Made by a program: the position numbers and the translations under genes
In this document: positions 1 through 64,000 of the stretch, one piece after another
Numbering within the stretch: the stretch's first letter is position 1
Layout of the letters: every line of letters starts with the position of its first letter
Origin: Squalus acanthias
Taxonomy: Eukaryota
Reading direction: 5' to 3'
Length of the DNA: 64,000 nt
NCBI GenBank assembly: GCA_030390025.1
Contig: CM059431.1
Location: forward strand, 110,610,001-110,674,000
The notes under the pieces: generated by a model
Databases searched by the model: none
The model's input: only the letters and a program-made list of their open reading frames with translations
What the model was told of the DNA's origin: nothing

Positions 1-400
1 TCAGATCTCACGTGCCTCTTTCATACTGGCAGTTCGCCTCCTGCTGAATAGAAAATCCATCGCTTCTCGTATAAAACATGTTCGGAAACTGAAATGTGGC
101 GGACGTGGTTAATTTGTCTCGTGTGGCGCAATTTGCAGCATTTTGTTTTTTGATTTAAGTAGTATCTGGTTGTCTGCAGGGAGCAAGAAGGGCTTGCACA
201 CAAACGTGATGAAATTCAACATTTTATTCAACAAAGTAAATAAAATAAAAACATAATTTTTTTTGCAGGTCAGTCGAAAAAATATGGTTGCGTTACTGGT
301 GGTCAATGCATAAGAAGGCAGGTCTGAACAGCAAGAATTAGTGTTGGACACGGAATCTGTGAAAGGAAGCTCGATAGAGACAGCCTCAGAGGTGATTGGT

Positions 401-639
401 ATAAGAACATAAGAAATAGGAGCAGGAGTAGGCCATTTGGCCCTTCAAGCCTGCTCCGCCATTCAATGAGATCATGGCTGATCTTCTGCCTCAACTCCAT
501 TTACTGGCCATATCCCTTGATGCCCTTACTAGTCAGAAATCTATCGACTTCTGTTTTGAATATACCCAATGACTGAGCCTCCACAGCCGTCTGGGGTAGA
601 GAATTCCAAAGATTCACCACCCTGTGTGTGAAGAAATTT
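401..639 (-). mobile_element. CR1 (HER1-like) LINE 3' fragment
   Basis: (ATAAGAAC)n tail plus the conserved 3' motif shared with 33464-33564. Confidence 0.85.
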
Positions 640-1554
640 CAGCCACCGCGATATTGGGGATTGCTGCCTTCGTTCCACCAGACTGAACAGAGGAAGGCAC
701 CAAGTAGCTCTAATCGGCTTTATCCATGAACTGCACGGAGCAGGGTGCCTGTTTTTCCACCGACATAGTCAACAGTTTGGTTCAATAGTTATTCTGCGTG
801 GGCGATTAAGCCAAGCTGTGACGCATACAGGACACAAACTGATGTCACTGTATAGTTTCTTTTTATATTTTAAATAAGCTTGCATAATAACAACAATGGC
901 ATTTCCAGTGCCTTGAATTCTGTGATTACTCCCTGTTTCCACCTGCTCTGGATGTGAGGTGGACGGTTTCAAACTTAATGTCTGCCCCTCACCCCCCCAA
1001 CACCCTGCCATGGTTTGTTCCCCTTTCCTTTCTTGCAAATTGTCATTTTCGTAACAGCCTCTCCCAAAGTCGCTCTATAGAGCTCCCTGCCCTCAAGAAG
1101 CCTGGTGGCTCTTCATTGTTTTGGGGATAATGTTGGTCCCAGAGATTGCTTGGACTGCAACCCCCTTTCTCCATCGAGCTTTTGGAGATTGCTTCTTCAG
1201 AAATCATGATGGGTTCACCCCCAGAAGAGCCATCAGTTGGCATTGATGACGATGAACCATCTGTGGAGATATAATTGTAGAAATAATCATGTATTTTAAA
1301 AGTCGTCTGCATACCTGCATCATAAAGACAACTGCATTAGATTTGAAGCTATTTATTTTAATTTTTAGCATGCAGATAAGAGAGGTCTATGAAGATTAGG
1401 GATCATTATAAGATCTCTACATAAAGTTATGCTTGTCAATTTATGGTACATTACATGTGTTTGGTATCCGTATGTAGTGAATGACATCAGTGAATCAACA
1501 TACCAGTATCAAAGGCATCTGTTGATTGGGTCTCCTCTTCTCTCAGAGAATGCC

Positions 1555-1776
1555 TTTAACCTCCCTTTTTAAGGTTCTGCCACCTCTTTTGCACTCTTCT
1601 GTATCCCTGGAATGAATGCGTTGACCTTTTTTGGCTGCTTCAACCATGATACTTCAATGTCATGATGCTAGCGGATCTTTCGTGGAAAGCTCTATAAAGG
1701 TCCTGCTGTATTTCTCGCAGTTCTTTTTGCCAACGCTTTGTCTTGGTTTCCCGAAAAGTTTATTTTCACTTGCCAT
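1555..1776 (-). pseudogene. Decayed Myb/SANT-like ORF, probably from a PIF/Harbinger transposon
   Basis: Frameshifted pieces KINFSGNQDKAL...SWLKQPKKVNA...RDTEECK(K)RWQNLK follow the NFS...W...VN...R...CKK.W..LK Myb/SANT-like pattern. Confidence 0.5.
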
Positions 1777-2921
1777 TTTGAAGGTTTATCACAGCAGCAG
1801 ATAAGCCAAAAGTGAAATGGTTCATTTCCAGTCATAAAGATGGCAAATAGGCATCATGTTATTTAACCTTCTCCGTGGACTCAAATAACCATTGTCTGTG
1901 CATTGCCACGTGTAATTGCAGATGACATTTTTATGCATTAGCGATAAACATAAATGACTTTACTACATATCGCACAGGACGATTCACCCAAATTATTGTT
2001 TGCTTCCTGCTCAATCCAACAATTAACGCAGCCTCTCTCTTAGGGAGGTTCCCACATTTGCTGTTGTGTGTGGGAGGAAGATATTATAACTACCAGATAA
2101 ATCCATAACCATAAACCCCAAAATGTCAATTGTTGCTAATTCTACGAGTTAAACGTTGAACGATGCTAGCAATCATAAAACAGTTCATTGTCGGCGCACA
2201 TCTCTCACAAACTTCTTTGCTAATGTGCAACCCTGGCTACCCCTCCTTGCAACAGCGTAACCACAAAGTCGCAGTAACCGACACCACGGGAGGTCCACCA
2301 GTATTATTTTACAACTTGAACAGTCACGGGATATTGTAGCTTCAAATCAGCAAAATAAAATGCTGAATGGTGCAGCGAGCAGTTTACAAAGACTGACTGG
2401 TTAGACAGGCAGTCCGGTGAGGGCGTGCTTGGTGTTCTTGGAGGGGTAGGGTATATGTTTACCACAAAAATGCCCTCCTTCCTCCCTAGGGTGAAACTTT
2501 GCCCATTTGGAGAGGCAGCAAGCAAGCATAATGAGATGCTTACCTACTGGGGCTGGGGGAGCGGAGGGGATAGGGATGGTTGGAAAACAAGAGACAAAAA
2601 TTATACCCCTCCTTTTGAACTATGCGTAGATCAATTGCCTAACAGCTTAGTCAGGGAATAGTGCATACATGCAGGCAACCTATAGAGGGAAACACAATAT
2701 AAATTAAAAGGATGGAGAATGAAGACAAATTTGTATGCACATATATCTGGTAAAGCAAGTAAAGAGCTGTTCTATGGCTTTACTCAATATTCAAATGCCT
2801 TCAACTGGAAGGTTGGCTGAAAGCTTATTTGCATTGGACCTTGCCAGGATTTCCGATTACACTAGTATAGTATTTCTAGTGCTAATTGTGCCCAACAGGT
2901 GTGTTATTTCCGTTCGCTTAC

Positions 2922-3462
2922 CTTTCATTTGACTCCTACCATCCTCTAGCATTGGGAGTACAATGGTAGAGTTGAGGTTCCTCTGTGACCTCACGGCAGT
3001 GTAGACCATGGGAAGGGACTGTACAACCACTGGAATGCGATGCACATGACTCAGTTTGTTGGACTGAAAGTTCATAGGATTTGAAGGTGGCACTGGGTGG
3101 ATTATGTGCAAGTACTGCTGGCCCCCAACACCCGGTGAAGATGCCACAATGGAGCCTGGTGCTAATACTGTTGACATTCCTGTTGATGAAGACACTGAGG
3201 TTATCACAGTTGGGGATGAGGTCAATCGTGGAGAGCAAGAGGACATTGAAGAGACTGAGGTTGTTGTCACTGAGCTGGGTGAGGACTGTGATGATGATAC
3301 TGCTGTTGGTGATGTCCGGGCTTTGTTAATGGACAGGTCCACTGGCTCAGTTTGTGTTTGATATTGATCAGTGGATAACAAGTCCTCTGGAGGCTCTGCT
3401 TTCACATTGTTAAGCAAAATAGGTACAGCTTCCATATCTGAAAAGTTAGGGGCTCGTGGAGA
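2922..3462 (-). CDS. KLF12: KLF12 internal coding exon (large exon, equivalent to human exon 4; repression domain)
   Basis: Translates SPRAPNFSDMEAVPILLNNVKAEPPED...TEPVDLSINKARTSPTAVSSS...HIIHPVPPSNPMNFQSNKLSHVHRIPVVVQS...EDGRSQMK, closely matching human KLF12 as recalled. Acceptor tttaacAG at 3464-3463, donor G|GTAAGC at 2921. Length 541 nt, phase 0 in, phase 1 out. PVDLS at 3345-3331. Confidence 0.95.
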
Positions 3463-4957
3463 CTGTTAAAATAAAACAGAAATAAGAATCACTGAGTACT
3501 TTTAAATATAAGAAAAGTACAGAAATAAGAATCACTTAGTGTAAGTTATTAAAGAAATATATCTGAAAGATCAAGTACATAGACAATTTGACAAATAACT
3601 TGATTACAGCTGTATTGATTAAAATATATGACCAACCAGGAAAATAAACGTTGCTTTTCATTTTAAACCATCTTTAAGCTAGAACGTTAACAAGGCTAAT
3701 AAAATCCCCAACATTGTGCTAGAGCACAGAAGTCAAGTTAGACTGAGGTTTGTAGAAATGTTGGGAAAGAAGAGTTAAGTTATTAAAATAAGTTCATTTC
3801 ATTTTGAAAATTCATCGCTTTATATTGTGTCAATTATTCTCTCCCACAGAGTCTGGTTCCTGGTGGCCATGTGAAGTGCCTGGCCCCCTTTTGAATAAAA
3901 AAAATATAAAAAATATAAATTGAAGCAAAAATTCTCCGGCTGTGAAGGTTGGGTGCTCCTTTATGGTTGAGGGACATTTGTGCATTGGCCAGAATTTTGG
4001 CCAATGAATACCCCTGCTTTGGGACATCCAAATGGCAAAACAAGAACAATAAATGCTCAATGCTTACCTCCAATCAGTTCCCAGGAACTAAAGTCAGTAA
4101 ACTCCTCATTAACAGGGTTTCACTAGGTGATTTAGGAATTAATCCGTGGTTGAACATATGTCCCTTTTAATCAAATATTCCCATCACCAAGGTCTCCATC
4201 ATCTAACCTGTACTAACAAAAAAGTAACGAGGCAGTAACTTTACAGTATGACCTGTTACTTATCCTAGTAGCTGAACATATAAGAAGGGAAGGTTTTTTT
4301 GGCATTCTGCCATCGGACCCTGGAAGAAAAAAAAAAATTGAAAAAAAGATGTTCACGTGCGTAACATGCACGGTGCCTTTAATTCGATCTTCCTAAGTTT
4401 ATGCTTGAGCTTCTGCCATACATTCACGATTGAACTGTGGTTTTCTGGTTGTTGGGCTGATAATTCAGGACAAATTCCGAAGGAAAAAAGCATTCAACGG
4501 GAACCGTCCTAGAACATCTCTTGTATGTTGTTACCACAGATCTTTTCAGGTACAAACATTTGTCATATGAAACTGCAATACGTAACTAGAAGAAAGATAA
4601 GGCCCTGAAATCAAACTGGGGCATACTCGCACATGAACACAATGCATTGATCTGAAATCACTTTCTCTCATATTTCAACGGAGATGTTGGGTCAATACCT
4701 CTGCCAAATAGCGGAGAGAGGAATTTCAGACAAATGAGCATTCATATGCTTATTCCTCATGGTGTAATTTTAGACCCGAACTGACTCTTACCAGCACTGA
4801 TGTTTTAAAAAGAAACAACAAACAGAATTATGATGATCATGATCCAAAAGAATGATGATCAATTGCTTTTTTAAAAATTCTGTCCATTACAACCATTTGT
4901 TTGCGAATCTGATGATGTCTTTAACTTTTTGAATGCCATGCACAAATGAATATCATG

Positions 4958-7931
4958 TCCGAGGCCAGGACCCAGGAGCGAGGACGAGCCCAGCAGCGAG
5001 GTCAAGGCCCAGGAGTGGCGCAGCATGGACCAGCAGCGGGGTCGGGGCCCAGGGAAGGTGCGGCACGGGCCAACAGCGAGGTCGGGAGGACCACAATGCA
5101 TCCTACGAAACCCAGGCAGAGAGGACCTGCGGGAAGGAGGGAGGAGGACAGTAGCATTATGTTCGTGTGTGTGTGCTAGGCCGTTGTAGCAGAGCCTGGT
5201 CTCCATCATCTTGGATCCCCTCGCCATTGGACCAAGACCTTGCTCTGTCAAGCCCGTGTGATAGCTGGTGTGCAACGGCCACCCCACATTAAAAGAATTC
5301 ACGCACCGGCATCTTCCACCCTTTAAAATGAAGTTTGTGACCTGGAACATCAGGACCCTCATGGACAACCCCAACAGCGGCAGACCGGAACGCTGTACTG
5401 CTATTGCCCGGGAGCTCAGACATTTCGACATTGACATCGGTGCCCTAAGTGAGACCCGGCGGGCAGGGGAAGGTCAGCTGAAGGAGCAAGGTGGTGGAAA
5501 CAATGCCACAGGAAAATCAATGCTGGAGCACTCAAAGACCCCGCTAAGAAAGCCCTATTCAGCCTGCGCCTCACAAACAACCTGACGACTCCCAGTGATG
5601 CAGAGACACAGAGTGCCCACAGTGCCTGGTCTGCACTCAAGGCCTCCATAATCAGCACCTGTGAAGAGACGCTCGGTCACTCGACCAGGAAACACCAAGA
5701 CTGGTTCGACGAGAACGACCAGGAGATCCAGGAGCTAATAAGCCGCAAGCGCAAGGCATTCCTGATCTGGAAACAGTAACAGAACTCGAGAGCAAGAAAG
5801 CAGCTCTACAGACGCCTGAAGGCCGAGGTCCAACAAAAAACACCCGACCTAAAGAACAGATGGTGGGTGGAGAAAGCGCAGGAGATCCAGCAGCTAGCCG
5901 ACAACCACGACGTGCGTGGATTCTTTAGCACAGTCAAGACCATCTACGGCCCAAGCACCCAAGGCCCTACCCCACTGCGGGCCAAGAACGGAGAGGTACT
6001 CATCAAGGACAAAGAGGCAGTCAGTGCCCGCTGGAAGGAGCACTTCGAAGATCTCCTTAACCGAGACTCTGTCTTCGACACGAGTGTCCTCAACTCCATC
6101 CCGCAGCATGCTACCCGCCACCATCTCAGCACAACCCCAGCCCGGCATGAGATTGAAAAGGCCATCTGACAACTGAAGAACAACAAGGCCTCAGGAGGAG
6201 ATGGAATCCCCGCCGTGGCACTAAAGCATGGCGGAGAAGCACTACTGGTGCGAATTCATGAACTAATTTCTCTTATCTGGAAGGAGGAGAGCATGCCAGG
6301 GGATCTCAGAGACGTCGTAATTGTGACCATCTTCAAGAAAGGTGACAAGTCCGATTGCGGTAATTACAGAGGAGTTTCCCTGCTGTCCGCCACAGGGAAA
6401 GTCATCGCAAGAATCCTCCTCAATCGCCTCTCCCAGTGGCCGAAGAACTCCTCCCAGAGTCGCAATGCGGATTCCGCCCACTAAGGGGCACAATGGACAT
6501 GATCTTCACCATGCGCCAATTACAAGAGAAATGCAGGGAACAGCACCAACCGCTGTACATGGCCTTCTTTGATCTCACAAAGGCCTTCGACACTGTCAAC
6601 CATGAGGGATTATGGAGTGTCCTCCTCAAATTCAGCTGCCCTCAAAAGTTTGTCACCATCCTCCGCCTGCTTCACAACGACATGCAAGCCGTGATCCTGA
6701 CCAACGGTTCCACCACAGACCCAATTCACGTACGAACCAGGGTCAAGCAAGGCTGTGTCATCGCACCAACGCTCTTCTCGATCTTCCTTGCGGCAATGCT
6801 CCATCTCACCCTCAGTAAGCTCCCCACTGGAGTGGAGCTAATTTACAGAACAAACGGGAAACTGTTAAACCTCCGTCGCCTCCAGTCCAGATCCAAGGTC
6901 GTCCCATCCTCTGTCGTCGAATTACAGTATGCAGATGACGCTTGCGTCTGCGCTCACTCGGAGGTCGAACTCCAAACCATCGGCAACACCTTCACCGAAG
7001 CGTACGAGAGCATGGGCCTTACACTAAACATCCATAAGACAAAGGTCCTCTACCAACCTGCCCGCCACACAGTACTGCCCCCCGATTATCAAAATCCACG
7101 ATAAGGCCTTGGACAACGTGAACCACTTTCCATACCTCGGGAGCCTACGGTCAACAAGGGCAGACATCGAAGATGAAGTCCAACACCGCCTTCAGTGTGC
7201 CAGTGCAGCCTTCGGTCGCCTGAGGAAGAGAGTGTTTGAAGACCAGGACCTCAAACCCGGCACTAAGATCATGGTCTACAGAGCAGCAGTGATACCCGCC
7301 CTGCTGTATGCCTCAGAGACATAGACCATGTACAGCAGGCACCTCAAAGCACTAGAGAGGTACCACCAACGCTGCCTCCGCAAGATCCTGCAAATCCATT
7401 GGCAGGATAGGCGCACCAATGTCAGTGTTCTCGCTCAGGCCAACATCCCCAGCATCAAAGCTTTGACCACGCTCGATCAGCTCCGATGGATGGGTCACAT
7501 TGTCCGCATGCCCGATACGAGACTCCCAAAACAAGCACTCTACTCGGAGCTCCGGCACGGCAAGAGAGTCCCAGGTGGGCAGAGGAAACGCTTCAAGGAC
7601 ACCCTCAAAGCCTGCTTGAAAAAGTGCAACATCCCCACCGACACCTGGGAATCCCTGGCCCAAGACCGCACAAAGTGGAGGAGAAGCATCCGGGAAAGCG
7701 CTGAACACCTTGAGTCGCTTCGCCGGGAGCAAGCGGAAGCCAAGCGTAAGGAGCGCAAGGAGCACACGTCAGCCCAAGCACCCCACCCACCCGCCCCTTC
7801 AACCACCGTCTGCCCCACCTGTGACAGAGACTGTAGGTCCCGCATTGGACTCATCAGTCACCTGAGAACTCATTTTTAATGTGGAAGCAAGTCATCCTCG
7901 GTTCCGAGGGACTGCCTAAGAAGAAGAAGGA
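4958..7931 (+). mobile_element. RTE-clade non-LTR retrotransposon, near full length with an internal deletion, inactive
   Basis: APE endonuclease start MKFVTWNIRTL...ALSETR (5328). RT motifs QCGFRP, FFDLTKAFDTV, KQGCVIAP, LQYADD. C-terminal CPTCDRDCRSRIGLISHLRTH. (GAA)n tail. Candidate TSD GAATATCmTG at 4948-4957 and 7932-7941. Several stops and frameshifts. Confidence 0.92.
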
Positions 7932-8065
7932 GAATATCCTGGGCTCCAGAGAGCCTTGGGCATTGACAGCAAACATTCTCGGTTTGACTTGGTGGAAAAG
8001 TTACATTAAAGATCGACAGGGTTTGTATCCATGATCTACCTTTAGGCCTTTGCCATTTGACTTAA

Positions 8066-8090
8066 TGGGGGGGGGGGGGGGGGGGGGGGG
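8066..8090. repeat. poly-G run (~25 nt)
   Basis: Directly visible. Confidence 0.9.
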
Positions 8091-8481
8091 AAAGCCTTTA
8101 CAGCAAGTGATTAACTAAACTGCAAACTTTGTAAAGTTGTCATCACTTCCAAACAGATGGCAGAAACATTTACGACTAAAATTGAATCATCCTTGAATTT
8201 ATTAATTATGTGGTTTTCATAATCCAGTTCTTTAACAGTCAGCCTCAGTAATTCCTTCAAGTCAATCCACTAAATGATGTCACTGTTCAAATAAAAAATA
8301 TTTTATTTAACTCATGAAAGTATTCTTAAAGTTCTACATGGCTGGCATAAAAAGAATGTTCAGATTCATCATCGTTCTTGGTAGTTGATTTTTAAAAGCA
8401 GATTCACTGAGTTTTTAAGTACTGTGTAGGTGTTTGAATCCTACCTGCTTAAATATTTGTATCTTCACAAATTATTGGTTG

Positions 8482-8901
8482 GAACATAAGAAGTAAGAAC
8501 AGGAGTCGGCCATACGGCCCCTCGAGCCTGCTCCGCCATTCAATAAGATCATGGCTGATCATAGACCTCAACTCCACTTTCCCACCCGATCTCCATATCC
8601 CTTGATTCCCCTAGAGTCCAAAAATCTATCTATCTCAGCCTTGAATATACTCAAAGACTCAGCATTCACAGCCCTCTGGGGTAGAGAATTCCAAAGATTC
8701 ACCACCCTCTGAGTGAAGAAATCCTCCTCATCTCAGTCTGAAATGGCTGACCCCTTATCCTGAGACTATGCCCCCTAGTTCTAGACTCTCCAGCCAGGGG
8801 AAACAACCTCTCAGCATCTACCCTGTCAATCCCCTTCAGAATCTTGTATGTTTCAATGAGATCACCTCTCATTCTTCTAAACTCCAGAGAGTATAGGCCC
8901 A
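8482..8901 (-). mobile_element. CR1 LINE 3' fragment
   Basis: LYSLEFRRMRGDLIETYKI...TRGHSL ORF2 C-terminus plus tail. Confidence 0.9.
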
Positions 8902-9319
8902 TTTTACACAATAGAATTCTGAACTTTTGATAGCACTTTTCCCAATTCAGCTGCCTCAGTGCAACCTATGCTTTCAACATGAGAAATATTTCTCGGACCA
9001 TGGTCGATTGGTTGTTTTATTTTTATTGACTCCAAGGATGTACAGAAAATCTTGAAAACTAAAAAGTTATAACCTGCCCAGTTTAAGTGCTCCTCTTCAC
9101 CCACAGGGAGCCGTCACCGTGTTAACCAGTTGAACCGGAAAGTACAGCCACGGGAGTCAGAGGGGGCCCAGGCTCAGTTCCTGGGTCTGTGCTGAGTTAG
9201 TTAGTCTCTGGCCAGGGCAGCAGTAGGGGGCACTATAATGGGTGTCATTGTTCCCAAGTTAATGAGGAGAAAATCATCCAGGAAAGTTCCTGGGATCTCC
9301 TACACATTTATGAGCAAAC

Positions 9320-9570
9320 AAGTGGGTACACATTACTCTAAGTGTAGTCTAACCAAGGTTCTATAGAAGTTTAATATAACTTCCCTGCTTTTCAATTCTA
9401 TTCCTCTAGAAATGAACCCGAGTGCTTTGTTTGCATTTTTTATAGCCTTATTAAGTTACATTGCTCCTGTTAATGACTTGTGAATGTGTATCCCTTTGCT
9501 CCTCTACCCCATTTAAACTCTTACTTTCCAAGGAGTATGTGGCCTCCTTATTCCTCCTACCAAAATGCAG
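9320..9570 (-). mobile_element. Old CR1 ORF2 internal fragment
   Basis: Degenerate similarity to 34160-34420. Confidence 0.6.
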
Positions 9571-10689
9571 TTATTTGTTCTTTGCCATTTTTTCTTTTGA
9601 TCTTTAACTTTCTCTTGTGTCTTCTGTCCTTTACCTGTGCTCCATTTACTACTAGCTGTTTTGAGCCAAGTTAGGCATGTATGTCACATAAGTGATGAGG
9701 GGTTTTAATTTACAAGGTGACGGCTTACGTGCTCACCTAAAGGATTTGGTGTGCGGTGAAAGCTTGAATCACAAGCTGCTACGTCTTCAGCTCATAGACA
9801 ATGTGGGTTTATGGCCATCAGTTAGACCCACAAATCCAGAAGAATTCAATTCAAAAAATCTCAAGAAGACAGGCAGTTAGAAAGATGGTGTAGGAGGCTA
9901 TAGTGAGTGAGAAAGAAGGGAAAGTTTGCTAAATATCGGATAAGAAGAAAAAGTTAGAAATTGACAGGAATCAACTTAGTCAAAATTAGTGAAAAAAGTA
10001 GAAATTCAGTGAGCTAGTGGAAAAGAACAAAAAGCAGAGGCAGAGAATCAACAGAGAGACCAGTCAAATCTCTACTGAAGCAGCAGATAGCGAGATAAGT
10101 GGGAAATCAGCTTAAAAGAAAACGCACAACCACAAGTGAGAAAGTATCTTAAGCAGCAAGTAATAAGAAACCTTGAGGGGATTAAAAAAAAAAGTTTACA
10201 CTAGTAAATTATGAATCCCACACTCCAACAGAGACTTGCGCTTAAAGGGAACGCCAGTTGGAGAATGGCTTTAGTGTTGTAGCCCTATTTCTGGCTCTTT
10301 GCTGAGAGTGCTGGGATGGTGCAGTTACGCTATAAAGTAATAATAAACAATGAAGTTAAAAGAAATGTAAATGAACAGCGGGCAGTGGAAACACTGACAA
10401 ATCACTAATGTTGGATTAATGTTTAAGGAGAGCAGGAGAGACAGATGGTGAAGACAGGAGTTGTGGAAACGGTGTGGCAAAATTGGAGAGCTGCATGGAA
10501 AGTGAACAAGAGATAGCAGCACAAGCAAATGACAAAAGACAAGCAAAGCAGGAAGAATGAGGCAGGGAATAAAGGCAATCCAAGAGCAATTAAGACAATT
10601 TCTAATTACATTAATATTACACTAAGATTGTGAAACTATTAATTGTTCATCAAGGTGATGGATGTCAGCACTAGAAATTGGAATACTTT

Positions 10690-10820
10690 TCCATTTCAGG
10701 CACCCAGTTCAAACATTGAGCACTTTCAGGTCAGGAACAGTAGATTAGATGCAGACTAAAATTTCTTCTACTCTGCCTCAACAACATGCTCCATCCCAAA
10801 CCTAGAACACTCCTCAGCGT
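10690..10820 (-). mobile_element. LF-SINE-like relic, 3' part
   Basis: Reverse complement resembles 42300-42400 and 22870-22965. Confidence 0.35.
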
Positions 10821-11079
10821 TTTCCATTTCTCTTATAGGACATCCTTGTAACTTGATACCATCAATTCGTGACGAATGAGGAACAGATTTATGCTGCCAG
10901 CCCACACCCACAAAAACTGGGACAAGGCTATCCAAATTCATTTCATACGACAGCCTTGCAGCAAGCAGACCTAATGATAATAGCATCGCAAACGTGGTGT
11001 TTGAGGGAGATACGTAATTTGTAAACCTGAGTAGGCAAATAAGTTCAACAGGAGGCATTGTGCAGCGCGAGTTATTAAT

Positions 11080-11698
11080 GGGCCAAAAATTGCGGTCGGA
11101 GACGCACCTGCAGAGTACGCTGCCGACCCGCGAAAGGAATGCGCACCCACCCGACGGCAGCGAGGCTGCGAAACCCTGCGGTCTGAGGCAGCGGAATGGC
11201 CCACGGATCCCAGGGACGCAGGCGGTGCAGAAGCGTACCTGGGATCACGTGGGCCTGTTCCTCCAATTACAAAGCAGAATTCCATTTTAATCATTTCCGA
11301 TGGGAATCCCCTAATGATATGTAACGGAATCCCGAAATCTGATCGAATTACAATTTACAGAATTGGAATTTTATTCGTAAGTAGCTTCATTCTACCAACC
11401 TCACCAAAAATTTATTTTTTTGATAATTTTAGACATCATTAATACTGTAATCTGAGCCAATATTTTCAGAAATTCATTTGATACAGTGTATGTGCATAAT
11501 TTACGATATGAAAATGTTTAATTAATGCCTGAAAAATCTCCTTACGCTGATGCAAACAGGCCCTGCCCCTGTTTGCATCAACCGTAGCATTTCCGTGCCC
11601 AATTGCTGGCCAGTTGGTGGACAAATAGCCCAACCGCATGCGAAAATCCCGAACTTGCAGTGGATTTGAAAGGAAGTAGGGTGGCGTAAATCCGGGCC
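11080..11698. mobile_element. Non-autonomous TIR DNA transposon (Harbinger-like)
   Basis: Imperfect TIRs GGGCCAAAAATTGCG / CGTAAATCCGGGCC; AAT on both flanks. Confidence 0.55.
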
Positions 11699-11780
11699 AA
11701 TGTATTTCAGGAAAAAGTAATGAACTAATAGCTGTTACAGCTAATATAGGGTTATTATGTATTATTAATGTTCATAACTT

Positions 11781-12235
11781 GTCAGCCGTGGCTCAGTTGA
11801 TAGCACTCTCGCCTCCGAGTCAGAAGTTTGTTGGTTCGAGTCTCGCTTCAGAGACTTGAGCACAAAAATCTAGGCTCACGCTCCAGTGCAGTGCTTAGGG
11901 AGTGCTGCACTGTCAGAGGTGCTGTCTTTCGGATGAAACATTAAACTGCTCTCTCGGGTGGACCCAAAAGATCCCGTGGTACTATATCAAAGAAGAGCAG
12001 AGGAGTTCTCCCCAGTGTCCTGGCCAATATTTATCCCTCAATCAATATCACTAAAATAGATTATCTGGTCATTATCACATTGCTGTTTGTGGGAGCTTGC
12101 TGTGCGCAAATTGGCTGCCGTGTTTCCTACCTTACAACAGTGACTACACGCCAAAAGTACTTCATTGTAAAGCGCTTTGGGACATCCTGAGGTTGTGAAA
12201 GGCGCTATATAAATGCAAGTCTTTCTTTCTTTTCT
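11781..12235 (+). mobile_element. SacSINE1-like DeuSINE
   Basis: tRNA-like head (TGGCTCAGTTG...GGTTCGAGTC), Deu-type core, L2-like tail ending (TCTT)n; about 9 copies in the window. Confidence 0.85.
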
Positions 12236-12579
12236 TGGGTGGCAGGAACAATAGGCTCAGCAGTCAAAAAATTAAACTGGATTTAATTCCTTTGTTGACC
12301 CCCCTTCTCTTGTTGAATAATACCTAAATATCTATCTATTTGTTAGCTGCTCTTTTTGTTATTTAGCTCTCAAACTGTTTTGTTGTTACTTTTACATACT
12401 GGCTCTTCTTGTGGGCCAGGTTTCAGCCTTATTTCCATTGCCAGCACCTGAGGCAAATAGGTGCTTTTGTGCTGTTTGAGGCATAGTTTGTCCATATCTC
12501 TTGGCAACAGTGAAATCACTGTCTAACCTATAGTGCTCTTTAAGAGTTTCCGCTGCTAAGGGGTATGGGTGAACTGCCT

Positions 12580-13003
12580 CTGTCAGCTTGGCTCACAGTT
12601 GTCTCAGAGTAAAAAGGTCACAAGTTCAAGTGCCACTTCCGGACTCGAGCACATAATCTAGGCTGACACATTGGCAGTGCCATGTTTTAGATGTGACGTT
12701 AAACGGAGACCTCGTTTGCCTTTTCAGGTGGACATAAAAGATACCAAGGCTCCACTCAAACCAAAACTGTAGAATTCTTTTGCTGTCTTGGCCAACATTT
12801 ATCTCTCAACCAACACTTTCAAAACAGATTAGCTGATCATTTATCAGCACTGTTGTTTGTGGGACATTGCTATGCACAAATTGGCTGCTAAATTTGCCTA
12901 TGTAAAAAACAATGACTACACTTCAAAAGCAATCCCTTGGCTGTGAAGTACTTAGTGATGCCCTGAGGACATGAAAAGGTATACAATTGCAAGTTTGTTG
13001 TTT
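12580..13003 (+). mobile_element. Degenerate DeuSINE copy
   Basis: Collinear, diverged match to 11781-12235. Confidence 0.75.
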
Positions 13004-13111
13004 CTGAAACTTGATGTGACGTCTCTCCTTGAAAATTGACAGTTAACAAAAAGCACACCTTAAAAAGCTGCACATTTCTGTGATTTTGTTCAGAGTGTCT
13101 AAGGACACCAT

Positions 13112-14649
13112 GGCCGGAATTTTACCGCCGCTGAGAGGATGGGATCAGAGACGGGTCAGCTGTGAAAATGGAAATGATTTGACAGCAGGTAGGGAACCCG
13201 CTGTCAACCCGGCAACACGCGAGTCTCCCAGGTCCTGCCTCGGTAGGCGAAATCGCGGCCCATGTGTCAGCCAATGAGTTGGAGGTGGGGCAGCAGTCTA
13301 TTTCACAGCAAACAAAGTCTATTTACTCAGCAAATAATGTCTAATTAAACAGTGCACTACAGCAAACAGTCTACAGAGTCTATTCAGTGCTGAACAGACC
13401 TGACACCAAGCGTTGGGGGAGGCAATTGACATCATTAAATGCATTGTTAAGATGCAATTAAGTCTTATTTTAAGCTCACCGTTAGATTTTAGACTTCGCC
13501 AACAGCTTCCCCGCTGCTCGGGGATCACGTCAGGTAAGGAGGTCGGGTGTTGTGTCAGCATGGGATGATTTACTAAATTGACAGCTGCAAATGGTCTATA
13601 AATGCTCCCATTTCATAGGTCTTCACCTTCCAAGGTTAGAAGCTGTTGCTTACTGCATTTGGAAGACAGAGTGAGCTTTATGCAGCTAACAAGTGTTTGG
13701 AACTAACTCTCTATCCAGTGTCACCTCATTGGAACAACCTCTCTCACCATTGACAGATCGCTTCTGTCATCTCAACCTCACCTGCCATCTATTCCATCAG
13801 CATCGGTGCCCTTGAAAAAATCTCACATTGGTCCTCAGAATCCCACCACGATCAGCCCCAACACCAGCATCATTGGGCACACCAGCAGCACCAACAACAC
13901 CAACCTTCTCCGCAATCACCTGAGGCTGCACAGGACACGGAGCATCAGCACCCGACCACATTGCTGCCCGGGAGGCCAGGAATGGCCTCACCATGGCCAG
14001 ATTTACTTCACTTAATGTTGTACACCCTGGCTGCCATATGATGCGCCAGGTTTGTACCACCCCACACCAACGCATAAAGCATCCCTACAATACCCAGGCC
14101 TTTCTTTCACACTCATCACCATTGCCGGGGGGGGGGGGGGGGGTGTACCCTTATGTCTCACCATTCACTGCAACTCACTAAGTCACTCCAAAGGTGCACA
14201 CAAATCTGTCCAAGAACGCAAAGTGTTGAAAATAAAGATTTCAATGTTTGACAGCACGTTAACAGAAACTTCACATGAACATTGGCTAAAACACACAACT
14301 GCCTACCCTTGTGTGCCCATTGGAAGGGAAGAGAACCTCCCTGCATGCTGTGACTGGAGGGAGTCATGGGAGAGCCTGGGTGTAGCCGTGCACCTTTGTG
14401 CAGTGCTTGTCAGTGTTTGCAGCACCTCAATGCTGTAGAACACTGACAGCACAGCTGTCAAAATCAGTTTGACATGGCCCCTTTAAAGAAACCGGCTGAT
14501 GACGTGTCATCAAATGACATCATCAGAGCCACTACCTTTTAATTGGCCGGGAACCTCACTGGGCGGGCTTAATAAGCCCCATCAATGTAAAATCACTTCA
14601 ACAGAGCGGGATGGAGCAGGCAGCAGCCTCGGTAGGCAAAATCATGGCC
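13112..14649. mobile_element. Rearranged Harbinger-like non-autonomous element
   Basis: TIR-like ends GGCCGGAATTTTACCG / CGGTAGGCAAAATCATGGCC; subterminal similarity to 28730-28900; internal copy of the right end. Confidence 0.55.
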
Positions 14650-15123
14650 GATGTGTCAGCCAATGAATTGGAGGTGGGGCGGCAGTCTATTTCACAGCAA
14701 ATAATATCTAATTAAACAGTGCACTACAGCAAACAGTCTACAGAGTCTATTTAAAAAGAGTCTCTGCAATCTAGAGGAAACAGAATTTATGACCGAAATT
14801 TCAACAACTTCTCCTGATAAAATCTCGTCAATTTCTCCAGCAAAATGCAGTGAGTGGAGGATAGTTACACAATACAAATTTTGTGTATAAAATCAATCTC
14901 AGTCACTTACAGCAGTGCGGTCTGCAGGTATGATTAAAGGTGGATTATCCAGTCATCTCCATTCTGGCTGGGAATAGTAGTGTTACTATATACAACTGAT
15001 TTTGTTAGCAGGTCATTAATTATGGACAAAATGGTCATACTTCAGGATTTTTTTGCCACTTTTCCAAAGAAAGGATTTGGGAAACAGCAGAGTTACTTTT
15101 AATGTTGTCTTTTTAAAAACAAA

Positions 15124-15340
15124 GGGGTAACAATTCGATTGCTTTGCGCCTCCCGGGGCGCTAACGGGGCGGAAAGCAACTAACACCCGGGCACGGCGCC
15201 GCCCACGCCTCCTGCGAAATTCAGCGGGAGGTTAGCAGCGGCGCTAACCGGTAGCACCCCGCTTCCCTCTTGGGGCGCAACCACTCAATTTCCGGCATGG
15301 GGGCGCTAATTTTTCCAGGGCGCTACTCAATTTTTAGCCC
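15124..15340. mobile_element. GC-rich MITE (Harbinger-like)
   Basis: TIRs GGGGTAACAATT / AATTTTTAGCCC, AAA on both flanks, repeated GGCGCTA motifs. Confidence 0.6.
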
Positions 15341-16056
15341 AAAGTGTATTTTCACTTTTTTTTAAATCACCTATATGCTAAATTGAAGTTGTTTTCCTCA
15401 GAGGCTAAACAATTAGCAATCAGTTTGCTGGTCTGGGTAATCACAAAAAACAATTCACGTCCACTGTGTTGCAAAGTCTTTTGATCCCTGCCTGTCAGCG
15501 AACCAGAGGGGAAATAAAGAGAGGAGACAGGCTTTTAGAAATAGGAAGGCTGCAAGGGCAGTCAGGCTTTTAAACTGGGAGCTGCAAAATCTTTAGGCAG
15601 GCTCAAAGTCACAGATGCTCAAGTAACGTGATCATGGGGAAGCATGGCATATGTTATTAATTTTGTATCATTATGCAAAGAGAAGTTGTATAAATTGAAC
15701 AAAGTGAATCTGATCCTAACTGTTGCTCTGTATGTTCACTCGGCATGAAGTCAAGCCTTCTCTCATCACGCGTTAACTCAGCCCACCACTGGAGAGATTT
15801 GAAGGAGTGCATGTGCAAAAGACGTGAATCTCAGGTCCAGATCGCAAGGAGGATGCTATTGTTATGTTCCTGGGTTACACTATTGTACAATTACGTACAT
15901 GTCAGTATGAGTCGACTCCAATAAAGGTAAGGCATTCAAACCACTTGCAAGAGTGACTGACATCACTGAACCTGAGAGAGTAGACCCGGATTCGTAACAT
16001 GGGCATTCTCCCATCTTCCATTCAAACTCTCCTTCAAACAGTGTAAGTGGCAGTGG

Positions 16057-16059
<3 letters not shown>

Positions 16060-16098
<39 letters not shown>
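16060..16098. repeat. (CA)n microsatellite
   Basis: Directly visible. Confidence 0.95.
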
Positions 16099-16101
<3 letters not shown>

Positions 16102-16617
16102 CCAATCTGCAAAAATGGTGCGTAATAAATCAGCATGGCACCAGAAATCTGGCTTTTTCCCTGGGGCTGTCAAGCAAACAAATCATTTATTTTAAACGAA
16201 TGAGAGAGATTTCCGCCTTCAATGGAATGAAAGTGAGGTAGGGTTCCATTACGGGCGGGCAGGCGGGCGATCTGTTCCACCAGATTACCGCCCAGATGAC
16301 GAAGACGAATACCTACCTCAGCACAACCTGAACAATCTGGTGGAATTTAAAGCTCTGCTCGCCAACCCATCCACCTCCATCCTCTGACAATAGCTTCAGA
16401 GTACAGTAGTGCGAAAACATTGATTTACTGCGTGATTTTACTAAAGCTCAAAAAACAGGAAATTATACCACTTTTAAACTGAAAGATGCAAACTATATAG
16501 GTTTCAAAGTGTTTTAAAACCACCCATCCACCCACTGCCTCGAGATTTCCCTCAACCCACATATTGAGAATGTTCCATATGAAGACCATATTTTGCAGCT
16601 GAGGCATTTCATTTGCC

Positions 16618-17490
16618 CAACAACTTGCATTTTATATAGCAGCTGTAATGTAGAAAATGACCCAAAGTGCTTTACATGGGAGGTGGGTGGGGGGGGGGGG
16701 GGGTGCAAAATAAAAAAATAAAGAGAGATAATAAAAGTAATAAGGAGGCATGCGATGAGCCCTGGTTCCAGAGTTAAAAGAGTTAACCAAAGGCTTGATC
16801 AAAAAGATGGGTTTTGGGGAGAGATTTGGTGCAGTGGGGAGAGGCAGAAGGGAGTACAAGATAGTAGGGCCGAGGCTGCTGAAGGCTCTGCCATCAATGG
16901 CGGGGGGGGGGTCAGAGTTAGACAACTAAATGTTGTAGGAGGGGGTGTAAAACTGGAGAAGGTTGCTGAGACAAGGTGGAGTGAGACCATAAAGGAATTT
17001 GAAGATGAGGATTTTAAATGTAATCCATTGAAGGGTAGGAAGCTAATGTACGTGAAGAAGGAGGAGAGTGACGGATGAGCTGTATTTAGAGTGCAAGAGG
17101 ATCTGGGCAGCTGAGCTTTAAACAAGTTCGAGCATATTGAAGGTAGAAATTTGGAAGCCAGCAGGGAAGACATTGAGGAAAATCAAGTCAAGAGGGGCCA
17201 AGGGCACGGATAAGAGTGCCAGTTCCAGTGGGTGTGAGGTAGATATGGAGGTGGATGATTTTGTGGAGGTGTATGTAAATAGTTTTAGTGATGGATAGGA
17301 GGTGGGGTTGAAGCATTGGATCTAAAAGGATGCCAAAGTTTTGTACCATCTCCTTCAGCCATAAATACATGGCCAAGGAAGTGGATAGTGTTGATGGGAA
17401 GGGAACAGTGTTTCTGGCGAGGGCCAAAATGACAGCTTTGGGTTCCTAATGTTCAACGAAGAATAATCGTACCCAAGCAATATCAAAGTT
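16618..17490 (-). mobile_element. Old L2 LINE 3' fragment
   Basis: (CAA)n tail, GRAFSSLGP motif, degenerate match to 54545-55000. Confidence 0.7.
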
Positions 17491-17515
17491 GCTTTACATT
17501 TAAACGTGCATTTTA

Positions 17516-17590
17516 TTACATAGGAACAGGGGTAGGCCATTCATCCCCTCGAGCCTGTTCCAATATTCAATTAGTTCATGGCTGATTTGT
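17516..17590 (-). mobile_element. CR1 3' tail fragment
   Basis: GTAGGCCATTCATCCCCTCGAGCCTGTTCC...CATGGCTGAT motif. Confidence 0.75.
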
Positions 17591-17838
17591 TTTAACACAT
17601 CAATTATATAACCCTAATAAACTAGTTACATTCAAATAAATATATGATAGAGTTGCTGCAGGCCTATTCCAACATCTAGCCAAAACACAAGTCCCATTTA
17701 TATTATTTATAATTCAAGTATTATTAATGCTAACTTTCCATTCTGTGTGATGTCCAAAGTACTGCATATCTGATTGGCTGTAGTGTGTTCTATTTGGGCT
17801 TTTAATGGCATTGGCACGCTGCTCAATAACGTTATGTT

Positions 17839-18100
17839 AGAATCATAGAATGGTTACAGCACAGAAGGAAGCCATTCGGCCCGTCAAGCCTGTGCCGGCT
17901 CTCTGCAAGAGCACTTCAGCTAGTCCCACTCCCCCGCCCTTTCCCCGTAGCCCTGCAAATTCTTTTCCTTCAGGTACTTAGCCAATTCCCTTTTGAAAGC
18001 CACGATTGAATCTGTCTCCACCACCCTCTCAGGCAATGCATTCCAGATCCTAACCACTCGCTGTGTAAAAATGTTTTTCCTCATGTCGCCTTTGGTTCTT
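17839..18100 (-). mobile_element. CR1 3' fragment (second subfamily, ATTCTATG tail)
   Basis: Reverse-complement homologue of 53850-54055. Confidence 0.8.
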
Positions 18101-18112
18101 CTGGCTGTGATA

Positions 18113-18268
18113 TTTCCTCCCTAAACCTCTCCACCACTCTCTTCTCCTTCAAACCTACCTCATTGACCAACCTGTGCTAAAATCTCCTCATGTGGTTTGG
18201 TGTCAAATTTTGTTTGATATTGCTTATGTGAAGCATCTTGCATATAAGTGCAAGTTGGTGTTGTTGTG
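18113..18268 (+). mobile_element. L2 3' tail fragment
   Basis: Matches the end of 54545-55000. Confidence 0.7.
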
Positions 18269-21213
18269 TTAGCCAGTAAAATATCTTTCACCATCACTTC
18301 TTGCCTAGTCACATTATACAGAACTGTTACAATCTCTTAAATTTGCACCAATTTTCCCTCTAATGAAAAATAGTCCGATGTGATTTAGACTTCATCCTGA
18401 TGGGTATGCATAGGACGTGTAGCAGTCTTCACCTCAGTCTTCACTCCCAGTAACCCCTGGGCTTTGCATATACCCAAGTGTACACACGTCCTGGTCCCAC
18501 ATTTGCCTGCTCCTACTGGACGCGATCCAATTCTTACACGCGGCAATACCTCCTTGTGAGCAATGCCACAGGGGATCCATTCATTTGATATTTCTCATAG
18601 CTACTGTAAGCATTTCCTTTCCACAACCACTAATAGAGGTGGCACACATCAGTGATCAAAGAAGTGCAGCTCCACACTGACTGCTAGCATATAATGGTAG
18701 TCTGAACTGACCACACTGGGAGAAGAGACACATGTGGAAGCTGTAACACAATCTGGAGGTGCCGATGAACATATAAAATGTACCTGTAATTGGGGATGTT
18801 ATCTGAACACCTCAATTATGCTGCAGTTTTGTAGACTTTATTGAACTTTTATTCACTGTAATGTAGTCTCCAAAATATGCATTGTAGAAATTAGAAGTTT
18901 TGACTAAGATGTCTATTTTTTTAAATTGCAGTTAAATCTCTATTCAGGATCTGACACCCACCCCGCCCAGTATATGAGCTACAGCTGGGATGCAAAGCCA
19001 AAGCTGGCTCTTCTTTTGATGTCAGTCTAGCATCCAGTGCCAAAATGAACTAATGGAACAAGAAGCTACTTAAACAATTTGTCACTGGGCACCAGGTCAA
19101 CAAACTTCAGAAGCATAATCCTCTTTTGATCTGTCTAAAGGAGCCTCGAGTACTGTGAAGGAAATGTCACCTGCAAGGAAAACAGGTGGAGAGGAAATTT
19201 GTAAAAGAAAGACAAAAAGAGAGAGAAACTATTCCATCATCGACTTCTTCAAAGCTCTGGGGGAAAAAATGGACTGGTTCACCTGAACATGGGGAGATTT
19301 CAGATCTGAAACCTGTTGATGTCATAGCTGAGCACAAAAAACACAAGAAAGCACAAAATGGGTGAAGAGAATTCAGCACAAGAAGTCCATAACTTCCACA
19401 AGGCATGAGCAATCTGCTCTATCATGGAGTGTAATTAATTTCCTGAGGAAATGTTCTGAAAGGTTTCTCCTCATCTCTCCTCAAAGGTAACTTCAGCAAA
19501 ACTCTACAATACCATCTCACACTATATCCCAAATTATTGATCTTTAACTTTTGCCATGATTTTCCCATCATCGCAGCAGCTCATGTTCCACCATTCGACT
19601 ATCTATGTACCTATTCTTATAACCCTCATTCCATTCTACAAGATAAGTGGCTTCCGTAACAGGTTGGAACAGTGTAGACTTTACACTCCCTATAAATGCT
19701 TACAAGACGCAACGTAGGCCACACATCACCATGAGTCATTTGTGCCACTGACATCAGTACTGATGAAAAAGGTCACCATTAGGAATTTTCACTGTCATTG
19801 ATTCTCTTAATTTCAAGGAAGATAATAGGTATAAAGACTTCACAGTTTTGGGAAGCAGCAACAATCCTTTTCATAGTGTGCATAATGTTACATAATGCAG
19901 AATAGAATTTCCCTTTTGTCATTGTTGGAACTGAACCGTCATCTTGCCTTTACTAGCTGAATGACAAATAGAAGATATTCTGTTGTTTAAAAAAAATTAA
20001 GGACAAATTTACAAATTTCCTCTCCAGCTGTTTTCTTTGCATGTGACATTTCCTTCGCAATACTAGAGGCTCCTTTAGCCAGATCCAAAGAGAATTTTGC
20101 TTCTGAAGTTTGTACGTCTGGACAACAACCCTGAATTCCCACAAATTCTTTACAAGACTAGATGAATTTTAAATAGTTGCTGGGGTACGCTGTCCCCTTT
20201 TAAAAATTCTTTGGGCCAAACCAAATGGCTGAACACCACTTTTGTAAGTTATTACTACAGTAGGGTTTTTATTGGATAGAAAGAAGTAGTGAATAAAGCA
20301 GTCACATTAAAAACAACAAGGATTATGCTGTGTGTTTAGGATCTGAGAGTTAGTTGGGTCATATGGACATCCAATTGTGCTACTGTGACCTAGATATGAA
20401 AAACAACAATGCCAGGTAGTGGCTTGTTGTGGCTACTGTACACATGGTTCAGTGATTGCAGGCAAACCCCGAGAACAAGAGATCGGTTCCTGCCAAAATG
20501 TGTATGCAGATAGCTTCAGTTAATTGGGATATGATTAATGGGGGAATGACATTATAAGCAATGTACTGTCATGTACTAAAGGCACAAATGAATGTTGTTG
20601 ACCTGGGTTTTCCTGCTTGCAAGCCAGAAGTTGCTGGATGTGGAAAAAAAAGACACCTACATCTAAGCTATTTAGAATGGTAGCAGTGAGTCTGCCATCA
20701 TCGTTTTTACCAGAATTTAAGCATTCTATGCAGTTATTTGAAACTTTCCAAAGTTAGTGTGATTAAGAATTGTGGTAGCCTTGCTGCCATCGTTGATACT
20801 GCTATAACAGCCAAGGCAGTTCTAAGGTTTTCTCATAATTGTTCTATTATAGTCCTTCACCTGTTCCCATGGGGAAAACAATGGCCCTATTATAATGTTA
20901 AATAGGACTGTATATTTGGGTAACCCAATGAACTTGCTTTAGCTCGGTGTAACAATAATGTGACAGTCTAGTGTTGTGATGATCTTGCACCCCTTTGGTT
21001 TTTTGCACTTGTGACCGCCTCTGTACACAGACACAATCTTGCAGGGCCATAAGGATTTGACAAGTGCAAGGAAACCAATAGCTGCAATCTCCAAACCATT
21101 TGAGGTCGCTATATTATGGTGCTTAGCATACTTTAAGTAACTTTTTACCAAGGCAAACTCATCGTTATCCTGAAATTTGCTGAATGGATCCCCTTGTATT
21201 TACTTCAAAAAAA

Positions 21214-21653
21214 AGACTTGCATTTCTATAGCGCCTTTCATGACCACCGGAAGTCTCAAAGTGCTTTACAGCCAATGAAGTACTCTTGAAGTGTAGTCAC
21301 TGTTGTAATGTAGGAAACGTGGCAGCCAATTTGTGCACAGCAAGCTCCCACAAACAGCAATGTGATAATGACCAGATAATTTGTTTTAGGGATGTTGGCC
21401 AGGACACCGGGGATAACTCCCCTGCTCTTTTTTGAAATAGTGCCATGGGATCTTTTAAGTCCACCTGAGAGAGCAGACAGGGCCTCGGTTTAACGTCTCA
21501 TCCAAAAGACAGCACCTCTGACAGTGCAGCACTCCTCAGTACTGCCCTGGAGTGTCAGCCTAGATTTTTGTGCTCAAGTCTCTGGAATGGGACTTGAACC
21601 CACAACCTTCTGACTCCGAGGCGAGTGTGCTGCCCACTGAGCCACAGCTGACA
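21214..21653 (-). mobile_element. SacSINE1-like DeuSINE
   Basis: Reverse complement of the 11781 family. Confidence 0.85.
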
Positions 21654-21943
21654 TGTAACATAACAGTAACATCTTCTGTTATTTTAAATTTGTTACTGTC
21701 ACATTTTTCTTGTCTCTTTCCCATGTGTGATTTGCTTCTTCTGTTCTTTTGTAACAATGGCAAGAACTAAGAGTAAATATATATACGTAAAGATAGCTTC
21801 CAATGGCTCCAGTTATGCAGGCTAAGGTATCAAGTAGGCCTACATAGTGCACCAAACACCCCTCCTCAATACCAGCCCTAGGAGCCAGGATCACTGGCCT
21901 GAACATTGGTACACATCTGGATTATCTGGAAGTTAGCACAGTA

Positions 21944-22401
21944 AAGAAAGAAAGAAAGACTTGCATTTATATAGCACCTTTCACGACCACTGGACGTCTC
22001 CAAGCTCTTTACAGCCAATTAAGTACTTTTGAAGTGTAGTCACTGTTGTAATGTAGGAAACAGTACAGCTAATTTGCACACAGCAAGCTCCCACAAACAG
22101 CAATGTGATAATGACCAGATAATCTGTTTTTGTTATGTGGATTGAGGGATAAATATTGGCCAGGACACCGGGGATAACTCCCCTGCTCTTCTTTGAAATA
22201 GTGTCATGGGATCTTTTACATCTACCTGAGAGAGTAGACGGGGCCTCAGTTTAACATCTCATCCGGAAGACGGCACCTCTGACAGTGCATCGCTCCCTCA
22301 GCACTGCACTGGAGTGCCAGCCTAGCTTTTTGTGCTCAAGTCTCTGGAGTGGGACTTGAACCTGCTAACCTCAGAGGCGAGTGTGCTACCCACTGAGCCA
22401 C
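21944..22401 (-). mobile_element. SacSINE1-like DeuSINE
   Basis: Reverse complement of the 11781 family. Confidence 0.85.
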
Positions 22402-22629
22402 ATAAGGAAAACATTCAGAACTGGATGGGAAGTAATATATTTGGCGCAATCATATTAAAAGTGACATTTAACTCTGTCGGCATTAATGCGAAACAAAAAT
22501 AAATGGATCTTTGCCCTCTGAAGTTACTGTTATTTAACAGTCATTTAACCTCCAATTCTTTCTTGTCGTGGGCACGTTTCCATTTTTTATATTGAGGAAT
22601 TGGGGTGGAAATTTTAAAAAGTGTCGATA

Positions 22630-22975
22630 GAAGGGAATCCATTTCATTATTGGAAGTTGGGTTTTGAATCCTGTACTATAGAATGAAAATCGCTCCCATT
22701 TGCCAGCTGCAACAGTCTATACAACCGCAACCCAGTTCTTAGTAAGCAGGAATTTATACCACTAGCCTGCTCATAATTGATAACAAATTACCACTAAATT
22801 GAGAATTTTATTCAGAGAGACCAGAAAGATTGTCCAGTGTCAAAAATGGAAATGTTCACACTGGTACAGTAGAGGGTGCTCCTTGGAAGTACTAGAGTTG
22901 AGGTACATTTTTTAAGGCGGAGTCGAAGGAGCAATATTCTGTACCCGGCAGTGCTGTGCCTGAAAATAACAATTC
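22630..22975 (+). mobile_element. LF-SINE-like ancient SINE relic
   Basis: Blocks CCCAGTTCTTAGTAAGCAGG, CAGAGAGACCAG and GTAGAGGGTGCTCC...GAGTTGAGGTACATT are collinear with the recalled LF-SINE consensus and with 42040-42440. Confidence 0.5.
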
Positions 22976-23828
22976 ACTCCATTCCCAGGAAACATAAGTA
23001 AATATTTTTTTTAAATGGAGGTATGCTTGTGCGTCTCGGTCTCGCACTGCAGTGCAGCTCACATTCACCCCATGCTTCGTACTCATTTAAAAAAAAAAGT
23101 TCTGGCCCTTCCCCGCACAAAAAATAAATCTCATGCCGTAGCCATTATTGAGTTGTGATTAAGAACGAGCGAACCCAGTCTTGAGCCAGATGTTTGGGCT
23201 TGGTTCAATTTGGGGTCAAACCGAGCCACCAAAGTACAAGCTAGATGACGAACATCGCAACCTTGTCAAAACTTGCCTCGGCTTCATGATGTTCTCTGGT
23301 GTTCTCACAGAGCAGAGAGTCTATAAATGTTCAAACGAATTTCAAACCTAATTCTGGTTCCAACAAGTCTGCTAGATATGGATGGGTTCAACATTTCATT
23401 AATAAAGCGTTATTGGCTTTCTGTGTTCACCAATTGTACTACAAAATTTGTTGGAGCACGAGGGGCACTTTATACCTAACTGAATTTTCTTTTATAAACC
23501 ACTATATAAATGTTGCACTGTGTTAATGCCTGTGACATAACATCATGCAACCTATAATAATGTTAAAACATCTGTAAGTTAAGAATATGCCAAAGTACTT
23601 GAAAGGATCAAGAATGTGCAGTGGTTGAGTTACACGGATGTATAATATACAATCCAACAGGATGCATGTAAGGATGAAAGTCCTATTTTTCCAAAAAAAT
23701 GGAAAAATACTTGTTTTTTTGTTGAAGTTAATAAACCATTAACAAAATAACAAGAATGCGCATTCTCCAAACATTGATTCCTAAAAATGTGACTTCATTA
23801 GTGGTAGCAGCCAATGATGCATCTAAAA

Positions 23829-24300
23829 GACAGACAGACTAGCATTAATACATAGCCTTTCACGACCTCAGGACGTCCCAAAGCACTTTACAACCAATTA
23901 AGTACTTTTTTTGAAGTGTAGTCACTGTTGTAATGTAGGAAACATGGCAGCCAATTTGCACACAGCAAGCTCCCACAAACAGTAATGTGATAATGATCAG
24001 ATAATTTTTTTTTTTAATGTTGATCGAGGGATAAATATTGGCCAGGACACCGGGGATAACTCCCCTGCTCTTCTTCAAAATAGTGCCATAGGATCTTTTA
24101 CGTCCACCTGAGAGGGCAGACGGGGCCTCGGTTTAACGTCTCATCTGAAAGACAGCACCTCCGACAGTGCAGCAATCCCTCAGTACTGCCCTGGAGTGTC
24201 AACCTAGATTTTTGTGCTCAAGTCTCTGGAGTGGGACTTGAACCCACAACCTTCTGGCTCGGCGGTGAGAGAGTGCTGCCCACTGAGCCACGGCTGACAC
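23829..24300 (-). mobile_element. SacSINE1-like DeuSINE
   Basis: Reverse complement of the 11781 family. Confidence 0.85.
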
Positions 24301-24427
24301 CTGACATCTGCAACAACACTTCAGAAACGGCTGACAAGTCACATAACTGCTTAAAAATTGCAAATAAAATGTGTTAATCCAGCTGTGGAGGATGCACTAG
24401 TACTAGACAATGACTCAATGCCAACTG

Positions 24428-24640
24428 AGAAAGTTTAATTGCGACATCGATGCACTGCAAGTCACCATGAACTTTCTAATAGAGAATCGTGAGGATATTT
24501 TTAGTGGGGGAGGCTAGCCCCCAAAGTATGCAAGCAGAGGATACATCACAGAGATATGATGTGTTGTGTAAGTAACCAAAAGGACCTAAATGCAAGTGAG
24601 AAAAACAATGCATGACTTAAGGAAGAGCACAAAGACATGA
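24428..24640 (+). pseudogene. Second decayed Myb/SANT-like (Harbinger accessory) ORF
   Basis: One frame with stops: RKFNCDIDALQVTMNFLIENREDIFSGGG*PP...TKRT*MQVRKTMHDLRKSTK. Confidence 0.35.
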
Positions 24641-24800
24641 ATATTATTGTAAATAGTAACACAGGAAAAAAATATATATATATATGGAAAGCTGTGCTTG
24701 TAAAAGGCAGATGGAAAAATGCTGCACTGACAGGAATATTAGCGAGAATGTTGGAAGTAAAATATTAAAAGTAAAAATAGCAGGGTTACGCTAATCACAT

Positions 24801-25593
24801 TGGCCCGTAATTTGCGGTCAGCAGCGAAGCAAAGCCGTTCGCCCCAAAGAAAGCTACCCACAGAGATCTCGCAATCTCTGTGATGAGAAGTTTGTCCTTT
24901 TCCGACGTTCAACTGATTGCAGCGCTCTGTAATGGGAATTCCTATGGCGATGCTGCAGTGACGACAACAAGCTGTCTAAGCAGCCAATCACATTGAAGAA
25001 TTCTCACAGACAGGAAACCAGGAAATGAGAAGCTGCTTTTATCCGGACTTTTAAAAAATGTTACAGAGAGCGAAATAAAGATTGTGACTCTCACGTGGGG
25101 ATAAGGTAGAAGCTAAAATAACATGGACAAACTTTAAAAGAAAAGTTAAAAGTTTTTTTTTAAATTGTAAGTTTTATCATAATGGAGAAATTTGACACTC
25201 CACAAATATAAAAATTAGTTTTTCAGGGCTATAATGCTTAGTTATCAGTCAATACACGGTTAAAACTGTAGTTACACCTATTCCAACAAAGCTCAACATT
25301 TAATGGGGTATTTACCAGCGATATTACCACGGAAAAACCCAAGTTCTCATCAGTTTCACTGATTTCACTGATTGCCGGCTTTGGGAGGGTGGGGGGTGGG
25401 GGGGGGGGGGGGGGGAGGCGGAGGTGGTCCACAGCGCAGCCAGTGTCGGAGCAGTGAATGATTGACCGCAACTTCAGGATTTCCGCATGTAGATGCGCAT
25501 GCGCTAAATCCTGAAGTTGCGGTCAGTTTCAGAGGGGTAATGACGGCGAACGCTGGTAGTTTGTCATCATTACCTACTGCAAATTCTGGGCCA
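24801..25593. mobile_element. TIR element (Harbinger-like MITE)
   Basis: TIRs TGGCCCGTAATTTGCGGT / ACTGCAAATTCTGGGCCA. Confidence 0.65.
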
Positions 25594-25610
25594 AAATAAA
25601 TGCCTGGAGT

Positions 25611-26092
25611 TGTCAGCTGTAGCTCAGTGGGTAGCACTCTCACCTCTGAGTCAGAAGGTTGTGGGTTCAAGTCCCACTCCAGAGACTGGAGCACAAAAAA
25701 AAAATCGAGGCCAACACTCCAGGGCAGTGCTGAGGGAGCGCTGCACTGTCTGGAGGTGCAGTCTTTCAGATGAGACATTAGGACAGATGGGACTTCGGTT
25801 TATCAGCTGAATGTAAAAGTTCCCGTGGCACTATTCGAAGAAGAGCAGGGGAGTTTTCCCCGGTGTCCTGGCCAATATTTATCACTCAACCAACGTCACT
25901 AAAACAGATTATCTGGTCATTATCACATTGCTGTTTGTGGGAGCTTGCTGTGCACAAATTGGCTGTCGCGTTTCCCACATTACAAGAGTGACTACACTTC
26001 AAAACCACTTAATTGGCTGTAAAGTGCTTTGGGATGTGCTGAGGTTGCAGAAGGCATTATATAAATTAATTTCTTTCTTTATTTCTTTCTTT
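25611..26092 (+). mobile_element. SacSINE1-like DeuSINE (contains a micro-inversion)
   Basis: Same family as 11781. Confidence 0.85.
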
Positions 26093-26609
26093 CTGAAGAC
26101 AATGTACTATTAGCAGCAATATTCGTGGGTTAAATCACCATGTCTCAATCCCCACTGCTCTTAGCAAAACTGGTACATAATCAGATGTTGCAGCGTGGAA
26201 CAGGTGGTGGACACCAAGAACATAAACTACTTGACCTCCTATCGGGAGGCAATTGTTGAGTTTGTTTTGAAGGGAATCTAGCATTTGGAAGCAGAAGTTA
26301 GCATTAATCCCAGAACACATGGTATGTACCATATTATTCCCACATTCTGTGATTGGCACAATGTGTCATAAGAATATATCAGTGATTGTGCTCTATTAAT
26401 AAAGCATTTAATGACACTGCAGTATCCATATGGATAAATGTGATTATGGACTCATGATGTGCCATCTGCTCTCTTCACAGAGTAAGCAGAACACTGCTGA
26501 CCTGCAGTCGAAGCCAAACAGCATGCTCAATAGCACACCAATCATCCCTGCCCACACTTGAATCATTTGCCAGCACAGACACATACACTCAAGAAGAAGA
26601 TTTTTTGTC

Positions 26610-26820
26610 ATTTAATCACTCCTGCCTTCCACCCTATCGCAGACCTTCCCTTTTGTGCTTTCCTCCTTTCCCTGCCTCAGCACTTGCTTAAAATCTGTTA
26701 CATCGCTAACTTTTTCCAGTTCTGACGAAAGGTCATCGACCTGAAACGTTAACTCTGTTTCTCTCTCCACAGATGCTGCCTGACCTGCTGAGTATTTCCA
26801 GCAGTTTCTGTTTTTATTTA
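26610..26820 (+). mobile_element. Penelope-like element terminal (pLTR) fragment with a minimal hammerhead motif at 26718-26754
   Basis: AGTT-CTGACGA-A-AGGTC atc GACCT-GAAA-CGTT-AACT; downstream sequence shared with 32530-32700 and 60190-60470. Confidence 0.7.
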
Positions 26821-26910
26821 AGAAGATCTTAGTGATGTTTCGGAGGGAGCAAAGGGGTTGAGGCACAGAACACTGGTGATGAAGGAGCTGTAGCACGGGT
26901 GCTAGTTAAT

Positions 26911-27672
26911 GGCCCGAAAATTAGACCGAATACGCGAGAGTACGCACTGTGTACTCTCGCGTTTTAGGTCTCCAATTGCCGGTTTCCTGCATGCACTGCG
27001 CATGCGCGGGAAACCGGCACTTCGTGAATTCAAAAGGGAGCGGTTCCTAAGTGAACCGCGTGCGCGCTACAGGCTGCGCGCACGCAGTGCACTTAGTTAT
27101 TTTTGCAGCTTTGAACGCGCAGGTAAGTGTTGAAGATTTTACACACAAAGAAAGCAGGCGTAGGACCCCTTTTTAACAAGGTAAGTAGTTAATTAAGTGT
27201 TATTTTAAATTTTTTTCAACAGGTTTATCTTTTTTAGAGACTTTAAAGAAAGGTAAGTTTATTTTTATAACTTTTAAAAAGATTTTAAATTTTTTCAAAA
27301 ATTTAATTTTTTGTTTAAAGTGGTTAATTTATTTAACTATACTTATTTTATTAATGTGATGGCTTTTTTAAAATTTAATTGAGGTTTAGCTGTTCTTTTG
27401 GGGGGGTGTAGGATTCATAGCTTTGACAGCTTTGCTGTGAAAACTATGAATGAAAGATGGTGTGCTGCCATTGGCTCTAACTGAATCACGTGATCCCAGA
27501 GCTCGCACAAACTAATTGCGTCTCTGGGATACGCACACACTGCACAGCTGCATGTGGGACTGGCCTTGAAACTAAAGTTCGTGTGGGCCCGGAGGAAAAA
27601 GGTAGGCGCGGAGTGAGATATCGCGGGGAAGCCTTACCCCCGCGGGAACACGCACTGTTTAATTTCTGGGCT
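26911..27672. mobile_element. TIR element (Harbinger-like MITE)
   Basis: TIRs GGCCCGAAAATTAGAC / GTTTAATTTCTGGGCT; CpG-rich subtermini and an AT-rich centre. Confidence 0.6.
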
Positions 27673-28165
27673 ATTGAGAGACTGGCTGATGCCAGGCATA
27701 GTGTTAGCCCATTGAGTAGCTATTCTGAACACTACAGAGATACAGGCTTTAGTGGACTTGCTTGATATTAGAGGCTGGAACAGCAGCAATTTCCTTTTCT
27801 TTATTTTGATTAAAGAATACTAAACACAAGGCTGCCATTTCCAAAATTGTATTGAGAAGTCACTTGATCGGTTTGTCCCGATGTGAGATACTCACTTTTG
27901 CTCTGCAGCTGTGAAATGTTGAGCGAGTTCCTCATTAATGTCTGAACAAGGCTGTAACACTTGTCACTAATCCAGTTGTAGAGGGATAACACCAGTCAGA
28001 GGAGTTCTAACTATAAACAGTCTGTTAGCACTTTCTAACTACATTCCATTCACTAAAATCAGTATTTTGGCCCTGTGCTAACAAAAAGTACTCGTGAAGT
28101 GAGCTAAAAGACAGGAACCTCATTTTGACACTTGGAGCACAATTCAGTTGTCAGCACTGATACAA

Positions 28166-28987
28166 GGGGCTCGATCTTGCCAGCCCTGGGGAGGCGGGAC
28201 TCCCGGGAAATGGCAGAATTTGGGGGCAGGTCCCCAACCCGCCCCAACTCGCCTCCATGCCATCTTGCCAGGAGGCAGGTAACCGTCCCACGCCGGGTCC
28301 CGTCTCCTTGGAAGCCGGAAGGGATTACAGCCACTTAACAAGGTAGTTAACAGCCAGAAAATAGGCTCATCACCATTTTGCCCTCACAAGTGCGGGCTCC
28401 CCAAAGGCTGCGAACCCCGCCAGGGTCACCGAGGCGAGTAGTGGGTCTGCGGGGGTCGGAGGGGTGCAAAAGTGTGCTGTGAAGGTAAGTGATGGGTGCA
28501 AGTGTGGAGAGGTGAGCATCTGAGGTAAATAGCAAGTGTTAGAAAAAGTGTACTTACCTTTGTTTCTTCCTGCAGGCTTCAGTCGGTGGGTATGCGGAGA
28601 GTCTCGCACCTCCGCGGTAGAGATGACAGATGGCCGTTGCATTCTCCAATGCAACAACCATCTCATTTCTGCAAAAGAAAGAGGTTTGATGAGGTCTTGA
28701 ATTCAAGAACTCATCAAACTACAGAGAATGTCAGTGTTTGACAGCTTCACAGAGCTGTCAAACGATGAAAATTCATCTGTCAAAAATTTTTGACAGATGA
28801 AACGTCATACGTTGACGTTCTCTGCAACCGGCTTTCCCTTAATTGGCCCGCTAAGCCCGCTGGGCGGGCTTAACAAGGTTAATCAAGGGAAAATAGCGTG
28901 GGTTGGCCAGAAGTTGATGGAGGCGGGACTGAAACCCGACAAGTGGGGGTACCGCCTCCAAAAGCTCCCCATTGGCAAAATCACCCC
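28166..28987. mobile_element. Harbinger-like non-autonomous element
   Basis: TIRs GGGGCTCGATCTTGCC / GGCAAAATCACCCC; CAA on both flanks. Confidence 0.6.
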
Positions 28988-31900
28988 CAAGAACTCTCGC
29001 GCTTACGATAGATTAACAGCGATACACTGCTTAAAGCAAAAAGTCACACTAATAATTTAAAAAGGAAGATTGGAAAAGGCTCGTCTTGTGATTTGTTTTC
29101 TAATCTAATTCAACTGTTTTTTCCTCCCTCCTCCCTATCTCTAGGCCAGCTGCAGTGATAGACATTGCACCTGTCTCTCTTGCTTGACAGGGTACACGCA
29201 GCTAGGAATGCCCAACAGCTTCTCACTCAGCCTGCCCATGGGCAAGGCAGATAAGCTTGGAAGGGTTGCAGGGTGTTACTCTACTTGAAATTGATTTTAA
29301 CAAGTGTTTTACCATAAATGTCACTGTATTTGGCAGATTGGTACGAATCACAACATTAAAGATTCTACCAAATTAAGGGCTGCAGCCCCTTTAAGTCCAC
29401 TGCAACATAAGAGATTACAAAAGATTATACTCCATCCTGAGTAAAACTGGTTTCTTATCTGAGAAACAGTATTGATGAGCCCGGTGACTGTCTGAACTGA
29501 GGTGCTACATCTCCGTCTCAGAAACCAGTGGCTCTCACGGAAAGCAAGCAGGATTATTCATTTCCAGTTTCCAACCGAGGCACATTTTTGTCCAGTTGTT
29601 TGTGCATGTGGCAATTACCCTGAAGGCAGACAACAATGTCATACAGTAAAAGGAATTAACACTACTGCGGCAGGATGGAAAGAAAAATATAGTAAAATGA
29701 GTTGCTTCTAACTACAAGTATCTATATCATTGCTGTGTCTTTTATTACAATAAGAATCACATAGATTATGTACGATACAAGCTTTCCAGAAGTCCAGATA
29801 CTGAAATATTAATTTTACTGAGCAATTTAATATTTTCTGTGATTTGACCAGCCGATCAAACTCCAAGGGCACTTACACAGAGAATAGAGCAGATCAGTAG
29901 AACGCCATGAACAAGAGGTAAGCCTCACTTCGGGTGCCTGCTCCAATCTGTGTGCACAGCCACGACATACTAAATACTACGTCACCTAATACAAGTGCAC
30001 AAGGTTTACTTTGAGATGGACTATGGAGTTCTTCAGTATTTGGGGTACAAGGAAATGATTCTTGCAATAGCCAGGTAATCTCCCCCACCCTTTTGTTTTG
30101 GCTTTATCCTTCCCGTATCACTGTGAACCATTTTCACACATTCATTCCAGTGCTCTTTTTTGTAAGCAAGAGTAGTCAACTGTTGGAAATCATGGGCTAT
30201 GGGGCATGAGGCCCATCTCCAGGACCCATTGGACGCTGGCTGAATGGTATTAGCAGAAAGCCCTGGATCGTACTTCTGGGAGAAATAATGAGGTATACGT
30301 CTCTTTCACTAGTCCATGGCTATCCATCAAATCAAGTGATGGGTGGGACTGCCAAGCTTCAGGCTCATGGTTGCCATGGGCAGCAATAAGCAACAGATGG
30401 GACATCATGCAGCAAGGCATAACAATTGGGGATAAGTGGCATATTTAAAACACACTACATGTAATCTGGCCTCTCCAACCCTGGGGGACTCACAGGAGGA
30501 AATGCTTGCAGGAGAAGAGATTTCACCAAAGATCCAGATGTCCAGATTAGATTTTCCTGGAATTGCCAGATTCCCTGGAGGAGCTAAAGCAAGAGAAAGA
30601 TGCCAACAACGGGACTATCCCACCATGAACACAGGGGCTACACTTAAAAGGGGGACAATCGAGGTCTGTGTTGAGGAACCAAGAGGGACAGTAGAATGTG
30701 TTGTTTGGTGGGGGTGGGGGGGGGGGGGGGCAGTGTTGAAAGAGACAGGAATACGAAGTGGTTAGAACACCTGATGCAAAACTCAAGGAGTTGTGAGTGT
30801 ATTGAAGCAAACAAAAGGGACAGAGTGGAGGGAGAGGACTGGCAGACACTTCAATCCTTGCCGGGTTTATTAGAGGCTGTTTTTATACTCTATTGCATAT
30901 ACTGGCGCAAAGAATTGTGGTTAAGAAATGTTCGCCTTGTTTGACGACTTTTAATTGTCCCCATGTCTGGGGTTAATGATAAGGGTAGCTGGTCATCGGT
31001 CTTCAGGAAACTGCTCTTGTATCTAATTGATCTTAAATCGAGTGCCGTTTTTGATTTGCAAGCTGGAACACCAGCCTTGACTGGCTGACTGATTCACATT
31101 CTCCATGGCAACACGGCCCATATTGCCATGATTGACAGAAACCATGCTGCCACATTCAGTATTCAATACATGTGCGAAACCTTTTCTGCTGCAATTTAAA
31201 CTAGGGTAGCGGCAAAATGGCTGTAATGCAACAAAAAGACCTGAATTCTGCGCCTGAAAGGCTATTTACAGCAACGGGCAGCTTCAAATAGACAAACAGT
31301 GGTGAGACAGACAGCTACCAAACTGTCCACCCACACGCTCAGCCTTTAACTCAAAGATAATTACTACTTGTGTAACAGCTGCCCTAATAAATTTCACCAA
31401 GTTTAGAAGATGGGCACAAGGAAACACCTTTCAGTAACCATGGAAACGTTGCAAATTCACAAAGTCCTTTGGCTTAACCGTGCCTTCTTATTAAACTGCT
31501 ACATGAAACCTTTTAAATTCAGAATTAGTACAAATTAAAGAGGGCTGACCGTATTAACCTGCACATTCTAACTGGCATAATCCCAGAAACAGAGTGGATC
31601 TGGCAGAGCACACAGTTAAGGCTGCAAACAACAGATTTAAAACACTGTAGAGGGGTATATCTATTCATAGCTCCTTAGCGCAGTTTTGCATAAAGTGATT
31701 GCTGTTTCCACTCGTAGCTCATAATGTGCTAGGTGCAATGAACGTCAGCGGCAGTCAGCTCTACATGTCACTTTTATGAAGGGATGCACATAATCCATTC
31801 ATCGAAGAACAAGGAAAACATGAGAAATGAAAGATTTTTGTAGCACAACAGTTGCAGTTCTCATTTCTTTTTCTTCCCCCCCACCCCCCCACCCCCATGG

Positions 31901-32529
31901 TCAGGTTTGCATCTCAGTTGGAAGTCTGCACTCCAATATCCCGACCAATTATTTTTCTTTTTGCTCCATCATTACTTAGTTTCTTCCCCCCGCCCCCCCC
32001 CCCACCCCCCCACCCCGCCCGCAACCAACAGTTCTAAACAAGAGGGTTGTCGACATTATCTATGATTTGGTGTCTAATTTTCTCTCAGACATCGTGTTTT
32101 CTCTTCTTCTGTCAGACATTGTGCAGTTTCCAATTAGCAACTCTCCCTTAATCCCCTTCATCCGTAGACAGACTAGCTGAGGTTAGAAACTCCCAACATG
32201 AGGAACTGCGAGTGTGAACCATCCCCTACCATTCTATGGAACTGTGCCGTACACCCATTGAGCTGCTATATTTGGGCTTCAACAGTTCTCAGTTAGACTA
32301 CATAGTCAGCATATTCTCAAGCAGAAGCTGCTATTTTGTCTTCTGCTATGAAGGTCAACTTTCTTGGCCAACCACAGCAGTACTTTGTTAGACTCAAACT
32401 TCCCTAACATTTTTAAGTAAGATTTACTAGTTCTTAGGCAAGCTGGTGGGTGAAGAATTTTATGGCAGGTTAACTATCTCAGATAGAAAAGAAAACTAAC
32501 AGGATTTTCTCTACAACTACACACACACA

Positions 32530-32700
32530 CAAGCAAAATACTGCGGATGCTGGAAATCTGAAATAAAAACAGAAAATGCTGGAAATACTCAGCAGGTCAG
32601 GCCGCATCTGTCGATGACCTTTTGTCAAACGCTAACTCTGTTTCTCTCTCTCCACAGACGCTGCCTGACCTGCAGAGTAGCTCCAGCATTTTCTCTACAG
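32530..32700. mobile_element. Penelope-like pLTR fold-back remnant
   Basis: GAAAATGCTGGAAATACTCAGCAGGTCAGGC...GCCTGACCTGCAGAGTAGCTCCAGCATTTTC inverted arms; same family as 26610-26820. Confidence 0.65.
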
Positions 32701-33703
32701 CCATTTTCCTTTGACCACAGAACATCACTGATGATAATTATCAAGAAACCAGACCACATCTTTCTCCCAGCTAAAGAAGGACGCTTGGCAACAGGATGAG
32801 TTGGCATAACACCCAAAAGGAGGGTGGCCGGAAGTAAAAAGAAATGCCCCATCTACTGGATAATTTATAGAGCTGTGTAGGTGTCAAAAGCAGAAGAAGC
32901 CTGTAGGTTATTTGGCAACCATCCCAGCACTGAACCCAGCAGGTGTGTAGGTGTAAATGGAGAAATAAAACCAATTAGGCTCCTTGTGTAGTTGTGGCTT
33001 GCAGAAAACCCAAATAATGGTTTATGCTTTTTTTCTAATGTTACCTGCATGATATTTTTTGCTAAACAGGATGGGAAGGGCATGGACGCACTGAGGGTGC
33101 ACTGACATTGCTGCAGAATAGGAAAATTCAACCCTGCCGTAAATCTTTATAGTCACTGTTATTGTTAGCAGATGCACAGTGGAGAATGCCCATCCCTCTA
33201 GACACCTTTAATATCAAAAAAGGTGCAGCATTTTTCGTTTCCCCCACACACACACATTCTGTAGTAAAAACATATCTTAAAGTTGCATAGAAATGAAGGA
33301 CAGAGAAATAACTCCACTCTTAAAGTCACAATTTGAATGATTAGTTTATCACTAAGATCGAGACCATCCATTCAGCTGCCTCTGCTGCTATTCCCCTACC
33401 CCTGGCTGCCAAGCCAAACCTCGACACATGCTCCTAGCCCTGAACCCGGGTCTTTCTCCAGTTACATAAGAACATAAGAACATAAGAAATAGGAGCAGGA
33501 GTAGGCCAATCGGCCCCTCGAGCCTGCTCCGCCATTCAATAAGATCATGGCTGATCTGATCCTAACCGCCAATCTACTATCTATCACAGAACCATCTCCT
33601 GCATCTAACAGAATTGCACACACAAAATAGGAGCAGAATCAGGCTACACGGTCCCTGGGCCCGCTCCACTACCCACAGGGCCATGACCGATCCGAACCTA
33701 GAC

Positions 33704-36655
33704 TCATGTCCAAATTCCTGCCCGCTCCCCGTAACCCTTAATGCCCTTTACTTCTAGGAAACTGTCTATTTCTGTTTTAAATTTATTTAATGATGTAGCT
33801 TCTACAGCTTTTTGTGGCAGCATATTCCATGGACCTACCACCCTCTGAGTGAAGTAGTTCCTCCTCATCTCAGTTTTGAAAGAGCAGCCCCTTATTCTAA
33901 GACTATGTCCCCTAGTTCTAGTCTCACCCGTCATCGGGAACATCCTCCCCGCATCCACCCGATCCAACCCCTTCACAATCTTATATGTTTCAATAAGATC
34001 GCCTCTCATTCTTCTGAACTCCAATGAGTAGAGTCCCAATCTACCCAACCTCTCCTCATATGACCACCCCCTCATCCCCGGGATTAACCGAGTGAACCTT
34101 TTTTGCACTGACTCGAGAGCAAGGATGTCTTTCCTTAAGTAAGGACACCAAAACTGTATGCAGTGTTCCAGGTGCGGTCTCACCAATACCTTGTACAACT
34201 GAAGCAATACCTCCCTATTTTTATATTCTATCCCCCTAGCAATGAAAGCCAACATTCCATTTGCCTTCTTAATCACTTGCTGCACCTGCATACTAACCTT
34301 TTGAGTTTCGTGCACCAGGACCCCCAGATCCCTTTGCACTTCAGTACTCTCCAGTTTCTTGCCATTAAGATAATAAATTGCTCTAGGATTTTTCCTGCCA
34401 AAGTGCATCACCTCACACTTTCCAGTGTTGTATTCCATCTGCCAAATCTCTGCCCACTTACTTAGCCTGTCTATGTCCCCTTGCAAGTTTTTTATGTCCT
34501 CCTCACTCACTACTTTCCCTCCCATCTTTGTATCATCTGCAAATTTTGATATGTTACACTTGGTCCCTTCCTCCAAATCGTTAATATAGATTGTAAAGAG
34601 TTGGGGACCCAGCACTGACCCCTGTGGAACACCACTAGTTACTGATTGCCAGTCTGAGAATGAACCATTTATCCCAACTCTTTGCTTTCTGTTAGATAGC
34701 CAATCCTCTATCCATGCCAGAATATTACCCCCAATCCCGTGATTTTTTACCTTAAGCAATAATCTTTTGTGTGGCACCTTGTCAAATGCCTTTTGGAAGT
34801 CTAAATACACTACGTCCACTGGTTCCCCTTTATCCACTCTATATGTTACTTCCTCAAAGAACTCCAGCAAATTTGTCAAACATGACTTCCCCTTCGTAAA
34901 ACCATGCTGACTTTGTCCTATTAAATTATGATTATCCAAATGTCCTGTTACTGTTTCCTTAATAATGGACTCCAAAATTTTACCTACCACAGATGTTAGG
35001 CTAACCGGTCTATAGTTACCAGCCTTCTGTCTACTGCCCTTTTTAAATAAGGGTGTTACATTAGCAGTTTTCCAGTCTGCCGGGACCTTAGCGGAATCCA
35101 GAGAGTTTTGAAAAATTATTACCAATGCATCTACAATCCCTACCGCCACTTCCTTCAAGACTCTAGGATGTAAGCCATCAGGTCCAGGTGATTAATCCGC
35201 CTTGAGTCCCATTATTTTACCGAGTACCACTTCCTTAGTGATTTTGATCGTGTTTAGCTCCTCTCCCCCTATAGCCCCCTGTTTGTCCAGTGTTGGGATA
35301 TTCTTAGTGTCCTCTACTGTAAAGACTGATACAAAATATTCATTCAGTGTTTTTGCCATCTCCATATTTCCCACCATTAATTTCCTGGTCTCATCCTCTA
35401 AGGGACCAACATTTACTTTAGCCACCCTTTTTCTTTTTATATAACTATAAAAACTCTTACTATCTGTTTTTATATTTTTTGCTAATTTACTTTCATAATC
35501 TATCTTCCCTTTCTTAATCAATCTTTTTGTTATTTTTTGCTGCCTTTTAAAGTTTTCCCAATCCTCTGTCCTCCCACTAGATTTTGCTACCTTATATGCC
35601 CTTGTTTTTAGTCGAATACTATCCTTAATTTCTTTACTTAGCCACGGATGACTGTCCTTTCTTTTACACCCTTTTCTTTTCAGTGGAATATATATTTTTT
35701 GGAAGTTGTAAAATAACTCCTTGAATGTACACCACTGATCATGTGTCGTCTTACCCTTTAATCTATTTTCCCAATCCACTCTACTCAATTCCGCTCACAT
35801 ACCTTCATAGTCTCCTTTATTCAAGCTTAGCACGCTTGTTTGAGATCCAACCTTCTCACCCTCTAATTGAATATGGAATTCAACCATGTTATGGTCACTC
35901 ATTCCAAGGGGATCCTTTACTAGGACATTTTTAATTAATCCTGTCTCGTTACACAGGACCAGATCTAAGGTTGCTTGCCCCCTGGTCGGTTCAGTTACAT
36001 ACTGCTCAAGAAACCCATCCCTAATACACTCAATGAACTCATCCTCAAGGCAGCCCTGCCCCATTTGATTTGTCCAATTAATATGATAGTTAAAATCCCC
36101 CATAATTATAGATGTTCCCTTATTACATGCCTCAACTATTTCCTGATTGATACTCCGTCCAACAGAGTTGCAACTGTTCGGAGGCCTATAGACTACGCCC
36201 ACTAGTGTTTTTTTCCCCTTATTATTCCTTATCTCCACCCAAACTGTTTCATTATCATGATTTTTTGACCCAATATCATTACTCTGTATTACAGTGATTC
36301 CTTCCTTTATTAACATAGCCACCCCACCTCCCCTTCCTTCCTGCCTGTCCTTCCTGATCGTTAAATAACCTGGTATGTTTAATTCCCAGGCATTGTCACC
36401 CTGCAGCCATGTTTCTGTAATGGCCACAATATCATAACCATATGTAGTTATTTGTGCCATTAACTCGTCTATTTTGTTACGAATGCTACGTGCATTCAGA
36501 TAGAGAACTTTCAAATATGCTTTGTGGCACTTAGTTCCTGCTTTTTCACTTTTTACCACTTTACCTTTTACTCCACACACTCTGTCCCTTCCTGCCACGC
36601 TCTGATTTGTGATTCCCCTACTGCTACCTATGTCTATGACCCTCTCTGTTGTCAT
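33704..36655 (-). pseudogene. CR1 ORF2 (APE endonuclease + reverse transcriptase), 984 codons with two in-frame stops
   Basis: YLNARS, ITETWL, IMGDFN and SDH endonuclease motifs; QHGF, YLDFQKAFDKV, GVPQGSVLGP and FADD RT motifs. The three ORFs share one frame, with stops at 35797-35795 (TGA) and 35194-35192 (TAA). Confidence 0.93.
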
Positions 36656-36693
36656 TTTTATTTTTTGCTCTCTTGAAACCTCCCCCCCACTAA

Positions 36694-36819
36694 TTAGTTT
36701 AAAGCCCTCTCCACAGCCCTAGTTATTCGATTCGCCAGGACACTAGTCCCAGCACTGGCCAAGTGAAGTCCGTCCCAACGGAACAGCTCTCTCCTGCCCC
36801 AGTACTGGTGCCAGTGTCC
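36694..36819 (-). pseudogene. C-terminal 41 aa of CR1 ORF1 (SGNH esterase-like domain)
   Basis: GHWHQYWGRRELFRWDGLHLASAGTSVLANRITRAVERALN*; DGLHL is the D-x-x-H block of the CR1 ORF1 esterase. Confidence 0.8.
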
Positions 36820-37087
36820 CTCCTATCTCTCCTAATGCCCTCTCCAAATGCATCTTGTCCATGAGACACACATCCTGCACCCTTGACCCCACACACGTCC
36901 TGCGCCCTTGACCCTATTCCCACTAGACTGCTGACCACCCAACTTCTCTTCCTGGCCTGCATGCTAGCTGTCGTTGCAAATGGTTCCTTGTCCTCAGGTA
37001 TTGTTCCTCAAGTTTTCAAAACCACTGTCATCAACCCCTCCTCAAAGAGTCCGCTACGAAACCGTCTGTCCTTGTAAACTAACACTC

Positions 37088-37656
37088 CGGGTCAAACATT
37101 TATCTGGGTCCAGAATATACGCTGTATAGGCAGCATGCGCCCCCCCCAATGGGGAGGCCCAAGGCTGATGGAATTTGGTTCTCGGGCCTCAGTTTAACAA
37201 GTTTGGTGATCTGCCGGTGCCTCCACAGTCACCTCTCCCACCTCGCAAAAACTACGGCCCTCTTGCCTCACCGGCAAGAGCTCTCGGGTAAGTGGGGGGG
37301 CGGGGAGGATAGGGGGTGGAGGACATTGGGAGGAGGACTGATCATAGCCATCAGCTGTCGTCAGGAGTGCGGTAGAGTCGGGAGGCGCATTCCTATTCTT
37401 CCTGGAGCCACATGGATTTCGTAAAAATATAATAAAGTGATTTTTCAGTGGTGGCCGCTGGCTAAATTGCACCTATGTCTAGAAAACCTGAAAGGAGATG
37501 GCCCAATACCCGCTTAGATCAGGGCAGCCAAATTTGTCACAGGGATCCCAAAAGAGGTGTTAGGCCCCTCATTAGCTGAAAGGTAGCCTGACCCAATTTC
37601 GAGTCGGATTTTTTTCAGGTGTCCTTGGGGCGCAACGAGGTTCAATTTCGATCCCC
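37088..37656. mobile_element. Probable TIR element inserted in L2
   Basis: Interrupts L2 collinearity; weak GGG...AATTTCGATCCCC ends; interior resembles 59139-59845. Confidence 0.4.
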
Positions 37657-38195
37657 CACCCCCTGCATCTCCAATCTCATGTCCTCTCCAAAGATCTCCT
37701 CACAAATCTGTGCCCATCTTTCTCCATGTTTTAATCTGTCCAATCAGATTTCCATCTCTGCCACATTACTAAAACGGCCCTAACTAAAGGCACAAATGAC
37801 ACGGTCTGTGACTGGTGAATTATCCGGCCTCACCCTCTCTGCAGTCTTTAACATGGTCGACTACACCATCCTGCTCCAATGGCTTTCCTCCGTTGTCCAG
37901 CTCAGTGAGACTGTCCTCAGTTGGTTCCACACTTCACTATCCAATCTTTCCAGAGCATCTCCAGAAATGGCTTCTCTTTCAGTGCCTGTTCCATGGTCTT
38001 CAGCCCCTGCCTCAATCGTTTATACCCTCGCCACCAATTCTATCCCCACTCCCCAGCCATTGCCTCGAGCTAAACCAGACTAGATATCCCATTCGGCCCC
38101 GAGCTGTGCTTCCAATCCCATAAACTCTCCATCACAAAGACCGCCTACTTCCCCCTCTGTAACATGTCCCATCTTCGCCCTTTACTCAGCCCATC

Positions 38196-41160
38196 CATAG
38201 GAGCATAAGAACAGGAGGAGGGCATTTAGCCCCTCGAGCCTGTTCCGCCATTCAATGAGATCATGGCTGATCTGTGACCTAATCCGTATACCCGTCTTTG
38301 CCCCATATTCCTTAATCCCTTTGGTTAATAGAAATCTATCAATCTCAGATTTAAAATTAATAATTGACCCAGCATCAATTGCCGTTTGCAGAAGAGATTT
38401 CCAAGCTTCTACCATCCTTTGTGTGTAGAAGTGTTTCCTAATTTCACTCCTGAAAGGTCTGGCTCTAATTTTTAGACTATGCCCCCCAGTCCTAGACTCC
38501 CCAACCAGCGAAATAGTTTCTCTCTATCGACCCTATCAGTTCCCCTTAATATCTTAAAACTTCGATCAGATCACCCCTTAACCTTCTAAATTCCAGGGAC
38601 TACAACCCTAGTTTGTGTAATCGCTCCTCGTAATTTGTTTTATATTCGTTCATGGGATGCAAGGCCAGTATTTATTACCCGTCCCTAATTGCCCTTGAAC
38701 AACTGAGTGGCTTGCTAGGCCATTTCAGAGGGCAGTTAAGAGTCAACCACATTGATGTGGGTCTGGAGTCACATATAGGCCAGACCAGCAGATTTCCTTC
38801 CCTAAAGGACATTAGTGAACCAGATGGGCTTTTATGACAATAAGTTTCATGGTTACCATTACTGATACTAACTTTAAATTCTAGATTTATTTAATTAACT
38901 GAATTTAAATTCCCCAGCTGCCGTGGTAGGATTTGAACTCATGTCCCTCGGATCACTAGTCCAGGCCTCTGGATTACTAGTCCAGTAACATAACCATTAC
39001 GCTACCGTTCCCGATAATTTAACCTTTGGAGTTCAGGTATCATTCTGGTAAATCTACGTTGCACTCCCTCCAAGGCCAATGTATCCTTCCTAAGGTGTGG
39101 TGCCCAGAACTGCTCACAGTACTCCAGGTGTGGTCTAACTAGGGCTTTGAACAGCTGTAGCATAACTTCTCCCCTCTTGTGTTCTAGTCCTCTAGATATA
39201 AAGGCCAGCATTCCATTAGCCTTTTTGATTATTTTCTGTACCTGTTCATGACATTTTAATGATCTATGTACCTGAACCCCCAAGTCTCTTTGGACCTCCA
39301 CTGTTTTTAAGCTTTTCACCATTTAGAAAGTACGCTGTTCTATCATTTTTAGGTCCAAAATGGATGACCTCACATTTGCTTACGTTTAAATCCATTTGCC
39401 ACAGTTTTGCCCATTCGCTTAATCTATTAATATCTCTTTGTAATTTATGCTTCCATCTACACTGCTTACAATGCCACCTCTCTTTGTGTCATCGGCAAAC
39501 TTGGATATGTGGCTTTCTATCCCATCATCTAAGTCATTAATAAATACTGTGAATAGTTGAGGCCCGAACACAGATCCCTGCAGGACACTACTAGTCACAT
39601 CCTGCCAATTGGAGTACCTGCCCATTATCCCGACTCTCTGTCTCCTGCCGCTCAGCCAATTTCCTAACCAAGTCAATAATTTGCCTTCAATTCCATGAGC
39701 TTCATTTTTAGCTAACAGTCTCTTATGAGGGACTTTAGCAAATGCCTTCTGTAAGTCCATATAAATAACATCCATAGACGTTCCTGGTCCACTACTTTAG
39801 TTGCCTCTACAAAAAATTCAATCAGGTTTGTCAGGCATGACCTACCCTTTACAAATCCATGCTGGCTCTCTCTGACCAGCTGAAAATGTTCAAAGTGTTC
39901 AGTCACTCCATCCTTACTTATAGACGCTAGTAATTTCCCAACAACAGATGTTAGACTGACTGGTCTATAATTCCCTGGTTTCCCTCTCTCACCATTCTTA
40001 AAAAGCAGAGTGACATGTGCAATTTTCTGAATCTAAAGGAACGGTTCCTGAATCAAGAGAACATTGGAAGATTAGAGTTATTGCATCTGCTATGTTCTCA
40101 CCTACTTCCTTTAAATCCTTGGGATGGAAACCATCTGGTCCTGGGGATTTGTCACTCTTTAGTGCCATTATTTTCTTCATTACTGTTATTTTAGTTACGT
40201 TAATTTTATTGCGTCCCCATCCCTGATTCAATATTAGTTTCCTTGGAATGTCCTGCATGCTATCCTCTTCCTCTACTGTAAATACTGATGCAAAGTAATT
40301 ATTCAACTTGTCGCCATTTCCTTATTTTCATTTACAATATCATCGTTATCAGTTTTCAAGGGGCCCACATTGCTCCTGACCACCCTCTTTTTCCTAATAT
40401 AAGTAAAAAAATTGTGCTGATTTTTCAAGTTTCTTTTCATACTCCCTTTTTGTAGCTCTTACTATCTGTTTTACCACCTTCTGTTGCTCTTTGTATCTCT
40501 CCCAGTCGCCAGGATCTGTGCTAGTTTTTGCATGTTTGTCTGCTTTTTCTATTAGTTTTATGTTGTCCCTTACCTCTTTAGTCATCCATGGCTGTTGTTT
40601 TTGGCAAGTAGAGCTCTCGCCCCTTAGGGGTATAAATTGGTTCCGTATCACATTAAATTCGTTTTTGACCACCTCCCATTAACAGATTTACCCAGTTTAC
40701 TGTGGACAGTCTCAGGTCTCATCGCATTGAATTCAGCCTTACCCAAATCTAGAAGCTTGGTAGCTGTTTTGTGTTTCTCCCTTTCAAACACTACGTTGAA
40801 CTCGATCATATTATGCTCGCAATTAGATAAATGTTCACGCACCGTTAGGCTATTAACTAAATCTGGCTCATTACTCATAGCAAAGTCTAATATGGCTTGC
40901 CCCCTTGTTGGTTCTAGGACGTATTGTTGTAGAAAACTATCCTGAACACACTCAAGAAATTCACTACCTTTCTGACATGAGCTAGTCTGCTTAACCCAAC
41001 CTACATGAAAGTTAAAATCCCCCATTAAAACCACTCTCTTTGCACCCATTAAAAACTTTGCTACATGCTTGTCTAATCTCTGCATTTATACATTCTACAA
41101 CTTCACAACTGCTACCAGAGGGCCGAGACACAACTCCCACTACAGTCTTAAATCCTTTTG
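38196..41160 (-). mobile_element. Older CR1 LINE (partial EN + RT), frameshifted
   Basis: MGDFN, SPGPDG, QHGF, QGSVFGP and FADD motifs spread over several frames; 3' tail at 38196. Confidence 0.9.
38637..39012 (-). mobile_element. tRNA-derived SINE (second family) nested in CR1
   Basis: Head GGTAGCGTAATGG...GAGTTCAAATCC; tail shared with the LINE at 45460-45780; TAATTT on both sides. Confidence 0.8.
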
Positions 41161-42039
41161 AAATGGAATATTTGAGTCTGGCGGTGACAAAGGCATAGAT
41201 GAGTGGTTTTATCCACCTCTAGAACCCTCATCTATGTCTTTGTCACAACCAGATTCAAATATTCCAATGCTGTCCTGGCTGTCCTTTCTTCCTGCACACT
41301 CGGTAAACTTTAATTAATATGCAAGTAATTCAATAATATTAGCTAGCGATATGGAGACCTTTAAGTGGTTGTGGCAAAGCCAGCTTAGCAGATTGCAGAC
41401 ATTAATGCATCTCTATATCATCATAATAAAGAATATTTTATGTTCAAATTGTATCCAGAACTGTAATTGCATGTTGACATTGGCTTCTCTTCCTCAGTAT
41501 CATCAGAGACTGAATGAACCAATTCATTCAGTATTTATATTTCATTTGCAGATAAATATTATTTCTTTTTAATGGATTTTTGTTTTAACATTGATGTGGA
41601 GAAATATTGGGCAGGCATCAGACGGGAAATGGTTTTGGATGGCGCAGCACAGATGTTACAAACGTTCCTCATAATACCGAAACAATTTAACATTTCTGCT
41701 TTAAACAAAATACCTATCGACACCTGACCCAATAGTAATTTTAAAAATTATTCTGCAAAATGTGCTACCACTATACCATGGAGGAACAGAACATTATGTG
41801 GCATTGATGCAGTCACCTTTAAGATAAACGAGCAGGTTTGTCGCTGTTTGGACTTTGCATTAGGTCAGGTTCCACTTTCCTCTTTTACGGTGTGCCGCAA
41901 ATTAGATTTGTCGTGAGAAATGATGGCAGATTTCAATAAAATTAGTGTCTGACTTGAAAATACAAATATATTTTTGTTATGATGCAAATGTACTAAAATT
42001 ATGTATTTCAGAGTTGATCAAAGCAGTAAAAGTTGATGG

Positions 42040-42440
42040 GACTAGGTGGCACATTGAGTTAGCAGTCTTTCACCTGGATTTGATTGAAGCCAAAACTAAT
42101 GGGCTGAAATCTACTTCCTATACTGACTTTCAAGAGTCTTAACGTGAAAGGACTTTGAACAGCCTCAACTTAGCGACTGGTGATAAGACTTCGAACAGTT
42201 AGGCACAAATTGACAATAAATCGGGAATCTCATTCAGAGAGATAACAAGGATGGCTGGAAAATGGAAACATTCACAGGAGGGCAATGAGGAGGTTGTTTT
42301 CAGGTTGAGCTGAAGCCATGTTGTGGGGCAGGGTCAAAGAATCTTTATTCTGCCTTTGGTCATGCTACACTTGACCGAAGAGTGCTTGTTGGTGACGCTG
42401 GGTCACCAAAGTTTAAGAAGTATTCCTCTGGCCAACAGGA
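42040..42440 (+). mobile_element. LF-SINE-like ancient SINE relic
   Basis: GTCTTTCACCT...GTGAAA...GGCACAAATTG...TCTCATTCAGAGAG...CAAGGAT...GGGGCAG blocks collinear with the recalled LF-SINE consensus. Confidence 0.5.
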
Positions 42441-42699
42441 ATATTCCTTATCTTGACAAACATTACAATTCACCAAATGCATCATTTAAAAAAAACGTGG
42501 ACACTCTCTGGCATTTTGCTTGAATTGTATTTTATCTCCCTAGCTTTTTTGAAGCATACTTATTTTTTTTTAAATCATGTATCTGTGGTGAATTTAACAT
42601 TCAAGATGAGGGATGTAATCTGAGAAATGGATATCTAACAACCACTTCAAACATTTCTGGGTACCCGAATCACAGTGACATCTGAAACAAGTAGAAGAA

Positions 42700-43163
42700 G
42701 ACGACGACTTGCATTTATAAAGCACCTTTCACAACCACCGGACGTCTCAAAGCGCTTTACAGCCAATGAAGTACTATTTTTTTGAAGAGTAGTCATTGTT
42801 GGGAAATGCAGCAGCCAATTTTGCACACAGCAAGCTCCCACAAACAGCAATGTGATAATGACCAGAACATTTGTTTTTGTTATGTTGGTTGAGGGATAAA
42901 TATTGGTCAAGACACTAGGGATATCTCCCCTGCTCTTCTTCGAAATAGTGCCATGGGATCTTTTACATCCACCTGGGAGAGCAGACGGGGCCTCGGTTTA
43001 ACGTCTCATCCGAAAGACAACACCTCCGACAGTGCAGTACTCCCTCAGCACTGCACTGGAGTGTCAGCCTAGCTTTATGCGCTCAAGTCCCTGGAGTGGG
43101 ACTTGAACCCACAACCTTCTGACTCAGAGGCAAGTGTGCTACCCACTGAGCCACAGCTGACAC
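42700..43163 (-). mobile_element. SacSINE1-like DeuSINE
   Basis: Reverse complement of the 11781 family. Confidence 0.85.
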
Positions 43164-43349
43164 TAGTAGGTATCACTATACAGAAAATAGTCTGTTGCCC
43201 AGCCTGTTAATTCGCACAATAACAGCGTAGGTGTCAAAGGCGTCCTGCAAAAAGTAAATGTCAGGACAGAAGCTACTTACAATACTTTTTCTGGTGCAAT
43301 GTAATTCCAAGCAAATAACATTCTCCACAGTTTCATGTTGTGGAGGATT

Positions 43350-43895
43350 AAAGCTCTCTCACCTCTGAATGAGAGGATTGTACATTCAAGTCCCACTCCA
43401 GAACTTCAGTACATATAATCTAGGTTGATACTTAAGTGCAGTGCTGATGGAGTGCTGCACTGTCAAAATTGATGTCCTTCGGATGAAATAGTAAACTGCT
43501 GGTTCCAGCAGGCATTAACGATTTCATGGCACTATTTGAAGAGGAGTAGGGAGTTCTCCTGACCAACTTTCCTTTCTCAAACAACGCCATCAAAAAAAAG
43601 ATTAACTGGTTATTCCATCCATTACCATTTGTGACATGATGCCTTGTGCAAAATGCCTGCTTCATTTGTCCGGATAGCAACAATTACTTGGTCACCCCTC
43701 CCAATCTCTTCTTCTTTGGGTTAGCGTCCATTATCCTTCTCTGGGGTGCCTTGGAAGGTGTTTCTATATTTAAAGGTCCTATATAAATAAGTTATGGTTG
43801 TTGACTTCAAAAAAGTAATTAACGGTATGTGAAGTGTTTTGAGAGGTTTCGGAGAAATGCCATGTGGAGCTGTGTGAATGCAAGTTCCTTCTTTC
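43350..43895 (+). mobile_element. Degenerate DeuSINE with a duplicated tail region
   Basis: Diverged collinear match to the family. Confidence 0.65.
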
Positions 43896-44042
43896 TACTA
43901 CACGAAAGAAATCAAAGTGAAAATAATCCAACTACAAAACAAAGGGGCAACGCAGGTAAAAAAATATTAAGTTTGTGCTACTTTTTAAAAATTGATTGAT
44001 CCCCCACTTTTTCCTCCTCCTCCTCCCTCTGGAGCGCTCTTC

Positions 44043-44510
44043 AACAACATGCATTTATATCGTGCCTTTAGCATAGTAAAATGTCCCAAGGCGCTTCACA
44101 GGCGCGTCATCAGACAATATTTGACACCGAGCCACATAATGAGATATTGGGACAGGTGTCCAAAAAGCTTGGTCAAACAGATAGGTTTTAAGAAGCGTCT
44201 TAAAGGAGGGGAGAGAGGTAGAGAGGCGGGGAGGTTTAGGGAGGGAATTCCAGTGCTTGGGGCCAAGGCAGCTGAAGGCACGTCTGCCAATGGTGGGGCT
44301 AATGAAATTGAGGATGCAAAAGAGGCCAGAATTGGAGGAACTCGGAGCTCTTGGAGGGTTGTAGGGCTGGAGGAGGTTACAGAGATAGGGAGGGGTGAGG
44401 CCATGGAGGGATTTTAACACAAGGATGAGAATTTTAAATTCACGCCAGTGCTGGACTGGAAGACAACGTAGGTCAGCGAGCACAGGGGTGATGGGAGAAC
44501 AGGACTTAGA
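44043..44510 (-). mobile_element. L2 LINE 3' fragment
   Basis: LADLRCLPV...FKILILVLKSLHGLTPPYL...GRRAFSCLGPKHWNSLP...FKTLLKTYLF. Confidence 0.85.
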
Positions 44511-45459
44511 TCTTTATATCGACTTATATCTTCATATCATTCGCCATTCCCCTAGGTGAGAAGGTAGAAAAGTTACTTGCTCCTGGTCCCTGCCAATGGT
44601 GCACTGTCCCCAGCTAAGAATTCTGCAAGAGGGACTAGGACAAGGCTTTTCCTTTTTTCTCTATCGCTGTGGTCTGTGTCTAGCCTCTGCTCAGTGCCTC
44701 TGTAATAGTGCAGTTCAAACTAGGAACTATAGCCATGAACTTGTTTCCTGCTGTGATACAGCCTGTCAGCACCATTGGGTCTCACAGGGCTGTTTAAATC
44801 TAGCCCATAATTTGCACTTACATCTACAGTGCCATGTCATTAGGTTTTGAAGTATACAAGCTAGATTCCTTTTGTGGAACTTTGACAAAAATATATAAAA
44901 TTGTAAACAATATCTGTATTGCAAATCCTTAGGAAAGTTGGAAACTTTATTCTGTTTCTTGAAAGTGCAGCTTATCAGTGAACTCCTTACTTCTATAAGC
45001 ATAAGTCCTCTTCCATTCTGAAATTTTATTGAACAATATTAATAAAATAGAATATTTGAAAATATATTAAGCTAAACAATATGATTTTCCTTTAAAAGTA
45101 CTTGTTTTGCAAAATTAAAACTGGATAGTACTGAATACAATCTACTACATTTTTGATGATTTGAAGTCTTTCTTTTTCACAAAATGCTTAATGCAAATTA
45201 TTGGATAATGCCCAATGTAAATAATATAGTAAAGTGGGAATGTAGGGTTGAAACAATAGAATTATTAGATAATTTATATTAATTGACTTTTAGTAGATTG
45301 TACAGTGCCAATCATACAGGAGAATTTTAACCCCCAAAAACAGGTGGGTTGGGGTTGGGCAGGATTTAAAATTTTAAAAATCTCAAACCCGAACCCAGCC
45401 CGCCTCAGACCCGCCCACTTCCAGTTTTAACGGAGGTGGGACGGGCAACCAACCCTTCT

Positions 45460-45783
45460 TTGGCAGCACCTCCCAAACCCGCGACCTCTACCACCTAGAA
45501 GGACAAGGGCAGCAGGCACATGGGAACACCACCACCTCCAAGTTCCCCTCCAAGTCACACACCATCCTGACTTAGAAGTATATCGCCGTTCCTTCAGCGT
45601 CGTTGGGTCAAAATCCTGAAACCCCCTCCCTAACAGCACTGTGGGAGCACCTTCACCACACGGACTGCAGCGGTTCAAGGCGGCGGCTCACCACCACCTT
45701 CTCAAGGGCAATTAGGGATGGGCAATAAATGCTGGCCGTGCCAGAGACGCCCACATCCTGTGAATAAATGAATAAAAATAAAC
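45460..45783 (+). mobile_element. L2/CR1-group LINE 3' fragment (third family), inserted in a GC-rich element spanning ~45318-46070
   Basis: RSF...GSKS.N.LPNSTVG...HHHLLKGN C-terminus; homologous to 60637-60965. Confidence 0.75.
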
Positions 45784-46734
45784 TCGTTCCCAGCAGGCGG
45801 ATCTCCCACGAGGAGGGTCACTCTTTTAAAATATTTTAATGGGGCTCTGTGCCTCAGATTTTATCCCCATTTTAGATTTAACCCTGGCCGGCTGGGTTTC
45901 CCGAGCCTCGGGAAACCCCACACCTAAAGGGAGGTGAGGACTGCTATGTGGAAGAGCTAAGTGCCTTTGCAGTACTGCTTGTGGGCCAGGAGGAGCAAGA
46001 GCGCCTCCCCCCCGAACCCCCAAGCTAACTTGCTTCCACCCCCCCGCCCCACCCCCTGTGATTGGACCGATTTCATTACAAGGTTCACAATGGCCCCATT
46101 TAAGGCCGTAACAGTTTGCAACTTAACAGGAAATTTTTAGGTTTTCTTTTGCTTTTTAAAGATCAATTTACTACAGCAAGTATAATTAAACTGCCTGTTG
46201 AGGTTTTGATTTGTCTGGAGATGCAGCTTTAAGAGATTGGGATTTGTCTGGAAACAGAGCTTTAAGGGACTAATGTACAGAAACTAATTAAAAACCATTG
46301 ATTACAGATAAAACCTCAGCTATTTTCCATCTGTCATTATGTTGGCCAGCTTAAACACAAAATCTTTCCACATTTTGACCAGATTACATCATCTCCCAGG
46401 AAAGAAACCATTTCATGCAATATCCAACAGTTTGGTTGAACTGTTAAATTTCTTCGGTTTTTTTTTAATGGGTTCAATGTAATTCTATGATCTTAGACAT
46501 AACACTGCTACCCAAGACTGCAGCCAGACACTGATCTCAGTCTAGGTCATCAGCTTTCCCTAGCTGGCTCTGAAACTTAGCCAGACTCAATGAGAGCCTA
46601 AAAAGAATGACTCCATCAGTCATTCTGCCTGGAAGCAACGTACAAATATAAACCTGTCTTGCAAAATATTGCTAAAGGCAAGCATTTTTTATTAATCAAA
46701 GCGATATAGAATAAAGCTAAGCTCATGAAATACC

Positions 46735-47140
46735 TGACAACAACAACAACTTGTATTTATACAGCGCCTTTAACGTGGCAAAACGTCCCAGGGCGCTTCA
46801 CAGGAGTATTATAAGACAAAAATTTGACACCGAGCCATCTAAGGAGAAATTAGGGCAGATGACCAAAAGCTTGGACAAAGAGGTAGGTTTTAAGGAGCGT
46901 CTTAAAGGAGGAGAGAGAGGTAGAGAGGCGGAGAGGTTTAGGCAAGGAATTCCAGAGCTTAGGGCCTAGGCAACAGAAGGCATGGCACCAATGGTTGAGC
47001 GATTATAATCTGGGATGCTGAGGAGGGCAGCTATCCTGGGGGGGGGGCGGGGGGGTGGGGGTGGGACTGGAGGAGATTACAGAGATAGGGAGGGCGAGGC
47101 CGTGGAGGGATTTGAAAACAAGGATGAGAATTTTAAAATC
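46735..47140 (-). mobile_element. L2 LINE 3' fragment
   Basis: (CAA)n tail; same family as 44043. Confidence 0.85.
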
Positions 47141-47156
47141 GAGACAACTGAGACAA

Positions 47157-47313
47157 GAGGGATAATTTTAACATTGAGCAATGGTACAAAATGGGAGCTA
47201 TGGGATTAGCTGCCCGTTATACACCACGCCCGAAATTCCTTCTGATTGAAGTCATGGGTGGACAATTCGATATTGCACTTTTTATATTGTCACTCAAACT
47301 TAAAATTACCCCC
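47157..47313. mobile_element. Short palindromic MITE
   Basis: GGGATAATTTTAA / TTAAAATTACCCC ends; central ATTGAAGTCA motif shared with 62417-62600. Confidence 0.55.
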
Positions 47314-48263
47314 AAGGAGTCATGTAAGTAAAAATGGAATTATATCTCATTAATAGTGTTTTTAAAAAATTATAGTGCATTTTTTTCAAAAGAAAACAGT
47401 GGTGGAATAAAGTTTGAATTCTTGAGGAAATATGCATACACGCTTCATACGTATGGGCAGATGCATGCAAAAAGAATTAAAGCAGATAGAAATCTGTAAC
47501 TCCATTGAACCGAATCCCTAAATATGCAAACTCTCTGAAAAGATCACCTTTTTACATTGACCAGGGGCATAATTAACAGGAAAGATCATAGGAATTGGAT
47601 GTTAATTTGAAAAAAAAACTAGAAAACAAACAGAGAAAACAGCTGTACTGTAGTCACACCCAAACTTCTTTCTTTGAAATGTGCAAAAGTGTATTCGGAT
47701 GCATAACTATAGTCGGAAAAATGATGTAGCAAAGAAACTGTGCGTCAGAAACAATTGTGTGAAAAAAGAAAAACACCTTCGAAGGAAATGAGGAAAAGGT
47801 AGGGAGCGTGACCAGTATCTGAATGTCATATTACACGTGAACAGGGCACCTGCACGGAATAAAGCTTCTCATTTTCACTGACAAAACTGCGACCGTCCAC
47901 CTGCGTGTGCACAATAATGCTTTTGTTGTGTCAAAGAAATTTGACATTTCTCGTCAGAATTTTTGAAGACTAGAAACATTTTCACTTCACTGAATAGCAA
48001 AGGCAAATAATCTGTCACCGATGAAGCTGCGATTTTATATTAACTCCAATCTCCTGTTAACAACTATTTGCTCAACCAATCTATAGTCATTGGTTCTCGA
48101 ATCCATTATTGATTATATGGTGATTCTCTAAATTAATACTTGTATCATAAATGAACACTAATTGGATTTTCACATTTAATATTTGTAATATATGAAGAAA
48201 AATCACAAGACGTGTTTATCTATGTTCATTGCAATTCATTCCCATTCACTGAATACTTTCTAC

Positions 48264-48433
48264 CAATGTTCCCTCTAATTTTTTTCGGGGGTGCGCGGCC
48301 CCTTTAACGGGCTGCGTTACCCATTCAAATATCCGCGCATGCGCGTTTTTCCCCCCCCCCCATTTAAAAGCCATTGAGCGGCCTGCGCGGGACCTCCAGA
48401 CCGCTGCGGCCGCGCAGCTGAACGGGAACATTG
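48264..48433. mobile_element. hAT-superfamily MITE (170 bp)
   Basis: Perfect 10-bp TIR CAATGTTCCC/GGGAACATTG and perfect 8-bp TSD CTTTCTAC (48256-48263, 48434-48441). Confidence 0.9.
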
Positions 48434-49364
48434 CTTTCTACCAATGTTTTGTGCGTGTGTTTATATTGCACACGGATAATGCAGCAAATGTTTTTTTAAA
48501 CAGATCGGTCTCTGAGGTCTGTCCTAAGCTGCTTCATTGGTATGATTTGGCATGCTGGTGAAATGATTGTCAGAATTTGACTAAAGTGGCGAGTGTCTCG
48601 TGTCTGCCTTTCCACTGTATTTAAACATACGTATTTCAGGAATGGGGTCACAAATGTACAGATTAGTATTTTGCTGAGAATCAAATAGATATTTCCAAGA
48701 AGAGTAAAACTTGCTTGCTTTGGGTGAAAATGATTATTTATACTCGCATTAAGTAATAAAAAACCATTTGATCTCTTTCACCGAGAGTTGCTGCTCAACT
48801 TCCCTTATTGAAACCCTTGAGTAATCGTGCTTTGGGAAGCAACTATTGCGGCTTCAGAGGGATTACTTGCAGGTTCATCTGCAGGTCACCTGCATGATGA
48901 GGCTTTACTGGGCTATTGTTGGCTTGGCAAAGTGTCTTGGAAGACAGTTGGCCGTGTTCATGTACGAAGCAGTGAGCGAGGATGTGATTAGTGATGCAAT
49001 TGCATCATTGCATTCCAGATTGTATTTGGTATTACAAGTGATTTATTTTGCCATTATAAAGTTTTAATAACAATTAAATATTAACAATCCATAACTTGCA
49101 TTGCAAAAAATGTTATTGCAGCAGGTCTAACGCTTCTTGCAACGAGCATTTTTTTCTAGTGGCCAGCATGAACAGTTGAGCAATGGGCCAGTAAACACGG
49201 CTGTCAGAAAAATGTTCAATTTGCTGGCATCATCTCTTTTATGTTGGGTAGCATATTGGGTAGGGATTAAAGAATGGTAAGGGAGCCACTGTTATTATTG
49301 GGTACTGGGAGAAACAACCATCTGAATCCCATGTAAAGTCACTCACATGCATCGTCAAATATTA

Positions 49365-49370
49365 ACACAC

Positions 49371-49405
<35 letters not shown>
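49365..49405. repeat. (CA)n microsatellite
   Basis: Directly visible. Confidence 0.95.
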
Positions 49406-49408
<3 letters not shown>

Positions 49409-49470
49409 GCAAGTTTGTGTAATAAAAACAAAAAATGCTGGAAGTACTGACGTCACTCTGCAAAGTGCCA

Positions 49471-49946
49471 GTGTCAGCCAGTGGCTCAGTGGGTAGCACA
49501 CTCGCCTCTGAGTCAGAAGGTTGTGCATTCAAGTCCCATTCCAGGGACTTGAACACGTAAATCTAGGCTGACACTCCCAGTGCAGTGCTGAGGGAGTGCT
49601 GCACTGTCGGAGGTGCCATCTTTCGGTATGAGACGTTAAACCGAGGCCCCGTCTGCTCTCTCAGGTGGATGTAAAAGATCCCATGGCACTATTTTGAAGA
49701 GCAGGGGAGCTATCCCCAGTGTCCTGGCCAATATTTATCCCTGTATAACATAACAAAAACAGTTTATCTGGTCATTATCACATTGCTGTTTGTGGGAGCT
49801 TGCTGAGCGCAAATTGGCTGCCGCATTTCCCACATTACAACAGTGACTACACTTCAAAAAGTACTTCATTGGCTGTGCTTTTGCAAGTGCTTTGAGATGT
49901 CCGGTGGTCGTGAAAGGCGCTATATAAATGCATGTCTTTCTTTCTT
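49471..49946 (+). mobile_element. SacSINE1-like DeuSINE
   Basis: Same family as 11781. Confidence 0.85.
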
Positions 49947-50069
49947 TAAAAAGACAGATTTACGTTTTGGGTGTAAAGACTACTTCAGAGCTGAAAACTG
50001 AAAGGTAAGAATACTCAATCACCAAGGGGAAGTTAATGGGTTGAATGACCCGCAAGCATTACATAGAAT

Positions 50070-50233
50070 TACACCTCCGTTCAGTCCGTAAGGGGGACCC
50101 CGAGCTCCCGGTGGCCTGTCACTTTAATTCACCGCTTCACTCCCACTCTGACCTCACCGTCCTCGGCCTATTACACTGTTCCACGGAAGCTCAGCGTAAG
50201 CTCGAGGAACAGCACCTCATCTTTCGTTTAGGC
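50070..50233 (+). mobile_element. Penelope-like element fragment, C-terminal half of the GIY-YIG endonuclease
   Basis: HLRSVRKGDPELPVACHFNSPLHSHSDLTVLGLLHCSTEAQRKLEEQHLIFRLG fits the H...VA.HF...H...R..E...I..L pattern of PLE GIY-YIG. Confidence 0.75.
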
Positions 50234-50234
50234 C

Positions 50235-50487
50235 CAACTGGTCCATGTTGGTGTTTATGCTCCACACAAGCCTCTTCCCACATTACTTCATCTCACCCCA
50301 TCAGGATAACCTTCCCTTCTTTTCACCCTCGCGTGTTTATCTAGCTTTCCCTTAAATGCATCTGTGCTATTCGCCTCAACTGCTCCTTGTGGTAGCGAGT
50401 TCCACATTCTAACCACTCTCTGGGTAAAGAAGTTTCTCCTGAATTCCCTATTGGATTTATTAGTGACTATCTTATATTTGTGGTCAT
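50235..50487 (-). mobile_element. CR1 3' fragment
   Basis: Reverse-complement homologue of 52990-53250. Confidence 0.75.
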
Positions 50488-50790
50488 TGGAAAGGCAGTA
50501 ACCTTCATAAAAAAATCAAATCAGTGAAAATATGAAAATACATTGGAAGGGTGAAATAATGTGCAATTAAAAAAGATGGTGAAAAGCATGGGGAAGGCAG
50601 GAGGTCTGAAATTAAAGCAGGAAATACTGGAAACACATATGAGGTCCACCTATCCCAAAAACGGGAAAACAGGCCCGCATCTGAGCCCTCGCAGAACAGT
50701 GTCCTCATCAAGGGGCAACACCCAAAGCATCAACACTTCTCCCTTAGATGTGAACAGACCCACTCCACATACCCGGCACCTCTGCTGTAA

Positions 50791-51530
50791 AGAAACATAG
50801 AAACATAGAAGATAGGAGCAGGAGTAGGCCATTCGGCCCCTTGAGTCTGTTCCGCCATTTAATGAGATCATGGCTGATCATCCAAATTCAGTACCCTGTC
50901 CCTGCTTTCTCCCCATATCCCTTTAGCCTTAAGAAATATATCTAACTCCTTCTTGAATATATTTAATGAATTGGCCTCAACTGCCTTCTGTGGTAGAGAA
51001 TTCCACAGGTTCACCACTCTCTGGGTGAAGAAATTCCTCCTCATCTCAGTCCTAAATGGCTTACCCCTTATCCTTAGACTGTGACCCCTGGTTCTGGACT
51101 CCCCCGCCATCGGGAACATCCTTCCTGCATCTAGTCTGTCTAGTCCTGCTAGAATTTTATAAGTTTCAATGAGATTCCCTCTCATTCTTCTAAACTCTAG
51201 CGAATACAAGCCTAATCGACCCAATCTCTCTTCATACGTCATTCCTGCCATCCCAGGTATCAGTCTGGTGAAGCTTCGTTGCACTCCCTCCATGGCAAGA
51301 ACAGCCTTCCTCAGATAAGGCGACCAAAACTGCACACAATACTCAAGGTGTGGTCTCACCAAGGCCCTGTGCAACTGCAGCAAGACATCCTTGCTCCTGT
51401 ACTCGAATCCTCGCCACGATGAAGGCCAACATACCATTTGCCTTCTTAACCGCCTGCTGCACCTGCATGCTTACCTTCAGCGACTGGTGCACAAGACTCC
51501 CAGATCTCGTTGCACTTCCCCTTTTCCCAA
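50791..51530 (-). mobile_element. CR1 LINE 3' fragment
   Basis: LVRPHLEYCVQFWSPYL...NLWNSLPQKAVEA; (TTTCTATG)n tail. Confidence 0.92.
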
Positions 51531-52050
51531 TATATTCCCAATAAAGAAAAAAGCTCTACCTGAAGTTATAAATTCAATATTCAGACCAGAGAACTGATTT
51601 CCCAGGAGAAAAATGAGTTACTGTTTGTGAAGCTTGCACTGAGTTTGGTTGTAGCAGTCTAGGCAATCAAAGACCAAGAGATCAGATTAGCAATCTATAT
51701 TTGGGACATTTGTGGGACTGAAAACATTCACAATAAAGAAAGGAAAATGCTCAAAATATTTTTCATAATGTTTTTGATCACCATCTTGGTTTCTCCACCT
51801 TGCTGAGGACTTAGTGCTGGAAATAAGACTCATAACATAATAAAATTTGCAAAAAGTGACTAAACATATCTATAGATTAGCATTTTCTATATATGAAATG
51901 TCTGTAATGATTTCCATTGGAAGCCTGTTCCTATATGAAAAACATCAATTAGAGTTCATGGGGTTTCCCAGAGCCATCACTCTCAGCCAAAGGTGACTCA
52001 ACAGGTCCCATTATGCATTTGTGCCTACACGTCACATTGCTTTTTTTAAT

Positions 52051-53280
52051 AGGCTTAGACCACACTTAGACTACTGTGCACAGTTCTGGTCTCCATACTA
52101 CAAAAAGGATATAGAAGCACTGGATAAAGTCCAAAAATGATTTACAAAGATGATACCAGAAATGAGAGGTTATAACTATCAGGAACGACTGAACAGGCTG
52201 GGTCTCTTTTCTCTAGAAAAGAGAAGGCTGAGACCTGACCTAATAGACGTCTTTATGAAGAGGTTCGATAGGGTAGATGTAGACAAGATGGGCTGGATTT
52301 TGATACTGGGGCGGGTTGGGGTCGTGTCATCCACTTTTCGTGTTATCCACCCGACTGCAATTGGATGTGGGAGATTGATGCGATTTTCACCTAATTGGGC
52401 AATTGAGTTCCAGCATGTGGGAACCCATGACCCAATTAGTGTTTTCAGTCTGAAAGTCGCCTCTGATGATGTCATCATTGCTGCTGCATTGAAGGTCTGC
52501 AAAGACTGCCTGGCCTTTGCTGTGAGAGGACCTGGATGCAAAATGAGCAGCAGCAGCCCTAATTCTGCTCCCAGATATTTTTGCACCACCACTCCCAGAT
52601 ATGTCTCCTCCTCATCCATCACCACCACTCCCAGATATGCATGCCAGCCATCCAAATGTGCTCCTGCCAGGTTTCACATTCGTGGTTCAGAACAGGTGTG
52701 TTTCACGTAGAAAAGGGGTTAAAATCACAAAGGCCTTTCAAAATGGCATTATAGAGGCAATTTAGTGCTTGTTAAGGGCCTTAACAGCCTATCCCGCCTC
52801 TTAGAGGTGGGACGGAGTTGGGACCAGCAGACACGATTTAATGAAAATTGCGTGGAGGCGGGATGGAGGCGGGCTTGTGGCCGCCCGCCAGTTTTTGCAA
52901 TTTTAACCCCCCACACGCCTCCAAACCCACCTCCACGGGTCAATGAAAATCCAGCCTGATGTTTCCACTTGTGGGGGGAGTCCAAAACTAGAGGCCATAA
53001 ATGGAAGAGTCACTAATAAATCCAGTAAGGAATTCAGGAGAAACCTCTTTACTCAGAGTTGTGAGAATGTGGAACTCGCTACCACATGGAGTAGTTGAGG
53101 CAAATAACATTAATGTATTTAAGGGGAAGCTTGAGAAATACATGAGGGGAAAAAAGAATAGGAGGATCTATTGATAGGGTTAGATGAAGTAAGGTGGGAG
53201 GAGGATCATGTGGAACATAAACACCTGTATAGACCTGTTGGCCCGAATGGCCTGTTTTTGTGTTGTAAATACTATGTAAA
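52051..53280 (+). mobile_element. CR1 3' fragment interrupted by a DNA transposon
   Basis: [13 protein letters not shown]...LGLFSLEKRRLR; resumes at 52958 (ATGTTTCCACTTGTGGGGGAGTCC). Confidence 0.85.
52290..52957. mobile_element. Harbinger-like MITE nested in CR1
   Basis: Perfect 11-bp TIR core GGCTGGATTTT/AAAATCCAGCC; 3-bp TSD GAT (52287-52289, 52958-52960); removing it restores CR1 continuity. Confidence 0.8.
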
Positions 53281-53849
53281 TACTCTGATATCTGTTTAGT
53301 GAATAAATCTACTTTGGCTTGGTTCAGATTTAGTCAATGATATATTTGAGTCAATCAACATGGTTAACTTAACAGATAATGGTTATAAAAGTCAATCATT
53401 ATCTGTTCGCTCTGCTGACACTTTTGAATGTCATATTTTGAAGTACAACATCTGTGCATTAGGTGAGACTGCAGATGTGTGACAAGAGCAACACTTATTA
53501 AATGGAGAGCACTTAGACATTAGTGGTTAAACAACTGAATCCAGTCACTTTAGTACATATTTGTCTTCTACTTTTATGAATGGATGTACAATCCTACACA
53601 GGTGTGATCACTTTGAGACCTGCATTTTGATTTGTTAAATATTGCTTCTACTCGGTCAGGAGTGGTGTTACTACCTACCATCGCAGGGCAGGGAGTGTTA
53701 GAGAGAGGAGCTGCTGTAATTCATAAAATGGAAGCAGAATTAATTCTCTATTGTAAAAAAGCAACTTGCTTTTTTCCCCCCACATTCCACACAAGGATGA
53801 CACAAAAGAATATCCTGAACATAAAAAAACAACAATTTTTTTGGTACAT

Positions 53850-54055
53850 TGGAATGCACTACCTGAAAAGGTGGTGGAGGCAGACTCAATCATGGCTTTC
53901 AAAAGGGAATTGGATAAGTACCGGAAGGAAAAATTTTGCCGGGCTACGGGGAAAGGGTGGGGAAGTGGGACAAGCTGAAGTGCTCTTGCAGAGAGCCGGC
54001 ACAGACTCGACGGGCCGAATGGCCTCCTTCTGTGCTGTAACCATTCTATGATTCG
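53850..54055 (+). mobile_element. CR1 3' fragment
   Basis: WNALPEKVVEADSIMAFKRELD and ATTCTATGATTC tail. Confidence 0.85.
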
Positions 54056-54544
54056 ACTTATGAGAAGGAAAATCTGACAGAAATGGAAATCAATGCTAAT
54101 GTAAATGACTCATGTGCTTTCCATTCACACGGCCTTTCACTTTAATGTTCCATCACCAGTGATGTTTATCTCCACTGTATGTAATTTAGGAATGCTTTTA
54201 AGTGGCAATAAACTTCCAAACTATTTAAATTCAAGTTATTTATTACAATGAGATTAGAATAGTGCACCTACGTGCGTGGTTGGGCCAAGGAACATGTTGC
54301 ACTTCTTTCTGCCCCTCCCCTCCCAAAATGATAGTTAAATATTGAAAACAAGTGGGATAAAATCATGCCGCGTGATATTAGCATAATAGCACTTTCATAG
54401 GAATTCTTTTGTCTGAAATTTCCATTGATTTTTAGCAATTCAGGACCTGTACAAGAGCATGACTTGTCTTTGCCATATTAGTAACATAAACACTGCCAAG
54501 TTTTTGTTTTCATTTATTTATCCTTTAGTTGTAATCATTTAATT

Positions 54545-55000
54545 CACCCCCACCCCGTGCTCGCTGACCTGCGTTGGCTCCCGGACTGGCAACGACTGGA
54601 TTTTAAAATTCCCGCCCTTGCGTTCAAATCCCTCCATGGCCTCGCCCCTCCCTACCTTTGTAACCTTCTCCAGCCTGACAAGCCTCCGAGATTATCTGCG
54701 CTCCTCCAATTCTGGCCTCTTGCGCATCCCCGATTATTGTCTCTCCACCATTGGCGGCCGTGCCTTCAGCTGCCTGGGCCCCAAGCTCCGTAATTCCCTC
54801 CCTAAACCTCTCCGCCTCTCTCTCTCTCTCCTCCTTTGAGACGCTCCTTAAAACCTACCTCTTTGACCAAGCTTTTGGTCACGGGTCGTAATAGCTCCTT
54901 ATGTGGCTTGGCGTCAAATTTTGTTTGATAACGCTCCTGTGAAGTGCCTTGGGATGATTTACTACGTTCAAAGGTGCTGTACAAATGCAAGCAGTTGTTG
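54545..55000 (+). mobile_element. L2 LINE 3' fragment
   Basis: LADLRWLP...FKSLHGLAPPYL...GGRAFSCLGPKL. Confidence 0.88.
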
Positions 55001-55283
55001 TAAACATAGTCTTGCACATTCTCTCTCCCCTCGATATGGTCACATTCTGTGATAGAACCTTGGGCCGTGTCCTTCACTGTTTCACTGGAAACTATCAACA
55101 CTAAACCATGCCAATAGGAGGAGCCCATTTGATACGCCTTGGCCAGCATGTGGATCATTTATGAGCCCATCAATTCCTGTTGTATTCACTAAAAAATATT
55201 TCAAATGTTTTGTTTATTTGACAAAGGCCTGTAAATGTTAACATACATACCTTTGCATGCTGAGAATTGGCCGAGTAAATATT

Positions 55284-56190
55284 ACATAAGAACATAAGAA
55301 ATAGGAGCAGTAATAGGCCACTTGGCCCCTGGAGCCTGCTCCGCCATTCAATAGGATCATGGCTGATCTTGGGCTCAAAGCCACTTCCCCGCCCGCTGCC
55401 CATAACCCTTCATTCCCTTATCTTGTAAAAATCTGTCTTTCTCTACCTTAAATATATTTAATGACCCAGCCTCCACAGCTCTCTGGGGCAGAGAATTCCA
55501 CAGATTTACGACCCTCTGAGAAAAGAAATTCCTCCTCATCTCAGTTCTAAAAGGGCGACCTTTTATTCTAAAACTGTGCCCCCGAGTTCTCGATTTCCCC
55601 ACAAGGGGAAACATCCTCTCTGCGTCTACCTTGTCGAGCCCCCTCAGTATCTTATATGTTTCAATAAGATCACCTCTCATTCTTCTAAATTCCAATGAGT
55701 ATAGGCCCAGCCTGCTCAACCTTTCCTCATAAGTCAACCCCCTCATCTCTGGAATTAACCTAGTGAATCGTCTCTGAACTGCCTCCACTGCAAGTATATC
55801 CTTCCTTAAATAAGGAGACCAAAACTGTACGTAGTACTCGAGGTGTGGTCTCACCAATACCCTGTACAGTTGTAGCAGGACTTCTCTGCTTTTATACTCC
55901 AACCCCTTTGAAATAAAGGCCAACATTCCATTTGCCTTTTTGATTACTTGCTGTACCTGCATGCTAACTTTTTGTGTTTCATGCACAAGGACCCCCAGGT
56001 CCCTCTGAATTGTAGCATTTTTTAATCTCTCTCCATTTAAATAATAATTTGCTTTTTTATTTTTCCTGCCAGAGTGTATAACCTCGCACTTTCCCACATT
56101 ATACTCCATCTGCCAAATGTTTGCCCACTCACTTAGCCTGTCTATATCCCTTTGCAGGTTCTTTGAGTCCTCTGCACAACTTGCTTTCCC
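55284..56190 (-). mobile_element. CR1 LINE 3' fragment with an open 244-aa ORF2 C-terminus
   Basis: MEYNVGKCEVIH...RDLGVLV...WNSLPQRAVEA and tail. Confidence 0.93.
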
Positions 56191-56344
56191 GATGGATCTT
56201 CTCTGGCATTGCTTGTACTATGTCAGGGGATATGCTGCTTTATAACAACAGCAGTGTTACACTATCTAACACACAATGTAATAGTCTGCTGCTAAGATGG
56301 GGGCTGTGTTTAGAATGGCCTATCCCTTTAAATGCCATTAATAA

Positions 56345-56615
56345 TCAACAACAACAAAAACAACAACTTACATTTATATAGCGCCTTAAAAGTCCCAAGG
56401 TGCTTCACAGGAGCGATTATCAATCAAAATTCGACATCGAGCCACATAACGAGATATTAGCATAGGTGACCAAAAGCTTGGTCAAAGAGGTAGGTTTTAA
56501 GGAGCGTCCTAAAGGAGGAGAGAGAGGTGGAGAGGCAGAGAGGTTTAGGGATGGAATTCCAGAGCTTAGGTCCTGGGCAGCTGAAGGTAATAGGCCGCCA
56601 ATGGTGGAGCGAGTA
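56345..56615 (-). mobile_element. L2 3' tail fragment
   Basis: (CAA)n tail; same family as 46735. Confidence 0.8.
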
Positions 56616-56674
56616 AAAAGCTAACTGCTGTGGCTGAGGTAAGTTTGCAGATTGGCAGCTGTTTATAAATTGCT

Positions 56675-56880
56675 AATGTGAGAAGTCGCACAACACCAGG
56701 TTATAGTCCAACAGTTTTATTTGAAATCACAAGCTTTCGGAGCGCTGCTCCACTTCACCTGACGAAGGAGCAGCGCTCCGAAAGCTTGTGATTTCAAATA
56801 AAACTGTTGGACTATAACCTGGTGTTGTGCGACTTCTCACATTTGTCCACCCCAGTCCAACACCGGCATCTCCACATCAT
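56675..56880 (+). mobile_element. Palindromic Penelope-derived mini-element with hammerhead core (flip isomer)
   Basis: Perfect 77-bp arms at 56675-56751 and 56767-56843, loop ACTTCACCTGACGAA, unique tail to 56880, TSD TATAAATTGCTA. Confidence 0.85.
56755..56791 (+). ncRNA. Candidate minimal type I hammerhead ribozyme
   Basis: UCAC-CUGACGA-A-GGAGC agc GCUCC-GAAA-GCUU-GUGA: stem I UCAC/GUGA, stem II GGAGC/GCUCC, palindromic stem III AGCU. Confidence 0.65.
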
Positions 56881-57411
56881 ATAAATTGCTAGTTCCATGT
56901 TAGAAGAAACCAGCAGGAAATTACTGGTTTAGGGTCTCTTTTTTGTAAAAAAAAATGCTGTTTGTTCATTGTAGCTTGCCTATGTGTTTAGATTTGTTTC
57001 TGTTTTATGAACACATTATTAGGTGCAAGTGTGAAAGAAGTTTTATAAGTGTGACACTTTCAAGTGAGTTAGACGCAAGACTTTTAGATATATTATAACT
57101 TTTTAAATCATAGGTCAAGTCTGATGGAGATGTTTATAATAATATGAATATCTTTAAAAACAAAATCTGTACTTCAGCCAGTTTAAAATGCACTCCACTA
57201 ACACATTTTCTCAACTTTAGAGTGTGGTGATATCACGTTGGCCTCACCGTTCGTTCCTCAGATGTCAGACTGCACATCATCAGGAGTGGGGGAGGGGTGG
57301 AGATGGATGTGAACTTTGTGGTTCAGGCTGTGAGGAGACTGGCCATGGAAAGGGTCTGGAAATAATTACTGCTATCGGGGAAAAGGGAATTGTCTGGAAA
57401 CCTCGGCTTAC

Positions 57412-57510
57412 CCCTCGTTCAGATTCCAGAAGCTCTGCTTTGACTCTTGCGGCCGGCATCCCGTCAAGCATTAACATTATGTTCTCAGAGGCGTCTTTGC
57501 TGTTCGAGCA
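57412..57510 (-). CDS. KLF12: KLF12 small upstream coding exon (equivalent to human exon 3)
   Basis: Translates CSNSKDASENIMLMLDGMPAARVKAELLESERG (human, recalled: ...ENRMLMLDGMPAVRVKTELLESEQG). Polypyrimidine tract and ccgcAG acceptor at 57512-57511, donor GGG|GTAAGC at 57411. Length 99 nt, phase 0-0; joins in frame to the exon starting at 3462. Confidence 0.93.
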
Positions 57511-59138
57511 CTGCGGAGAAAAGTAGAAAATAGTCATATGTCAGAGGGCCATTTTTGCACTCTTTCCACCCCACCCCCACCCCCACCCTCACTCACTCCA
57601 GCAGAAATGTCTAAAAAAGAATACTAGTTATTGCAATCGTACAACTTGAACTATTCAGACACTTAGCTTGCATCCCGGGGCATCAGGCACCACTGCGGTT
57701 TACTCTGCTGTCTAGGCCAGAGAGTGTCAACGGGCTAACTTTGGTGTTCTGGGGGGGGGGTGGTCCTCGTGCACTGTGCCTCCCGCTCGGAGACCCAAGA
57801 GGACCTTGCCCTCCTCCTGCTTTGTTTTGAAATGCAAGCTCCCTTTCGGAATCCAGCCAGGGATACAAGAAGCGCAAATGCCTCAGGCTACATTACTGAC
57901 AGACATTGAAGGATGAACGGATGGAACTGGGCCCCCTTGAGGAAGCATTGCTCAAAGGGAAAGCAGCTGCCACACATAAAAATATCCCTGCAACGCAGAA
58001 GTGGAACAGTTCAGGGCGAGGAAGAGATTTGAGAAATTCATGATTAATGAACTGTTTAGAAAAAAAAAAGAAGCTTTTTTTCCCTCACCACCCTATTACG
58101 AGCTGATTTCACAATATTTCACGACTCACTAAATTCATCATTAAAACGGTCCCGAGAAAAGTAGGGCCATGCTTTGCATTTGTTTATTGATCGAGGTACA
58201 TCACTTAAAGGGATCAAAGTCAAGTTTACCTATTCTGCTGACCTTCCCCAGCCCATTGTCTTCCCTTTACTTCACCCAGTCATGATTTTGATTGCCTTTG
58301 TGCTTGTTTTGAACACGATTTTTGCCACGCAATACCACAGAAGAGCAGAAACCCAAGTTCATCTGCTGCCTGAATATCCTTCTAGCTCCTGAATTATATG
58401 ATCACCCTGCCTTTAACTAAATATTTCTCCCCCTTCCGCGACCCTCCACTTTAGCAGTTTTTCCCCTGGATTTTTCCCCCTATAAAATGTTCACTATTTT
58501 CCTGTACACGCCACAGGGTAAGAATTTCACCGATTGTCACAGCATGGTGTGCGTGCGCTTGTGAACATTTCCCCTGCATACGGTTTTTAGCAAAATCAAA
58601 CAAGTTCTGCAGTGGGGGGGAAACAGAGTAAGAGAATCTGAGAGGTACAATGGGAGAATATTCGGCCTGTTGAGGCTGTGAAGATTTGAGGAGGTCAGAG
58701 GTTGGGAAGATTGGAAGTGGGAACACTTCTATATTGTGAACCAGTTTGAAAAAAGTGTCCACCAAAACACGAGTAAAAGAAATGGTTATTTTTCAGTGCA
58801 TGGAATCATGTTACAAAGGGCTTGCCTGATGCTTATACATTTGAAAGTGCAAGGAGGTATCAGCAATTAATATTTAAAAAAAAATACAAGAGGAAGACTG
58901 CCACAGAAGCAAACCTGGGGGGACCAAATTAAAATTTGAAATCTTTATTGTTTGATTAATGCAAGATCACCGAGGTTGGAGGTCACGCAGTTGAGCTTGA
59001 CACTGTGCAGCTACAATTGGTCCCAATGTGGAAGTCCAAAAAAAAAAATCAACAATATTGAAATTGCGATGGGAGGACTTCATTTTTACAGCAGCAAAAA
59101 GCTGGAAACAAAAGCACAAAAAAAAGTTAAAAACTATT

Positions 59139-59845
59139 GGGGTAGAAATTGGAACCTTGATGCGGCCATTTTATGGGTGCAACGAGGGCCTATTTCGCAG
59201 AGCAACCTGCTGTGCCCCATCCGTGCCGGGGGCTTGGGCGCCACCATATTGGCATAGGCGGTTGCCCAGGTGCCCACCTGAAACGGGCATTTGACTCCCT
59301 TACATATGTAAATGAGGGGCCTAACACCCACTGAGGACTCCTGCACTAACTTGGTCGGCAATGAGTGGAGCATCAAGATTCTTCAGAGGTCACTGCAGCC
59401 TAAGCAGCAGCTGCCGCCAAAAACCTAATTTCCTTTTTTACCCCCCCTAAACTTTCCCCATGGAGCCAGGAAAAGCAGCAGGAGTGCTCCTCCCAACTCC
59501 ACAGCATTCATGTAATTGCCGGGCTGCAATTGGCCTCCCACCCATTGCCCTTTCACCCCCGCCACCCCAGGAATTACCTTCGGGCTGCTGCCACGGAGGA
59601 GGGTGACCTGAAATTGAAACCCTCACAATGGGCGAGCTGCCTCTGTAGTGATGATAAGTGTAATAATTTGGGTGCACTGCCGGCAATGAGGCCTGAGTCC
59701 CAATTCCAGGTGCGCCTCGGGCATCCCAGTTGGGGTGCGCTGCTGAGGAGGCCTGAATCTGTAAATGGTTTTGGGGGCCTCCCAAATGCTGGCTTCAGGC
59801 AGTCGGTGCGACCGTTCCATCAACTCCACGCCCTGTTTCGGCCCC
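59139..59845. mobile_element. GC-rich TIR-like element (Harbinger-like)
   Basis: GGGGTAGAAATTGG start and TTTCGGCCCC end. Confidence 0.45.
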
Positions 59846-59870
59846 TCACAATCTCTTATTTATAAACACC

Positions 59871-60080
59871 TGTGAGAAGTCGCACAACACCAGGTTATAG
59901 TCCAACAGCTTTATTTGAAATCACAAGCTTTCGGAGCGCTGCTCCTTCGTCAGGTGAAGTGGAGCAGCGCTCCGAAAGCTTGTGATTTCAAATAAAGCTG
60001 TTGGACTATAACCTGGTGTTGTGCGACTTCTCACATTTGTCCACCCCAGTCCAACACCGGCATCTCCACATCATGGCTAT
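59871..60080 (+). mobile_element. Palindromic Penelope-derived mini-element (flop isomer; hammerhead core on the minus strand)
   Basis: Perfect 75-bp arms at 59871-59945 and 59961-60035, loop TTCGTCAGGTGAAGT, same tail as the first copy, TSD TATAAACACC. Confidence 0.85.
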
Positions 60081-60189
60081 TATAAACACCTGGTTAAGAA
60101 CTTTTAGTTCTTTCTCTGAAGCATGTCCTCTCGGTAAGTTTCGTTTGGCGTACGATCTTGGAGTATTACTTCTAAAAAAAGTCAAATTG

Positions 60190-60470
60190 AAGCAGTGTCC
60201 AAATGCTGGAAATCTTAAAAATAAAGACAGAAATATTTTGAAATACGCTGCAGGTCTGTTAACATCTGAAAAGAGAACAGACTCGTCAATATTTTGGACA
60301 TAGACCCTTCATCAGAACTCCTGCTTACATATATTGATCATCAAAAGTGTCTTAGCACCCACATTAAGAGCACTTCTAAAGAAAAGTCTACACCTAAAAC
60401 ATCAACTTGCCATTTCTCCTCACAGATGCTGACAAACCTGTTGTGTATTTCCAACATTTTCAGATTTAAA
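60190..60470. mobile_element. Degenerate Penelope-like pLTR fold-back remnant
   Basis: Inverted arms like 32530-32700; AGTTCTGATGAAGGGTC on the minus strand at ~60303-60319. Confidence 0.55.
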
Positions 60471-60636
60471 AAAAAAATTGGTCCAATTTACGTTTGCTAA
60501 AACCTGGAATGGTTTCATCTAATGCTATCGGATAGCTTGTGTTACTGCTAGCTGTGACTGAACCATGCATGAATGCGGACAACAGCATACTTGCATGCCA
60601 ATGATAAATAAGCACTGTTCATACATATTTTTTTTA

Positions 60637-60965
60637 AATTATTCGTTTATGGGATGTGGGCATCGCTGGCAAGGCCAGCATTTATTGCCCATCCCTAGTT
60701 GCCCTTGAGAAGGTGGTGGTGAGCCGCCTTCTTGAACTGCTGCAGTCTGTGTGGTGAAGGAACTCCCACAGTGCTGTTAGGGAGGGAGTTCCAGGATTTT
60801 GACCCAGCGACGATGAAGGAGCGCCGATATATTTCCAAGTCAGGATGGTGTGTGTGACTCGGAGGGGAACTTGGAGGTGGTGGTGCCCTTGTCCTTCTAG
60901 ATGGAAGAGGTCGCGGGTTTGGGAGGTGCTGCCAAAGAAGCCTTGGCGAGTTGCTGCAGTGCATA
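60637..60965 (-). mobile_element. L2/CR1-group LINE 3' fragment (third family)
   Basis: RSFIVAGSKSWNSLPNSTVGVPSPHRLQQFKKAAHHHLLKGN*. Confidence 0.8.
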
Positions 60966-61214
60966 TTTACCACTGAAAGCGCCTTACCACCCACCTGAGG
61001 AACAATTTCTCCCATTTGGTGAGCACCTGCTCTCCACTCTGCATACACCCCCTATAATACAGCTATGATCAGGAACTTGCCATGCAGGGAAATGTAGACA
61101 CAAACTTACAGCTTGGCACAGAGCTTTGGGGCACGGTCATACTCACTTTTGTTTCTGTTCTGCGGTGTTGCTGAGCTCTCATGCTATTTCATCTCATTAG
61201 ACCTCGCGTTTTAA

Positions 61215-61597
61215 AAAATTTGTTCTCGGGATGTGGACGTCACTGGCAAGGCTGGCATTTATTACCCACCCCGAGTTGCCCTTAGTTTGATACAACGGAA
61301 TAGCTTGCTTGGCCACTTCAGAGGGCGGTTAAGTGTTAGCCACATTGGTGTGGGATTGAAGTCACATATAGACCAGATCGGGTAAGGTCGGCAGGATTCC
61401 TTCCCTATAGGACATTAGTGAACCAGTTGGGTTTTTTATGACAATCCGACAGCTTCACGGTCACTTTTACTGATACCAGCTTTTTATTTCCAGATTTTTT
61501 TCTGAATTCAAATTCTCAAACTGCCATGGTGAGATTTGAACTCACGTTCTTCGAATTATTAGTCCAAGCCTCTGGATTACGAGTACAATAGCATAAT
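61215..61597 (-). mobile_element. tRNA-derived SINE (second family)
   Basis: Homologous to 38637-39012. Confidence 0.8.
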
Positions 61598-61864
61598 CTC
61601 TGTCCAGGAATACAGGAGGGCAGGAGAGGCATTGAGTGACACACCCTCCAATTTTTCCTCTCCCTCTACAGCGGGCAGGGAGTTCAGCCTTTAATCACAC
61701 CAGGCTGGATTGAATTGGAACTTGTATCCCGGGGTGGGGGGGGGAAGGATAATGTACTAACCCAATACATCACCCAGTCTCTGCTGAATAATTGCATGAA
61801 AAAGCTGCATCTCTGTGGGCTCAACTAGCTGATCTAGTCTTACAGTCTTCAGGAAAAACACATG

Positions 61865-62215
61865 CTTCTCTAACCTCCTCCAGCCCTACAACCCTCCGAG
61901 ATCTCTGCGTTCATCCAATTCTGGCCTCTTGCGCATTCCCGATTTTAATTGCTCCGCCAGTGGCCGTGCCTTCAGCTGCCTCCACCCTAAGCTCTGGAAT
62001 TCCCTCCCTAAAACTCACCACTTCTCTACCTCTGTCTCCTCCTTTAAGATGCTCCTTAAAAACTACCTCTCCGACCAAGCTTTTGGTCACCTGCCCTAAT
62101 ATCCCCTTATGTGGCTCGGTGTCAAATTTTGTTTGATAATCGCTCCTGTGAAGCGCCTCGAGACATTTTACTACGTTAAATGCGCTGTATAAATACAAGT
62201 TGTTTTTGTGGTTGT
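61865..62215 (+). mobile_element. L2 LINE 3' fragment
   Basis: Same family as 54545. Confidence 0.85.
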
Positions 62216-62416
62216 AGATAGATACCAAAATTAAAATAAATATACCCTTGTAGAATTGTTATGCATTCTGTATCATCTACCCTAAATAGTTAGTAAATCA
62301 GTTCTGGCTCATTGTCATTGCAAACACGACAACTGCACTTATCTCAATAATATCTAAAATTAAGTTAATTGTTCAATTTGTGAACTGTGCTGAATTAGCA
62401 TAAATTAGGGACTGCG

Positions 62417-62600
62417 AGATAGATTGTGACTTTGTACGATAGTGTAAAACGAGTGATAGCAAATCAGCAGTCCACTTTACAGCTCCCCTCATTTTTATTT
62501 CTATTGAAGTCAATGGAAATAAAATCAGGAGAGATGTAAAATGGGCTGCCGACTCGCTAGCGCTCCCTTTACGCCATCTCACAAAGTCAAGAACTACCCC
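62417..62600. mobile_element. Imperfect palindromic MITE
   Basis: Fold-back around TTTTATTTCTATTGAAGTCAATGGAAATAAAA; outer GACTTTGT/ACAAAGTC. Confidence 0.6.
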
Positions 62601-62959
62601 AACGTCTGTGGATGCTGAGCGAGAACTTTCACCCATGGATACTATCCTGGCTCACACTTGAGCAATGCACAAAGCACCCTCCATGGGGCAATAAACCCAG
62701 GACAGATGGGAGGGAAAATTGGAGGAGAAAAATAAATTTAAGAACTAACCCTTATTACAAGATTGACTATGGGAGCAACAATACAAGCATGTATCTAACA
62801 CATCTTCTTATGGTGTTTTAAGATTCCTCCATTGGAGAAAGTAACCAGGGATCACCATGTATCAGAGCTTTACAGTGAAGTGCAGTGTTTTTAATCACAC
62901 TTGATGCAAAAATATCTTGTGATTGGAATAGAAAATACAATTGTGAGCAATTTTTAGTG

Positions 62960-63153
62960 ACCTGGGGCTGTGGGTGCTCAGTCGTTGAGTACTTTCAAGA
63001 CAGAGGATCAATAGATTTTTGGATCGAAGGGAGTCACGGGATATGGGGATAGTGCAGGAAAGTGAAGTTCAGGTAGAAGATCAGCCATGATCTTATTGAA
63101 GAGCTCGAGGGGCCGTATGGCCTACTCCTGCTCCTATTTCTTATGTTCTTATG
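62960..63153 (+). mobile_element. CR1 3' fragment
   Basis: GGCCTACTCCTGCTCCTATTTCTTATGTTCTTATG tail. Confidence 0.85.
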
Positions 63154-63816
63154 TACATCTCCAAACTTCTTAACCAACAAGAACTTCTGTTCACATATTA
63201 TACATAACAATTAGTATACTTCACTTGCACACTAATATTTTAAAAATGTATGCCGGTCTATTTTTCCAAAAGCTGTGGAATTTTTGAGTCAGCTAGTTGC
63301 TTAGAAAACTATATGGTGGTTGAAAGCAGAATGAGGGATTCTTGAATCATCACATACTTACCATTCAACAACACCAATGATGTTTGACATTTGAATGTAG
63401 TGATACTGAATCTGTAGGAAGCTAAATGATGCTCAAAAGAGGTCAACATATGCCTCCAATATGGAAAAATATTTCGATAAAAGCGAGGAGTCAGTCACCA
63501 GTTACCCAGCAATGTGTTAGGCCGAATTCTTGACCATTTGACCAAAGGAGAGTTTCAGTACTCAATGACTCGAGTTTTGTAGGAAGGCAGACTCAGGAAC
63601 ACCCGTCTCCATAAAGTCATTAGACTTGAATAGGGAGTATTGTAGTAACTCGATGCCAAATTCAGCCGGCTCTGTAAAACCACCAGCCCACCTTAGTCTG
63701 TGCATGGAATCCTGCAGTCAGACTGAATGGAGAGCTTGCTTCATAATACCTGTGACATACATTTGCTATCCCCTGGAGTGGGCAGGGATTTTGTTGGCAG
63801 GAAGAGCCCACTCCTT

Positions 63817-64000
63817 ACCCTTATTTAAAAAGGGCAGTAGACAGAAGGCTGGTAACTATAGACCGGTTAGCCTAACATCTGTGGTAGGTAAAATTTTGGA
63901 GTCCATTATTAAGGAAACAGTAACAGGACATTTGGATAATCATAATTTAATAGGACAAAGTCAGCATGGTTTTACGAAGGGGAAGTCATGTTTGACAAAT
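63817..64000 (+). mobile_element. Young CR1 copy (5'-truncated, runs off the window)
   Basis: 184 bp identical by eye to the reverse complement of 34871-35054. Confidence 0.92.

What the first reader, a model, noticed from the sequence alone, without database searches (positions are those of the whole stretch)
56664..60092. Flip/flop hairpin mini-retroelements carrying a hammerhead ribozyme core
Seen: two ~205-bp near-identical insertions. Each is a perfect palindrome (77- and 75-bp arms) followed by the same unique tail on the right (TGTCCACCCCAGTCCAACACCGGCATCTCCACATCAT). The 15-nt loop is ACTTCACCTGACGAA in copy 1 and its exact reverse complement in copy 2, so they are flip and flop isomers relative to the tail. 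The one arm substitution I see between the copies occurs symmetrically in both arms (CAGTTTT/AAAACTG versus CAGCTTT/AAAGCTG). Each copy has its own TSD. Known: Penelope-like elements carry minimal hammerheads in pLTRs and often have inverted ends; flip/flop ends are typical of hairpin-primed replication, as in parvovirus ITRs. Inference: this is a non-autonomous ribozyme-bearing element whose second arm is recopied from the first, by fold-back synthesis during mobilisation or by later conversion.
Basis: partly seen in the sequence, partly recalled or inferred. Interest (0 to 1): 0.85.

Follow-up and report, generated by a model that had tools for sequence, protein, structure and literature searches.

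The report
Stub insertions of a Penelope-like retroelement
The two small palindromes are real, but they are very short head-to-head insertions of the first 92-129 bases of an active Penelope-like jumping gene, and their "flipped" centres are only two of many ways in which the two halves get joined.

Summary
In detail: two about 205-bp palindromes, the same 37-nt tail, reverse-complement 15-nt centres and private target-site duplications (TSDs). The flip/flop reading is not supported. Each arm is a copy of the 5' leader of an endonuclease-bearing Penelope-like element (PLE). That leader runs from a probable transcription start (TATA box at -30, initiator-like TCACTTC) through a minimal hammerhead (+4 to +40) to position +92. 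The tail is +93 to +129 and runs into the ORF's ATG. Copy 1 lacks 15 nt of its left arm and copy 2 lacks 15 nt of its right arm.

In an unbiased sample of 97 tail-bearing copies, 56 are head-to-head pairs with 42 different junctions. None is copy-1-like and one is copy-2-like. The tail-less arm is the more complete in 28 and the less complete in 24. The arms diverge independently. Of 20 centre-anchored palindromes, 18 show exactly one tail; in 2 the other arm end was not found.

This fits published PLE biology: an inverted copy, a one-sided tail, and priming of both target strands at two adjacent RNA sites. These are dead by-products, not a self-propagating mini-element. The hammerhead is a PLE-type minimal motif that Rfam does not detect. 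New member of a known kind.

The parts
56665..56675 (.). Left target-site duplication of copy 1 (ATAAATTGCTA)
   Evidence: The same 11 nt occur at 56881-56891. Family-wide, a shared word of 8 nt or more flanks 46 of 56 copies, against 1 of 56 in mismatched controls.
56675..56751 (-). Copy 1, tail-less arm. It is a cDNA copy of leader positions +92 to +16 (RNA sense lies on the minus strand) and stops 15 nt short of the RNA 5' end.
   Evidence: repeat I3. Alignment to the longer copies L058 and L075.
56752..56843 (+). Copy 1, tail-side arm.
   Evidence: In longer copies the upstream continuation ...CTATATGCATCTCTTC precedes ACTTCAC.
56755..56791 (+). Minimal hammerhead motif: helix I UCAC/GUGA, core CUGACGA, an unpaired A, helix II GGAGC-AGC-GCUCC, GAAA, and the palindromic AGCU. 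The predicted cut lies between 56787 and 56788.
   Evidence: Read. The features match the PLE min-HHR description in PMC4209133. A scan found 148 such motifs in 331,806 bases of fetched DNA and 0 in a shuffled control. Rfam gave no hammerhead match at E<=10.
56844..56880 (+). Copy 1 tail (+93 to +129), AC-rich, ending just before the element's ATG.
   Evidence: The tail is 36-38 nt long in 53 of 97 sampled copies.
56881..56891 (.). Right target-site duplication of copy 1
59860..59870 (.). Left target-site duplication of copy 2 (TTATAAACACC; the next two bases, TG, are shared with the element end)
59871..59960 (-). Copy 2, tail-less arm. It is a cDNA copy of +90 to +1 and therefore complete to the RNA 5' end. 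It carries the whole minimal hammerhead on the minus strand (59921-59957).
59961..60037 (+). Copy 2, tail-side arm. It covers +16 to +92 only, so the CUGACGA box is missing and the hammerhead on this strand is incomplete.
60038..60079 (+). Copy 2 tail: 37 nt plus GGCTA, which belongs to the start of the element's ORF (ATG GCT A..).
   Evidence: The tail extended by GGCT occurs 1073 times in the genome.
60080..60090 (.). Right target-site duplication of copy 2

Best explanation
Both features are leader-only, head-to-head insertions of an active endonuclease-bearing Penelope-like element (PLE).

Shown here:
- The 92-nt arm unit and the 37-nt tail are the first 129 nt downstream of a TATA/initiator promoter in the element's pseudo-LTR, and the tail runs into the ATG of an 891-892-aa RT plus GIY-YIG ORF.
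- Arm 5' ends pile up at +1.
- The outer end of the tail-less arm sits at about +92 and the tail ends at about +129 to +138.
- The centre differs from copy to copy.
- Of 20 centre-anchored palindromes checked directly, 18 carry one tail and one tail-less end, and in 2 the other arm end was not found.

Inferred mechanism:
1. The endonuclease makes a staggered cut in AT-rich DNA.
2. Each of the two 3' ends primes reverse transcription at one of two adjacent internal sites of the same template RNA. Site A is at +92 and site B at about +129.
3. Because these sites lie close behind the transcription start, both cDNAs run off the RNA 5' end after 92-129 nt.
4. The two cDNA ends are joined with 0-4 nt of microhomology or a few filler bases, which sets the centre anew at each insertion.

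On this reading the window's copy 1 and copy 2 differ only in which arm lost 15 nt at the joint. The copies are dead on arrival, with no promoter and no ORF. The hammerhead is a passenger of the leader, and most templates were uncut when copied.
For: Anatomy and parent:
- Searches show the order pLTR, TATA at -30, TCA(+1)CTTC, hammerhead, tail, ATG.
- L075 is a single full-length copy of the same subfamily, with its 5' end at -5 to -7, a downstream pLTR, the tail and a TSD.
- The ORF matches RVT_1 at E 3e-8 and 3e-9 and GIY-YIG at 21.6 bits, E 2.7e-4. A DKG motif is seen in the translation.
- Tandem copies lie 3137-3142 bp apart, and 35 of 150 scored N-terminal matches lie in open frames of 917 aa or more.

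Junctions (unbiased sample: the first 100 places, 97 kept after dropping three with the same 3' flank):
- 56 are head-to-head, 22 single-arm, 12 long and 7 hold another inverted piece.
- There are 42 junction classes among the 56.
- 26 of 112 arm ends lie exactly at +1, and 83 of 112 lie at or upstream of +9.
- At the joint, 29 copies show a 1-4 nt overlap, 13 are blunt and 12 hold filler.
- The tail-less arm is the more complete in 28, equal in 4 and the less complete in 24.

Arms: arm-to-arm mismatches are 95 of 5510, against 45 + 49 private changes. The subfamily marker at +52 agrees between arms in 68 of 73.

Tail rule: 18 of 20 centre-anchored palindromes show one tail and one tail-less end. 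In the other 2 my search did not find the other arm end. None showed two tails or no tail.

TSDs: median 12 nt; 46 of 56 share 8 nt or more.

Literature:
- PMC8557442 (passages): an adjacent inverted 5'-truncated copy and a 30-40-bp tail at one end only.
- PMC3846280 (passages): inverted pLTR, a 31-bp tail, and TATA plus TCACT.
- PMC11167929 (section 3 part 1 and passages): both strands are cleaved and extended, two adjacent internal RT start sites are separated by the tail, cleavage prefers AT-rich DNA, a dimer is predicted, and hammerhead cleavage is not needed.
Against: - Use of one RNA by two polymerases is inferred only. It rests on the 68 of 73 agreement at a single marker site and on the one-tail rule.
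- 5 of 73 copies have discordant arms, more than the roughly 1 that I estimate from the mutation rate. So some insertions may use two RNAs, or switch templates.
- The transcription start is inferred from the promoter motifs and the pile-up of ends. No RNA 5'-end data were available.
- Some arms reach -7, -20, -24, -40 or -73, so some templates start further upstream.
- The palindromes were not verified in long reads.
- The one-tail check did not find the second arm end in 2 of 20 loci.
- The clade of the PLE was not determined.
Confidence: 0.8

Rival explanations
1. Fold-back (self-priming) synthesis. One cDNA is primed at the tail site, reaches the RNA 5' end, snaps back on itself and copies itself to make the second arm. 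This is the first reader's 'recopied arm' and is close to the self-priming idea in Arkhipova et al. 2013.
For: The arms nearly always share the source subfamily (68 of 73). Of 20 centre-anchored palindromes, 18 show one tail and one tail-less end. Many junctions have short overlaps. PMC3846280 discusses self-priming as an explanation of palindromes at inverted junctions (passage).
Against: In a fold-back the tail-bearing first strand must be the more complete arm. Yet the tail-less arm is the more complete in 28 of 56 copies, including window copy 2. Five copies have arms of different subfamilies. The fold-back also gives no reason why the second arm should stop at +92 (outer end mode 90-93). 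The in vitro work does give such a reason, because it found a second RT start site and extension of both strands.
Confidence: 0.12
2. Flip/flop isomers of a hairpin element. The loop is inverted relative to the tail by hairpin-primed replication, as in parvovirus ITRs, or by recombination between the arms.
For: In the two window copies the 15-nt centres are exact reverse complements.
Against: The full form of the centre is TTCGTCAGGTGAAGT|ACTTCACCTGACGAA. It is present whole at C1:28622522 and nearly whole in L016. The two window centres are its two halves. Centres of 7 to 30 nt occur among the first 50 listed palindrome loci, and none equals either window 15-mer (by eye). There are 42 junction classes in 56 copies.
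Confidence: 0.02
3. A self-propagating non-autonomous mini-element (retrozyme- or SINE-like) that is transcribed as a palindrome and mobilised in trans by the PLE.
For: Copy number is high: 2597 palindrome centres with both helix II copies intact. Non-LTR retrozymes are proposed to derive from PLE pLTRs (abstract of bioRxiv 10.64898/2026.07.22.740005).
Against: A palindromic master would pass on its junction, but junctions are almost all different, and the recurrent ones sit at microhomologies. The copies hold neither the TATA/initiator region nor the ORF start that lies downstream of the RT start sites. In the anole element, RNA downstream of the start sites was required for the reaction. No tandem arrays of the mini-unit were seen in the loci examined.
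Confidence: 0.05
4. Assembly or fold-back sequencing artefact.
For: PLE inverted structures are known to trouble assemblies (PMC8557442 passage). I could not inspect long reads.
Against: Thousands of loci carry unique flanks and TSDs. Short-read contigs of a second sample (X5) run from unique flank into the element edges at both window copies, but by only 23 and 25 nt, below the tool's 31-nt bridging rule.
Confidence: 0.01

Closest known systems
Insertions of endonuclease-bearing Penelope-like elements with an adjacent inverted 5'-truncated copy and a one-sided 30-40-bp 'tail' (Evgen'ev & Arkhipova 2005 and Arkhipova 2006, as cited in PMC8557442; Arkhipova et al. 2013, PMC3846280)
   Same: Shared features are the inverted pair, a tail at one end only (37 nt here), TSDs of about 10-13 bp, a pLTR with a TATA box plus a TCACT-type initiator, a pLTR that overlaps the ORF start, tandem full-length copies, and an RT plus C-terminal GIY-YIG ORF.
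   Different: Here both members of the pair are only 77-92 nt long, because both cDNAs start just behind the transcription start and run off the RNA 5' end. Such stubs make up more than half of the sampled tail-bearing copies (56 of 97 head-to-head).
Two adjacent internal RT initiation sites and extension of both target strands by the Anolis Poseidon element PAc in vitro (Frangieh et al. 2024, PMC11167929)
   Same: Two start sites lie one tail length apart. Both strands are used. The targets are AT-rich. The sites are near the pLTR/ORF junction, and most templates are not hammerhead-cleaved.
   Different: In PAc the sites lie 111-118 nt inside the ORF. Here they lie at -37 and at about 0 to +9 relative to the ATG. 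My evidence is the pattern of genomic insertions, not biochemistry. The rule of one site per strand and the use of one RNA are my inferences.
Minimal hammerhead ribozymes of PLE pLTRs (Cervera & de la Pena 2014, PMC4209133)
   Same: Shared features are a short helix I (4 bp), an unpaired base between A9 and G10.1, the G10.1-C11.1 pair, the palindromic 15.2-16.2 (AGCU), no helix III, and motifs found in pairs on opposite strands.
   Different: Helix II has 5 bp with a 3-nt loop, against the 7-8 bp reported for Schistosoma. Cleavage was not tested here. The motif starts 3 nt behind the probable transcription start.
L1 twin priming
   Same: Both ends of a staggered break prime cDNA synthesis on one RNA, which gives an inverted arrangement joined by microhomology.
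   Different: Twin priming inverts without duplicating. Here the same RNA stretch is copied twice, which gives a palindrome.

Membership tests
Endonuclease-bearing Penelope-like element (source of the arms) | Single ORF with a reverse transcriptase | tested here: met
   RVT_1 matches at E 3.1e-8 and 2.8e-9, above the curated cut-off, in the 892-aa and 891-aa ORFs of L074 and L075. A DKG motif (PADKGGAIVI) is seen in the translation; its diagnostic value is taken from the passage in PMC8557442.
Endonuclease-bearing Penelope-like element (source of the arms) | C-terminal GIY-YIG endonuclease | tested here: met
   GIY-YIG (PF01541) matches at E 2.7e-4 with 21.6 bits, just below the 22.6-bit cut-off, in the last 220 aa. 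The motifs VVYLIRC...WYIGET...R...E...N and an upstream Cys/His cluster are seen.
Endonuclease-bearing Penelope-like element (source of the arms) | Pseudo-LTRs arising from tandem or partial-tandem copies | tested here: met
   Tandem ORFs lie 3142 bp apart in L074. L075 has a 5' leader plus a full downstream pLTR.
Endonuclease-bearing Penelope-like element (source of the arms) | A 30-40-bp tail at one end only, with an adjacent inverted copy | tested here: met
   The tail is 36-38 nt in 53 of 97 copies, and 56 of 97 are head-to-head. One tail and one tail-less end were seen in 18 of 20 centre-anchored loci; in 2 the other end was not found.
Endonuclease-bearing Penelope-like element (source of the arms) | Placement in a named clade (Penelope/Poseidon, Neptune, Nematis) | not tested
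   No phylogeny was made. There was no hit to solved structures.
Hammerhead ribozyme, PLE-type minimal form | Conserved core: C3 U4 G5 A6 N7 G8 A9, G12 A13 A14, A15.1/U16.1 and H17 | tested here: met
   CUGACGA ... GAAA-GC-U-U is read. A scan found 148 motif hits in 331,806 bases and 0 in the shuffled control.
Hammerhead ribozyme, PLE-type minimal form | Helices I and II supported by covariation | tested here: inconclusive
   There is one compensatory change in helix I (UCAC/GUGA to UUAC/GUAA, second copy in L003). There is one in helix II (C-G to U-A, second copy in L019), plus G-U variants and four loop versions. That is too few independent changes for a statistical test.
Hammerhead ribozyme, PLE-type minimal form | Match to curated Rfam hammerhead models | tested here: not met
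   No hammerhead family matched at E<=10; the only matches were sub-threshold microRNA-hairpin models. This is expected for motifs without helix III, and Cervera & de la Pena used a dedicated descriptor for them.
Hammerhead ribozyme, PLE-type minimal form | Self-cleavage | not testable with these tools
   83 of 112 arms read through the predicted cut site, so most templates were uncut. The search for a cleavage footprint was inconclusive.
Flip/flop hairpin termini (parvovirus-ITR-like) | Two and only two orientations of an otherwise constant loop | tested here: not met
   There are 42 junction classes in 56 copies. Centres of 7-30 nt occur among the first 50 listed loci.

The most novel reading that the evidence does not exclude
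The genome's thousands of stub insertions record how PLE integration works in vivo. A two-headed particle sits on one RNA. One reverse-transcriptase protomer is primed by one target strand at site A (+92) and the other by the second strand at site B (+129). On this view every head-to-head insertion carries one tail, both arms come from the same template, and each arm has its own 5' extent. This would replace the self-priming model. It would also explain why most insertions of this family are leader-only: the initiation sites are repeated just behind the transcription start.
Probability: 0.45. Interest if true: 0.55.

Novelty: new member of a known kind. Interest (0 to 1): 0.3.

Why it matters
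The integration mechanism of Penelope-like elements is poorly understood. The first in vitro system, published in 2024, reported two unusual features: both strands are primed, and reverse transcription starts at two adjacent internal sites. This family offers thousands of young natural insertions whose ends fall into the pattern that system predicts. They also add constraints of their own:
- 18 of 20 palindromes checked directly show one tail and one tail-less end;
- the arms almost always share a template (68 of 73 at the marker site);
- either arm may be the shorter one;
- most templates were not cut by the hammerhead.

There is a practical side too. Stubs like these can be mistaken for microRNA hairpins, because Rfam gives sub-threshold microRNA matches. 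They can also be mistaken for MITEs or for a new class of hairpin retroelement. Annotating them as PLE leader stubs avoids that.

Tried and rejected
- Rfam scan at E<=10: no hammerhead family matched; only sub-threshold microRNA models matched the long hairpin.
- L044/L061 as a parent copy: the ORF is broken after about 90 aa, so I used L074 and L075 instead.
- Footprint of hammerhead cleavage in the junctions. Arms that start at +36 to +38 are 5 of 35 internal ends in the sample. Among junctions with one complete arm (175 genome-wide), 19 of the first 100 listed read GAAGTGATTTC (counted by eye). That junction uses a 4-nt GTGA microhomology that is the helix I sequence itself. Blunt or filler joints are no more common at +37 (about 7) than at +34 (about 11) or +25 (about 15). 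The result is inconclusive.
- Sequencing runs: no RNA holder was listed, and all four runs laid are contigs that break at the repeat. They show neither the palindrome nor any RNA ends. Two runs guessed to be RNA cover the element, but DNA carry-over cannot be excluded.
- Solved structures: no hit for the ORF.
- A look-up by sequence in the scan's earlier findings found nothing. The look-up by words found the notes listed under earlier findings.
- A MITE or DNA-transposon reading was rejected, because the arms are the PLE leader and one end carries the PLE tail.
- Segmental duplication of the two window copies was rejected, because their TSDs, junctions and subfamily markers differ.
Full report
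**1.

Searches show two elements of about 205 bp. Copy 1 has perfectly complementary 77-nt arms (56675-56751 and 56767-56843) around a 15-nt centre, ACTTCACCTGACGAA, followed by a 37-nt tail (56844-56880). Copy 2 has 75 exactly shared arm bases around TTCGTCAGGTGAAGT, which is the exact reverse complement of copy 1's centre. It has the same tail (60038-60074), extended by GGCTA. The single T/C difference between the copies is mirrored in both arms. Each copy has its own 11-nt target-site duplication (TSD). The window holds no other piece of the family.

**2. The centre is not a loop with two states**

The window lies in a 3.7-Gb assembly of 3882 contigs, and the element is highly repeated there. 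Reading 30 copies showed that the sequence between the two GC-rich boxes differs from copy to copy. The longest form is TTCGTCAGGTGAAG(T)|ACTTCACCTGACGAA, which is itself a palindrome. So the true arm unit is 92 nt (ACTTCAC...CACATT). Copy 1 has lost 15 nt from the inner end of its left arm, and copy 2 has lost 15 nt from the inner end of its right arm.

A whole-genome pattern for the centre found 2597 loci, against 0 for the reversed control. Among the first 50 listed loci I counted centres of 7 to 30 nt by eye. None equals either window 15-mer. The commonest is the 16-mer TTCGTCAGGTGACGAA or its complement, in 7 of 50.

**3. Where the unit comes from**

Copies picked by a slightly longer tail (1073 exact matches) include longer ones. 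In these the unit is preceded by ...GACTATATATGCTGTGCCTATATGCATCTCTTC, and the tail runs on into ATG GCT ACT ATC GAC.... The TATA box starts at -30 relative to the A of ACTTCAC, and TCACTTC fits an initiator.

A search with the first 64 residues found 5890 candidates. Of the 150 scored, 35 lie in open frames of 917 aa or more, and several lie in tandem 3137-3142 bp apart.

L074 holds tandem ORFs of 892 aa, and L075 holds a single full-length copy of the window's own subfamily with an 891-aa ORF. The ORFs match RVT_1. They carry a C-terminal GIY-YIG domain, at 21.6 bits just under the Pfam cut-off, and a DKG motif.

L075 starts 5-7 nt upstream of ACTTCAC. It ends with a complete downstream pseudo-LTR, then the unit and the tail, and it has a TSD. 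This is a canonical endonuclease-bearing Penelope-like element (PLE). The arms of the window's palindromes are its 5' leader, and the tail is the last 37 nt before its start codon.

**4. An unbiased census**

The 40-mer across the arm/tail boundary occurs 6781 times, against 0 for the control. I fetched the first 100 places in genome order (plus loci already held) and aligned each to natural long copies. Three places with the same 3' flank as an earlier one were dropped, leaving 97:

| Class | Copies |
|---|---|
| Head-to-head pairs | 56 |
| Single arms | 22 |
| Running at least 165 nt upstream (longer copies) | 12 |
| Holding another inverted piece of the pLTR | 7 |

Findings for the 56 head-to-head pairs, unless noted:
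- They show 42 different combinations of arm ends. None is copy-1-like, and one (L110) is copy-2-like.
- Arm 5' ends peak sharply at +1 (15 right arms, 11 left arms). In total, 83 of 112 arm ends lie at or upstream of +9. Single arms also tend to start at +1 or +2 (5 of 22).
- The tail-less arm is the more complete in 28 copies, equal in 4 and the less complete in 24.
- The joint shows a 1-4 nt overlap in 29, is blunt in 13 and holds 1-10 nt of filler in 12.
- The outer end of the tail-less arm lies at +90 to +93 in 28 of 56 (range 76-100).
- Across all 97 copies, the tail is 36-38 nt in 53, 41-42 nt in 10 and 45-47 nt in 13.
- A flanking repeat of 8 nt or more is present in 46 of 56, against 1 of 56 when flanks of different copies are paired. 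The median is 12 nt.

**5. The arms**

One search covered 79 head-to-head copies. These include the 29, which were selected with copy 1 as the query, and L051 counted on both strands. The arms differ at 95 of 5510 compared positions.
- This is about the sum of the changes private to the left arm (45) and to the right arm (49). So the arms diverge independently after insertion, and later conversion is not needed.
It agrees between arms in 68 of 73 copies and disagrees in 5. Independent draws from the two subfamilies would give about half discordant. By my estimate, mutation alone would give about one.
- The two arms therefore nearly always come from the same template, or at least the same source locus.

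**6. One tail per insertion**

I compared by eye the first 49 palindrome centres with the list. Seventeen have an exact 40-mer beside them. I fetched 20 of those without one.
- Eighteen show one arm followed by a tail and the other arm followed by unrelated DNA. In L168 the tail carries an internal deletion and was recognised by eye.
- In two (L173, L174) one tail is present and my search did not find the other arm end.
- None lacked a tail, and none had two.
- Only L051, among the copies, has tails on both arms.

**7. Mechanism**

Published descriptions of PLE insertions already include three features: an inverted 5'-truncated copy next to the element, a 30-40-bp tail at one end only, and palindromes at the inverted junction (passages of PMC8557442 and PMC3846280). 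Frangieh et al. 2024 studied the anole element in vitro (section 3 part 1 and passages). They found that:
- both target strands are cleaved and extended;
- reverse transcription starts at two adjacent internal sites of the RNA;
- the tail is the stretch between these sites;
- cleavage prefers AT-rich DNA;
- the protein is predicted to be a dimer;
- hammerhead cleavage is not required.

The census here fits this point by point. The simplest reading is two cDNAs, one per target strand. One starts at +92 and the other at about +129. Both run to the 5' end of a leader RNA and are then joined.

A single cDNA that folds back on itself would explain the shared template and the single tail. It also requires the tail-bearing arm to be the more complete one, and this fails in 28 of 56 copies, including window copy 2. 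I therefore rank fold-back well below the two-cDNA model. The use of one RNA by two polymerases remains an inference.

Because the initiation sites lie only 92-129 nt behind the probable transcription start, any transcript from the element's promoter can give such stubs. That explains why they outnumber long copies.

**8. The hammerhead**

The unit carries:
- helix I, UCAC/GUGA;
- the core CUGACGA;
- an unpaired A;
- helix II, GGAGC-AGC-GCUCC;
- GAAA, followed by the palindrome AGCU.

These are the features listed for PLE minimal hammerheads, which are thought to act as dimers (PMC4209133, parts 1 and 2 read).

Rfam finds no hammerhead. That is expected for a motif without helix III.

A descriptor scan of 331,806 fetched bases gave 148 hits, all in this lineage, and 0 in a shuffled control. 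Two compensatory changes and several loop variants are consistent with the fold, but they are too few to prove it.

Most arms read through the predicted cut site, so most templates were uncut. A search for junctions that start at the cut site was confounded by the GTGA microhomology that helix I itself provides.

**9. What could not be done**

- No raw reads were available. The contigs of four runs break at the repeat.
- In a second sample, contigs run from unique flank 23 and 25 nt into the element edges. This is suggestive but below the tool's bridging rule.
- The PLE clade was not determined.
- I did not look at the supplementary files of the papers cited. They may hold closer comparisons, such as Fig. 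S2 of PMC11167929.

**10. Verdict**

The sequence features are real, young and well explained as leader-only, head-to-head insertions of an active Penelope-like element. The flip/flop interpretation is an accident of two junction variants lying in one window. The kind of structure is known, and the same reading was reached earlier in this scan on another genome (e1-7858806). What is new is the scale and the constraints the census puts on the integration mechanism.

Noticed in passing
L040 (C1:21326459 region) and L051: These are partial tandems. The unit plus a 108- or 117-nt 'tail' (71-80 nt into the ORF) is followed directly by a new ACTTCAC unit. It looks as if the polymerase jumped from the 5' end of one RNA to a third site, at about +200 to +209, of another RNA.
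   Followed up: partly
L077, L080, L155, L048 (3' flanks): Several independent insertions sit at the same position (TCTATTTATGAA or TCTATTTATAAA, followed by GCCCAGGATCCC) of what seems to be another repeat family. This suggests a preferred AT-rich target within that repeat.
   Followed up: no
window 56400-56660: The stretch just left of copy 1 is itself a very high-copy repeat: the summed contig depth is about as high as for the PLE stub. Its identity was not examined.
   Followed up: no
window 59282-59543: This stretch is moderately repeated. Its summed contig depth is 125-380, against about 6-20 for the neighbouring DNA.
   Followed up: no
genome-wide junction class GGTGAAGTGATTTC: This is the commonest junction between a complete arm and an internally truncated arm. 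It falls exactly at the predicted hammerhead cut site and uses the 4-nt helix I sequence as microhomology. It could be a footprint of cleaved RNA or simply the best available microhomology.
   Followed up: partly
L032, L078/L079 (C1:3.43-3.98 Mb): Three copies within 0.55 Mb share the same unusual junction (arms ending at -7 and -73). L078 and L079 also share their 3' flank, so these are probably local segmental duplications and not independent insertions.
   Followed up: partly
window 59900-60006 and 56722-56796: Rfam microRNA-precursor models (MIR7807, mir-1597, MIR396) match the long hairpins at E 4e-12 to 4e-5, below their gathering scores. This is a likely source of false microRNA calls.
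   Followed up: yes
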